A DNA stretch of 64,000 bases from Psilocybe cubensis (GCA_017499595.2 CM039001.1:1736001-1800000), one strand, 5' to 3'; shown: positions 1 through 64,000, counted from the stretch's first letter. Numbers and translations are program-made. Notes: a model not told the origin generated them from the sequence alone.

Positions 1-1730
1 AGTTTGATGAGTGCGACAGTGCCCGTCATAAGTGAGGGTTGCCGTTGCGTCATTGGGGCTCCTGTGAAATATTCGGGGAGATGTTCATCATCGATTTCTA
101 CTGGGAGCTCAGCATCGCAATCGGAATCGTTGATACCAAGCGGTCGGCCAAGGGCAAGAGCCAGCATGCGGTCCAGAGTATACACACCCCACCATATCTT
201 CCGTCGTGTCTCTTTCTCGACAGGAGATACAGCAAGGCGCCGAGGTGAGCGCTGCGCAATGTGTGATATAAAATGAACATCAGGGGACGTGTAGATATAA
301 ATGTAGTTCTTACATGTAGCCCTAAGTCCTGTCCGGCCCGAACAGCCTGACCAATCAAAATCCATGCTTGGGGAAGGCAATTGACCGAGCATAAGAAGGA
401 TGACATCAAAATGAAGCATTGAACATGGGCGACTTGAATGTTCGGGTGACTGATGTACTGCAGAATAAGAGCCCTGTCAAAACAAGCAGCGATGAGAAAG
501 GGGCGTCCTGAATTAGAGTCAAAAGAAGTACCGTTCATAATAGACCATCCCCATTCCACCATCATCATGACGCTCTGTCGCCAAACGGGAGTCTGAGACT
601 AAGTTGGCTGCACAAGCAAAGACGGCAAAAACTAGAGAAAGAAAAGCGGTCTCGGCGCGAATGACATCAAGGTCATGTTGATTATCCATGATGTGCGCAA
701 ACTTCCGAAGAAAATAAGGCTTGTCGACGACAGGCATGAGGAAATGGAACCGCGAAAAATATGCTGCAACCTAGGCGATATGAAATTAAATTTGATTTTG
801 ATGAACAAAATACCTTATGGCAGGGACTTACAAGTTTTTCTGCTAGATCGCGGTCAGGGAATTCAACTTCCTCGGGACCGGGTAGTGCGTGTATTTTGCC
901 AAAAAACACAGATGCAGGAAAATAGAGTTTATTTACGCTTGGGCCGGGAGCTTGAGGATCTTCTTCCATAGGCGATATTCGATGCAGAGGAGATGAGGTG
1001 AGCGCTCTAAAGGATTGGATAAGAGACATGGTGGATGACCCTCCAATCCATCGCATGTGGCCATATTCATCAAGGGCAAGCTGTCCAAACAGCTCGCTGA
1101 CCTCATCTTCTGATTTGGCAATGGGCGAAGGGGTAGAAGATGATTCCGGCGGTGAAACCTTTGGGGCAATAGAACGCAACAAGGCCGCAGCAGGTGACAG
1201 AGCTTCTGGATTTATGGATTCAGGAAGAGTGGCTGGTGCAGAGCCATTAGGGGAAGGGGCCGTTGGCATGTGCTGCTCGAGGGCGGGGGCGATTTGAGAG
1301 AAGAGCGACTCCATGTGAAGCAATCGGGCTTCCAATTCCTGGACGTAGCTTGACAACGGAACACAAGCTTGAGCCATGCTGGACAAGAACACGAAGGGGG
1401 ACTCACTGTCTGCTCAACGCGGCCCTATCTTTGGTCTGCAACCAAGTACACTGGGAACCCGACGTTGCACACTGAGAGCATGTTGGCTCGCACCCATCAC
1501 ACTTGATCTTCTTGCGCCTAAAGAAATAGGAGAGAAAAAAGTCAAAAAGTGGGTCGGGGTGCGATGGAGGAGAGAGGAATGGTATGATACCTGCAGCTCT
1601 CACAGGCACGCCAGACCCGCCTCCGCTGCAACTGGAGGGGCTTTGCCGCTGCATCCTCAGTCATCGGGTCATCTTCTGGTCGTTTCTTCTTGGATGGGGC
1701 CATAGATGAGGATTCCTCGCCTTTGGCCAT
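1..1730 (-). CDS. Zn(II)2Cys6 fungal transcription factor with fungal-specific TF (middle homology) domain; 3' part runs off the window start
   Basis: Spliced exons give RRRVWRACESCR|RKKIKCDGCEPTCSQC...QCTW (binuclear cluster), then YVQELEARL (coiled coil), then FLSLVFAVFACAA, QAWILIGQAVRAGQDLGLH and RRKIWWGVY. ATG at 1730 (MAKGEESS). Confidence 0.92.
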
Positions 1731-3020
1731 TGTGTGCGAGAGGGTTGTTGGTGGTGAATGAGATGAGACAAACTCGAGCGATTCGCCCAAAAGGTCCAAG
1801 CTAATAGTAAAGCAGACCACGTGATGCTATCAAATCGGACCGCGAGTCTTCCTCGAAGTGTGCGCAGATTAAAAAGGCGTGCTATGCAACTCTATCTCCC
1901 AGCTTTTATACAGAACACATATCGGCCAGGGATCCAATAATTGCCGTCCTCGTGGCTGTCATCGACTGCCTAATGACATCGTGGGGCTGTGGCTTCTCTG
2001 GCCTCTGTAAAAAAGCTCGGCGGGTCAATTCCTCCCATGGCAATATTTTAGTTGCAAGTGCACAGTAAGGATTGGCCTGTTTCCGATTGCTCTCATTCAC
2101 TTCTGCATATGGGCGAAATATCCCCTGGCAATCGATCTAGTTTTCGTTTCATGGCCCCTCACCGACTGTCTGTGGCTTGAATGATCAGGCCTCGACCATT
2201 CAGCGCCCGAGAAATTATTCATGTTATTGATAAGATATATTTCGCTCGGATTAAATTGCACTTTTTCGGAATGTGCTAAATTTGAGTAGAAGTGAAAGGA
2301 GGAGAAGGTGACAGAATATCCGAGTTATCTGATATTCCGTGGGTGCGTAGGGCTTTGGCGGGTGGTCAGGAAAGACCAAGTGAAGGTCACGAGAAATGAC
2401 CGGATTCGAAGTGAGACACGCAAAGCGCGAGTCGTGAGGAAACGAAAGCGAGGAGAAAGGTTTAGCCGCCAAAGGCCTGAGCGCTTGGATCGAACCACGT
2501 GGAAATCGCAAACGAGAACCAACGGTGGCAGTACCAAACACTGGAAAAAGGAAAGAAAAGGGAGAGGAGGGTGGGCTCAAAAGAAAAATCGGAGGCGAGT
2601 CGAGGGGAAAGACGAGATGAGACTGGACGAGTCTGAAGACGAGCCGGTAGGGGAGAAAAATACGAGGACAACTTTTATTATATAGATGTACAGAAATTAA
2701 AGAATCAACAGAAGAGACTGGGGAGGTATGACAGGTGAGACCTGACAAGTGTCAGGTTCAGGAACCGGAAGACGTTAAGACGATCATTAAAACAGAGAAG
2801 ACAAAACTCAAATAAGCAATCGTCATCCTCGCTGCTATCTTATCCATAGATGAGTGCTACGCACTCATCGTGGATTGAGCTATTGTGAGAGTCGCGTATT
2901 CATTGGCTGCTGGGCCTCGCCGGATCCGGTAATTTCTACTTCACGCACGTGATCTTATTTGTTGCAAAGCCTCGCAAATGGCTGCACCAAACAAATACTT
3001 GTCGCTCATATTCAAACGCC

Positions 3021-3896
3021 ATGACGGACGCTGAGGTCACTCAACCAACGACACATGAGAACACGGAGCCCACGATAGAAGATGGAGACGATGAAGAATC
3101 AAACGTGCGCATGCTCTCTGTTCATAAATTACCTTTAACGCGTTCGTTGACGTCTACAACCCATGTAGGAAATTCTTCTTATGAAACAAAGAGTCGCCGA
3201 AATGGAGAGGGAGGCCACCAAGCTACGAGAGCTACAGGCTGCCGCAGCTGAGCAGGCGAACTCGGCAGAAGAATCCGCCTCCGCTATGGAAACAGATGAA
3301 GACAAGGCTGGTGCTGATAGCAGGAGTATTTATGTTGGAAACGTGAGTATGTACTTGGTATCCTGTGGGATTTTCTTTTTTACGTTCCTTCTTAGGTGGA
3401 CTATGGTGCAACTCCGGAAGAAATTCAGGGACACTTTCAGGCTTGTGGGACCATCAACCGAGTCACTATTCTTTGCGATAAATTCACCGGCCATCCTAAA
3501 GGGTGTGTTGTGCAGTCAGATTACTATTGACGTATGATTTTAACTCTTTTGCAATCTAGCTATGCATATGTGGAGTTTTCAGAGCCGGAACACATAGACG
3601 CTGCCGTTGCTCTAGATAACTCTCTTTTCAGAGGGAGACTTATCAAGGTGAGCAAGAGCACTTTAATTCTCGCCGTCAGATTTTGATTGGCTGTCAATTG
3701 AGGTCACCGCAAAACGAACCAACGTCCCCGGCTTTGGTCGCGGAAGAGGTCGAGGACGGCCGGGGTACAGGGGGGGCTACAGAGGTTACGCGGGCTACAG
3801 TCCTTATAGAGGAAGCCGAGGCAGGCGAGTTTGGTTCAATTTTTCTTCATGGTTGGTTCTTATCTATTTGATAGAGCAAGAGGTCGCGGATTCTAA
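3021..3896 (+). CDS. PABPN1: Nuclear poly(A)-binding protein (PABPN1/Pab2/Sgn1-like): coiled coil + RRM + RG-rich tail
   Basis: [63 protein letters not shown]. The last intron has a GC donor at 3825. Confidence 0.93.
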
Positions 3897-4259
3897 ACAT
3901 TTGGGAGTATCTTGCTCGGTCTCGGCTTTTGTCATCGCGCACTCTGTCTTTTTTGTCGATCCTAGTCTAGTAACACTTTCCACACTCTTTTTATTTTTTC
4001 TTTTGCTGTACGATACCAATCCAAAATTCAGGACTCGAGCATACACTACCATAATGCAAATTCATTTTTTTCCAATAGCTTTCTTGTAGCTTTCCACGCT
4101 AATTTCATTCTGCGCGTAAAGGTAAAATGCTGATACTCTGGCACGCCGTTGGACGCTCGTCTACCAGACGCGCGCGTCTGAATGTATTATGTAATCCAAA
4201 ATAAAAAGTCGTCCACGCGAAACCTGACGCCGAATGTAGCGCTGCTGCATCCGACTGCC

Positions 4260-4793
4260 ATGTTCTCCAACTTCTGCCGTGGGTCTGTCAGACTCATGTC
4301 TACAAGCACAAAATCTGCGGCTTCGCAAACTGTATCTGCAGTATACCCATTCTCCAAAACTGCCTTGACCCTTACCCGACCAGAATACGCGAGAACAACA
4401 CCTGCACTGAACAAAGGCAAAGGTTTAATGGACCATCTGCGGAATTCACTATACACCCCCGAAAAATACGCAATGATGAAATCTCTGTTCTCCAGAAAGT
4501 CGTCGAGCCAGCTCCGCGTCGGCAGCATCGTCACTGTGCTTTCGGAACAGGCACCAACTACATTTACGGGCGTGCTAATCGCCATTCGACGACGAGGACC
4601 AGACACGTCGATCCGAGTGCGGAATATCTTGCAAAGGACAGGGACCGAGATGCAGTTTTTCCCCAATTCGCCACACCTCAAGGAGATCAAGGTGGTGAGG
4701 CAACCACCAGGGGGTCGTATGAGAAGAGCCAAACTGTTCTATCTGCGGGATTCACCAGACAAGATGACAGGACTTGCTGGAGGCAAGAATTAG
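4260..4793 (+). CDS. MRPL19: Mitochondrial ribosomal protein L19 (bL19m, Img1-like)
   Basis: Intronless ORF with FTGVLIAIRRRGPDTSIRVRN...GTEMQFFPNSP...RMRRAKLFYLRD (L19 signature). The N-terminus from ATG 4260 is Arg/Ser-rich and presequence-like. Confidence 0.9.
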   Translation: MFSNFCRGSVRLMSTSTKSAASQTVSAVYPFSKTALTLTRPEYARTTPALNKGKGLMDHLRNSLYTPEKYAMMKSLFSRKSSSQLRVGSIVTVLSEQAPTTFTGVLIAIRRRGPDTSIRVRNILQRTGTEMQFFPNSPHLKEIKVVRQPPGGRMRRAKLFYLRDSPDKMTGLAGGKN

Positions 4794-5140
4794 TTGGTGA
4801 GCTCTGCACTCGTCTGCTCTGTCTGTTTCCTGACATCTCCCCGCGCACTGTCTATGTAGAGATGTTGGGACTGGCCTGGTTGAATTACATTCCCACTTGA
4901 TTTTTATAATACATTGTAATTTATGTGTGAGCCTTGAGCAGCTAATGTAAGAAATACGGTGCTGCAAGCCTTTTGTCGGCGTTGGTTGAGTTGGTTATTC
5001 ATTTCTGAAACTGCGGAGATGGAAAGTGTTACCGAAACGGAATGCCGAAAGCAGACATATTATCAATTACAAGCCTAGAATAGAGCAAGAGACACGGTGC
5101 AGCCTCGTTACTGCGTTACTCCCATATCCTTTCCCTCAAC

Positions 5141-7012
5141 ATGGCTCCAGGACGTCCTCGTTCGCTACGGGCGCTTACATTCGGCTCGGCTAAACGTGAA
5201 ATGTCTCCTGGTCCACCTTCACCAACGTTCTCTGATGCGACCCATGCATCTGCTATGAACTTTGGCCCCAATGGTCCTTCCAAGATCATTACTCGCGGTC
5301 ACCTGAAAGCAAGCCTTCAAGCATATGAAGACGTAAGCATTTAGAACAACTCGTGTCAAGGGCTTTAGATACCTATGTATGTCTAATGTCGCGGTCTCTG
5401 TGTCTCACCATCTTTAGCTTGTCAATAACTGCGCCGCATATCGTACTGCGCTTATCGCTTTATCCAAAGCGACAGCAGGATTCGCGGACTCGATGGAAAG
5501 ATGCAGTGGGTAAGTTGTATTTGATGCGGTCAGGTCAACTGGGTACCATTCTTTTGTTGTCTTTAGGTTGAAGGGCCCAAGCTACGAGTCAGGGACTCGA
5601 TTGCAAGCGGCGTCAGGAGTCCACCATCTAATGGGAAACCTTTGGCTTGTTTTGGCACGTATATCCCTTTAGAGATTGTCATCAAGGATGCTAATGTCTT
5701 TCAGTCGGAAACCCTGGATAAGAACTTTGAAAAGCCACTGCGACAACAACTGGAGAACTACAGGGATGTTGTAAACGTATGTTCCCGAGTTCAAAGGTCA
5801 TTCACACTTCACTCAAACATACACAGGAACGATCTCAAAGGTATGAGCGCGCCTTAAGGGAACGGAGCCGAATTATTCGGGAGACAGAAACGCGAAGTAT
5901 GAATCGAAAAGAGCGAAGTATGTTCGATGCCTTGCTTTGATTGCACAATTGATTGAGGCGAGTTTGTTTTATAGATCTAAAGAATTTCCGAGAGGCTTTA
6001 GCTGTTCTCCAAAACCAAGTTGATCAATTAGACCAATTAAAGGCATCTCACTATCAGGAAATCATCGAACATGAAGAAGAAGTTTGGAACGTCGTTCAAA
6101 ACAAAGTAGGTACCTTAATGACTGCAAATCAATGTATTTCTTTTTATGACAAATTTTCAGATATGTGTTGTCGTTCGCTCTGAGATGGACGTTTTCGACC
6201 GTTTCACATCTAAAGCGTATGTGGTTTCATGATGTCATATTGCACTGCAGCGACTGATATAGGTGAATGCTCCTCTTTATAGTTCGGACCCTATCATCGA
6301 GCCGATGTTACAGTCGGTCCCTGACCCCTTCGATTCTTATGGCCCACCTCCAGCAGAAGATCAAATATTTAGTATCCTTGCGCCCTTGGACATCATGACA
6401 ACGGCGACCTCTTCCACCGCTAGCCCAATGACTGGTAGCACTCCGGAACGAGACACCCTGTCCTCTCTACCTTCATCCGCCACCATGAAAATTACGTCTT
6501 GGCTTCCTGGCGCAAATGGTTCCAATTACACACCAGAATCTCAATCGGCTGAATGGGCCACCGTCCCGTCTCCCTCAAGCTCCGCCACTCCATCACGTTC
6601 GACTTCTCCCATACCTTCGTCATCTCCTCCAAGTGTATCTAGCCGTAGGCATTCTGTGCCGGCTGTGCATCGCAAAACTGAATCTAAACTAAGATCGGTT
6701 CTGTCCGTTATAGAGGAGGCCAAGCCGCGCCCACAAACTGAAGAAAGAGCACTTTCGGGACCTTCGCCCCTTCCATCCGTGTTGACAAATATCTCTGCGC
6801 CACAGAATCCCGATACCACCCCTGTTGACGTTGGCTGGAATTTTACATATGGCCAGTCCAATTATGACCATAGTGGGGGTCAATTGACCCCTCGATACTC
6901 AACGCTATTCTCACAATCTTCTCCACCATCTCTACCAGATTCACCCCCGACTCAAACTTTGGAGCGACATGGTCATGATGGCCAAACACATGCAGAGTCT
7001 GTTACAACATAG
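5141..7012 (+). CDS. IVY1: IMD/I-BAR domain protein (Ivy1-like) with Ser/Pro-rich C-terminal tail
   Basis: Spliced helical region IITRGHLKASLQAYED|LVNNCAAYRTAL...RLQAASGVHHLMGNLWLVL|SETLDKNFEKPL...DLKNFREALAVLQNQVDQLD resembles the Ivy1 I-BAR domain. Confidence 0.72.
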
Positions 7013-7146
7013 CACAATTGTGCAAGTCTAGCTTATATTTGTATTGATTATTAGTAGTTAGTATCTTCTATGGACATTATCGTTTACTACTATCTGATTA
7101 AATCTAACTCGATCAATCAAGATGATCCCAGGAAAGCGTTTTGCCA

Positions 7147-9892
7147 TTAAGCTGACGTCTGTCTTGGCATTATACCGTATTCTTCCAAAGCTTCGCGGCT
7201 AACAGCGGCTGGGCTCTTGAACAAAAGGTCAGTCCCTGAAGCCGACTTGGGAAAGGCAATAACATCGCGTATTGATTGGGTCTTGCAAAGGATGGCCATG
7301 ATGCGATCCAGACCTTGTCGGGGATAATGATTAGAACAAAGATGGACAAAAGCAAATAAATCGGAATACCTAGCGCAATGCCACCATGTGGAGGGGCGCC
7401 GCATTGAAGGGCATGCAGGAGTTGTTGGAAAGGATGTTTTTCTTCGTCAGTCAGCTGAGGATCCCCGATGCGTCAGTGAGCGGAAAAAGACCAAGTACTG
7501 ATGGCACAATCAATCAAACGCACCCCCAGGATAGTTGTAAATATGTAATCCTGCATTTTAGCGTCGTGGACCCGGACCGAGCCTCCACCAATTTCGACCC
7601 CATTCAAGACGAGATCATAATGCTGCCCGCGAACCTAGAGGGCAACAGTAAAGACAAAGGAATGTAGCGAAGATTAAAAGAATGTTATTACGTTTTCCGC
7701 CTCCCCGCGATACAGGGCGCCGATATCCTCCCACATTGGTGCTGTAAAAGGATGATGTGAGCTACTCCATCGGCCATGGGCCAGATGATCCTTGTCTGCA
7801 TCGTCCCGAGTAAATAAAGGGAACTCGGTTATCCATAGGAAGTGCGGGTCTTTGGTGATGACAAACTCTCCTAGAGAACATTATTCTTCCTTCAATCTAC
7901 GGAACTTGAGCGGAAACCAACCTCGTACTTGAGCTTGTTCACAGATTTGTAGCCTGACTCTGCCGAGAGAAGTGGACCCACCCTTGTCAAAGAAAGAGTT
8001 AAAAAATAGATATTCTCATGGTGGGTATAGTTGTAAAACGTACCGTCGGACGACGGGGCCTATAGCTAAGCCATATATCATCTCCTGGCTTCAGATTGAG
8101 GGCCTTGTTCACCGTCACAAGGTCCGTGGGAGCAATGTTAGAATATACATGAGAAATGGCCTTGCTGTTGGAAAGCCATGTTTCTCGATTGGCTTCTGTA
8201 AGGGTAATGTGTTCCTGGGTAGATTTTGTTGAGAATTTGGCCATCAGAACCGAGTGTGGGTGTGCGTACTCACGATGTTGGTGTCTGCTTCTGGTGCTAA
8301 GGCCCGTGAAGCTTTTATGAAGTCCGAATCAGTAGACTTTCTAACCACAATGCATTCAAGTATTGAATCCGTTAATGGAGATGTCTGATTAGCGTGTAAA
8401 ACATCACTAATATTGATGATCTAGGAAAAGGAAACGGGTGGTCAGGAAGTATAACCTCGAGGCAGATATTCAATCAGCACACCTCAAGTCCGAATCGAGT
8501 GTCAGGTTTATCAGAACCGAACTAAAAATAAATGTGTGTAATTAGCCAAGATATTGGGGGATAGGTTGTCATTGCCACTTGCGCGTGTCATTGCTTCATG
8601 GTAGCTCATAACTTTGAAACTATCTGCAAGCTGTATGCCTTCTACATCTTTCCAGATAGCTCGCACCAAGTCTTCGGCTATCTGGCGAACTTCAAGGCCG
8701 CCGATCCGCCAGACGTTTGAACTTTTTTCGACAAGATCGGAAACTTGATTTTCACCCCAAGAGACAAAGGCCATCTCAAGATCGACCTGGGTAAACTCGG
8801 GCTGCCTGTCTTTGCGACCGTCTTCATCTCGGAAACATTTTGCGATCTGGAAGTATTTATCGACGCCTCCAGAACATATAAGGAGCTGTTTCGGTTGCTG
8901 AGGCGATTGAGACAATGCGTAGAAGACTGGATCTGCATTCCCGACGTCCGGAGCTGCGACCGCCGACCGAGCGGGGACAAGAAATTCACGCGCGCCTTCA
9001 GGCGAAGATCTGAGAAGAACAGGAGTCTCGACTTCGGTAAAACCTGAGGTAAAGAATTAATGAGCGAGAGAAAAAAGTGGCTGAAAAGCACTGGACCTTG
9101 ACCGTGAAGCACGTTGCGAATTATATGAGTTACTTGACTGCGTTTCTTGAGATTGTCTGACAAGACGGTACGCCTCAAATCTAGATATCGGTACCGTGCA
9201 CGGAGCTCTTCATTTGGCTGGAGCGAAGATGAATAGAGAGGGCGAGGGATCCGAGGGAAAAGAAACTTGCCAGATTATGGATATTGGAGGGAAGAAAGGG
9301 CATACACTGTTCATTTGCAGGGTTTAGAAGAACGACCTTGTCGACATCGACATCAATAGAACCGGTAGGGCCCTGTATAGTTGACGTCAGACACACTTTC
9401 AGACTTGATTAAAATAAGACGACTGACAGGTTTCCGAGCATGGACAGGCCGCAGCACAACATTGCCCTCTATTAGGACTGTGGATTCCACGGGTATCTGA
9501 GAAAGCTCTGCCCAAGAAGAACCACGGAGATGGTCCACGAGAAGCTGAGTGGACCCATAGGAGTCCTTTAGATGGAAAAAAGACTTGTGTATGGTCTTTA
9601 CTTTGCTTGAAACGAGAAAAGATATGAGAAAGAGGAGGAGAAGGAGATAATTTGGTAATCACCGCTCGGGAAGTAACCAGCCCATTAAAATAACACGCTG
9701 GCCAACATTGCTGGCAGACAAGGAGCCACAAGAATGGGTACGAGACGGATATGGAGCTGAAGGAGAACTGTCGAGGAGAGAGACTTGTCAGACGAAAAAG
9801 AGCTGCTGACCAGAATGGGCGAGGGAACGAGAAAAAGATATAGCGGGACGAAAGCTGTGTGTGGTGCCATAAGCTCTAGCAAAGGAGAACAT
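7147..9892 (-). CDS. MSD1: Aspartyl-tRNA synthetase, mitochondrial (bacterial-type)
   Basis: RTHSCGSL (OB-fold start), [61 protein letters not shown]...IRDVIAFPK. The presequence-like exon 1 (MFSFARAYG...) joins in frame through a 54-nt intron. Confidence 0.95.
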
Positions 9893-10034
9893 GGGAGTTG
9901 AGAGAGAAAAAGGCGAATATTGCTTTAGTCGGAAGAGGGGACCCTGCTGAAAAGGCACATGGCCGCACGGCGATCAATCCTCCAGCGCACATATATAGCC
10001 GACCGCGATTGACCAAAGAGCAACCTGCCTCGCC

Positions 10035-11078
10035 ATGTCCCTCCAACAACTCCCGACAGAGCTCCTCGACGCCGTCGCCCTCCAGCTCGCCCCCACCGAC
10101 CTCGCTGCCCTCTCCCGAGTCGCCCCCGTCTTCTACCACGTCGCCCAGCGTCGTCTCTACAGGCATCTCCGTCTCGACTCGTCCTCTCTCACATGCGTCT
10201 TCACTCTCGCCAGCTGTCCCCACATCGCAAGTCATGTACGCTCTTTTGAGATCAGGCTCTCGCCCCAGTCTACCCTGCTGGCTGCCTTTTATCGTCGTCT
10301 CGCACTCGCAATCGCAAACATGGAAGAGCTCACTTCCCTCGTCCTCGCCGTCGACCAGGCAGCCAGCTGGATCCTCCGCACTCCTCCCCATCCCCGTCTG
10401 CGTCGCTTTTCCTCTTCCTTTCATCTCGACCACCATCTCGCCCACTTTCTCTCAAAGACAGACGCGCTTCTCGAGCTACACTTAGACCCGCCCCATGACT
10501 CTCTTTCTCCAGTCGCGCCTCTCCAGCACGGCGCGTTGCCCCTTCTCAATCAGTTCACCGGCCCTTCTCAGGCCGCCCAGCTCCTCGTCCCAGGCAGACC
10601 CGTCGAACACATCCATCTCAATTCCGGTGATCTCACAGAAGACCTGGCAGAAACTCTCGCGAGATCGACCGTGCCTATCACTGAGCTTCTCGCTACAACT
10701 ACCTCTCACTCCGTGTCCTTGATCGGCACTTTGACAAGATGTATGGAGCAGCTTGTCCATCTCAGGTTGGTCACAACCTACAATTTCTCGGATGCCCCCG
10801 ATGCTGTACGTGGATCTATTCTTCTTACCTTCCTGTCTTTGTCTCATCCTTTTTCTCTTTAGACCTACTTTTCAAACATTGCAAACGCCCTAACGTCCCT
10901 TCCTCACTTGCAAAGCTGTGAAATCTGGGGGATCCATTGGATTTCTTCCAACAAGGGCATTCAAGATCCAGCAAGGGTTTGGGAATCTGAAGCATTCAAT
11001 AACATACCCCCAAATAATCTCTTGACCAATGGCCAATTTTTAGACGACCTCTATTCCGATTTCTCATATGCATACTAA
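10035..11078 (+). CDS. F-box domain protein (basidiomycete-type, uncharacterised C-terminal region)
   Basis: N-terminal LQQLPTELLDAVALQLAPTDLAALSRVAPVFYHVAQRRLYR matches the F-box pattern. One intron lies near 10806-10862. Confidence 0.78.
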
Positions 11079-11724
11079 CCAACAAACCCCTGCGCTTTAT
11101 TATACTCTAAATTCCCCCCAAAATAATAATACATAGATTTTTTTATACTTATTACCCTTATTCCTTTAGATACAACGGAGCACCTACTCTTTCTACATTT
11201 ATTGTATTTATTGCCATCGATGGGCAAAAACGCCGGATAAATCTAAAATTTTACCTAGAAGACAATAAATGGGGTCCTAATACTATCGGCGGGGAAACAA
11301 CGACTTGAGAACAAGGGTCATAATGAACCTGACTAGAACAAACTTTTAAAGCTCGCACGCATGTGCAAGTTTGACGGCATTCAGAATCCTGCAGGATCAA
11401 TTGAGTCGCAGATTGTCAAGGGTCGACCCATGCGACGCCCACATGTCCCCCAAAAATGATGCAGGGTTGTAAAGGCTTTGAGAGGTATTGTTGCAAGTAG
11501 AAATTGAAATTCACCCCATATAGTAGGACTATTAAAAGACAGTAAAAGATACGAGCAAGGGATGCCTATGCTAGTGAAAGAAGAACACTTTCGGCGGTCA
11601 TAGTTCGACCTCGAAGACTGTAAAGTGAAAAACGGCATTCACCGAGCTTACGTAGTTGATCCATCACGTGGTGCACTTCTGCTGATCTCTTGACGCCAAT
11701 ATCGCATACCATCCAAAAGCTTCC

Positions 11725-13444
11725 ATGAGTAAACGACCTCCTAACGAACAAGAGAGTCGCTTGCATCAAGCGGCTCTCGCGTCCTCTAAAAAGGTGCTTC
11801 AACATACACGCAACTTGTCTCCAACACTAACATCTTTCCAAAAGGAACTCACTGCTCGACAGGCGGAATCAATCATCCCCGACCCGGCTGCTCGACAGCA
11901 AGCTCTTAATTTTCTGCTGGGAGTGGGTCTTCTCAAAGGATTGACAAATTCGTCGGGCCAATTGTCATTCAGAGCTGTGAGCAAGGAGGAAATTGTCGCG
12001 TGAGTCTGTTGTTTGATGATTTACCAATCCAATTTAATTTTAAATTGATAGGACCAAAGGTCTGACTGGTGAAGAGAATCTGGTCCTGAGCCATATCAAA
12101 AGTTCTGGGAACGAAGGTATTTTACAAACATCTTTTACCCCCCGGTTTTACTCATTGAAGGCCATAGGAATCTGGACGAAACACTTGAAAGCTAAAACTA
12201 GCCTTCATCAGACCGTCATTGAAAGATGTCTGAAGACACTAACCCAGAAACGACTCATAAAGCGTGTACCCTCAGTGCAGGTATACACCATTGCTTCAGA
12301 TATGGAACACCTGTATTAACGGTTTCCATAGCATATCACAAGGAAAATTTATATGTTGGAGGGGATCGAGCCCTCTATATCACTGACAGGTGGCCCCTGG
12401 TACACGGACAATGAATTAGATACAGAATTTATCCAAAATTTAACCGAGGCATGCTATAAATTAATCAGCGATATCGTGCGTTCACTTTCTTCTATTACTG
12501 CTTCACCTTGTCGACTATCCATTTTATTCAGAGCTTCCCGAAGCGCAGAAATGGCTCTGAAAATGCTCTCTACCCTATCTCAAACGCGCCACGATATCCC
12601 ACAGCCGAAAATATCAGGCATTCTCTTCGAAAGGCACGACTTACAGAAACGGATCTGAGTGTGGAACACGTTGAAATGCTTCTCAATGTTCTCATCTTGG
12701 ATGGTAAAATTGAAAAGGTTTGAAGAACAATTATTCTTTTCAGTCGTATCTCATGTTGGCAAGTAGATCCCCGCATTTGGAAGTGCGCTGTGGAACTCTG
12801 AAGCAATCGGTGATGGCGACTCGGGCGACGAAGAAAAATCATCTCGCAAGAAGAAACGCAAAAAGCGAGACGATGACTCTGACGATGAAGACCTAAAGAC
12901 GAAGAAAAAACGCAAGAAGTTGGCTATATCTGACGACGAAATCGAATCTTCAGACGAAGAAAGTAGCAAGAAGAAGAAGAAGAAGAAAAAGTCCAAAACA
13001 AAATCAACTGACTCTGATTCCGACTCTGAAACCGAGAAAAAGAAGAAAAAGAAAAAGAAAAGGGCCCATTCATCAAGCTCTGAAAGTTCGTCCGAGGATG
13101 AAGCCCGCCATCGAAAAAAGAGCAAGAAAAAGCAGAAACACGTCTCTGAGAGCGAATCGTCTTCAGAGGACACTGATTCAGAATCACGCAGAAAAAAGCA
13201 CAAATCCTCGAAGCGCTCAGAAACTCCAAACGCGGATTTTGACGCGTTTGATACCAGTTCTGGTGGTTCCGTTTATCGTGCTTTGAAGGAACATGTGGCC
13301 TCTATAGGCTTGCTGGAGTCCCCTTGTGGACTTTGCCCGTCCTTCGAGTTCTGTAAACAGGATGGACCTGTGAATCCCAAGGAATGTGTATACTATGGGG
13401 ATTGGTTAGCTGCGCGGACAATAGTAAATAACGAAGATTCGTGA
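11725..13444 (+). CDS. RPC34: RNA polymerase III subunit RPC34/RPC6
   Basis: SSGNEGIWTKHLK, RKIYMLEGIEPSISLTGGPWYTDNELDTEFI, and the C-terminal PCGLCPSFEFC...VNPKECVYYGDW Fe-S motif. Confidence 0.95.
12838..13220 (+). repeat. Low-complexity Lys/Ser/Asp/Glu-rich coding tract (poly-AAG/AAA) inside RPC34
   Basis: Runs such as aagaagaagaagaagaagaaaaag encode KKKKKKKK alternating with SDSESE tracts. Confidence 0.9.
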
Positions 13445-13500
13445 TCGAAACACGTAAAATATTAGCTTGTCGTTGAGTCTATTTCTTCTTTCATTTTGTA

Positions 13501-14492
13501 CTAGGTTTTTAACAGACCAACAGCCATCTCGGTGAATTGAACAGCACCGTAAACCTTGAACCATTCTGGATTGTGAACATTGTACGTGACTTCCGTCTTC
13601 GTGTCTCCAACGTACTCCGCAACTACGCATTGGTATAAATCTTCCCCATCTTGGACATTGAACATGTTGAATTGCCATCCTTCTGGTTCTTTGCCATCAA
13701 CACAGATCCTTCTTGCAACAACATCGAATTCTATTCGCCGAAAATCAAAACCAAGGCCAATTCCCAGAGCTTTAGTATAGGCCTCCTTCAAAGTCCACAT
13801 CCAAAAAAAACGTTTTAATTTCTCCGTCTCTGGTATTACGGCCTTCAATTGAACATGCTCAAGAGTGGTTAACTATCAAATATATTTAGATGTAAACATA
13901 AGGGCTATTTGCTCTCCTCACCTGATCGCCGACTGTGTGCACAAACGAATCAAATGTTTCTCTTCCTGGAATTCTAACCTTCATGACGTCTATTCCAACG
14001 TTATATGCAGGCTGATTGATTATCCCCGGTGCAAACGCCATTGCGACTAGGTTATTGTCATGCGTGATATTATATGCCAGGGGCGGATTGGTTTGAGATT
14101 TCTGAAGATTAAGAAATTGTCAGTCCTGTATTTTTCTTTCGTACATAAAACGTACAATATATGGTTTCCCTTCCGGCGTAGTCGCAAACTTCATTTCGTC
14201 AACGGATATGCCCTTTCCTTTGAGCAACACTCTGACCAGAAGCCGTCCGATTAAGGTACCTTTCGTACAATAAGGTTCGGTAGGTGCAATTAGTATGGTA
14301 TTTGCTCACGACATGCGTCTACCCTGTGGTAGAATCGTTTTATACGTGTTTGACTCTCTACGTCAACCAATGTCAGACCGTTTTTGTACAACTTTTGAAA
14401 ATGAATTGTCAAATAAAATTCTCGATAGCAAAGGTGATACCTACATCATCATTGAAAAGATTTGGCGTGTATATGACTGCCCAAATTTCCAT
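13501..14492 (-). CDS. LYS5: Sfp-type 4'-phosphopantetheinyl transferase (Lys5/NpgA/Ppt1 family)
   Basis: RIKRFYHRVDAC|TLIGRLL, EGKPYI, YNITHD, VGIDVMK and FFWMWTLKEAYTKALGIGLG (ppt-1/ppt-3 motifs). ATG at 14492. Confidence 0.92.
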
Positions 14493-14702
14493 CTATGAGT
14501 GAAAGACGCCGTTGTACCAGGACAGAGATGGAGAAGGAGATTAGAATGTGAGAGTCTGATCTGGATCATATGGCAGTAGAGGAAGTCGGATGATCTGAAG
14601 TTGCATGTAGTTATTAGCAACCTGTTTGATATCACATCATCATCAACTTATCCGATTCCATACCCATTGACTTCAGTCGTCTAAAACTAGTCTGGGAGGG
14701 CG

Positions 14703-16096
14703 ATGGCTGCGTCAAATGGCTGCAAAAAATTTGTAACTTTAGGAATGTTTATTATCGATGAATTTGTTTTCATGGACGAAGAAGGCCAACCCACTGGCCG
14801 TACAGTGGAGCCGCAGGGAAGCCCACTATTTGTTGCGATAAATCCTTTCTTGACACACCTCCTTTATATAGATTGGAGGAGGGGGCACCTATGCTGCTAT
14901 CGGTGCTCGTATTTGGTACCCATCTTCCAGTTTGATTAATTCAAGTCATTTTTCGAAACGGATTTGCTTCTAGGTTACCTCCTTCAGATGTCGGAATGAT
15001 CGTCGACGAAGGATATGATTTCCCAGAAACAATCAAGCAGAAACTCATAAGCTACGGAGAAAGGATGTGGATGTTCAGGAAACAGCCTCATCTTGGAACT
15101 ACGCGTGCTATCAATTCCTATAAAGGAGAACTTCGAGGGTGACTATGGCTTTCGTTTCGCGTGAGATGTAAGGAACCGCTGATCAACAGCAGGTTCGAAT
15201 ACAAAACTCCTCGACTGCGTTTAACACCGAAGGATCTTTTAGCAACAGAACTGGAAAAACCGAAAATTCTGCATTTTATTTGTTCGCCGTCGCGAGCATC
15301 TGAAATAATGTCAGAGGCCAAGTTACAATCGGGCTGGGATCCTATCACGGTCTATGAACCCATCCCTGTTCGCGTTCACTTCAAACTTTGACCGCCCTTC
15401 AGGCTCACTTAAACTCTATCGTGTCGCCAGGACCGCTGCATTCCAGAAGAGTTGCCAGCATTGAAGAAAGTCCTGCCTTCAATATCAATATTAAGGTTGG
15501 TTTGGGTCAGTATTTAATGGAAGTGCTAACACTACAGTATTGGTCAGCCCAAACGCAGATGAGGCTCTCTCTCTTCTGTCATCTCCCTTGCCGGCGTCCA
15601 AAGACATAATCGAGAAAGCAGCGGATGACTTTTTGGACATCGGTATCGGAAAGGATGGCTCTGGCTGGATTGTGATCAGGAGCGGGGCAATGGGGGCATA
15701 CGTAAAATGTAAAAAAAACAAAGGAGTTTGGGTTGACGCCTTTTGGGAAGCTACAGACGTAGAAAAAGTCATCGACGTTACCGGTAATCTTTTCCTGGAC
15801 AATTGAGCCGACTACTATTTCTAAAAAAGAACTAGGCGCAGGTAATAGTTTCCTTGGAGGGTTCGCAGCCGGCCTGGTGCTATCTGAAGACGTTTATCAA
15901 GGTGTGTTCTTCCTTGTTCTTTGGGAAAGATATTGACTGAATGTGTCTTGGTTAAGCCACATTGTACGGGACCGTGTCGGCATCCTTTACAATCGAGCAA
16001 GAAGGTCTACCCTCGATATCGTATCTGCCATCAGGGATTGCCATTTGGAACGGAGACGACCCCATGAGAAGGCTTGAAGTGTTGAAGCAGCGTTAA
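14703..16096 (+). CDS. pfkB/ribokinase-family carbohydrate kinase (Mak32-like)
   Basis: LGMFIIDE, IGGGGTYAAIGARIW, YEPIP, SPNADEA, VIRSGAMG, and VIDVTG|AGNSFLGG (pfkB signature 2). Confidence 0.9.
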
Positions 16097-16172
16097 AAGA
16101 AACACCATTAGATTGATACACATGCTTTGCATTTACGATGAATACAGAAATAAAGATATAATGTCACCATGC

Positions 16173-16841
16173 TTACTGCTGCCCATTATTATACCTTGCC
16201 CTACTCTGTGCAAACAACTCTTCTTGGGCAGCAGCCAGCTCCTCTTCCGTCATTCCAGACTTTTCGAATTTGGAGACCTTTTTCTCTCGGTCCTGAAAGA
16301 AAGCAATTAGTAAGCTTCAATTGCGGAATAGGTATGTGTGAACCTTTTGCTGCTGCTTGTGATCTTTCAGCACGCTTTCAACTTCTGGTGCAAAAGTCGT
16401 GAATCCGAGACGCTACAATAGCAGTATGAGGCGACATTCCAGGAGACATGCAATTTGCTCGCACCGTCAAAGCAGTAATGATATGCTCAGGCGCTATTGT
16501 TTTCTTATTCTCCTGTTCACATATCTCGTTCGCCTCTGATGATATCAGATGAATGAATTCTGTACCACGATGTGAGAAACCAAGGGGGTCGTAAGCAATC
16601 CATCAATGTTCACCTACACAACACTCTATAACTAAATCTCGCGTCTCTTTCGCGCACACCACGTCGTTGGGCAGAAGTTCTGACGAAAATGATCGTAGGC
16701 GACAATTAACCTGTATGTACCCAAGAATGATTGATCCAACGTGAACTCACCAGCTATCATCTTGGCTACAGTAGCCTTTGGAAGAGACAGATCGTCATCA
16801 GTGGGTGCTCCACCTCCAGAATGTCCTTCTCTGTCGGACAT
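16173..16841 (-). CDS. NCB2: Negative cofactor 2 beta subunit (NC2-beta/Dr1), histone-fold
   Basis: DDDLSLPKATVAKMI...RDLVIECCV|EFIHLISSEANEICEQENKKTIAPEHII, ending QEELFAQSRARY. Confidence 0.95.
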
Positions 16842-16984
16842 ATTAGTCTCGAGGTTGGAGTTGGTAAAGAAGAAAAAGGGAGGGATGGGTTGGTCAACTT
16901 GAATGGAAGGGTTTTTGAAAGAAACATGGAGAGCCGTTGTTGGTGTCACTTTTAGAAGTCCGCACGTGTTCTCTTCCAACCACC
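16842..16984. promoter_or_regulatory. Compact bidirectional promoter shared by NC2-beta and SmF, containing CACGTG (16963-16968)
   Basis: The divergent start codons are only 143 bp apart. Confidence 0.7.
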
Positions 16985-17449
16985 ATGGCCTCTGTAAGTT
17001 TCGCGTCGTTCTGTTGGTCGATTTTCTCTCACTATGCTGCAAGGTCAACCCTGTCAATCCCAAACCCTTTTTGCAAGAGCTCACTGGGAAGCCCGTATAC
17101 GTACGACTAAAATGGGGGCTTGAATACAAAGGGTTCCTTGTTAGCACTGATGGGTACATGAATCTCCAGGTGATCGTCCCGGACATTGTCATCAGAGCGT
17201 CTGCTCATTTTCCCCAATAGCTTGCAAACACGGAAGAATATCAGGATGGAAAGTCAAATGGTGCTCTGGGCGAAGTCTTCATCCGGTATGTTTAATGCAC
17301 CACGAAGCTATAATCTATCCGCATTGACTCTCTTCTCAGGTGTAATAATGTTCTCTATATCATGAGTACATTTTCTTGCTCCCAAGGTCCAGGCTTATCA
17401 ACATGTATCTGTTTTTTACAGGGAGGCTCCTTCAGAATCGGCAGATTAG
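16985..17449 (+). CDS. SNRPF: Small nuclear ribonucleoprotein F (SmF)
   Basis: [55 protein letters not shown]...[23 protein letters not shown]. The last intron appears non-canonical (see findings). Confidence 0.95.
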
Positions 17450-17841
17450 GATAGCATTGCCGTTATAGAGTCACCCAACGTCAGTCACCGTCAAACTTGA
17501 TCGGCATGAGCGCACTCAGTGACGGTTTACCTGCAAGAAGGAAATATATGTGCTTCGTTTGTAATACTATGTATATCCAGCGTCGCCTATTGCGCAAAAA
17601 ATGGTGCTATCATTTAAAAAGGCCATTCATTTTGTCAAGACACATTCTTTCCTTTGGCTGCATGCACAGCCACAAAATAGTTCATGCGCCGCTTCAATTT
17701 TTTTCTTTCTGCGAGTCATTTTGACCTGTTTTCACCCATCATCACAACCTCCACTACAGTCTACCATCACTGCATTTACTTACTTGGTTCCTCTCCATCC
17801 CGAAACTATAAAGATCTACCGTCGAGTTATCTGTGCTCACA

Positions 17842-18527
17842 ATGGCGAAATCACTCAGGTCGAAGACGAAACGTTCCTTCCGCCAGAAAAAAAGAGAATC
17901 CGGAGAATACGCTGCAGCGGCAGCTGGCCGCCTTCACAGGCTCAACTCAAAGCTATTACAAGTAACGAAGAAAGACACAGATGGGGGCAGGCTCGAAACT
18001 GAGGATGTTGAGGCAAACGAAGATGGGATTCCAGGTTGGTGTTGGTTTGCGACTTTTGGCCTTCTAGATCCGAACGACATTACGTCGGAAGGATTGTACA
18101 ACTTGTGTCTTGATAACTGCGAGTACACACCTTCCTATCTTTGATACCGCCGGACTGCCCGACTAGAGGATTTTTTTGATGATTCTGTTCACGATTTCAT
18201 CGCGGATAGACAATCATTAACTCTTTACCTGTCTCTGTTTCTAGCTCCGGAACTGGATGATTCAATGGATCAACCAGGTGACTTTTCCTCGTCCTTTGAC
18301 CCCTGTTCCTCTTATTTATGTTTCATATCCAATGACACCCAGAATCTATGGCGGTCGACTCAGAATCTTCGTCAAAACGCATTTCTACACATGGACCTCG
18401 AGGCTCAAGAAGAGAGGAATGGCGGAAATCGAAAGGCATGCCTGCCAGAGCGACACCGCACGGAATGAACCGACAGGGTACTGTTGCAGCGAAAAGAAAA
18501 GCAGGTCGCTCCAAGAGAAGGCGTTGA
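17842..18527 (+). CDS. DUF2423/YBL028C-like small basic protein (probable pre-60S ribosome biogenesis factor)
   Basis: N-terminal MAKSLRSKTKRSFRQKKRE...GRLHRLNSKL and C-terminal KRISTHGPRGSRREEWRKSKG. Introns at 18035-18244 and 18278-18342 join in frame. Confidence 0.78.
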
Positions 18528-18746
18528 TATGCTTATACGTTATACCCACTTCTTATGTATCACCACCATGCAAAATCATTCCTGCCATTACACGAACACA
18601 AGAGGAGAGCGGAAAAAGCCATTGTATACTATTTAATTATATAATGGTAAGTTTTTTGCGGAATTTTTCGCATTCTGTGTCACAGTTGAAGCCACAAATC
18701 CAGAAGCTCGATGGTTGACTAGAACAAGAGCTTACGTCGCCCATGG

Positions 18747-20651
18747 CTATGTTCCTGGAAACTCGTAGGATCCTTTATCATCCTTGTCGATGTCTGCCAT
18801 TGCTTCCGGATCTGTGTACTTTGCCGACTGCATATCTGTGCATGAAGTCACGTCGTGTCCCTCACTTTTCATATACTGTGTGCTTGTTCCGGTCCTTTAG
18901 GTTTCATTAGAATGTTTACATTAGTATGTTGGAGCCGCTCTTACCCAAATTCCGCCATTGTTATATGTTCTGTAGTCACTCTAATTTCCTGACGCGGAAG
19001 AGATATTTTGTTTGATTTGAGATGGGGTCCTGTGTGCCGTGTACCAACAGGGTTATTCCCAGCCATGGCCGCCGATATGGAATGAACGTAGACTTCACTT
19101 GAATTGAAGTCTAGTAGCCTGGTGACAGCTCGGCAAGCTGCGATTGACCTGATTAATGGAATTGATAAAATGAATTCTATTGGTTTACACAAATGCTCAC
19201 GTTATAGTTGCTGCTGGGATCTGTGAAAATATATAAATGAGATGAACAGATGATGCTCAAGGAAACCCATACAGTGCCAATGCTAAGAGGAATAATAAGC
19301 AAAGAATGAGAGTTTTGAAAAGAGGTACTCACACGTTCATAGGCGCTGACCAAATGACATAGTTAAATTAACGTTGTGCATGTTCAAAACAAGGCCTGAC
19401 ATACTGTTCAGGTTCAAAACATTGAGGACCTAGGACATTACTGTCAGAAACAGGACTCGAGGTGGGATTAGAGCTACAAGACGCACAGCGGGGACGCAAT
19501 TAGTTGAAAATGAGAGAAGGAAATAAACCAGCCCGTCTTGGAAAAGCAATTTCCAGAGGTCGGTTCGTGCGGAATGACGCCCCAACAGTGCAACGGCTGT
19601 AAATGAGAGAATGGTAAAGTCAAATCCCATGGCTACAATATCAGTACCTGAAGTAAATGTTGAGTGGACCGAACTTACTAAAGAAGAAGGTCGTGTTTAG
19701 CATGGACGGATTAGTCTGTACGACCACACAAGCTTTGACAACAGGATCCCATTGTGAAACCACAATAAACATTGTCCTGTAGAGCAGAGCCCAGTGTGCC
19801 AAACACAAAATGCCAAGAACAGCGACAACGGATCGACGACGTTCCCATAACGCTATTCTGTTAAGGATATAAGTCGAAAAGATCGAATATAGACAGTCAG
19901 ACAAGCATACGTTCGCAACATAAGGGACGTAGAGGCGCAAAGAATAGCCATGTTTCCTGTCCACTACAGCAATAGTATGTCGGTTGAACAATAACATTGC
20001 AAGTCATTAAAGTCGCCTACTGAATTAAAAGTGTAAAGCGCCTGATCGCATTAGAAAACTGTTCGACTGCACTCTGTTCCCCAGTCAGATACATACATGA
20101 CAATTTATCTGATATATAATTGGGTCAGCGAAGTAGGAACACAGTGATGAATGTAACTACCTCTTCCGCTATTGAAAACGATGTTATCCTGAATGATTGA
20201 AAGATCCGTGTCAAAGCTTTGATTTAAAATGAAAAGACAGAGAAGGGTTCGTGGTTCGTAGAGATGCACAGACTTACATCCCCAGAAATGCCAAAAGCAT
20301 ACAATATCGGCAAAGAAAGAAAAATGCTAGGGGCATTTTTCAGATAACATGCAGAAAACGAGTGAACGGATTTACTCTAAAAAGAGCGTCTGTAAGAAAC
20401 TTTAGTTTATAGTGGAGGGTGCATACCAATGGCCACCGAAACTTGCGACGTCTAGTTACCAAAGACCATTCGAAGTCCAAAGTCATGAACAGTTCCCATA
20501 CATAGGCACCAAAAAGCGCAAAAACAAGCTTGAGGAAAATATCTGACGTGAATGCGTATGAGGCATTGTCGGTATGTAACACGGCCACAGGTATTCAAGG
20601 CAAATTACCTGAGTCCTTTGCAATTTCGTTCTTCGTATTCCAGGCAACCAT
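18747..20651 (-). CDS. Multi-pass integral membrane protein (DUF6533-like, putative 7TM/GPCR-like family expanded in Agaricomycetes)
   Basis: YVWELFMTLDFEWSLVTRRRKFRWPL, RTIALWERRR, LWKLLFQDGLVYF, SIAACRAVTRL, with several hydrophobic segments over many short exons. Confidence 0.75.
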
Positions 20652-21542
20652 GTATACACCAGCAATTAGGGAAGAAAGAAACAGCTTTTAACTTTCAAAT
20701 GAGCACCTGTATTTAAGTAGTCACACAATGTGTACACCAAATGGTTTACGCATTTAAAAAATTCCATTATAGCTTTCCCTTCCATACCATAGGGCCCCGA
20801 TTGTTAGCATAATTTCATATTAGCTTTGGAACCTGCGGGGACTTGTCATAATAACGTACGAGCATTCTTGGTCACTCTACAAAGCCCTGCCGACCTGAGA
20901 TATTGAGCTAGAACTAAGAAGCGTGTCATTGATGTCCAAGTACGGGCATTGACTCAGCCTACTAAACATCTATAAATCGACATCAGAGCTTAGCAAACGG
21001 ACAAGAGTAATCAGTTCCTTACCGAAATGTCTTCGCACTATAATTGCCTCAGCGATACTCTCCAAGATACAGCCGAGGATTCGGACTTAACACGCTAAGT
21101 GTATAAATTCGAATCCACGTACAAATCATTAGCAAAGCTGTTTGACCTATACTTCAAGGGCGGCTTAAGTGTGCGTCAAGAAATCACACAAACAACGTGG
21201 GTCGAAAACCAATGGGTCGCGATATTGTAGCACTATCGAACTGTTACACTTCGATATGAGTGTATATCGGGAAGAACGCAAAGTTCGCGGATTAAAGAAG
21301 CAACCCAGTCCAATAGCATTTGGTTAAGGGCAAAGCAAACGTAAGTACTACAACTTGGCAAGTTTCCAGAGTCGTACTGTCGTCTTCCAAACACGTGATG
21401 AATTCAGGTCGTCGCCAAACAGGAGCAAGCGCGTCGAAAACGCGTGCCATGCATGATTCCCACGACCATAACAAATCTACTCTCAATCAACCAACATCCG
21501 ACTCCCCATTAATTCCCGTCTCAATACGCTTCATCGCTATAT

Positions 21543-23581
21543 ATGCCGACATCTTCACGCAAGAGCAGTGTTGGTGGGGCACGACGCGGCTTGCAAAAAG
21601 CACATATACCCTATAGAGGTGATAATCCTGAAGTTGGAAAGAAGACTGGAATTTCTGTTGCACATGTCGAGCGCAAGTCCGATGGGTTTGAACCATTCGA
21701 CGAACTCATCCAACAGATAGATGGACGGACTCCTCCCAGGCCGAAGGCAAAGCGAAAGCAGAGCATTTCTACTGTATATCGAAAGGACGATGATTATGAC
21801 GATGAAGACGGGGAGCAATCTATGCAGCTGGATAGTAAGTTCCGATTTGGGAAGAAATACATACTTGCGAAACCTAAACAATAATGGCTTAGGTCCAGTA
21901 AGACATTTAGTGAATCTGCGCCCACCAACGACACCAACAGCATCAGGGCGCAGCCGAACATCTATACGTCCGGTGGCACGAACGTCCGATGTAGACTTTG
22001 ACCGCATCCCGTCCCCCCATCTCCCTAATTCAACGCGTCGTGGTGCGGGTCATGCTGGACCTGGTCCATCTAGTCTCCGTCATTCTGCTCATGATTTAGA
22101 GCCTGAACCACAATCGCAATCGGAATCGCAATCGGACAATGAACCCGCCGGAGATTATACCGGAGAAGCAGGTTACGACAACAACAACGACGACGACGAC
22201 GACGACGCACAGCATGACAACTTTGATGACCATGGTCAACGATTAAGTCCAAAAAGTCGGCGTGGTCCTAGGCAATCAAATTTCAGTGCCATCGAAGAAG
22301 AAGACGAAGAGGAAGCGGCGGATCTTAATCCTGATCCTGAGGGAGTTGAGGATGAGATAGCACAAGGTTTGAAAGATGTTGATTTGGATATGGAAAGTTC
22401 AGCAGAAGATTCTGAACCTGAACCTGAACCTCCTATGAAGAAAAGGAAAGTTGTGGAGGAAAGGAAGACAGCACCTACGAAGACACAGACAAGGTCAAAG
22501 AAGGAGAATCGTCGTCTGTATCAATTTCCTGCGTTTAACTGTCCATCATTGACTGAATACAACGGCCTTGACTCATATAGCTCATCGAGAAGGTGTCAGA
22601 CGTAGTCAACGTGAACATATCCGGCCGCTCGAATATTGGCGGGGCGAAAAGGTCGTTTATGGGAGAACCACACACTCAGGGCCCGTTCTGGTTCCTCCCA
22701 TCAAGGAAATCCTTCGAATACCAAAGGAGGACGCTCTACCCCTCGGCGCCAAACGAAAACGAGGTTCAACCCGACCGCGTAGTAGAAGCCGAGCTGTCGA
22801 CCACCACGAGAACTCAATCCCCCCTGCGTTGGCAGTTCACAACCCTGAAGAAGGGTGGGATGATGACACCTCCGCCATTTGTACTGTTCTTCACTTTACA
22901 ACCAAAGATGAAGTTGAGAGACGTTAGTAGTGTTTCTACTATTGGGATCGATATTAATGTTCACTTTTTCGCACAGGAATTGCATGGACGGCGAAAATGG
23001 TTGAACCACGTATGGCAGCTGACAAAAATTGGTCATTCGATAAGATTTTTGGCGACGATGATTTCATTGCTGCAGGGCAATTGATCATACCTCCTCGCGG
23101 ACGCAAACCCAGTAAAGCTGCTAAAGACAATACTTATGTTAGTACTACACCAATTGAAGTGTATCCTATATTTGAATATTTTTATTTTTTTTAGGTTTTT
23201 TATGTCATTGAAGGCGCAGTCAACTTCAAGATTCACCAAACTTCAATGATCCTCGCTACAGGGGGTATGTTTATGGTACCACGAGGTTTATCATTTTTTC
23301 GCTCTGTTCAAGTCTCGATAAAAGAATAACGAATGTTATTAGGAAACACATATCTCATCGAAAATATTTCAGAACGTAATGCTCGACTCTTCTTTACACA
23401 AGCTCGAAAAGTTGCAATGAATAGCGATGAAAAGACAGCGAAAGCCGAACACATCGCTGAAATGCAGAGGCGAAAATCCCTAATGCGATCCTCAAGTGCT
23501 GGAGCACCCTCTATACACTCTACCAAGACACCAGGGAATCCTCGTGCGGCTTCGATGGCGACCTTCCCTCCCAGGTCTTGA
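21543..23581 (+). CDS. MIF2: Centromere protein C (Mif2/CENP-C)
   Basis: N-terminal VGKKTGI...DGFEPFDE (Mif2 N motif), CENP-C motif GVRRSQREHIRPLEYWRGEKVVY, and C-terminal cupin FYVIEGAV...MFMVPRGNTYLIEN...RLFFTQ. Confidence 0.93.
22177..22207 (+). repeat. (AAC)n(GAC)n coding microsatellite encoding poly-Asn/poly-Asp in CENP-C
   Basis: gacaacaacaacgacgacgacgacgacgacg is read directly. Confidence 0.85.
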
Positions 23582-23944
23582 TCTGGACATGGATACATGG
23601 CTTTAAGGACTTCAGTCACTGGGTGTAAAGTTTCAAGTGATAGTAATAATTATGATGTATCGTAAACTCGACACCCCTTTTATCCGATGCAGATTTAAAC
23701 AATTTAAAAGCTTATGTCGGAATTGTGGTCCTGATATTAGTTGCCCGAACAGTTAAGTCGGAATGCTTTCGAATACTTTGATCTTTGAGGTAAGGCTTAC
23801 GTAACATCTTATTAAATTTGGATGCCAGATATGATGGCATTAGTTTGTATACACAACCACGACAAACCCTGCTGTCATACACTCCTACAGTCTCAAGTAT
23901 TTTTCTAAACAACGTGTTTAGATTGAAATTCTTACACCCGAAAC

Positions 23945-25847
23945 ATGGTCTCTGTAGAAATAATTGACCTTACTACACCTCCCCCGATCCCACAGCCTTC
24001 GACTGTTCATCTTGACTCATCGCATGCGGTGCAAGTAGAAGAAGTTACGGAGGCTGCGACGAGTCAAAAACCAAGGCGAAAACGCAAACGAAAATCTAGA
24101 AATTCACATAACAGTCCAGCTACCACGGCCTGTCCGTCCTCCAGGAGTTCCCCGGATAGAGAGCTTGATTTCGAAGCACAGGCAAAGCGGAAGCGCTCAG
24201 ACCCTTCTTCAAGTGGTAGAACCAGCCAAGAAAATGGCCTTCAGGATATCACTGATAAACAAGATAATCTTCAAGCTGAAGATCAAGATCTGTTCTATGT
24301 AGACGTTACTCCGGTTCCAGTGCCCTCTGCGCGTCAAATAATGGCAGAAAGGTCCAATGAGCCTGTTGAAACATCAGGAAAGCTGCTTGTTCCTGCGCAC
24401 GTTACTGTTTTGGGAAGCACTCCTGTGGAAATAATTAGTCAACCCGCTGTGGACTCTGAAGATGAGAACTTCATTGACTATCTTGACTATGATGATTCTA
24501 AGGTATTCTAAACTATGTCTTTTGACGGTGCAATGATTGACCTCAGATACATTAGCATACGCTTCGATACTTTGATGATACCCCTAATGAGGCTATTGCT
24601 CTCAATCGAACTGTGTGCAAAAACTGTGGTGCGGAAGGAGAACATAAAACCTCGGCCTGTCCAGTTATGATTGTACGTCAATTTCCCCTTTATTTCCCAT
24701 TCAGCGGAACCATAAACATTTTGTAAAGTGTCTGACATGTGGCGCCCGGGACGAACATTCTACACGGTCATGCCCTATAAGTAAAGTTTGCTTTACTTGC
24801 GGGATGAAAGGGCATATCAACTCTGTGAGTGCTGGATTTTTTAGACCATACTTCATTCCCCCTGATGGCACTTCTTAGAATTGTCCTAATCGACGGTCAG
24901 CCCGTGCATTGATGGCAATTAGTGAATATGAATGTGATAGATGCTCTTCATCTCGACATCAAACCAACGTCTGTATTTCCTACGTTGTATGCCCTCGATA
25001 TGCTTAACTTGCTTTAGGAATGCCCGACGTTATGGCGCATGTACGAGTATTTTGGTACTGAGGAACAAACTTGGACTCTCAATGTCCGACAATCCAAGAA
25101 AGATCTGAGGCTTGGTGAAGGCGGCGAAGGCTTTGTGGGCGACGATGAATGGTGCTATTGTTGTGGAGGTCATGGACATTGGGGAGATGTAAGTTGTCAT
25201 ATTTACCTCGTCAATGATATTATCCCACTGAATTCCCTTGCCTATAGGACTGTAACGACCAAGAAGAGAACCGATTCCCAGAAGATTTTTCTGCTTTCAG
25301 CAAAGTTAACGTTATGAATGGCCCGTTCTATGACCCCGCAAAAGAATTGAAAAAGTTCAAATCAAATACCAAAAGTCGCGTCCGGGACTGGGACAAAGAT
25401 AATCTGTCCTGGGATAAAGATGCACCTAGTAATGTTGGGCGGCGAGCTAGAATGAAATCGAGGGCTATATTAGCACAGCAAGAACAACACGCCGAAGCAG
25501 ATTCTAATGATTGGTTCAGTAACTCAGCCAAGCACCGTAGCGGACTACCGCCAAAACCTAAAAGCTCCTTATCCATCAATTTTAAATCATCTCTAGGCAC
25601 GGCTAAGTCGCACAGCATGCCCAACAACAATCCTAGCCTGTTAGCTCGTATAAGTGAACCCTCACAGGACAAACATCGATCGAACCGCTCCGATAAACGC
25701 TACTTAGGGGATGGTTGTTCGAGTTCACGAAGGAATCATCATGAGCATTCTAGACGCGATGACAAGTCATCTTTGGATCACTATTCAGGCAGGAACCGCC
25801 GTCACGTCGATTCCGGACCCCGTTACAAAGGCGGATATGGGAAGTAA
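23945..25847 (+). CDS. AIR1: Air1/Air2-like CCHC zinc-knuckle protein (TRAMP complex)
   Basis: Five knuckles across spliced exons: CKNCGAEGEHKTSAC, CLTCGARDEHSTRSC, CFTCGMKGHINSNC, CDRCSSSRHQTNEC and CYCCGGHGHWGDDC. The CPTLWRMY linker resembles the Air IWRxY motif. Confidence 0.85.
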
Positions 25848-26182
25848 ATAGGATATGTTTCGACGCTTATCACTACTTGAGTGACAACCATCTATATCCT
25901 TGTTCATGAAACCAAATCGCCTCGGGAAGTAGTGAATATGTCTACATGTGGGATGGGACACTAGGAAACTTCAAATTTGTGTCCATGAAATACATTCTGT
26001 TTATCATAGGATGCCGTATTTTCAACCTGACCATTATTAGGAAAGACTTTGGCTTGTAGAGGAAATAATTTGGGTACCGACGCAAATGGCTACAAAGTTC
26101 AAAAGGCATTGTCAATTTATACTTATTCTCTGGTAAAAGGGATTAAACACGGGGAGGTGATATGTACATATGGTTACAAAGG

Positions 26183-28733
26183 TTATCCGTCGACATGCAC
26201 CGACAATTTTGGCGCCGATAAGCGGGAAATATAGTCCTACCGCCCCGAATAAATGAATGAATGAACATGAATTCAAGATAAAAAATCTTACCCTAATCCA
26301 TCGTTCCCTTTCATCTGGAATGTGTTCAAATGTAATATAACGTTTATCATGCTGGACAAAAGAAATCAGTGATACGAATACGCGAGGACATCAGGATCTT
26401 ACTTTCAAAACGTTTTCCATCTCCCTGATGTCAATATTCTTGGCTAACGCCTTCATATCGACCTTGTCTTCACCATCTTCGCCAATATCGTCACCTTCTA
26501 TTTGAAGGTTTCCGGCTACATCCTCGCCCCCTATTTTGCGCAGACGGCCCCAGAATTCCACGAAAGAATTTTCTTCCATCATTTCATCAAAAGCAATGCG
26601 CGCTGCAGTTGTCCGTTCTCTCTGCCATTTATCGAAGTCAGCTTCAATCTGATCAATATTATATCCCAATTTTTTTGCTGGTGCGGAAGAAAGAATTGTT
26701 TCTAAGGGGAGGGTGTGGAACTTAGTGGCAAGGGATGGAGCATGAGCTTCAAAAAGTGCATGCAACCCGGTTAATTGCTTGTCTCGTAAATGGGATAGAT
26801 GTTCGTGGAATAGGCGTAATTGATGATTGAGAGACAAAGGCGAGTTGGTGAAGCGCAGATCAGTTTTTAGTTGGGGCACAATATCATCCCATGTGACCTG
26901 TCATTGGAAAAATGAAATTAGTGTCTGCCCAACTTGCTAGGAAACGCGTACCTGTGACTCGCGGATAGCATCTGTAAGTAAAGTCCTGTAAAATATCACC
27001 CGATATTGAGTGACATGTGTAGATTGTCCTGACATTTGAATTATACACACCTAAAAGTTCTTTCCCCTTCTTCTTTGTCAATTCCCATTTTTGACCGCTC
27101 TATATCAGCATCTAAACGACGACGCTCTGCGTTAACCTTCTCTTCTCGTTCCTTGACGGCTTTCTTTCTCCGTTCTTCTCGTTCCTCTCCTTCTGCTTGA
27201 CCGTACGTGGTCGGTGAATTTGGTTGTAATGCAGCATTTTGTTCAGGCTTATGTTGAAATCCCCTGTCTTTAATAAATGTATTAAACAGTTCCTCCCGAA
27301 GAGTTGAGGAACCAACCGCGTCATAGCGAGGATCTTTATATATCTTTTTCTTGGCCTAGATTTTGATATATAATGAGTGGGTTATAGTGAAAGTTCGTTT
27401 CCTCTTAGAACCTACATCTTTCCAAGCAATACCTTCAGTAACAAATGGATGTTCTTTGAGGAGAGCGAAGAAATTCCTCTCAGCTTTTTGTGCGGCCTCC
27501 CTTTTGACTATCATAATCCAGAGTCAGTAGCTGACGGTAATGGGAATCAGATACATACGTTCGCCCAGTTCCTTCAAAAACTCCCTGAAGCGTTTCTCTC
27601 TTTCTTTGTCATCTCGGCCCCATCCATAAAACCGGCGATCTTTTTTCCATGATCTTCTAAAATCGGTCCAGCTTGTTCTTGTGCTCTTAACTTCCTCCTT
27701 TAAAAGCCGTTCGAAGTCCTCCTTTGGGTTGGCCATTTCTTTGTCTTTTTTGACAGCAGATTGGCGTAGTTCCCGAGAGCGTTCTTTGCAATATTCGTCA
27801 AAGGCTTCGCGCCGCGCCGTCACAGACTGCAGAAGAACATATCGGGGATCAGAGATAAACTTAGGAAGAGACTTGTCCCATGGATGCAACGGGTTAATAT
27901 CCTTCTCACGGAGCAATGTCTTGTAACCTCATATGTAAGTAGATGTTCAATTGCCATTGGTATAAAGATTAATACCTTAAAGAGCGCTTTGCCTTCTTCA
28001 GGGGAAAGGTCGACCCTGTCAGGAATAGCCACTTTCAAGGCCACTTGAGTCCGTTGAGCCTCTGCCTCTGCTTCTCTCTGCTTCTCTGTGTCTCGAATTC
28101 GCTGACGTTCCTCTTCAGCTTCTTTGGCAAGTTGTTGGGCAGCTTCACGTTGCCAATCTTCTTCATCTTCCTCATTGTTATCCTCTTCGCTTTCGCTTTC
28201 GTCTTCTTCTTCTCCTTCCTCATCCACTTTAGCCTTCTTATTCAGGACCACCTCGCTGATGGGAACAGTATCATCTGCTTTTCGTTTCGCGATGCTGGTC
28301 GTTTCTTTCGTCTTCTGCGCTGACTTTCCACGACTCTCATTCTCTTTTGCTTGAAGGGCATCCAGGGCAGGTTTTAATTCGTCTGGAACAACCCATACAC
28401 TTTCTTTCCTAACTTTATGAGAGTAAAATATATTGCCTTCCGTAGTCGTCACTTTAAGCCAATCAGTGCCTGGAATTGGTGTTTTTAAAAGCGGTTTCTC
28501 TTTTTTGCTGGCTTTTTTCGGTTGTATGGGAGAAATCTGTGGAGTAGGGCGAATATATGTTGATTCACGCGTCACTGCATTGTAATAATATGGCTGGCCA
28601 TTGGGTCCTTGCAGACTAGTCAGAGATATGAACTGGATAAAAATTTAACTAGATTGCGAGACACACCGAGATGTTCAGTCCATCCTTGCGGTAGTGGGGG
28701 AATTGCAATCCCCAGATAGGGTAGAGCGGACAT
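26183..28733 (-). CDS. WW + FF domain protein (TCERG1/CA150/Urn1-like transcription-splicing factor)
   Basis: PPLPQGWTEH|..GQPYYYN (WW1), TDWLKVTTTEGNIFYSH (WW2), and FF repeats ALFK..LREKDINPLHPWDKSLPKFISDPRY and FERLLKEEVKSTRTSWTDF. Confidence 0.88.
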
Positions 28734-29107
28734 TTGACTGATGTTGTTCAGAAGAAAGACAAGGAATCGGCTAGTCACAAATTACACCTCACGATCACGT
28801 GGAGCGCTTAAAAAGTTGTGTCTATTTATAAAATAATTATGTATTGTGTAGAACAAACGGCGACTCCGAATTGACACTTGGCCATCAACTATGGCACACA
28901 TCCATACTGCCGCCCTAGTTCCTATTACCCGCATAAGTAATATATATAGGTGGGAAACGATGTCAGAAATATCTCATTCCCCACTTGCCGTCCATTCTGC
29001 TTTGATACGATTGCTTTAAAACCCCACACATGCGATGATGTTAAAACCCCATTGTTCCCTACTTTTTTATCTTTCCCCGGGAGCTCTCGAGATTGGTCCT
29101 GTCAACC

Positions 29108-31946
29108 ATGACTTCAATCAACAGCGAAATTAGCGTAAATCATCAGAAGACATTGACGAAGAAAGTCTTGTGGAAGCTGGATTGTCATATTTTGCCACCT
29201 CTTGCACTTGTCAGTACGCTCTTTGACGTGCTGTCGAGTGTCTGTTTCACTTACCTGCAACTGTTGTACTTCACGATAGCTTTGGCTGGCGAATTTCATC
29301 GACAGGAGCAACGTTGGAAATGCACGGTAAGGATATTCTTTTAAACGACTTGATTGGCGCTATATCATTGCCTCCTACTATATTGCAGAATTGCAGGACT
29401 TGAGAAGGATACACACTTAAAGGGGAATCAATTTAACACAGTATTGGCTGGTATGTCAATTGCAACACTTCAAAAACGTAGTATCGTGTGCTGACCCATC
29501 AAATGATCAGTATTTTATGTATCGTGGGTGAAACTGTCAATTCACTCTGTGCAGGAAATCTGATTAGTATAACTGTTTGACTAGATATCTCCTCGTTGAA
29601 CTACCGTCTAACATGTTGCTGAAGAAGATGAAGCCTAACGTAGGTCATTAGCTGCAAGTATGAATACGCCTTGTTGACACAATATCGTGCAGCGGTGGAT
29701 TCCTCTTCTCGTGTGCTTGTGGGGTGTTATCACCACTCTTTCGGCTCTGGTACGTCAATTCCATAATCGCGTATGTGCGTTACTTTCCTTTGGCTTACAT
29801 GCAATAGGTCAAAAATTTTTCAGGTCTTGTTGTCATAAGACTTTTCTTAGGGTCTTTTGAAGGAGGTTTGCTCCCAGGAATCGTAAGTGCGGCATCACTA
29901 CTCGCCTTATGATGTCTTTTTTAGTACAGCTTTGTGTTAGATCCTTTACTTGAGCACCATTTACAAACGTCACGAGCTACAGCTAAGGTACTCAATTATT
30001 CATTTTTACCCGTCTTGTTTCTCTAAATTTAGGACATATCACACAGAGTCGGTATATTCTACGCTTCTGGCAAGTCTTTCACATCAACTAGTAATACACG
30101 CGTGCTTAACCATTATCTGAAATAGCGTCACTCTCCGGTGCCTTCGGAGGTGAGAATTGGTCCTCCTCAATTTGACTGTAGTAGAAGCCCTTACGCCTTA
30201 TTTTGCGTTGAAGGCCTTCTTGCGACGGCCATTTTAAAAATGGACGGTGTAGGAGGCTTGGCTGGTTGGAGATGGATCTTTGTAAGTGTCGTTTCTGCTC
30301 CAACTATGGTTCATGGATTTTACTATGCTACTGCAACCCGATTTTAGATTCTAGAAGGGCTGGCAACAGTAATTTCAAGCTTCATTGCGGCTTACTTTCT
30401 ACCGGAGAGCCTCGAAACAGCGTCATTCTTCACAGATGAGGAAAGGAAATTTGCAAGTAAGGTATTCAGGCACTCAAAATTGTCCTCAGGAAACTTATGT
30501 TACGTGTGCCCAAGTCGAACGATTTCATATTGATGATTCTGCAATGGGGCTCATAGATATCGAAACTTTTTCCCCTATTCGAAAGGATCTTGAAGAAAAG
30601 GCCAACACTGAGGGTCAATTTGAAAGTACATCTAGCTCTTTGCCAGCGCAGAATGAAGAGGAATTCGAATGGAGAGAAGTGTTTAGAGGTATCTACTTTC
30701 TATCTGGAGCATAGACAACTGACATAGAGTTTTCGTGATAGGGATATGGGAAATTCAAGTATGGCTCACAGGACTCGCTTATTTTGGCCTTATCGTCAGC
30801 TTATATTCGTATTCTTTATTCCTGTACGTCGAGGTCTCTTTCCAGTGCTCGTGAAGCTCAGATTATTCATAACAAATCATTGTGGGAATAGTCCCACCAT
30901 AGTCGCCGGTCTAGGTTACACTGGCTCTGAGGCGCAGCTTCATACCGGTGAGTAAAATCTCTGGAACGGAGGCGGTAATATCACCCATGCGATGTACTAA
31001 TTTCACCTTTCATCGCAAAGTTCCTCCATATGTTCCAGCGACTGTCCTCACGGGTAAGAATAGAGGACTTACACCCCTGAGTCATCTATAACGTCAACTT
31101 GCAGTTATTGTCGCGATACTCAGTGACAGAATGAAATGGCGAGGACCATTCATTCTAATTTGTTTACCACTAGCGTTTATCGGTGAGCAATTATGGTTCT
31201 CATAAGGAACACCAATTCACAATGTCACTAAAGGTTATGTAATGGCTATAACTGCCCAAACCAACGGGACCCGGTACATTGCCGTATTCTTCATGGCAGC
31301 TGGGGTGTAGGTTATTTTCAGAGATGAAATTGCTATACCTGTTCATTTTCTTTTGCTCGGTGTAGATATCCGTCAGCGCCGTGTATCTTGTATGTCTCAC
31401 ATACCCTGTGTGCGCGGATGCTAATTATTCGCGATCAATCTGCAGATCTATATTGCCAAATAATAGCAGTGGACACTATAAGAGGGCAGCGACCACCGCT
31501 CTTCAGCTTGCTATTGCCAATGCCGGGCAAGTACTTTTTGGGCTATATGACTATTACCGTTGCTTACTTGCCATTGTAGTGGATTTGTAGCAACATTTGC
31601 ATACACTCCAGGTACGTCTCAGAGTGCGTTCTCGTTACTCCTTATCTAACAATAGTCAATCAAAGAGCAAAAACCCAAATATATCCGTGGGCACACGATT
31701 TCGCTTGCGTTTATCTGCCTTGCCTGGGTCCTTGTTGGTTTAAACGTGTAAGTAATGACCATGTGCTTCCAACCAGTGATATATGACACATAGAATTGAA
31801 TCAGACTCTATTGTATGTGGGAGAATAAAGCTCGCCAAAATGGTCGCCGACAAGACAATTTGACGAAGTACAACACATTGGTCAGAGAAGGCAAAACAAA
31901 GGCCCCTATAGGCGACAGACATCCAAATTTCCGTTTTACGCTTTGA
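29108..31946 (+). CDS. MFS transporter, anion:cation symporter (Dal5/Tna1-like) family
   Basis: VLWKLDCHILP, NFIDRSNVGNA, ELPSNMLLKK, FEGGLLPG, LSGAFGGLLA, LAGWRWIFILEG, GDRHPNFRFTL*. The gene has roughly 20 short introns. Confidence 0.93.
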
Positions 31947-32110
31947 AAACACGTTGACAAGTTGTTTGCTCTAACGTTGTACATTTTATGCAATACATTG
32001 AATTATGGCTATCGTTACAAATGCTGGGAACGAAGTGGGATGAAGAGAGATGGTCGTAAATAAGCAAGAAATCAAGATGCATGCAGATCAAATGGTGGGT
32101 GCAGGAGGCG

Positions 32111-35100
32111 TTATGCATAGAACCTATCAAGAATAATAAGTATTTTTAAGTATGATATATGAAACAAGCACGTACTTTTTGTTAATCTGGAAAAGAAATA
32201 GCTCAAAATTGACCTTGACCTTTCCGCCAAATAGCGGCAAAGACGACTTTTTCTCATATTTCGCCTGTAGAAGATCCTCCATGCGTATGTCTTCGGCTGC
32301 AATGCGAGATGTAACCCCAAGCATCGTGGATTCAAGTGACAGATTAAAAACACCAGCTCGATTTGATGACATAGTGATTTGTAATTTATCAAACTGGCGG
32401 GGGGAGTATTGGTCAATTGATAGCAGTATACCTCGATCGTAGAGCTTTTTGGCCGAGTATAGAAACGAGCCGAATTGTGGAGCTTGTCCTGTCCTTTGTA
32501 AATCACGAAGGTGGAAATACTGTTTACTGAAAGGAAGAACAGGTCGCCTTTTTCTGCAACAAGGCGTAAGCTGTAAGATAAAAATTTGAATGTATGTACA
32601 TACCCTTTTCCTTTCTGCATTGTATTCATAGCAGTCTCTACATAGTTGTGATAGCTGTCAATTTGTTCCTCGAAGTATTTCTTGCGCTCGGCCAGCTGGC
32701 GTAAAGCTTCATTCATACTCTCCATCTCTTGTTGACGTTGAAGACGCTTTCGATGTTTACTTCGCACATCTCCGGCGATAGCATTGAGGATTCCCTGGAA
32801 ACCATCGTCCCGTGTAATTTTCCCAAGTTTCTCGAGTTCAAGCAAATTTGAAATAGCAAGCGCTTTAACGGCAGCAAACTTCAGGCTGAAGAAGAGTTAG
32901 ATACCCTGAAAATAACCATAGAGTGTATTCTTACGAGCGAATATCTTCTAGACGATACGCAGAATCGTTCACAGCAGTGGATGGTTGGCGCCTAGGCATT
33001 TGGCGGATCTCGTTCTCAATTTCAGCCTCAAGAATTTCCTCCCAAAGAGCTTCATCGTTTTCAGTGACCCTCTGCATCAGTGATTCCAGCAAATCTTGTG
33101 CGGGCTGTACACGAAGTATAGCTAGAACCCCCCGTTTAGCCTGTACCCAAAGTGTTTTCTCTTCTGCAAGAGGATCTTTCACAGATGTCAGAATACTTGA
33201 ACACCCCGGTTTAGAGATATTTCTTACCTTGAACGTAAGCAAATCGGTTGGTTAATTCTAAAGTGATAGCAGTGTCTCGTGCTTCCTTAAGCTCTTCATT
33301 GTCTAGATGTGGAACTCCACCCAATTCAGATAGAATTACTTTCAAAGCATCGTCGTGGTCCGATTTCTGGACAAGTTTAATTTGAATTATTAGCCAGTAT
33401 CACCACCAGATGCCACATACCAAAAAATCCTGGTGTTGCAACAAAAGGGAATGGATGGTATATATTTCATTTGGGGAAATGTAAATGGGCTTTGGTTGAA
33501 CAGTGGCATCCATGAATTCGTGAGCATGGAAATGTGTCTCCGCGTCCGGTACATCAGCAACTTCAAGTAGTGAATATGGATATACTTGTGGATTTGAGAG
33601 AGAACGTACCTTCATTAAACCATGCGGAAAATTGAAGGATTGCCTTCCTTACAAAGTCATTTATAGGGACGTAGCTTGGTTTGTCATCACCAAAGTCAAC
33701 ACCACTGGCGATCTGAGCAAGAACTTGAGAAATCTGCGCCAGATTTTTCTTCGCGGTTGTAATATTAATAGTTTTGGGCACAATATCAAACATCTCAGGG
33801 GTGCTAGGGAGAAGTTAGACCGCAGGATATTGATATGAGACATGACAGCATACATTAGAGCCGGATTAATGTATCGATAAAACACCAGTCTCGCGACGCA
33901 TGCCCCGTAAACCTCCTCAGGTAATCCAGGGAATTTTTCCTGTATAATAGTTAAAAAATGGACAAGGATGTCAGCACAAGCTAACCTTCAGGTTCAAGAT
34001 TGTTTCTCTAGCCAGAAATCTCATGCAATATGGCATCTTCTTGGTTGACTGCACAATAGCATTGACGAAGGCTTCTGTCCACCACTGCAGAACCTGAAGA
34101 TCTACAAAAAAGGAAGAACCTTCAAAATCGACTCATAAAATATGTAACGGAGCAACATACGACGAATATAAATCGCCCTTGTGTCGGGATCAACCACAGC
34201 TTCCCTGAAAGGAATGTTCTTTGGAAGTGGACTAGGTTTACCTGACCTCATTTCTTCAACGTCAAGGCGAGCACGATGAATCTTTGAAACATCATTCAGT
34301 TTTACTTATAGAGTACAGATCCATTACTTACTAAAGATGGGTCTGCCTCAAGGTCAAGGTCGTCGGCGTCAATAAGCTCACGAATAATGGCTTGAAATGA
34401 GTCCCGAACATAGGTTACTTGGCGAGGACGAACATAATGCACGGCAATATTTATGTACATAGGATGTCCAGCTATAATATCGTCAATAGATGGCGCATTG
34501 TAAATCTCGTCTCTTATAGCAGTCTACAAGGATGTGATGAGGTCCAGAGGGATCAAAAGATTTGAATTTGATACGAACCTGGAATAACTTGAGCAGCAGG
34601 AAATCCTCCCTCCTGTCTTGGCCATAACCAAACAGAGTCAGGACAACTCGCTCCGTGAATCTGCGACTCGATTCGGGATTGCCATCCATTGAAAGCCGAA
34701 CCAAGAGTCTGGTCAAGTAATCACCTCGGATCTGGAGCAGGTAGAATAATTGTTGGTACAGCTCTAACTTCCGACGAGCATCTTGATCCAGGGTATTTGG
34801 TCCAGAGAAAGGATCACCATGCGCAGCAAGTAGGGAGACTCGGGCCGCCGCCAGAGCTGCGCTATCACCCCCATGTCTCCTCCGTGCCTTTATCACGTCT
34901 TCAAAACTCTTCAGGTTTTGAACGACAAGAGCGATTTTCACATCAAGATCATGTACGTCGTTTTCCAGAGCCTGGTTTTCCCTAATATGTTCAACCACGC
35001 GCTTACGCAGTCTTTCAACCTTGATTTCTTCCTGGAAGTCGGCCTCCGAATCGTCCAATAGATGTACAAAGTTTTTTATCGTCCCGACCGTCACATTCTT

Positions 35101-38100
35101 GCCCAGAGTTAGCTGGCGGTATTGCTCACGAGTCTCTTTAGCTCGGAACAAAGATTGAATTTTGACAACTTTGTTCAGGTTTGCCCGGTAATAATCGATC
35201 TTCTGTCGGAAAGCGCGTCTTTGCATGGCACCGCGTAATAGAGCTTGTAACATGGTCGCGACAGGGTGATTTCTTTGAATGTGATCTTTCCAGGCCTGAT
35301 ACTCTCTCCTGAGAATGGCACCACGCGCTGCAGCCTGAATACCAAGGACATCAGGCATTGCAACATCCAGTTTTTTGTCAAGCTCCCGGTGCTGATTCCG
35401 AATGATAGCTGCCTTTGCGAATGCTTGTAATCGACCAACAGATTTAATGGTATTGACATCCACTAAGGCCTTCTGTAAACTGACGTGGCGCTGACGAGTG
35501 AGATTAGCTCTCGCACGGGCTTGCAGACCAACAATGACACTGGTTGCTTTCCGCAGGCCTCGAATGAGCATTAGCAATCTTTTTCTTGCTAGATAGGTGC
35601 GTACGGCAGCTTGAATGGAAATGACAACATGGGTGACATTTTCCAACTTGGCTATTTGAGATCGCATCTTCCTTCTCATTATCAGGCCTCGACAATGAGC
35701 TTGTAAGGAGATAATACTGTTGCTAGAGTATTGCAGACTGCGTATACGTTGCGCAACTCGGCGTCGAAGGAGTACGGCTCTAGCATGAGACTGAAATCCT
35801 ACAATGGACGTGCCTATCTCTGGAATAATAAAAGATTTCGTGAGCTCCTTTTGCGTCCGTCGCTGAAGCACACCACGAGCAGCGGCCTGTAAGAACTTTG
35901 TAGGGAAATTGATCTTTCGCAAGGCAGCTTTGAAACGCTGATATCGTCGACGTTGAAGTACACCCCGTATTTGGGCTTGGAGTCCGATTATAGAATTAGT
36001 CGCTCTTTTCAAAGAGCGCAGACGTGCACGCCAGCGTTGCCTCACCAAGGCAGCTCGAGCTCGAGCTTGAAGTGCGATTGCCCACGAAAATAATAGATCA
36101 TGCGATTTTCTCTGAGCAAGCAGTTGACGGCGAACCAAAACTGCCTTGGCTTGGGTTTGTAATTTGATGACATGCCGTTCCGCAAGGCGAATTCTGCCCT
36201 TGAATACGACCAAGGCCTTCCTTGCAAGATAACCACGAGCACGTGATTGAAGCATTATAATCGAAGATTCGTTTTCAAGAAGCAACCTGTCGCGCCCTTG
36301 TTAACAGTTAGCGGCAATTCAAAAGACGGTATTACATGACATACTTTCGTCATCGGTCTCAATTTCGACTTCGGGTTCTTCATTGATTTCTTTTGCCAAC
36401 TCTCTACCAACATTACCAAAGTTTGGCATAGGAACACCTGCTTCTTTCAACCCCTTTTGTGTTTGTTGTAACTGGTCATCAGAAAAGTGTAAATGGCCCA
36501 AAAGATTGCCTATTCGTTGTGCCATACCCCTCCGGGCAAGAAGATGGCTAAGTACAGTCAAGACCAAATTAAATTTCAAGACCTGGCAAAAGCATACCTC
36601 AATGCATGAATGCAATAAATAACTTTCGGCAAGTTCTTCTTCTCGTACAAATCTGTTAGCTCAAAGATAAAACCCTGAAGTAATATATGAGATGAAAACA
36701 AAATTTAGTGGTATGATGCATACCTCAGGGAGTCCCACGTCTCGTACGAATTTGAAAAAGTGGTTGATATTGTCGGAATGTCGGAAATCTAATTTGGGCG
36801 CCTAATTGAAGGAATCAAACACTGGTAAGCTTCAGTCAATCAATGAACATACCTCATAGATTTTTCGGACAGCAGCATCCCCCATGAATGTCCTAACAAG
36901 TTTGGCCAGTACCACGCCATTTCGAAGACCCTCTTCCATCTCAACAACACCAAACTCAAGTTCTTCTCCCAAGCATCCTTCGATCCATTGCTGGGCTTCT
37001 CCAACATGACATAGATATTCGTAGGCGTGAAGGAGATGTCGTTGTTTATCGGCCCATGAGCCACCGAGAAGACGCGAAGAAGGAGTAGGAGCAATCATAT
37101 TGGGATTAGGTGCTTTTAGAGGGATGCGACCAGGCAACCCTGCAATGCCATCATTATGAACGACACCGGAAGGCGACACCTTGGCTTGGTGCCTATCTGT
37201 ACTGATGTCTCGGCTCTGCAATGCTCGGGTGCGTTGAGTTGGAGAGCTTTCTGTCCTTTGTGGCTGAGAATCATCGACCCATGAATCATCAGCATCACCA
37301 CTGGCAATGCGAGGAAGATGGTTACCGAGTCTTCGCTTTCCGGTGACTGACAAAATTTCGCTGTAGGAATCCGCCTTTTTATTTGCCATATATGAACTTC
37401 GGTATGGAGTCGGATGCATTGGGGATGATCCGGGAGTACTTGAACTTGAGGTGTTGGGTGATGGTAGATCCCTCGAGTTTGAGGTGACAGTGCCATTTCG
37501 GGACAGAGGACGAGGAAATGATCGCTTTACAGGACTTTCGGCGGTGGTTCCAGGCCCTGAGTTTTTGACGAACAAATACTCTGTTAAATTAGGAGACTCA
37601 GATTGTTGGGGGGATTTTGCATTCGCCCGGTCGCTCCTCGGAGTGATAGTTCCCATCCATTGAGGCGTAGAAGAATCTAGGGTGTGGGCCCTATGAACTC
37701 GGGTTTGGGTAGACCCACTGGAGGATATGTGCTGCCCCACAAAAGTATTCGAAAGGTCGTCTTTTGTGTTCACATGAAACGATGGGATGGCATTTGTCGA
37801 TGCAACATGGGGTATGTGTATTCGTTGAGGGGTGGAGGAAAGTGATGAATCAACTTCCACTGATACACCTGTGGAATTTGGAGATAAGGGGGTTGTTATG
37901 ATAGGAGCAGGAAGCGTCTGCCTCTTTAGATACTTGGGGGTAGTGTGATTATCCCTGGTAGGTGTTGAAGTAATTGACGTAGGGGTAAGCGGTCGATCGG
38001 GATCGAGGAAATTATGATTGTCGAAAGTGGCGGAGGCATTTGTGTTATTAGCTACACTGTGGCTTCTAGATCGCAACGGTTCTTTCGTCGGGGTTGAGCT

Positions 38101-38415
38101 CGCATTCAAAACGTCCTCGATATAGGATTCTCGAGACCGTTCTTCCCATTTTCCTCGTACAGCGTCCAGACTGTTTCCCACCCTGTGTGAAGGAGTCCAT
38201 CTCCTGGGCACAACAGATCCAACCGACGATCCCGTGGAATTGGTCAAGATACTAATGCTAGATTGTGAGCTACTTCGTGACAATGAGCTTGAGCCTCCTC
38301 TTGAAGAAGTGCGTTCCAATAAACGCGTTTGATACGCAAAGGGGCCCGATGAAGCAGGTCGTGAGCCATTGTGTGCATTCGAGGAGCTGGAAGACAGAGA
38401 GTTTGAGCGATCCAT
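32111..38415 (-). CDS. IQG1: IQGAP (Iqg1/Rng2-like): CH domain, IQ repeats, RasGAP-related domain, RasGAP_C
   Basis: LHAYEYLCHVGEAQQWIEGC...LRNGVVLAKL (CH), many LQAxARG repeats, FYRYINPA (GRD), and RKRLQRQQE...VNFELFLFQINKKFYA. Confidence 0.95.
35090..36285 (-). repeat. Tandem IQ-motif array in IQGAP
   Basis: More than ten [IL]Qxxx[RK][GA] units, e.g. LQSRARGYLAR, LQAQIRGVLQR, IQAAVRTYLAR, IQSLFRAKETR. Confidence 0.85.
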
Positions 38416-38867
38416 TGGTTTTATGTCATGCTAGTCGTTGTCGGAAGAAAGAGTTGGACAGATCAACGTCAGAGAGTTGCGTCAAAGGTCGAACGGCTGT
38501 AGGCCCGAGGACTCCAGTTTAATGGCTGAACGTAGTCACGTGTTATTGGCTTCTACGATTTCTGAAGTTGATTGAGCGCCGGAACCGCGGCCCACGGCGG
38601 GGACGACTATTGCCAACAAGGGAAATTCTGTTATCACTGTTTGATATTTCATTTCTTGTCATTCCCAATACTGAGACATTCATTGGATATTCAAGAGCAG
38701 ATAATAAGGAGTGAAATGGTCCATTATCTTACGGTAGGGTCGAAGTTTTCTTTGCGGAAATATTTACCGTCATGGGTAAATAATTGTATCTACGAACAGA
38801 AAGCTGTGCATTGAGTGTACACTAAGAGGAAAAAATGGATATGAACGCTCTACAAAGGAGGCCAATT

Positions 38868-41699
38868 TCACAATTTTGTGGTGTTCAATGCTTTCGACGA
38901 TCTTGCTAGCCATATTGCGGCAGCCATTTTACGAAGGTCTGCCTTGAGAATTTTTCCGGATGGCGTTCGTTCTACATGCGAACCGTACATCAGTCAGATA
39001 CTCGTTATATTAGTGTGATAGTACAAGGCAGAACACGCACCGAATGGTTCATTCTGTATGATTACCAATACGGGAACTGCATGTCGTGGCAAACTTGTGA
39101 AAGGAATCAGGCATTGGCCAGGTAATAGATATTGATTGTCAATGAGAAGATACCTTTTTTGCGCTTGTGAGATAAGTGAAGTTTCAGTTACTTTGCCATG
39201 GTACGCGGGCTTGATAGAAACTATCACTGCAACAAGTTCTCCTAGACGCACATCGGGAACACCGACTGCTGCAACTTCAAGGACTCTTTCGTCCGCATAT
39301 ATTGCGTTTTCGACTGAGACAGAATCCTATAAATTATATGACATTAAATCTGCAACTAGTGGTGACTTTAGCATTGAAGCACTAACAATGTTTTCTCCAC
39401 CGCGTATTATTATGTCCTTAACTGGATGCAGAGAATATATTTCAGCAGGAAAAGACCATCAGAAAGGAAGGACGTACTTCGATCGCGAATATACAAGAAT
39501 CCCTCTTGATCAAGGTAACCTAAATCACCGGTTTTGAACCAACCATCCTTTGTAAGGACCTGGGGCAAACCACGTTTGCATTGCTTGAAAGTACATATAG
39601 CGAATGTATGGTACCTTGTGAGTGGACTCTGTAACTCGTGTAAATAATGCATCGATAAATGAAACAAGACGTTCTCCGACCTGGGTCCTTCCAATAGCCT
39701 TTCATTACATTTGGCCCTCTGATCCAAACTTCGCCCACAGTATTTGGAGGGACGACAGCATCGTTGATCACGATGACAATGTCATTTATAGGAGTAGCTA
39801 GACCGCTACTCAAAGCTGTCAGAAAAGTTTCTGCAGTAGTAACGACACATTACATTACCAACTCATAGGTCGAGCAAGATAATCTTCGCCAGCTTTGGTA
39901 AACAGTCAGCCTACAAGCCGGCATGTAATCATATGGAGCGTACCAAAACCAACTGCCACGCTGCTAGTCTCAGTCAAACCATATCCCTGGCTCCTAGTAT
40001 AATTATTTAGACCAGATAGGTACGCAAAGGTACTAACTTACAAGCTGGCTGTAGGGAAAGATTGCTTGGCACGCTCAGCCAAAGAATTATGTGCAGGAGC
40101 TCCTCCAAACATTAGAGATTCAAGTGGATGACCTGAGCAAGAACTGTCGGAAAGGTCTGAGACCATGGAAGGGACACTGCGGTTTCATGATGAACAACAT
40201 GAATTGAGGAAAATCACATCTCCTACCCGCCCGCGATGGCAACGTTTTCATTTATTATCAATCTTAATGTTCGATTCAGCTTTTTTTTTGTAGCATGCTG
40301 CTGTCGAATTACCTTGCACCTATAGAAGTGTAAGGGACACGAGAACGATGATAGAATTTAAGAAGCATCTACCTTCTTCAGGATTCCACTTCCTCATCAT
40401 AACGATCTTCAAGCCAACCATAGTAGACAGCATCTTGAGGTAGAGTTAAATCAAGTAGGGCCTGTATGTTTTCATAAACGGACACACCGTTAAACTGGTC
40501 AGACCTGTGACATGGAACAGGGGTACAGAGAGTAATATAGCCTTCTGTGGTCCAGTCGGTGGTGGAGGTATGCTTTCTCCTCGTCTAAGAGCTGCCCTAC
40601 GACCTCCTGCCGTTACCTGTATAGACATTTAGGTTTATTGAAAGGGACACAAAATAAGCATAACTCGCGTTGAATATGTTGCTTAAAAATTGTCTCTGGG
40701 TACTGAGAACACCCTTTGGCATGCCGGTCGTACCTAAGGAAAGGAATAGTCGGAAATAAATGGAAAATTGAACTAAAGTTTGACACCTACCAGAAGTGAA
40801 TAGTATAGTCGCGTTGTCCTCGGGTGTGAGTGCAGGGTCCAAGGACAGAATCTCCTGAGAATCCCCTTTGTAATCATCAAATGCAGCCTTCCAAGTCTTC
40901 ATGCCCTCCCATTGCCCTTTTCCTTCGTCGGATTCAAGAACCAAAATTCCATTACTGCCTGATTCTAAAGTAAGCTCTTTCGCAATAGGCTCTAGCTTAT
41001 CTGCACGTTCCGGATCGACAATTATGAGCTTGCACTCTGTGCGGGAAATACAGTACCGCAATGCATCCAAAGGTGACCAACTTGCAGAGGTTCAGGTTAG
41101 TGATCAATTTAAAACACAGCTTTGCCATACGCATTTGCCAAAGCAGAGACAGCTCCAAGGAGATCTGGGTACACGGTAGTCAAGTTGACGCAGTTGATGC
41201 GAATGAAAGCCATGCTGCACTCACGACAAGCCCAAAAGGCGACCAGAACCTCTGGGAAGTTTCGTGAGCAGATAACCACTCTGTCTCCTGGATGAAAGAT
41301 AAGAAAATCATACTTGGGGAAGAGACAAGACTCAAATGCCCTACCTTTCCGAACCCCGTACACGTGATAGAATATGGAAGCGGCTTGCAAGGAACGGTCA
41401 AAGACTTGACCAAAGGTAAAGCGCTGCTTCTCGAATACAGTGTAGATTGCATCCTTGTGCTCGCGAGCTGCCCATAGCCAAAAGACGCGTAAATCTGGCC
41501 AGAGATTCTTATATACACGGAGCAATTGACCGTCTACAAGTCTGGTTTCGGTTTCGTGCATCTGGCCAGGGGCAGTGAGAATTTCCTCAACTACAACAGA
41601 GATTGTGACATCATCCATATGAGACGGTGGGCAAAAAGATAAATTAGACGAAATACCCTGCTGAAGAGTTCGCTTGGGAAACCAGGATTGGGCAGCCAT
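38868..41699 (-). CDS. AMP-dependent acyl-CoA synthetase/ligase (long-chain fatty acid or aryl-CoA ligase-like), possibly peroxisomal
   Basis: ILFTSG|TTGMPKG (A3 motif), VPLFHVTG, QGYGLTET, GEVWIRGPNVMKGYW, GWFKTGDLG, RTPSGKILK. It ends in TKL*. Confidence 0.93.
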
Positions 41700-43207
41700 A
41701 ATGATGGAAGAGATGGGGAAGGAGGACAGAAGAATGCATCATCAGAGTTGGACTTATATTAGACACAGTGAATGCGGGGAAGACCAGCAGAATACGGTAT
41801 TGCGGCTACAGAACTTGCCGGAGATTATGCATTTAGATTGAACATACGGGTCACGGATATCCGCATTTGGTAACGAAATGGTCAGGTAATGCCAAGGTTC
41901 ACCCCACAGTCCCCAAGTCTGTCAAATTACTTTGTCTTCGTCCTCAACCATCTTCAACATGTTCATATTATTCGATCTGACCACACCGGCTGACCCATGA
42001 CCCGTGTGATCTCAATATCCTCCTCGTTTCTGACATTCGATTTTTCTTTCGTCAACCTTTTCCAGTATCATGCTCGCCCTTTTCGGATTCGGCATATGGA
42101 TATAAAAGCTTCCACCATTTCTTTCTGGAATACAGGAACTACAGAAGTTTAAGGGCTTTCGTGGCAAGGTAATTATCAGCGAAGGTGTGTCAAATTCTCA
42201 TCTGTCACCCTTCATCCCTAAACGCCACATTATCGTAGCCGTCGAAATCCGACCCAGACGCGATGTACTTATTTCGACCTTTTCAGCCGATCAACCATTT
42301 GCTCAGCGCATTTTATGTCGAGTCCGAAAGTTCTTTCTACTGACGAGTCAATGTTCTATATTCCGCTTTGGAGAATAGGAATCTCGTCTGTGCCCCGTAT
42401 TGTCACCTTGGATTTGTGCACTTGCCCTTGTCGGCCTGAAGTTGGAAAGCGGTGGTCCGAAGGTGGGCAAAGCTTATCAAAAAAACGAAGAACATTCTAC
42501 CAGTTGGTTATCGTCCCCGGCACCTTCCTTTGGCCCTTGACGTTACCCTGTGCGTCGTGCGAAGACGGTTTAAGTGTCGTGATAGTTGATTGCAAGGCCA
42601 TGAAAACCCACTCTTGAAAGACAATGAGGGACAAAGATTATAATGTCAGGACTCCACCACGATGACGGTCGTCTTTTTGCTGGCAAAATGTCGTTTTCCA
42701 TTCCAAATCGCGGTGTCATTTTAGGTAGGAACAGATTTAGCTGCGAATTCGTCGATTTTGCCCAAAACAAGTTTAGGGTAATATGGATACTTACATTGTA
42801 TCTGTGGACAATTTATCGATAGCGATAACTCGGACGACAACAAAGATTTACATAACAGGAAGCGAATGCGCTCTGATCATGCAAAATTGAAGCCTCGCGA
42901 ATTGACCACAGTCAACAGGGTTGTCGCGTGAGGTGGTCCAGAAAGAAAATTTTGGTCCCTTCCAATCCTACTGCCTATCCTTTCCCTAGGTCCGTGACAA
43001 ACCCAACACAAGAAAAAAAATATGCGCGGATATTGAAATACATCAAGAGTTTGGACTGCGTGAATGACCCCGCATTCTTCACTGTGGAAATCTTCATGGA
43101 GGTTATCGTTTTTTGTCAGTAAAGAAATTGTAATCGTTCTGTTAAATTATCCGTACATCCTTATGATCAAAAATAAGGTATGCCATCAATGAAAATGCAA
43201 TAAAACT

Positions 43208-44169
43208 TCAATCTTTGGAGATATTTTTTTCCCACTCATCCAAGCCGAGTTTGGTTCTCTGCAAATTCAGTTGATCGGGGTCCAATTTACGGAATTCGAT
43301 TTCGCTGTTGATAAAACCCATGGGAGATGGATGGTCCATGTCAAACAAAGCAGACTCCGAATGCGACAAGGATGCAGACTGAATAGCTAAAGCAGCAAAT
43401 GATTGTGTCGACTCTCGATACCTGCATAACGCGTTAGAAATAACTTTTAAGCCAACAAAATACAAGACACTCGCAAACTGAAGTGGTCCGAATATCCCAT
43501 CAATTTGGAAACATATTGAAAATTGGTTCAAAGAACGTACCGGAACGCTTCTTTGTTGAAACAATCGGACTCCTGGAAATCGTCCAAGGCATGCTTCTTG
43601 AACGCAACTTTAATATAATGGAGGATATCAAAGACGTGATGTTCCTTTGGCCTGCAAAGAATTAACAACAATTCTTCATGGATAAGTCCTTGGAATGAAC
43701 TCGCCTCCATGGCTTGAACCGGGCAGCAAGATTGAAGGAGCCTGATGTCGAGATGAGCGGGTGGAACACATCCGTCAGAAAATCAACGCTAGGAGGACTG
43801 TCAGGATAATTTCTAGGAAACCTAAGGCGAAATTTGAGAATCGAGTCCGCGTAGTATCCTACAGGCAACAAGGAGATGATTTCGGCCATCTACGACCATA
43901 ATAGGAGAGCTTGCACCTTGATGAACGAAGAAAACAGCATCCCAGACGAGCAAATCGTTAACAGTTGGGACCACATATATGCCTAGAGGGCAATGCGCAG
44001 TATTTCTCAGAGACATGTACTCAAGAGAGACCGCACTTCGTGCAATAATATCCTCATTTCCTTGGTTTGAGTGGGGCGCGTGTTGAGCAATTGCAGTGGG
44101 TCGCGAAGACTGGGATGGATTTGTTGGATATCCAGTATCCACCGGAAAACCAACGAATTTGCCGAGCAT
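43208..44169 (-). CDS. Ubiquitin-conjugating enzyme variant, AKTIP/FTS-like (no catalytic Cys)
   Basis: CPLGIYVVP...LVWDAVFFVHQ|GYYADSILKFRLRFPRNYP..PP...VFHPLISTSGSFNL. Asn occupies the catalytic Cys position, and the FHPL/W-x-x-V-x-F pattern is typical of AKTIP. Confidence 0.8.
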
Positions 44170-44309
44170 GATTTTCTAGGATGTGTTGGGAAGACTCTGG
44201 AAGACTTGGTTTTCAATTCGATCATTTCATTGAGCTTCGCGATCACGAGGTACCCAAACGATGATGTTCCTGTGAGAGAGCTGCGAGTTCGCCATCATGG
44301 CCACGAAAT

Positions 44310-44320
44310 TGACACGTCAC
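44310..44320 (-). promoter_or_regulatory. UPRE/CRE-like element (TGACGTGT) upstream of GRP94
   Basis: tgacacgtcac lies about 160 bp upstream of the GRP94 ATG and matches the bZIP (Hac1/XBP1-type) ACGT core. Confidence 0.4.
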
Positions 44321-44478
44321 CCATGCCAGCAATCTGGGGAAGATTATTACATACTTAACGGTCCAATCTGCACTTTGAAGTAAATAGCATATACTCCTCT
44401 CATATCCATCATCCCCTCTTCTGTTTCTGGGTTCCAGCGTTTCTCGGTACCACTGGCCATCTGGACTAGGCGATTGAG

Positions 44479-47400
44479 ATGCGTTTCACCGCCACCCTCC
44501 TTCTCTCTCTGGCCCTCCTCTCGTCAGGCGTTGTCGCAGAGGATGCGGCTCAACCCCCTAAAGTTAAACACAATTACCAGGTGTGTAAAGCATTGCTATC
44601 AACATATTAAACCAGCTGAACACGCTCCTAGAGTGATGTAGCTCGTTTGCGCAAGATTGTGATCAACAGGTGAGTGTTATGAGCAGCACATCTATGCCCT
44701 TAGCTAACATTAGACCGCTAGCCTTTACTCGCATCAGTGAGTTTCGTATACTTATCGACATTCAGAAGGAGCCCAACTATCGTTACAAGGGAAATATTTC
44801 TTCGCGAGCTCATTTCAAACGCCAATGACGCCTTGGAAAAATTGCGACTTGTCTCTTTGACCAACAAAGCCGCATGGGACGGATCGGACCCCCTTAATAT
44901 CACTATTAAGGCGGTGAAAAATGAGGATGGGAAAGGTGGCCGTTTGATTGTTGCAGACACTGGAATTGGTATGTCACCAGAAGAGCTTACAACCAACCTG
45001 GTAAGTCCATTGCTTCCAATCCCTCACCATGCAAAATTTTGACTCTTTTCCAGGGTACTTTGGCAAAATCAGGCACTTCTGATTTTCTGGCCAAGGCAGA
45101 AGGAGGTGAAGCAACTGCCACTGGGAACTTAATCGGCGCTTTTGGTCTCGGATTTTACAGTAGTTTCTTGGTTGCTGACCGCGTCGAGGTAGCCTCTATC
45201 CCCCCTAAGTCGGAGAAGAACCCCAACCCTGTTCAGCATGTCTTCAGCTCCTCCGCCGACGATAGTACTTTTGACGTTTACCCAGATCCCCGGGGAAATA
45301 CCATTGGCCGGGGGACAGAAATTACTCTTTATTTGAAACCTGATGCCGAAGAATATCTTGAACCTGCCACCCTCTCAGCTCTTGTGTAAGTTTTCTACAT
45401 TGGGGTTTCTCTTGACGCCACGCTTATCAATGAGTCAAGTCATAAACATTCGGCATATTCTTCTACATTCCCAATTTATCTATTTGAACGATGGGAGGAA
45501 GAAGTACCTGAAGAAACCCCCGAAGAAGCCTCTGCCCCTACCGATTCTCAAGACGAACCGCCCGTGGAACCTAAAGAATCTCTAGGCGCCGATAGTGACG
45601 ATGATGAGGCTTTAGTCGAAGACGTAACAAGGGATGAAGAAACCAAAGTTGAGCCTCCACCTCAGAAGATGGTTAATGTGACCAGGGAGCAATGGAGTCG
45701 TCTGAATTCTCAGCAGCCTTTGTGGGCGAGGTATGTAAATCGCTGTATACCTAAACCTATTTCCTACGTTTTGACCGACCTCAAATCAGAGACCAAAAAA
45801 ACATCACTGAAGGTGATATATTTGGTTTTTCATTGTATATGAATCGGTGCTCACCCGCCTCATCGGTATAGATGAATACAATTCCTTTTACACTTCGTTT
45901 TTCAAGGACTTCGGAAAACCTCTTGCTTGGCAACATTTCTCTGGCGATGCAGGTTCTGGAACAGCTTTTAAGGCTCTCCTTTTCTTCCCAACCAAGCTGT
46001 ACGTCAGATTAGGAATCTAGGAGCAGTGAAAATAATACTAACGTTCACAACGAACAGACCCGAGGATTACTGGCAGAAACCACTAGAGTATAAGTCTAAG
46101 GATGTCAAACTGATGGTCAAGCGCGTATTCATCACATCAGACCTTGGAGACCAAGCCTTGCCGCAATGGGCTAGCTGGGTAAAAGTCGTTATTGATGGTA
46201 AGAAACCGTTATTTCTCTCAGCTGCTCTGTATTGAATTAAATTTGTTCAGCTGAGGATCTTCCATTGAACGTGTCCCGCGAGACCTTGCAATCGAATCGA
46301 TTTATGAAGCAATTGCGAGCTCTAATTCTCAAGCGCATGATTCAGCTGTTCGCAAAAATCTCTGAGGGTGATGACAAGGCTAAATTCGATAAAATGCAAG
46401 AAACCTATGGATCCGTTATCAAACTGGGAGCGGTGGAGGATAGCAAAAACCGCGAGAAGTTGGCATCTTTGGCTCGGTTTTCTACCAATCATAGGAATGA
46501 AACAACATTCGACCAGGTGATTTGAGAAATCTCTGAAATCGTGGAGTTATTCTAATTCAAATTTCAGTACCTTGAGAGGATGAAGAAGGGGCAGAAACAA
46601 ATCTTTTATCTGGCCGAAATCGGCAAGAAACCCGCAGATCTTGCTCAGAGTGTCTTCATCGAAAAGCTCCATGCTCGTGGTTATGAAGTTCTTCTCCTCA
46701 CTGAACCATTGGATGAAATTCTTCTTGGACATCTCCGTGAATGGAAGTGCGTAAACTTACAGATAGGATATGATGCACTGAATTTAATTGTTGTCAGAAA
46801 TGTGCCTTTCCAGGATGCCGCCAAAGCCGGCCTTAAATTCGGTGACGAAGGTACAGTGCCATAGACCTTTTCACATTTCCGTCTTCTCATTGGCCATCGC
46901 TCTCTAGACCTGGACCCTGAGGAAGAGAAGGAACGCATGAAGCAACTTGAAGAAGACTTTAAACCTCTCGTTGATTACCTCAAGAAAGAAATTGGAGACA
47001 CCGTTCGTGACGGTAAGTATCGGCCAAATCCCATATTTGTATCAAGTTCTTATCTTTATTTTAGTTGTTCTATCACAACGTCTCGTGAAAAGTCCTTGTG
47101 CCATCGTGGCTGACGCCCATGGGTATACTGCTAATGTTCAAAAGATGATGAGTAAGCATAGTCGACTTGCTCTTTCTGTTGACCTTCTCATTTCCGCTAG
47201 CTGCATCCCAAGCCAAGGGCAACCGGGGTGGAATTTTACACGACTACATGTTGAAAGCCAAGGTCCTTGAGATCAATCCATATTCCCCTCTCATTGAGGG
47301 CCTCTTGCGCCGCGTCAAAGATCTTCCTACCGAAGATGAGGAACGTGACATCGACAGCGAAGAAGAATTACAAGAGGTTACCTCCATCTTGATTGATGGC

Positions 47401-47818
47401 GCACTGGTTCGCTCTGGATTCGATGTTCCCGACAGCAACAAGTATGTCTTCATTCGGCATTACTGATTACCCCGTGTTGGATTCTCAATGTTTGCAGATT
47501 CTTCTCTAGGGTTGACCGAGTTCTGCGGAGATCCCTGGGCGTTTCAGAAACCGCTGATCCCCACGTCGAGATCAAGCCTGCTCCCCCGATCGCAAGCAAG
47601 GATGACGAACCTTTTGACCAAGGAGGCTCAGCTGCTGTTGTTGAGGACGAAGATGACGGGAAACCCCGTGTGATTCTTCCTGACCATTTGAAAGATAAAG
47701 TAAGTCGTTGGATTTCTACATCTTGAATTTGAAGGTTTATTTATATTCTCGAAAGATTTCACTTGAAATGGAAGAGATTGATGAAGATGGCAATGTAGTG
47801 ATGCACGATGAGCTATAA
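44479..47818 (+). CDS. GRP94: ER Hsp90 (GRP94/endoplasmin)
   Basis: Signal peptide [74 protein letters not shown]-terminal HDEL*. Confidence 0.95.
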
Positions 47819-47954
47819 TTATTTCCATGTGTAGTAGTGAAGTATGATAATACAATTCTCTTAAACTATTTAGTACATGCTTCGAGCTTCAACGCTCGAT
47901 AAACACATGAAAATCAGAAAAGAAAGGATTGCTTGATAATGAAGAAAAAAGTAA

Positions 47955-50900
47955 TCAATCAAGCGCGCCATTGCCATTACAATAATCAACATTGCCCACA
48001 CTGGGATTCCCAGCCCACTATATTTGAAAAACGTTATAAACAAAGGCACAGTGAGTAAAACTAAAGTTGCTTACACTAGGGAAGGGTCGCCCCGTTCCGG
48101 CTGCTCCAAAGACGGCAAACGACAGGATGAAGATCATCACCTGGGCACCACCGTCGAGAGCACCGCCGAGGATATAGTTATACTTCTTATACCATCCTGG
48201 ATGGTATTTCCTCAGCCACAACTGTGAAACGAGGCCTACAATAATACTGGACGTAATGGTAGAGTTGACTCCAGCTGACAAAAACGCCGAATACTTTGAA
48301 ATTGCTGTTAAAGAGTGATACGGAGTACGAGAAGAGATGCCCTCTTACCTGAATAATGATAGGCAACATAATACTCTGAACATTGATGGGGCCGATCTTG
48401 GGCCATCGCTGCAAAGAAACTCTGTGTCAAACTACGAAGCAGATTACATGTATCTATTACTGACTTTGTTGATAAGCCACTGAATTGCGGTTGGAACCAT
48501 CCCAATCACCAAGCTCATCGGAATAATCCAATAAGGACCGTTGAAACCATATAATTCTTTTGCCAAAGACCATGTAACCGCGGCACTGTTCAGACTCTGT
48601 GGGTATTGTCCACTCCAAACATTCGTTCCCGTAGGACTTAAAAGAATTTCACGTTGTGCGTCCACCACTGAAACCATAACCACTGCAACACTGTGAGCAA
48701 AGTGCGCGATAATGTAAGACGGGGGAAAATTTTACCGTAGTTTATAACAGCTCCTGTATGCATAGATGTTCTGTTGGTAACCTTATCATCTATTTGCTAA
48801 AGATATCTCACCGAGAATGGTTCCCCAAACTTGTGTGAGGAACATAACACGAGGTGGAATTTTCAGATATTGGCCCATTTTGAGGTCTGAGGCCAAGTTG
48901 ATAGACGTAGATACAACGTCGTGACTCCACATTGAGAACTGCATAGGAATTGATCCAAGATTACTATTGGCTACCGTTCGTGGCGGCAAGAAGAAACATA
49001 CATAAAGATTTGCGACAGGTCGTCCGGGATTGATGGCCCCGGCCACCATCTTCATAAGTTGATTGGTGGATACACCGTTACCCATACGAGCAAATAAAAG
49101 ACTGGAGAAAGGCTATAAATGATGGAGGTTATTCTACACTCGTATTACAGGGCTGAAGTATACCTACTGTGATGAATGCGCCCAGAATCAATGCAACCAG
49201 GTAGGACCACCATGGTAGGGTTGTCTGGCCCTTGAAGACGACGATAAGACCTAGTGTTGGTTTAGAATGGTGTGGTATTCGGATCCGAACATAATGATTT
49301 ACCAGCAATGAAAGCCAAAACGAGCAAGATCAGATACCACCACCATGGCGCTTCTTTGTATTTCTTCATAGCCTTTCCGATAAAATGTCAGATCCTAATT
49401 TAAATGCGCGATGATATACGCATACCTGATAATGAGGGTCTGGCTGAGTCCTGTTGTACGCAAGTTTAAATGACTCGACAGCGTAGGATCCCCAGAACAA
49501 TACTACATGTGCAACAAGACCTCCAATCTGAACATAATGTGTGAGCGAATAATGATTGGTTATAAGTTAAGATGTAACATACTGCGAGGTTTGCCGTCAA
49601 GTTTGACCACGCGTTCGAACCAGTCAACGCAGGCAAACCAATTTCTTGAAGGGCAGTGTGATTAAGCTGGAAATTGGTCCCAAAAACAGCAGATTGTTGG
49701 TAAATCGAGCCATTGGAGGAAAAGATAGACGTCGACAACATGGGGAACGCCAAAGACTAAAAAACAGATTAGAGTTATATGATATCAATGTTCTGCAATG
49801 CTAGAATACTTGCGTTCCACAAATTGGAGTAATATATCCCCATAATCGCAACATAGCAGATGAATATGCCGACCCAGGAGTTTGCTTGAGCGGAAAGAGT
49901 TAATAAAACTGGAGGGTTAGCTTGATGATTTAACAAACCTTGCTGAACCAGCGGCAAGCTCATATAGCTTGATAAATCAGAAACAAATAAGTAACGTCCC
50001 GATCAGCAAGTTCAATTGTACCTACCTAGAAGTAATATATTGCCAATCGAACGAGAAGCTGAAGAAACCTAAACCTTCATTCCCATCCGTCCCACCAAAT
50101 AAATTGGTGATAAAATTGAGAGTCTTTTCCGGGGCATTCTGGGTGGAAAGGCAAACGATGTTGATACCGTTGAGCAAGGGGAATATGTATGCAGGAATGA
50201 TCTCGTAAAAGAACATCGCTGTAAATGCCGTCCAGAAAAGTTTAATGCGTTTCATGTTTGCCGAAGTATCGAAATGTAGTGCTATCGCATTTTGTCAGAA
50301 ATTAATCTGATTTCACCGAGAGGAAATTACCCTGAAAGACGGACACTGTCGGCAGGTTCTACGGGTACAATACATCAACTGGAGAAGCCGCAATGACAAG
50401 ATCTATTTTACAGACCGACCAATACACCATTTCTGAAGGATACACCGTGAGGGGGCGCAGTAGCCCTACCAGACCATATCTGTCTCATAATTATTGGATT
50501 TAGTGAGCAAAAACAGGATGAAAAGCAGACCGCTGACCCAAAACATGCCGTTGAGAAGGTCGAAAGAACTGCAGTAACTGGTCCGACGTTGGTATTGTAG
50601 TACAACTGAGGAGAGTGCAGGTAAGCCTCATAGAAGACAAAAAACTCATAAATTGTCACTCACCCTTTGCACAGCAAAATTTTGAACGGCCGAACTACCT
50701 CCTGCTGCAGTCGAAGCAACCAAGGAGGCAACAACGTGCTAAAAAACGGTGTCAGTTTCCCCAGTCGACTAACAAATAAATTTGCAACCAAAGATAAAAA
50801 ACTCACTTCTTTCAATGTGAAAGGACCCGGATTTATAAAATGTAAAATTCCACCAAGTCTTTCGAAAGGTGTGCCTATGACCAAAGATCGCTTCGGCAAG

Positions 50901-51514
50901 ATTTTCGCCCACGCGTTCCCAACCGTAAAGATCAAAAGCAGCAAGAATACTGTAGACACTCCAACTTGTATAGGTTTGAAAAGATATATCTACAAAAAGA
51001 TTACTCAGTGAATATTTCTGTGACAGTCATGAAAAGACAAAACGGTAGTGCGGATTCCGGAACAAATTCCCCAAAAAGGGTTTGCCCCATGATGGCACGA
51101 GCTTAACGCCCAGGATATAGAGATGACAAAGAATGACAAACAAACGGATTGGGTGACTTGGAAGTGGATCCACAGTCCACGCACCTGGCTAAGTGCAGCG
51201 CCCATACCAGCAAATGCAGTCCCAAGACATATCGACCTAAATGTGAGAGCATCGTCTCCGTCGTCGCGAATGTCGACGGCAAACCGAGAGACGTCCCGTC
51301 CAGTATTGATCACCGGCTCTCCGTTGCGGTATTCCGGTTCGTCTTCATCGAAGCGGGTTGAATCGAGGTCGACTTTTTCGTTCGCAATCTCAATACTATC
51401 CGATCCACTATCGGTGACCTTTTTCTCAGTCGACAATGGGTCCGAGTCGAGTTGGGCAAGGCTAGACAGCGCTGGGGGGTCGCTTATCTTGCTCTCGTAG
51501 AGCGGGCTCTCCAT
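47955..51514 (-). CDS. OPT family oligopeptide transporter
   Basis: ALTFRS, INPGPFTLKE|H, YKEAPWWWY, PGRPVANLY, DLKMGQYLKIPPR, WYKKYNYILGGALDGG. Confidence 0.95.
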
Positions 51515-53636
51515 ATTTCCACTGATTTGGAAGAGTGAGGAAAGTTCTCAGGAGAGAGGAGCTCGTAAGATGTTTTTAAGGCTTAAAGAGAACGTCGCAT
51601 TCAACTCATGTCCCACGAGAATCCTTCCGAACTAGGAGCGTACCATGCGGACCACCTTGTGCTCCGAATATAAACTTCTATTCCCCGACAGCGGAAGAAA
51701 GGAACAGTGGTGGATCTTTGCCCCAAATGATTCTATCGTATACAATAATACCTGTGGTGTTGCCATTATGGTGTGCTCGAGAGTCTCTAAGGAGAAATCA
51801 TGTTTACTCGAAATTCGTTGACACGATGAACCGTGGCTCCCTTCATCGGGTGCATGACCTTTGGCCCGCAGAGCGAAATGGCTTTGGAACCAGTGTTAAG
51901 TGACAATTATACATAAATAATCGCCAGGTAGAAGCCTAGTTTGGCGTGCGCCATGCGGCGCCGTCATGGCCTCCTCGGAACGCCCTCAAGTCAGAATCAG
52001 ATCCAACAAGTCAAAAAAACAGGCTCATTGAGGTACTGACCAATGGTATCTGAGACTTTTTTGAGTTCCGGTACTTCAGAGGATTGCAAACAATCATAAA
52101 TGTGAGGTAAGTAGACTGGGTACCAGACCTTCTATAGGGGTGAAGCAATTGGCTGGTTTATCTCCTACAAGGATCTATCAGAAATCTGTGAGATATGGTG
52201 AGCGGTGCAAGAACGCTGGAGGTACCTAAAATAGATTCATTGCGAGAGGATTCGGGGATCAAAAATAGATCGAGCTGCACTCTTCGACTCGATGAAGGAC
52301 AAGCCAAAGATCTCAAGTTACAGCCACTTTGCCAGCATACAGTAGCATCATCGTATGGTGGCAAGGGTGTAAAATAATCCCAACGAGAGCATGAAACCCG
52401 TTATGATTGTAATCTTGTATTAACATCAGTGTTTATTTCTAGACAGTGCAAGCGAACGATAAGCTGCAGATAGCCACAAGAGGAAAGATAAGAATGAGAG
52501 GGAGAAGAGTGCAAGGGAAATGGAGTACAAATCCGTGTACTGACCCCAACATTTTGGTCATGCAAAATTGGAGACCACGAAAAGGATGCGAAAACGTCAA
52601 CGATGATAGCGAAGGCACTGAACTAGCAAACATTAACGTTTGCGTGATTACCTGCTTAAAAGGGTGACAGAGCAATGTAAAAACTGTACGAATGACAAGT
52701 ATACTTATGAAAAAAGGCTCTGTGTCGCAAGTGACCTTGATGTGAGTCCACAGTAGGTTTCAGCACATCGCACTTCAGGTCTTGTGTAGCACCAACAGAG
52801 ACCAATTAAACCGGCGTTGGTTGATGACATTTGATATCTGCTGAAAATACAACAAGATATAGTGGTTGGTGAAGGCTGCAGTTGGGAAATTTCTGGTGTG
52901 CTCTGAATATCTCTCCGCCTGCAAAGCAACATGGTGAACTGTTATTATACAATCTATCTGCAATGGGGTTAGTCCGAAGATATTCAAAAAATGTCACCAC
53001 TTAATAGGATTTCCGTTTCTCTCATAAAATTGCTGCAACGTTCCCCGTAATAAAATCTGACTGTGTGGAGTGCAGTGGAGGCGTTCAACTGGATTGTTGG
53101 GAGCATGAGTGTTTGGACACTAGAAATGCTGCAGCATTGACACATGTTAAAGCTTTCCGAGTATATCTGAGAGGTTGTGGCTTCTTTATAGACAATTGTT
53201 GCCAGTCGAATGGCTGTGGAAAACGGCAGCCACCTTTGCTTCGCTCGATCTTGTCCCCCCGATTCAAAAGTCTCTTCACAAGTGACCGTTTGCTGAACAA
53301 ATTTGATCCGTTTGGTAGAGCAACAGAATCAAGGTTCACCAATTGTAGTGCAGCATCTTTCGCAAGTTCTTCCGAGTCGTTGAAGTTGAAGTTTGACCTG
53401 TGGTTGATCTAGAAAGGCGAGGGCATCCAGTGGCTAAACTATTTATAGTCAAACCTATATTATATAATATGCAGTGACTATACCCAAACTGAATTATTGG
53501 CGGCGAAGATTGGACCACCTCAACGCCATAGTCTATCCTTCTCGCCCTTGAACACCTTGGATTTAGGGTAGACCAGGATTAGGTTTTCTAGTTTGCACAA
53601 TCCTACAGCGCCACACAGCTCTTTAAATTCCGATAT

Positions 53637-56584
53637 ATGTCAACGCCGGCCCCATTCTCTCGTCTTCAATTAGCAGCAGCATTGCTAGGTATGCCTTCAA
53701 CTATATCATTGGAATCCACTGACACATAACAGAGTATGACAACGACCTTGATGATCCAACCGCTCCTTATAGATCAGCGCAGGATAGTGCCATATTCGCA
53801 CATCTACGACGCAACCCTGCAGCTCGTCCAGACCTGGCATCTCGGAAAAGCGATCTTTTAGGAGTATCCCTTCCAAGCGATTCTGCCAGTCTTGCGGGAA
53901 GAGAATCAGCCTTAGATACCAGACGGTCAAGAGCATCCAAAGCCTCACTAGATGCGTTGAGGAACCCTTTTGCAGTGGATAATACTTCAGAATTCGGCGA
54001 GCCAGCTGAAGAAGTGGAAGATGAGGGCCTCGAGGTTGATCTGGCATCCTGGGGATTGGATGCATTCATACCGAAAGATAAATCGAAGTCTTCTAAAGGG
54101 AAAGGCAAGCAACCCGTTCCCGCTATAGTTTCTTCTCGTCTGCGCCGTCCATCTACCAACTACGATGCCTCTGCCACTTTGCCCCGGCGTGCAGTAGTTA
54201 CCTCCAAGTCGGCTAGTCTTGGTGGAAATATCGAAGATCTCCACGTAGGACTACAGGGTCATCAGGCAGAAAGACGTCGCTCATTTGGGTCTCCATTAGA
54301 TCTAGTTGGCATGGAACCTCCTAGCGTACCATTTCAACGCCCTCGCGTGGAATCACAAACATCAGAGAAAATATCTAGTCCTCCTTTGGTACCATTTCCA
54401 ATATCCTCAGCACGTTCTCCTTCTCCCGGAGCCGAGCACTCGTACGGAGAGTCTAAAGGTGGGACGCATGGTCGAGCTTACTCTTCCATGAGTATGAACT
54501 CCAGAATGATTTTGGATGAAGGAAGAGAAGATAATGCTGTCAGACAGCGCAACATTTCAAATGATACTTTAGGAATGGTGAAACCACAAGAAGACAACCC
54601 ATTTGCCATTCAAAACCCTTCTCACATTTCACGCTTTGATCCAAAATCGGTCATAAGAGCGCGTTCTTATTCTAACGCTTCGATGGGTTCAAGAATGATG
54701 TTGGAAAATGACAACGTATCCGTTATGACTGGTGATCCTTACTCCAGGGAGAGGCCTCTGTCAACGCTGGAGCTTCTCAGGCCAAAGGTTCTGGTCATGC
54801 CGAGTCCACTACAACCAATATCATCTCATGCTGGCGTACAACCGCCTCTTAATGTCAGGGAAGGGTTTGAATTATCCGCAGATGGACCTCCTCTTCCTCC
54901 GGGAGCTCGTTCGTCGAGAAGATTGTCCTCGTCCATGTCTCCCCTCGACATTGAAAAAGTCCCCCTTGCGTCAAATTCGTTTACCCCAAACCCATTGATG
55001 GATCTTACATTGTCTCAAAAGACTTTCCGCAATACCCTTGCAGTTCCTGGACAATCTATGTATCCCGAGGGAGTCAACAGACTCCCTCGAGCAACCGAAG
55101 AAGGCCAGCAAGCGGAACTTGATCCATTAGGAAAGGAGGAGTTGGTGGATCCTCCAATACCCACAGAAGGTCCTACCAAGACATCTCGACCAGCAGGAAA
55201 ACTCTACGGCAAAAGTCTCATAGATGATCTTGAGAATCGTAAACTCCAAATGCGAAGCAAACAGAGGTAACTAACTTCTGGTTCGTGAATATGCTATTCA
55301 TATTTTAATTGTGGTTGCAGGGTTTTTACAGGGGATCAAAGACCTTCAATGATGGCTCGTTCAAGTACTTTAATTGATCCAGCATCATTGCAAAAGCGAC
55401 CTACGAACGATCGGACAAGTTCATACGGCCCCCCAAACCCACAGAGTGGACTTTCCAGACATCCTTCATCGACTATGAAGCCTCTGCTCAGTTTTGAGGG
55501 AGAAGATGATAAACCTTTACAGCCATCCCCGACCGCGACTCGTCTACCGGCTACCCGCTCTGTATTCGGAGTCGATACCCTGTGGCAGAGAGAAATGGCT
55601 AAGTTGAAAGAAATGGAAGCAAGGGAACAGGAGGAACAAGCGGCTAGACGAGTAAAGGAAGAAGAAGAAGAAAACAGAAAACAGAAGAAGAAAGAAAAAC
55701 GCAAAAAGAAAGATAAAGACGTTTCAACTGTTGGCTCACCTGAGCAACTTGAACCAATTGAGGATGCTCAAAACATTGCCCCGCCTCCTACACTCCCTGA
55801 CATACAACGCGCCACCCGAAGAGTGCCTGCCAAGCCATCGGACTCTGATATCAGTTCGGAAAGTGACGACGATGAACCATCAATTCAACCCAAACAAAAA
55901 GAACAATCTTGGAATGTGGATTCTTCTGACGAAGAAGACACTGGGCCAAGGCGTACTACTGGGACTGGCCTTAGATACCCAAAGCAGGCTCATAAAACTA
56001 TTGCGCCTCGTATGGACGACGTCAGCGATGAGGATTTGCCACTTGCGGCTACTATCCATAAGGCGGAAGCTCGTGCGATGCTTCAAACTAGTGCCAATGA
56101 GTTTGTTGAATCCGATGATGAGGATCGACCGTTGTCGCATGTTCTTCTTCGAGCGAAATCGGGCACATCTCCTGTGAACTCTCATAAACAACTTCGAAGT
56201 TTGACCTCGCCCGATGACGAAGACGATAATCGACCTTTGGCCCTTCGAGCGTCGAGAATTAATCTTGGCCCCTCAGACGAAGACGATATGCCTCTTGCCT
56301 TCCATCCTGAACAGCAGCGCAGGACTCAGTATCAGATGCTAGCTCAGCACCATCAACAGCAACAGCAAATGATGATACAGGCTCAAATGCAAAGCAACAT
56401 CATGATGAATGCCTCCATGATGGGACAAACCTTTTTTCCACCTCCAATGATAAATCCCATGAGTATGATGGGAATGCAAGTACCATTGTCTATCCCATCC
56501 CCACCTCCTATTCAGGATGACGCTAAGTTTGGACTGGTTGATCGATGGAGAAGAGATGTAGTCATTGAAGGAGAGCGTCCGTGA
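53637..56584 (+). CDS. Large, mostly disordered Ser/Pro-rich hypothetical protein with coiled coil, NPF motifs and acidic DxPL repeats
   Basis: Three exons join in frame with GT-AG introns: MSTPAPFSRLQLAAALL|EYDND..., GKLYGKSLIDDLENRKLQMRSKQR|VFTGDQRPSMM, and RSVFGVDTLWQREMAKLKE...VDRWRRDV. Confidence 0.8.
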
Positions 56585-56874
56585 AGAGTATTGGGTAAAT
56601 TTAGATGCGGTTTCTTCCAATTAATTAATGGACCTTCTGGGATTCTTTGCCATAGTACAATTCATTCAACTAATTACACATACATTAATACATACAGATA
56701 TCTATGAGTGCAAAGTACCTGGATATGGTAATCATAAACAAGATAGATATGTCGTAAATGATCGCATGAATACATGCGAGAAAAATAAGATTCTCCACTA
56801 AACTGTAATTAACAATGAAAACAATCAGAATGTAACGACTACAAAAATGTCCAAGTGTTCATTGTCCAAAGATG

Positions 56875-59800
56875 TCATGAAGGGTTTACGACGGTCAATT
56901 TACGACGGGGAACTGTAACAATAGACACCTCTCTCCTGTCCATTTCTTCTTCAATGGCTCTCTGACGGGTATCTTCATCCATCATGTCGTCATTGTCATC
57001 GGTGTCTGCACTTAGCGGGCTAGCATGTTGGGAATACGATAGTTCGTCGGGGTGCGTGATGACGCGGTATGTGGGACGATGATGTGTATATGGTCCCTGA
57101 GGTGGTGTTGATTCAGTTGGATGTTTGTCTGTCTGTGTGGAATTTCCACGGAGTCGCCATATCATCATCGTCAATAACGAGGAGGTCGGCCGGTGATGAC
57201 ATGCCAATAGAATCAAAACGGCATAATATGTGACCAAAATGATGAAAAGGATAGCAAAGAGATACCGAGGAGCCCTCGCCCACAGTTGAGCCAGAGATAC
57301 GACGGCCAATCCTGCAATAGATAGTTGTGTTAGGGTATGTAGTATGGCATGGCTGGGCGGAGGAGATGTGATGATTGGGGAAGTGAATGTCGGCGACGTT
57401 CCTGTGCCACTGATGTTAGCAACATACTGCGCATTATGAGCCTGTGTTATGGCATAATCTAATTCTCCCTGAGATTTGCGACATTAGTGACATGGATCCC
57501 AGTTGAGAAAAATACCAACTCACCACGACGTTGAGGCTCCTTCTTCGTAGCAGCCAGTCAATTTCACCAAGGCTGCGAGTGGACGGAATTGGGTATGAGC
57601 TCCCATGCAAACCAGTTGAATGGGAAGGCCCTGGAAGGCTTTTCCGCCCATTCGGCCGATTGACAACTTCAAATCCTTTTGATATGGTGGATTCCGCGGA
57701 CAATCCCCCATCATTACTCGGGCGCAACATATTCGATGCATCCCACGACAAGGTCCTTGGCCGGGGGGACGACGGCGGGGATGCATTTGGTAAACTAAGC
57801 GGCGTATCGCTCCTTGGAGGCAAAGGACGCAAACTTTGAGGGGTTTCACTCCGAAGGGGCAACGGACTTGTCTCCACCTTTTCACCAAGGTCGATAGAGC
57901 CTACATGACCGCTACCGCTCCGCTGGCTCTGAGCTTCCCCACCCCCGCCATAGAGCTGGTCATAACAGGTTATACATATAAACAACAAGGGCACAAGAAC
58001 ATAGAGACCGATAAAAAAGATGACCCCGACTATCCCGTGACTTGTTTTGAGGTGTTGCCGATGAGCAGATCCCGACTGAGATGTTAATGTCGTGAACGCT
58101 AGCACGAATCCAGCAACACCGAGACCATACGCCATCAAACCAACAAAGGCACCCACAGAGATAAAGGCGACGCCCTTGATGGGTGTCTGTGACCATCCAG
58201 GATTGGTTCGGAACCAACGGAAAAGTAGAATATCCGGTAATAACACCACCAGGGATAAGGTTGCCAAAATTTTGTGAGCAAAGGATGTGTTGAACAAATG
58301 GGTAATCGCAGTCTGTGATCCTGCAGGTCCAGAAGGCCCGGAACTACCATGTCCAGGATTAGAACCAGTCTTTGTGGGTACCGGACTGTGTGAGTTCGTC
58401 GCCGTCGAAATTAAAGATGCACATTCAGAAAGGTATTGAACTTTGACACCTGAACCATCAGCATTGACACCAGTTTGAAGTTTTCCGTCCCCGAACCCTG
58501 CCCAGATAGGATTAGACGGAGTTACAACACCAGTATATGCACGAAGCAGCCAGATATCGGATAAAAATACCCCATTTGCATCTTGCCCGCCAAAAATCTG
58601 TAAGGGAAATAAGTCAGGTTTGCAGAACCTTGATGCATAAGCTTTACGTACGATGGTATCAGACGCGATGTTCCGAGCATTGCCAACTAATGCCTGAGTA
58701 AAAGCGAATGCAACAGCACCTTCCCTGGGGGAGGGAAATGCCTCCTGTCCTGAAGAATCAGGATCGCCAGAAGGTATTACTCTCGTCCACGAGCCAGTAT
58801 TGATATCTAAAATGGCCTAGAGAAAGGTTCGTTAAGAAGGTGTATGTTTTGGAAACCGACTTACAACTTCTCCCTGGGAGTGACCGTTTGAATCTTCCCA
58901 CAACGAGAGATTGAACCCTCCCAATACCATAAACGTCTGAGATGCAAATGAAGAATCGAACGCATTTAAATTTGGAACCAAGACTGGCGAAATTCTAGGA
59001 GCTGGGCATGGTCCAGGGGAAACTGCGGAGGATGATTGAGTGTTGATGACGAAGGAATCCTGCTTAGCGCATGCAGTATTCGTGGTAGTAGATGATGTAC
59101 TTGAATTGCAACCTCCTGATGCAACGATTTGGTTCATTACAATTGTACCAGCTTGGTTCACCCTGCCCGGCAGGTTGCTAATGCCAGATATACGCTCCCA
59201 GCTGCCTTGTACACTATTCGGGAGATTGGAAGATAATATCCCGGAAATGTTCAGTCTCCAAACATCAGAAAGGGGGTCGATAGAATTTCCGTTAAATCCA
59301 CCCGCTAGGTAAAAGGTGTTGTTGGGGCCTGGAATGGTGGAATCTTGGTTTGGGATCGCCCGTATATCTATTCCACCAGATGCACCCCAACGAGGCGAAG
59401 GACCACCAACAGAAAGTTGCACTTGAGACCAGAATTGATTGATAAAGTCGTACTCCTGAGTATATAGGTATAAGTATATTGCAAAATCTTTCCAAAGCTT
59501 TAGCGGCATTACCCAAACATCTGAAAGAGCTTTGCCATCTGAACCCTTTCCGCCGATGACGACAAATCCATGGCGGCTACAGAAAGGTTATTGATCATTC
59601 AGTACCAAAAAAACAAAAACTTGCTTGCTAGCAGCGAAGTCCCCACCAAACAGAGCAGCACTTCGCGAAGGAGGAGCACCTTGCAGAGTTCCGGGAGGTG
59701 ACGGCGTTGACCAACTCAATGTTTGCAGATTAAGACTAGATTGAATAGGTTGGATCCGCTGTTATTACATCGAAGAAAAATACATACAGAAATGTTTGCG

Positions 59801-60087
59801 ACTGTGCTAGACCATTTTCCGAAAGTCCGCCAAAAATAATGAGGGAACGGCTATATCAAATAAGATCAGAGGGGCAGTGAGTGGTGAGAGTGGTGGACAC
59901 CGTACCTCGTTTCATCATAACCGATGGCTGCATCTCTGAGAGGAGGAGGACGATTTGTGCCCTGGACTACATTAGATAGGTTGATCCACTGCAAGGGAGG
60001 AACCGGGGTGGTCGTGGAAATGGTTTGGGCTTGAACAATTAGAAGACAGTGAGCGACTACTAAAGAAAGAGAATAAATGAGGGCCAT
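56875..60087 (-). CDS. Signal peptide + Kelch/galactose-oxidase-like beta-propeller + multi-TM membrane protein
   Basis: MALIYSLSLVVAHCLLIVQAQ; repeated IFGG/VIGG/LAGG..LSDVW motifs; then about five hydrophobic segments with His residues, interrupted by a Ser/Pro-rich loop. Confidence 0.78.
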
Positions 60088-60553
60088 CCGGGGGAGAACT
60101 GAGAAGACAGGGAGCGTCTCTCGTAGATGCCACCAGGCGAGGTCGTTAGGTGCCCGTGGACGGCTGCATACAAATTGCGGAGGTAGCAGGCTGCTCGACG
60201 TTGAAGCGAGAAAGCAGTTCTGTACAACGCCCACGCTACATGATTCGCCGTCAATTGACTGGCACATCCTCGGCCCGCCGGCCACGACAGGCCTATCAAT
60301 GAATTTGAACTAAACATGGCCTAAGAATATTCGATAAGTATGTCTTGACATACATTATGTCCACGCGATGTCCACTGTCCTGTGTACACGGTGCAGAGCG
60401 TCTCGTGCATGGCAGGTGGCATTGCCTTTAATACTCAGTCGGCTTCGCGTACTATTTTTCCCAGTGTTTACCCTAGTTTGTTGACCTCCGTTTATCCTTT
60501 GTCTTCTGCAACCAGCATCACATCAATCCGGATACACAACTCTCGTCTCCATC

Positions 60554-61260
60554 ATGGACCTCGATGTCCCTAGCAAACGGGTACTCACAGATGAGATTCG
60601 CGATGCTAGTCAAGTTTCGGATAATTTCGCGCGATCAGCATCGTCTGGGTTGGTCTTTGTATTAGCACAGAATTTCAGAATGGTAATCCATTCCGGATAG
60701 TACTCCGGAAGATCTTATACAGCGCCTACGCAATGCTGGTGCTCGGGGGCGAAAGAGTCGGTATTCGTTTATCTCAATTTTGGTATATATTGACGCGTTT
60801 TGACGCGTGTTTAGGCGTTCTGGAAGGCTACAAGACAACACCTTCCACCTTCTCCAAAGCACAATCCACAGGCTCAATATTCACGTCCATGAATGATACT
60901 CTGCACAAAATTTACTCAAATCGTGACTCTTTGCCTTCTCTTCCAAGTAACGACCAAGTCTCGCGCAAGAGAGCTCGCTCGGTCATGGAACATGATGTAG
61001 AAATTGCCACTCCTGAGGGATCCGAGGCGTACCCCGCATTCGGACAACCGGTTACCTTTAGACCTGTTAAATCCCTACCAAACTCTCGGCGGTCACTGCA
61101 CACGACACACTCTCTGCCCACTAGCAGCTTTACCCTTGGAGGAAATGGCCAAACCTCGCAAACACAGTCTTTCCCGCAGTCATCCAACGAAGAAGAAGAC
61201 TGGAGCCAGGACACTACTTTTCAATCTTCAGAACAGAAGTTTGAGCCTATGGTTTTATAA
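60554..61260 (+). CDS. Small disordered protein with an Spd1/Dif1 (ribonucleotide reductase inhibitor)-like motif
   Basis: Introns 60649-60700 and 60758-60814 give LIQRLRNAGARGRKSVLEGYKT, similar to the L..VG.R.RKSV..GYK Hug/Spd1 motif. Confidence 0.6.
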
Positions 61261-61757
61261 GCTCTGGCAAGAACTAAGAAAAAGGTAAACTAGTTTAAAT
61301 ACCGGTTTTGGATTCACATTGCTGACCTCTTGCGTTAGTTTCTTGACCAGTGTATTAGTTTATTTCGGATGTAATCTGTATGACAGCGTGAGGAATTGTA
61401 TCGTAAAATGTACACTAATTGGCTGGCCGATGTTATGCCCATTCTGCTTTAAGCCAGTGGGTTCAGGGGTCAGACAGGCTTGAAAATCCGGCGGTTTCTG
61501 AAAATGTACAAAGGTTCCGACACACCATGCTATGGGGGTCTTGAGATGCCCTTAAAACCTACCATTTTGGAAATGTGAAAAAATGAGATCGGTCGGCGGG
61601 TAAGCAGTCTATTCTTTTCTTACCTACTCTTTTTGAATTTTCTTATTTTATATCGGCGTCCTTGTTGCACTCATCGCATCTTTACGCTGAATGTGTGTTT
61701 TGTCCGTCGCTATTTAATGAGCGCTATTAAGATCGCACTTTTCCATACATCGGCAAG

Positions 61758-63088
61758 ATGGAAATGGTCCCAGCTGTATTTCTCCCCCAAGAATATGCAG
61801 AGTACGTTGACGCTCTTCTATATACTTTCAAATTGTTTCAGTTGTATCTGACGATTAACTATCCTTCTAGGGTTGTCGACCTTGAAATCGCAAACATTTC
61901 TGTCTCTGATCAGCAAAGTATGAAGCACAGCTATTCTGAGCTGCCTCCTCTTTGTGATTTCATTAAGGGTGTTTTACCAAGACCGCGAGTTCAATAGCCT
62001 CTACCCTCTTCTGTCCTTGTTGACTAACTTGAATCGCAGCGGGTCTTCTTTGAGTCAGTCTCTGCAAGCCCTGATTCAAACTTACAACACTCGGAGCTGT
62101 GTACAGGCCCCACAGCCGTGCCATTTGTATGAACGAGCCGTGTATTGTGACTCTCTGATATCTCCTAAGCAGAAGGAATTTGTATCGGCTACGTCTGATT
62201 GCACTTATTGTCAATGCAGTCTGTGTTGTCACCCTCGTCTGATATCCACGTAAGTATTTACCACTTGTCATGATTTGGAATGTTCTTTTACATTTTACTT
62301 GTTTCGCCTAGGGATATTTTGAGAGCTCCACGTGAAAAGCTCGAGGAATCATGCAATAATGTCATTTCTGGTCTGGTGAATTACGACTTGCATATTGTCG
62401 CTGCGAGATATGCGCGATATCAAAGGAGTCTTGCCATTGACGATCCTGTTGCACAAAAAGCCGCCGAAATGATGGAAGACTCAAACTACGTCGTTGAGCT
62501 AGAACTATGTCATAACAAAGATGGAAAGCCACAACGGCCCTTTGAGTGTCGACTCTGCGGTTATAGAGCTGAAAAGCAGACTGTGAAGAGGCACATGCTG
62601 CGTATGCACTTGAAGTCGAAGTGAGTTTGGAAATGTTGTTGATTAACTTTCATGTCCCTGATAGCTGACTTGTTCTTAGATCATTCGCATGTCCTTTTGA
62701 GCATTGTGAATATCCAAATAAAATGTGTGACAGGGCTTTCTCCGAGGTATGTAAAACTTGAAGCTTGAAGAGCAGCCGTAGGCCATCACCAGAGTAACAG
62801 CCTTACTATGTAGCGGAGTGGACTCAAGACGCATATAAGTTCTATGCAGTATGTCGTTTACATTAATCTAAGCAACCTGGTTGACGGGATTATCACTTTT
62901 CAAGCCTTAATGATAAACCTCATAAGTGTGCATTTTGCGAGGGTTGCTTCAACGATCCTGCCAAGAGGAACCGACATATCCAAAGAAAGCACCCTGAAGT
63001 AATACTCGAGAAACGTAGGAAATACGCTTTCGATCACCTTCGCCGAAAAGAATTTGGTCAACGTTCAAGGAAATCGAAAAGGAAATGA
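61758..63088 (+). CDS. C2H2 zinc-finger protein (three C-terminal fingers)
   Basis: FECRLCGY...VKRHMLRMH; FACPFEHC...CDRAFSE|RSGLKTHISSMH; HKCAFCEGCFNDPAKRNRHIQRKH. Confidence 0.8.
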
Positions 63089-63126
63089 TCACATCGGCCT
63101 ACCATGAGACAAAGTTATAAAGAAAA

Positions 63127-63640
63127 TTAAATCATGGTAATCGCTTCTTTTCCGTCGGTTGTTGTTGTTTGCAATCCAAGACGCTGTTTAAAATCCATCT
63201 TGAGCTTAGCTACCTTGTTTCTCAATCCTGGATCATTCATGTTTTTGGTAATGGTATTAGGACGGTTCTGTACCAAATATAGCCCCATAGTGTCTAGCAA
63301 GGCAAACATTGACTGTATCATTATCAGCTCATTTATCCAATCTTTTCGTCCTTGAGTATCAGCCTACAGCTTATTGAAAGCTATTAACCTCTTGTCTCGA
63401 TATTTTCTCCTGCGGCTGTGTCAGGACGGTTGCACTCACCAAAATCAGCTCAAGCTCGGAGCCTACTCCGTAATTGCCTGGAATACACTCAACTAAGTAA
63501 TAGTAATAGTCTTCCGGATATTACACAATGGGTTACTTTTAATACATTATCTCTGCCGCCCTCGTATCCATCCGTCCTTTTCATCTTCTGTATTAGCGTA
63601 GATTTTGTGCCACTCTCTACAGTATGGTTGGCCACTACAA
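63127..63640 (-). pseudogene. Possible degenerate gene remnant or orphan 3' exon
   Basis: A protein-like stretch (ADTQGRKDWINELIMIQSMFALLD...) is preceded by the same frame broken by stops. No family was recognised. Confidence 0.2.
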
Positions 63641-64000
63641 GTGAATACATATCATTTTTTAAGGTAACTTATATGATCGTGAACATGTCACATCATATCG
63701 AAGTCTGTCTAGGAGAGACTAAGTTAACTTGTACTTCATTTTCACGGTCCATGTTCCTAATTGGGAGCTATGGCTGCCGAACTGGGACGTGCGAAATTTC
63801 CACAGACGGTAGCCTTGGACGGTTTCACATTTCAAACATCCATGCCCCCGAACCAGCCAGTACTAGGGAGTCTTGCTGTCCAAGGTCCCTCTTTATCCCC
63901 TCAAACCATACATGTATCATCTACAACATGCCACGACCTATCTCTTTTCAAAGGTGTGTCCCGTAAATTCATTATTGTCATGTATCATGATGAGAGCCTC

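Follow-up and report, generated by a model that had tools for sequence, protein, structure and literature searches.

The gene and its last intron

Does a core gene of the spliceosome in Psilocybe cubensis contain an intron that begins with AT and ends with AC, and if so, which machinery would remove it and why would it have been kept? The question is raised by a gene for the spliceosomal protein SmF located in the window, as we call the whole 64,000-nucleotide stretch of DNA that was analysed (GCA_017499595.2 CM039001.1:1736001-1800000). A previous reading of this DNA from its letters alone (the sequence-only reading) had proposed such an intron at the end of the gene and had suggested that it could be a feedback sensor of spliceosome capacity. 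Reading the window from 16700 to 17800 and translating the pieces gave an SmF gene on the plus strand, at 16985-17449, with five exons and four introns. Its parts are the following (a slash inside a sequence marks a splice boundary, here and below):

16985..16993, plus strand: SmF exon 1, ATG GCC TCT (M-A-S); the model built from all coordinates translates without a stop
16994..17043, plus strand: intron 1, 50 nt, GTAAGT...AG
17044..17169, plus strand: SmF exon 2, 42 codons, Sm1 region
17170..17220, plus strand: intron 2, 51 nt, GTGATC...AG
17221..17285, plus strand: SmF exon 3, ending with the CG of an Arg codon
17286..17339, plus strand: intron 3, 54 nt, GTATGT...AG, phase 2
17340..17361, plus strand: SmF exon 4, 22 nt, G followed by CNNVLYI, ending in TAT ATC
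17362..17419, plus strand: intron 4, 58 nt, phase 0, ATGAGT...TTTTAC, with AT-AC ends
17362..17367, plus strand: 5' splice site ATGAGT, the U2-type consensus with A replacing G at +1
17394..17402, plus strand: candidate branch-point region, CTTAT and TCAAC, about 18-23 nt before the 3' end, predicted from the sequence
17418..17421, plus strand: 3' junction tetranucleotide AC/AG; the last base of the intron is C 17419 and the AG opens an Arg codon
17420..17449, plus strand: SmF exon 5, coding part, REAPSESAD with the stop TAG at 17447-17449

The identity of the gene is given by its LSM/Sm domain together with its orthology to the named small nuclear ribonucleoprotein F. The exon 2 peptide is 100% identical to SmF models of Psilocybe cubensis and other Agaricales (Pfam PF01423), and the protein, compared from NPKPF on with correctly spliced SmF models, agrees with them at 65-69 of 73-75 residues; these models share the REAP..E type of tail encoded by exon 5. 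Exon 4 (CNNVLYI), judging by its Sm2 motif, presumably encodes the strand that closes the Sm fold. Introns 1 to 3 are all GT-AG; the fourth starts with AT (17362-17363) and ends with AC (17418-17419), the termini of an AT-AC intron, and when the window was re-read its coordinates and bases (17362-17419, ATGAGT at the start, AC at the end) were those that the sequence-only reading had given. Its 58 nt are also, as had been said, a normal intron size in this gene (the others having 50, 51 and 54 nt), and its removal does regain the conserved SmF ending: the coordinates joined by script, with intron 4 out, encode a product of 83 aa.

Other ways of parsing this junction were computed as well, and here some earlier details needed correction. 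Retention of the intron gives a Cys-containing tail of 30 aa, not 31. The in-frame parse that yields IM followed by EAPSESAD, previously described as GA...AG, is really GA...GG (17365-17422), and a true GA(17365)...AG(17421) intron leads to a different ending. The earlier description of the donors around the junction holds for the AT at 17362 and fails in denying a GT, since one is present 4 nt into the intron (at 17366, GTACAT). With the AG at 17420-17421 as its acceptor, this GT makes a canonical intron, with a resulting tail that is unconserved and out of register; we disfavour this parse because of that tail and because GTACAT has no consensus G at +5. Shifting both boundaries by -1 (CA..TA) or by +1 (TG..CA) gives an identical mRNA in the window, and only AT-AC and the +1 shift (T[AG]..CA) fit all of the relatives described below.

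Conservation of the intron ends in relatives

Metagenome contigs were scanned with an alignment of nine SmF proteins, which returned 427 relatives, and the best 80 of these were analysed. The exon-4 motif was found on the plus strand in 72 of these 80 loci, and in 34 of the 72 it is followed directly by AT[AG]AGT. The other 38 comprise 35 distant lineages without an intron at this site, two intron-free contigs of Agaricomycete type (L001 and L002) and one Auriculariales-like locus (L035). The AT start is thus present in 34/34 of the Agaricomycete-like genomic loci recovered, apart from the Auriculariales-like L035, which differs. All 30 of the complete loci within these best 80 of 427, representing 20 distinct intron sequences, end the intron in AC and continue with AGR-GAR-GCN (Arg-Glu-Ala). 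Outside these 30 are L013, L056 and L068, in which intron 4 is interrupted by the end of the contig; in L010 the 3' end reads CAACAC/GGGGAG, which is either AT-AC with Gly replacing Arg or AT-CA. The sequence-only reading had proposed to look for AT...AC ends in aligned SmF genes, with plain GT-AG introns in close relatives as the contrary outcome. The alignment agrees in 21/21 sequences (the window and 20 distinct relatives), and the relatives have the opposite of GT-AG introns, with an AT start in 34/34 and an AC end in 30/30.

The length of intron 4 ranges from 48 to 68 nt across the relatives and is a multiple of 3 in 5/21 sequences. When the window and the 20 distinct introns are aligned, the only intron bases that never vary are A+1, T+2, A+4, G+5, T+6, A-2 and C-1; at +3 there is A or G in 21/21, the donor being either ATAAGT or ATGAGT, and the interior of the intron has diverged freely. 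At the 3' junction the AC/AG bases are invariant in 21/21, and the third positions of the three codons that follow vary. The previous assignment of AT-AC ends with a U2-type donor therefore extends to 20 other distinct introns having the same ends. Because AT...AC is kept in 20 introns that have otherwise diverged, its conservation is far beyond chance, and it rules out an assembly error as well as a private mutation. In this regard, the only point in favour of an assembly or sequencing error, or of a decaying pseudogene, is that AT-AC introns are rare to begin with. However, 30 independent loci from the metagenomes share the same two changes relative to GT-AG, which 65 public protein models also imply, and all of the exons are intact, four of them (1, 2, 3 and 5) being equal to a public model. 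We give error or gene decay practically no credence, and both were rejected because of the conserved ends in the 30 loci and the intact exons.

In 18/20 relatives a branch-like sequence (CTGAC, TTGAC or CTTAC) has its A 15-25 nt before the end of the intron. In 6/21 sequences the AC is followed by AGA-GAR, and there the frame is equally kept by a GT-AG intron with both ends moved by +4. This shifted reading gives YI-IK-AP.., matching 6 public models, and the use of AT-AC in the species concerned is presumptive.

The neighbouring introns of the same gene served as controls, in a set of 24 distinct loci that includes the window and leaves out L006, L047 and L056. Intron 2 is GT-AG in 24/24 of these loci; for intron 3, 19 loci have GT-AG ends and 3 have GC-AG ends, with L008 and L013 not counted. 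The sequence [AG]AGT at +3 to +6 occurs in 0/46 donors of introns 2 and 3, versus 21/21 of intron 4, and so strong a match at these positions fits a compensation for the bad base at +1. In GC-AG introns, too, a better match elsewhere in the 5' site is reported to offset the non-consensus base (PMC1557818).

The spliced junction in intron-free contigs and public models

The predicted junction was found in the two intron-free contigs, which come from close relatives. In both L001 and L002 one tblastn segment with 93-95% identity spans SmF residues 1-80, and a single-segment match implies that all four introns are absent; we term these contigs cDNA-like solely from this absence. In both, the junction reads TACAT[TC]/AGGGAGGC.., or YIREAPPE*, which is exactly the predicted AT-AC junction. 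The exons of L002 are 88-92% identical in DNA to those of the genomic loci L025/L026, where the intron is present as ATGAGT...AC. L002 also bears a divergent neighbouring gene in intron-free form, and this contig probably represents merged overlapping transcripts.

Public protein models are consistent with the same picture. Correct YIREAP.. ends are found, for example, in Suillus, Marasmius oreades and Paxillus involutus, and 65 of the 239 public SmF models that were collected read through into the intron as YI-IS or YI-MS, Ile-Ser and Met-Ser being the translations of AGT preceded by ATA, ATC or ATT and by ATG, respectively. Among the read-through models with tails of at least 17 aa, 45/48 encode AC/AGR-GAR in one of the three frames and 3/48 are without this 3' signature, which by our estimate would appear by chance in a few per cent of cases. 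The read-through models come from Agaricales, Boletales, Polyporales, Russulales, Hymenochaetales, Thelephorales, Gomphales, Trechisporales, Sebacinales (Serendipita, for instance) and Cantharellales (for instance Tulasnella, MS...LY/REAKEGE); in the dacrymycete Calocera viscosa the read-through supports the 5' end only. These models stem from predictors that bar AT-AC introns and not from evidence. The 120 best matches to exon 2 are distributed as follows:

8 models: correct YIRE.. junction
51 models: read-through into intron 4
3 models: exon 4 skipped
3 models: shifted GT-AG (YI-IK)
48 models: exon-4 motif absent for other reasons
7 models: other model types

The public model of Psilocybe cubensis itself (P0003, 75 aa) skips exon 4, joining exons 1-3 straight to 17422 onward, so that it is without the CNNVLYI strand; exons 1, 2, 3 and 5 of the window match it exactly. 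This agreement places the window in P. cubensis or in a species very near to it. Since there is no GT-AG intron at the exon 4/5 junction, we regard this public model as wrong.

These models also bear on whether another junction is used in the cell, either by removal of GT(17366)...AG(17421) or by retention of the intron with its Cys-containing tail of 30 aa, in which case the AT-AC intron would be a construct on paper. The GT and the AG are indeed present, many public models read through, and one Suillus model (P0191) has YI-MEAPPE. However, the products would lose the conserved Arg and the acidic tail seen both in correct models and in the cDNA-like contigs, the GT causes a frameshift in ATAAGT relatives wherever AGG follows the AC (15/21), and the invariance of A+1 and C-1 is left unexplained. 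The use of another junction is accordingly very unlikely in our judgement, and the GT(17366)-AG(17421) parse was rejected for its unconserved tail.

Probable assignment to the major spliceosome

AT-AC ends are typical of U12 introns, whose donor consensus is RTATCCTT and whose branch consensus is resembled by TCCTTAC. A TCCTTAC-like motif lies 15-18 nt before the 3' end in a subgroup of the relatives, with TCCTTAC found near the 3' end in 6/20 (L012, L033, L058, L060, L077 and L078); intron 4 in the window contains neither TCCTTAC nor a TCCTTAAC-like motif. In 21/21 sequences the donor AT[AG]AGT agrees with the U12 consensus at no more than the first two bases, in line with the earlier statement that this donor is not of the U12 kind. 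With the caveat of TCCTTAC in those six relatives, the intron is thus without U12 donor and branch consensus, and its donor equals the U2 consensus at 5/6 positions, counted base by base, which makes it a good U2 site except at +1.

This is the pattern described for U2-type AT-AC II introns, which have a good U2 5' site except for the terminal dinucleotides and of which 24 were counted among ~610,000 introns of five model species (PMC1557818). According to the same source, a G-to-A change of the first base is rescued by a G-to-C change of the last one in yeast and human, "although less efficiently". Matches to minor-spliceosome RNAs have been reported in a basidiomycete yeast, Cutaneotrichosporon oleaginosum (PMC7072748), and they count in favour of a U12-type intron. 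On the other side, Larue et al. (PMC10639083) report that convincing minor introns are absent from Ascomycota and Basidiomycota, with a "complete absence" in Dikarya, and that Dikarya have lost most or all minor snRNAs, which agrees with the premise of the sequence-only reading that this group lacks the minor spliceosome. An Rfam scan of the 64-kb window gave 0 matches, a result that says little on minor snRNAs. Removal by the minor spliceosome appears extremely improbable, and a U12-type intron was rejected on account of the donor mismatch and the Dikarya background.

The U2-like donor, together with the reported absence of minor introns in Dikarya, leads us to class intron 4 as a U2-type (type II) AT-AC intron, a class assignment from sequence features that is well supported. 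In Arabidopsis, a subunit of the U5 snRNP, DROL1, is reported in a preprint to be needed specifically for AT-AC introns.

Proposed splicing mechanism, persistence and possible regulation

We consider it likely that intron 4 of the SmF gene (17362-17419) is genuine, belongs to the U2-type AT-AC class and is removed constitutively, and this judgement includes the mechanism and the entrenchment outlined here. What is observed directly are the ends of the intron and how well they are conserved, its U2-like signals and, in the cDNA-like contigs of relatives, the exact junction; from these we infer use of the major spliceosome, first-last pairing and entrenchment. The major spliceosome would recognise the donor by its positions +2 to +6 (T[AG]AGT), which agree fully with the fungal consensus and would compensate for the A at +1, while the branch site and the pyrimidine tract would be ordinary ones. 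Ligation in the second step would take place after the AC and not after the AG two bases downstream, as the A at the first intron position would pair productively with C, not with G, at the last one (the first-last nucleotide rule).

Intron 4 is probably old, shared by essentially all of the Agaricomycete orders sampled and probably by Dacrymycetes. As a rough estimate of ours, the mushroom lineage has presumably retained it for several hundred million years. Such persistence is most likely due to entrenchment, as a change of either end alone would cripple the splicing of an essential gene. A return to GT-AG needs two changes and the single intermediates should splice badly, so that conservation is expected even without regulation. 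The intron sits after the whole Sm fold and its retention alters only the 9-residue tail; since mis-splicing touches just these nine residues, the original fixation would have been easier. Additionally, the AG after the AC is invariant in 21/21 although a change from AGR to CGR would be synonymous, which makes a constraint at the RNA level likely, and this AG may be an early signal for the 3' site. The other two Arg codons of SmF in the window are CGA and CGG.

That invariance, pointing to selection on more than the protein, could also be taken as favouring a regulatory sensor, in which the AT-AC pair would be kept for its inefficiency and the output of SmF would track the capacity of the spliceosome or of the Sm ring. 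The host gene is a core spliceosomal one, and an entire class of fungi has kept the intron. Human SNRPB, also an Sm gene, is reported to autoregulate through splicing. Furthermore, the rescue of AT-AC ends is described as less efficient than GT-AG splicing (PMC1557818). A more specific form of the idea would have AC/AG act as a two-part acceptor, with the AG serving early recognition and the AC being ligated, and a slow second step would make the gene a homeostatic SmF sensor, long kept across the class. The relatives' introns speak against both forms. No intronic element beyond the splice signals is conserved among the 21 sequences, nor do these share a reading frame on retention, a stop codon or a motif resembling an Sm site; no conserved sign of a regulatory element, of regulated retention or of a poison isoform was found in them. 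The "deliberately weak" intron of the sequence-only reading is therefore not borne out, as within intron 4 only the splice signals are conserved and the frame read on retention is not. The position after the Sm fold, where retention would change little of the protein, also argues against a sensor, as does the lineage of L035, which appears to use a GC-AG replacement, and entrenchment explains the conservation equally well. We regard the regulatory sensor as improbable, and the two-part acceptor acting as a class-wide sensor as equally doubtful.

Possible origin of the AT-AC ends

The one Auriculariales-like locus that departs from the rule offers a hint on how the ends of this intron may change. 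In L035 the sequence reads ATCAG/GCAGGT...TTACAG/AGAAGAC, with no AT, and its canonical reading is a GC-AG intron. Each of its ends is displaced 2 nt downstream relative to the AT-AC intron, the protein is of the same kind, and its tail, REDKEPRS, resembles that of an Auriculariales model (P0144). From this arrangement, the lineage of L035 has apparently swapped the AT-AC intron for a GC-AG one by a 2-nt shift of the boundaries.

For the AT-AC intron itself, we hypothesise that it arose from an older G[TC]-AG intron whose ends slid by 2 nt. A 2-nt deletion at AG/GTAAGT would leave /ATAAGT, and the role of 3' end would pass to an AC located two bases before the old AG. Such a slide would keep both the frame and the mRNA exactly. 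L035 still has the older G[TC]-AG state of this scheme, and some Tremellomycete models give a hint of it. Among the Tremellomycete read-through models, those of Saitozyma (YIR-YV) and Vanrija (YIR-stop) fit AG/GT and a Cryptococcus amylolentus variant (YI-SIY) fits A/GT, whereas C. neoformans P0218 (YIR-NMT) and C. depauperatus P0117 (YIR-YK) fit neither.

Comparison with known systems

The reported autoregulation of human SNRPB works through an alternative exon that is conserved and brings in a premature stop. Like SmF, it concerns a core Sm gene whose splicing could set its own level; unlike it, SmF intron 4 has nothing comparable to that exon conserved.

Among the other classes of non-canonical introns, GC-AG introns likewise have a non-consensus terminal base that is offset by a better 5' site (PMC1557818), but they keep the G at +1 and the AG acceptor, whereas in SmF intron 4 both termini are changed and must co-vary. 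U12-type AT-AC introns have the same terminal dinucleotides and differ in their donor, in their branch consensus and in their machinery, which is reported absent in Dikarya (PMC10639083). The closest parallels are the U2-type AT-AC II introns of human SCN4A and SCN5A and of human and fly TAF2, described in PMC1557818: these have the same ends and the same type of donor, have long been kept in orthologues and are extremely rare. In contrast to those of SCN4A and SCN5A, the SmF intron is from a fungus of the Dikarya, reported to lack the minor spliceosome, lies in a core gene of the spliceosome, is 58 nt long and has an invariant ACAG at its 3' junction; U2 dependence has been demonstrated for SCN4A and SCN5A and is inferred for SmF.

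Catalogues of AT-AC introns in Agaricomycetes deal with the same taxon and the same class, and there too gene models break if AT-AC is barred. In Ganoderma lingzhi 13 AT-AC introns have been listed, amounting to 0.014% of splice sites; one of them, verified by RT-PCR and Sanger sequencing, belongs to a gene whose DNA polymerase delta zinc-finger domain shows that it is not SmF, and the primer table has a second AT-AC gene, chr1g0010881, with no product stated, which could be SmF (PMC11590231). A long-read annotation of Coprinopsis cinerea mentions the AT-AC class (PMC12230235), and gene models made with SnowyOwl include 0.03% of AT-AC introns (PMC4084796). The available parts of these catalogues name no SmF and report no conservation across orders. 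In our full-text literature searches no report of an AT-AC intron in fungal SmF, or of its conservation across orders, was found, the yield being general counts of AT-AC introns in Agaricomycetes; supplementary gene lists could include it.

AT-AC introns are thus a known class, and what is added here is the SmF host, the conservation across a whole fungal class and the widespread mis-annotation. In practical terms, gene finders for mushrooms should allow AT-AC introns. The SmF intron is also a natural and deeply conserved substrate for the study of first-last pairing and of the choice of 3' site, between the AC and an AG two bases away, in organisms without a minor spliceosome to confound such a study. 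Should the sensor idea be true, it would represent a new kind of self-regulation of the spliceosome. Compared with the known systems, SmF intron 4 stands as a clean case of a rare pair of splice sites frozen across a fungal class, from which the lineage of L035 apparently escaped by a shift of 2 nt.

Intron 4 junctions in public SmF models

The public Psilocybe cubensis SmF model (P0003, 75 aa) was found, by comparison with the window, to consist of exons 1-3 followed by the sequence from 17422 onward. Because exons 1-3 run directly into 17422, exon 4 (17340-17361, CNNVLYI), which encodes the final Sm-fold strand, is absent from this model. Exon 4 is likewise left out in five further Agaricales models (FIR-EAPSE..), from the same 90% cluster as P0003 or nearby.

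Other public models shift the junction. A YI-IK-AP.. ending was observed in P0063, P0073, P0090, P0154, P0208 and P0232, from Mycena, Amanita rubescens, Pyrrhoderma, Russula dissimulans and Tulasnella. This ending results when a GT-AG intron with both ends shifted by +4 is removed, and such an intron, which these species may use in place of AT-AC, is in frame only if AGA-GAR comes after AC. The public Suillus decipiens model (P0191) ends in YI-MEAPPE, which matches the alternative parse of the sequence-only reading, Ile-Met in place of Ile-Arg, with a +3 shift at both boundaries (GA..GG).

The SmF locus in metagenomic relatives

Among the SmF loci on metagenome contigs (best 80 of 427 relatives), a single one, L010 (864-931), has an intron ending in ..CAACAC followed by GGGGAG. 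Judged from the sequence, this could represent either retained AT-AC ends with Arg replaced by Gly, or AT-CA ends; L010 is one 1019-nt contig, and the deviation may possibly stem from a sequencing error. Gly is also found at this position in P0226 (Tremella mesenterica). The Auriculariales-like locus L035 (1430-1830) is without intron 3, and for two introns that it does have, GC-AG is the best-fitting reading:

First GC-AG intron: donor GCGCGT, after ..MNLQ
Second GC-AG intron: donor GCAGGT, within the Arg codon after YI; shifted by 2 nt relative to the AT-AC position

A neighbouring gene lies head-to-head with SmF, starting ~140 nt upstream of it:

About 16700-16841, minus strand: gene divergent from SmF, ATG near 16841

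This order is preserved in several metagenomic relatives (L002, L008, L025/L026), and the N-terminus of the neighbour looks like that of a putative histone-fold protein of NC2/Dr1 type.

Lastly, relatives L012, L033, L058, L060, L077 and L078 have in common TCCTTAC at the presumed branch site of intron 4, 15-18 nt from its 3' end. This motif differs by one base from the U12 branch consensus; despite this near-U12 motif, the donor in the subgroup is plainly U2-like.
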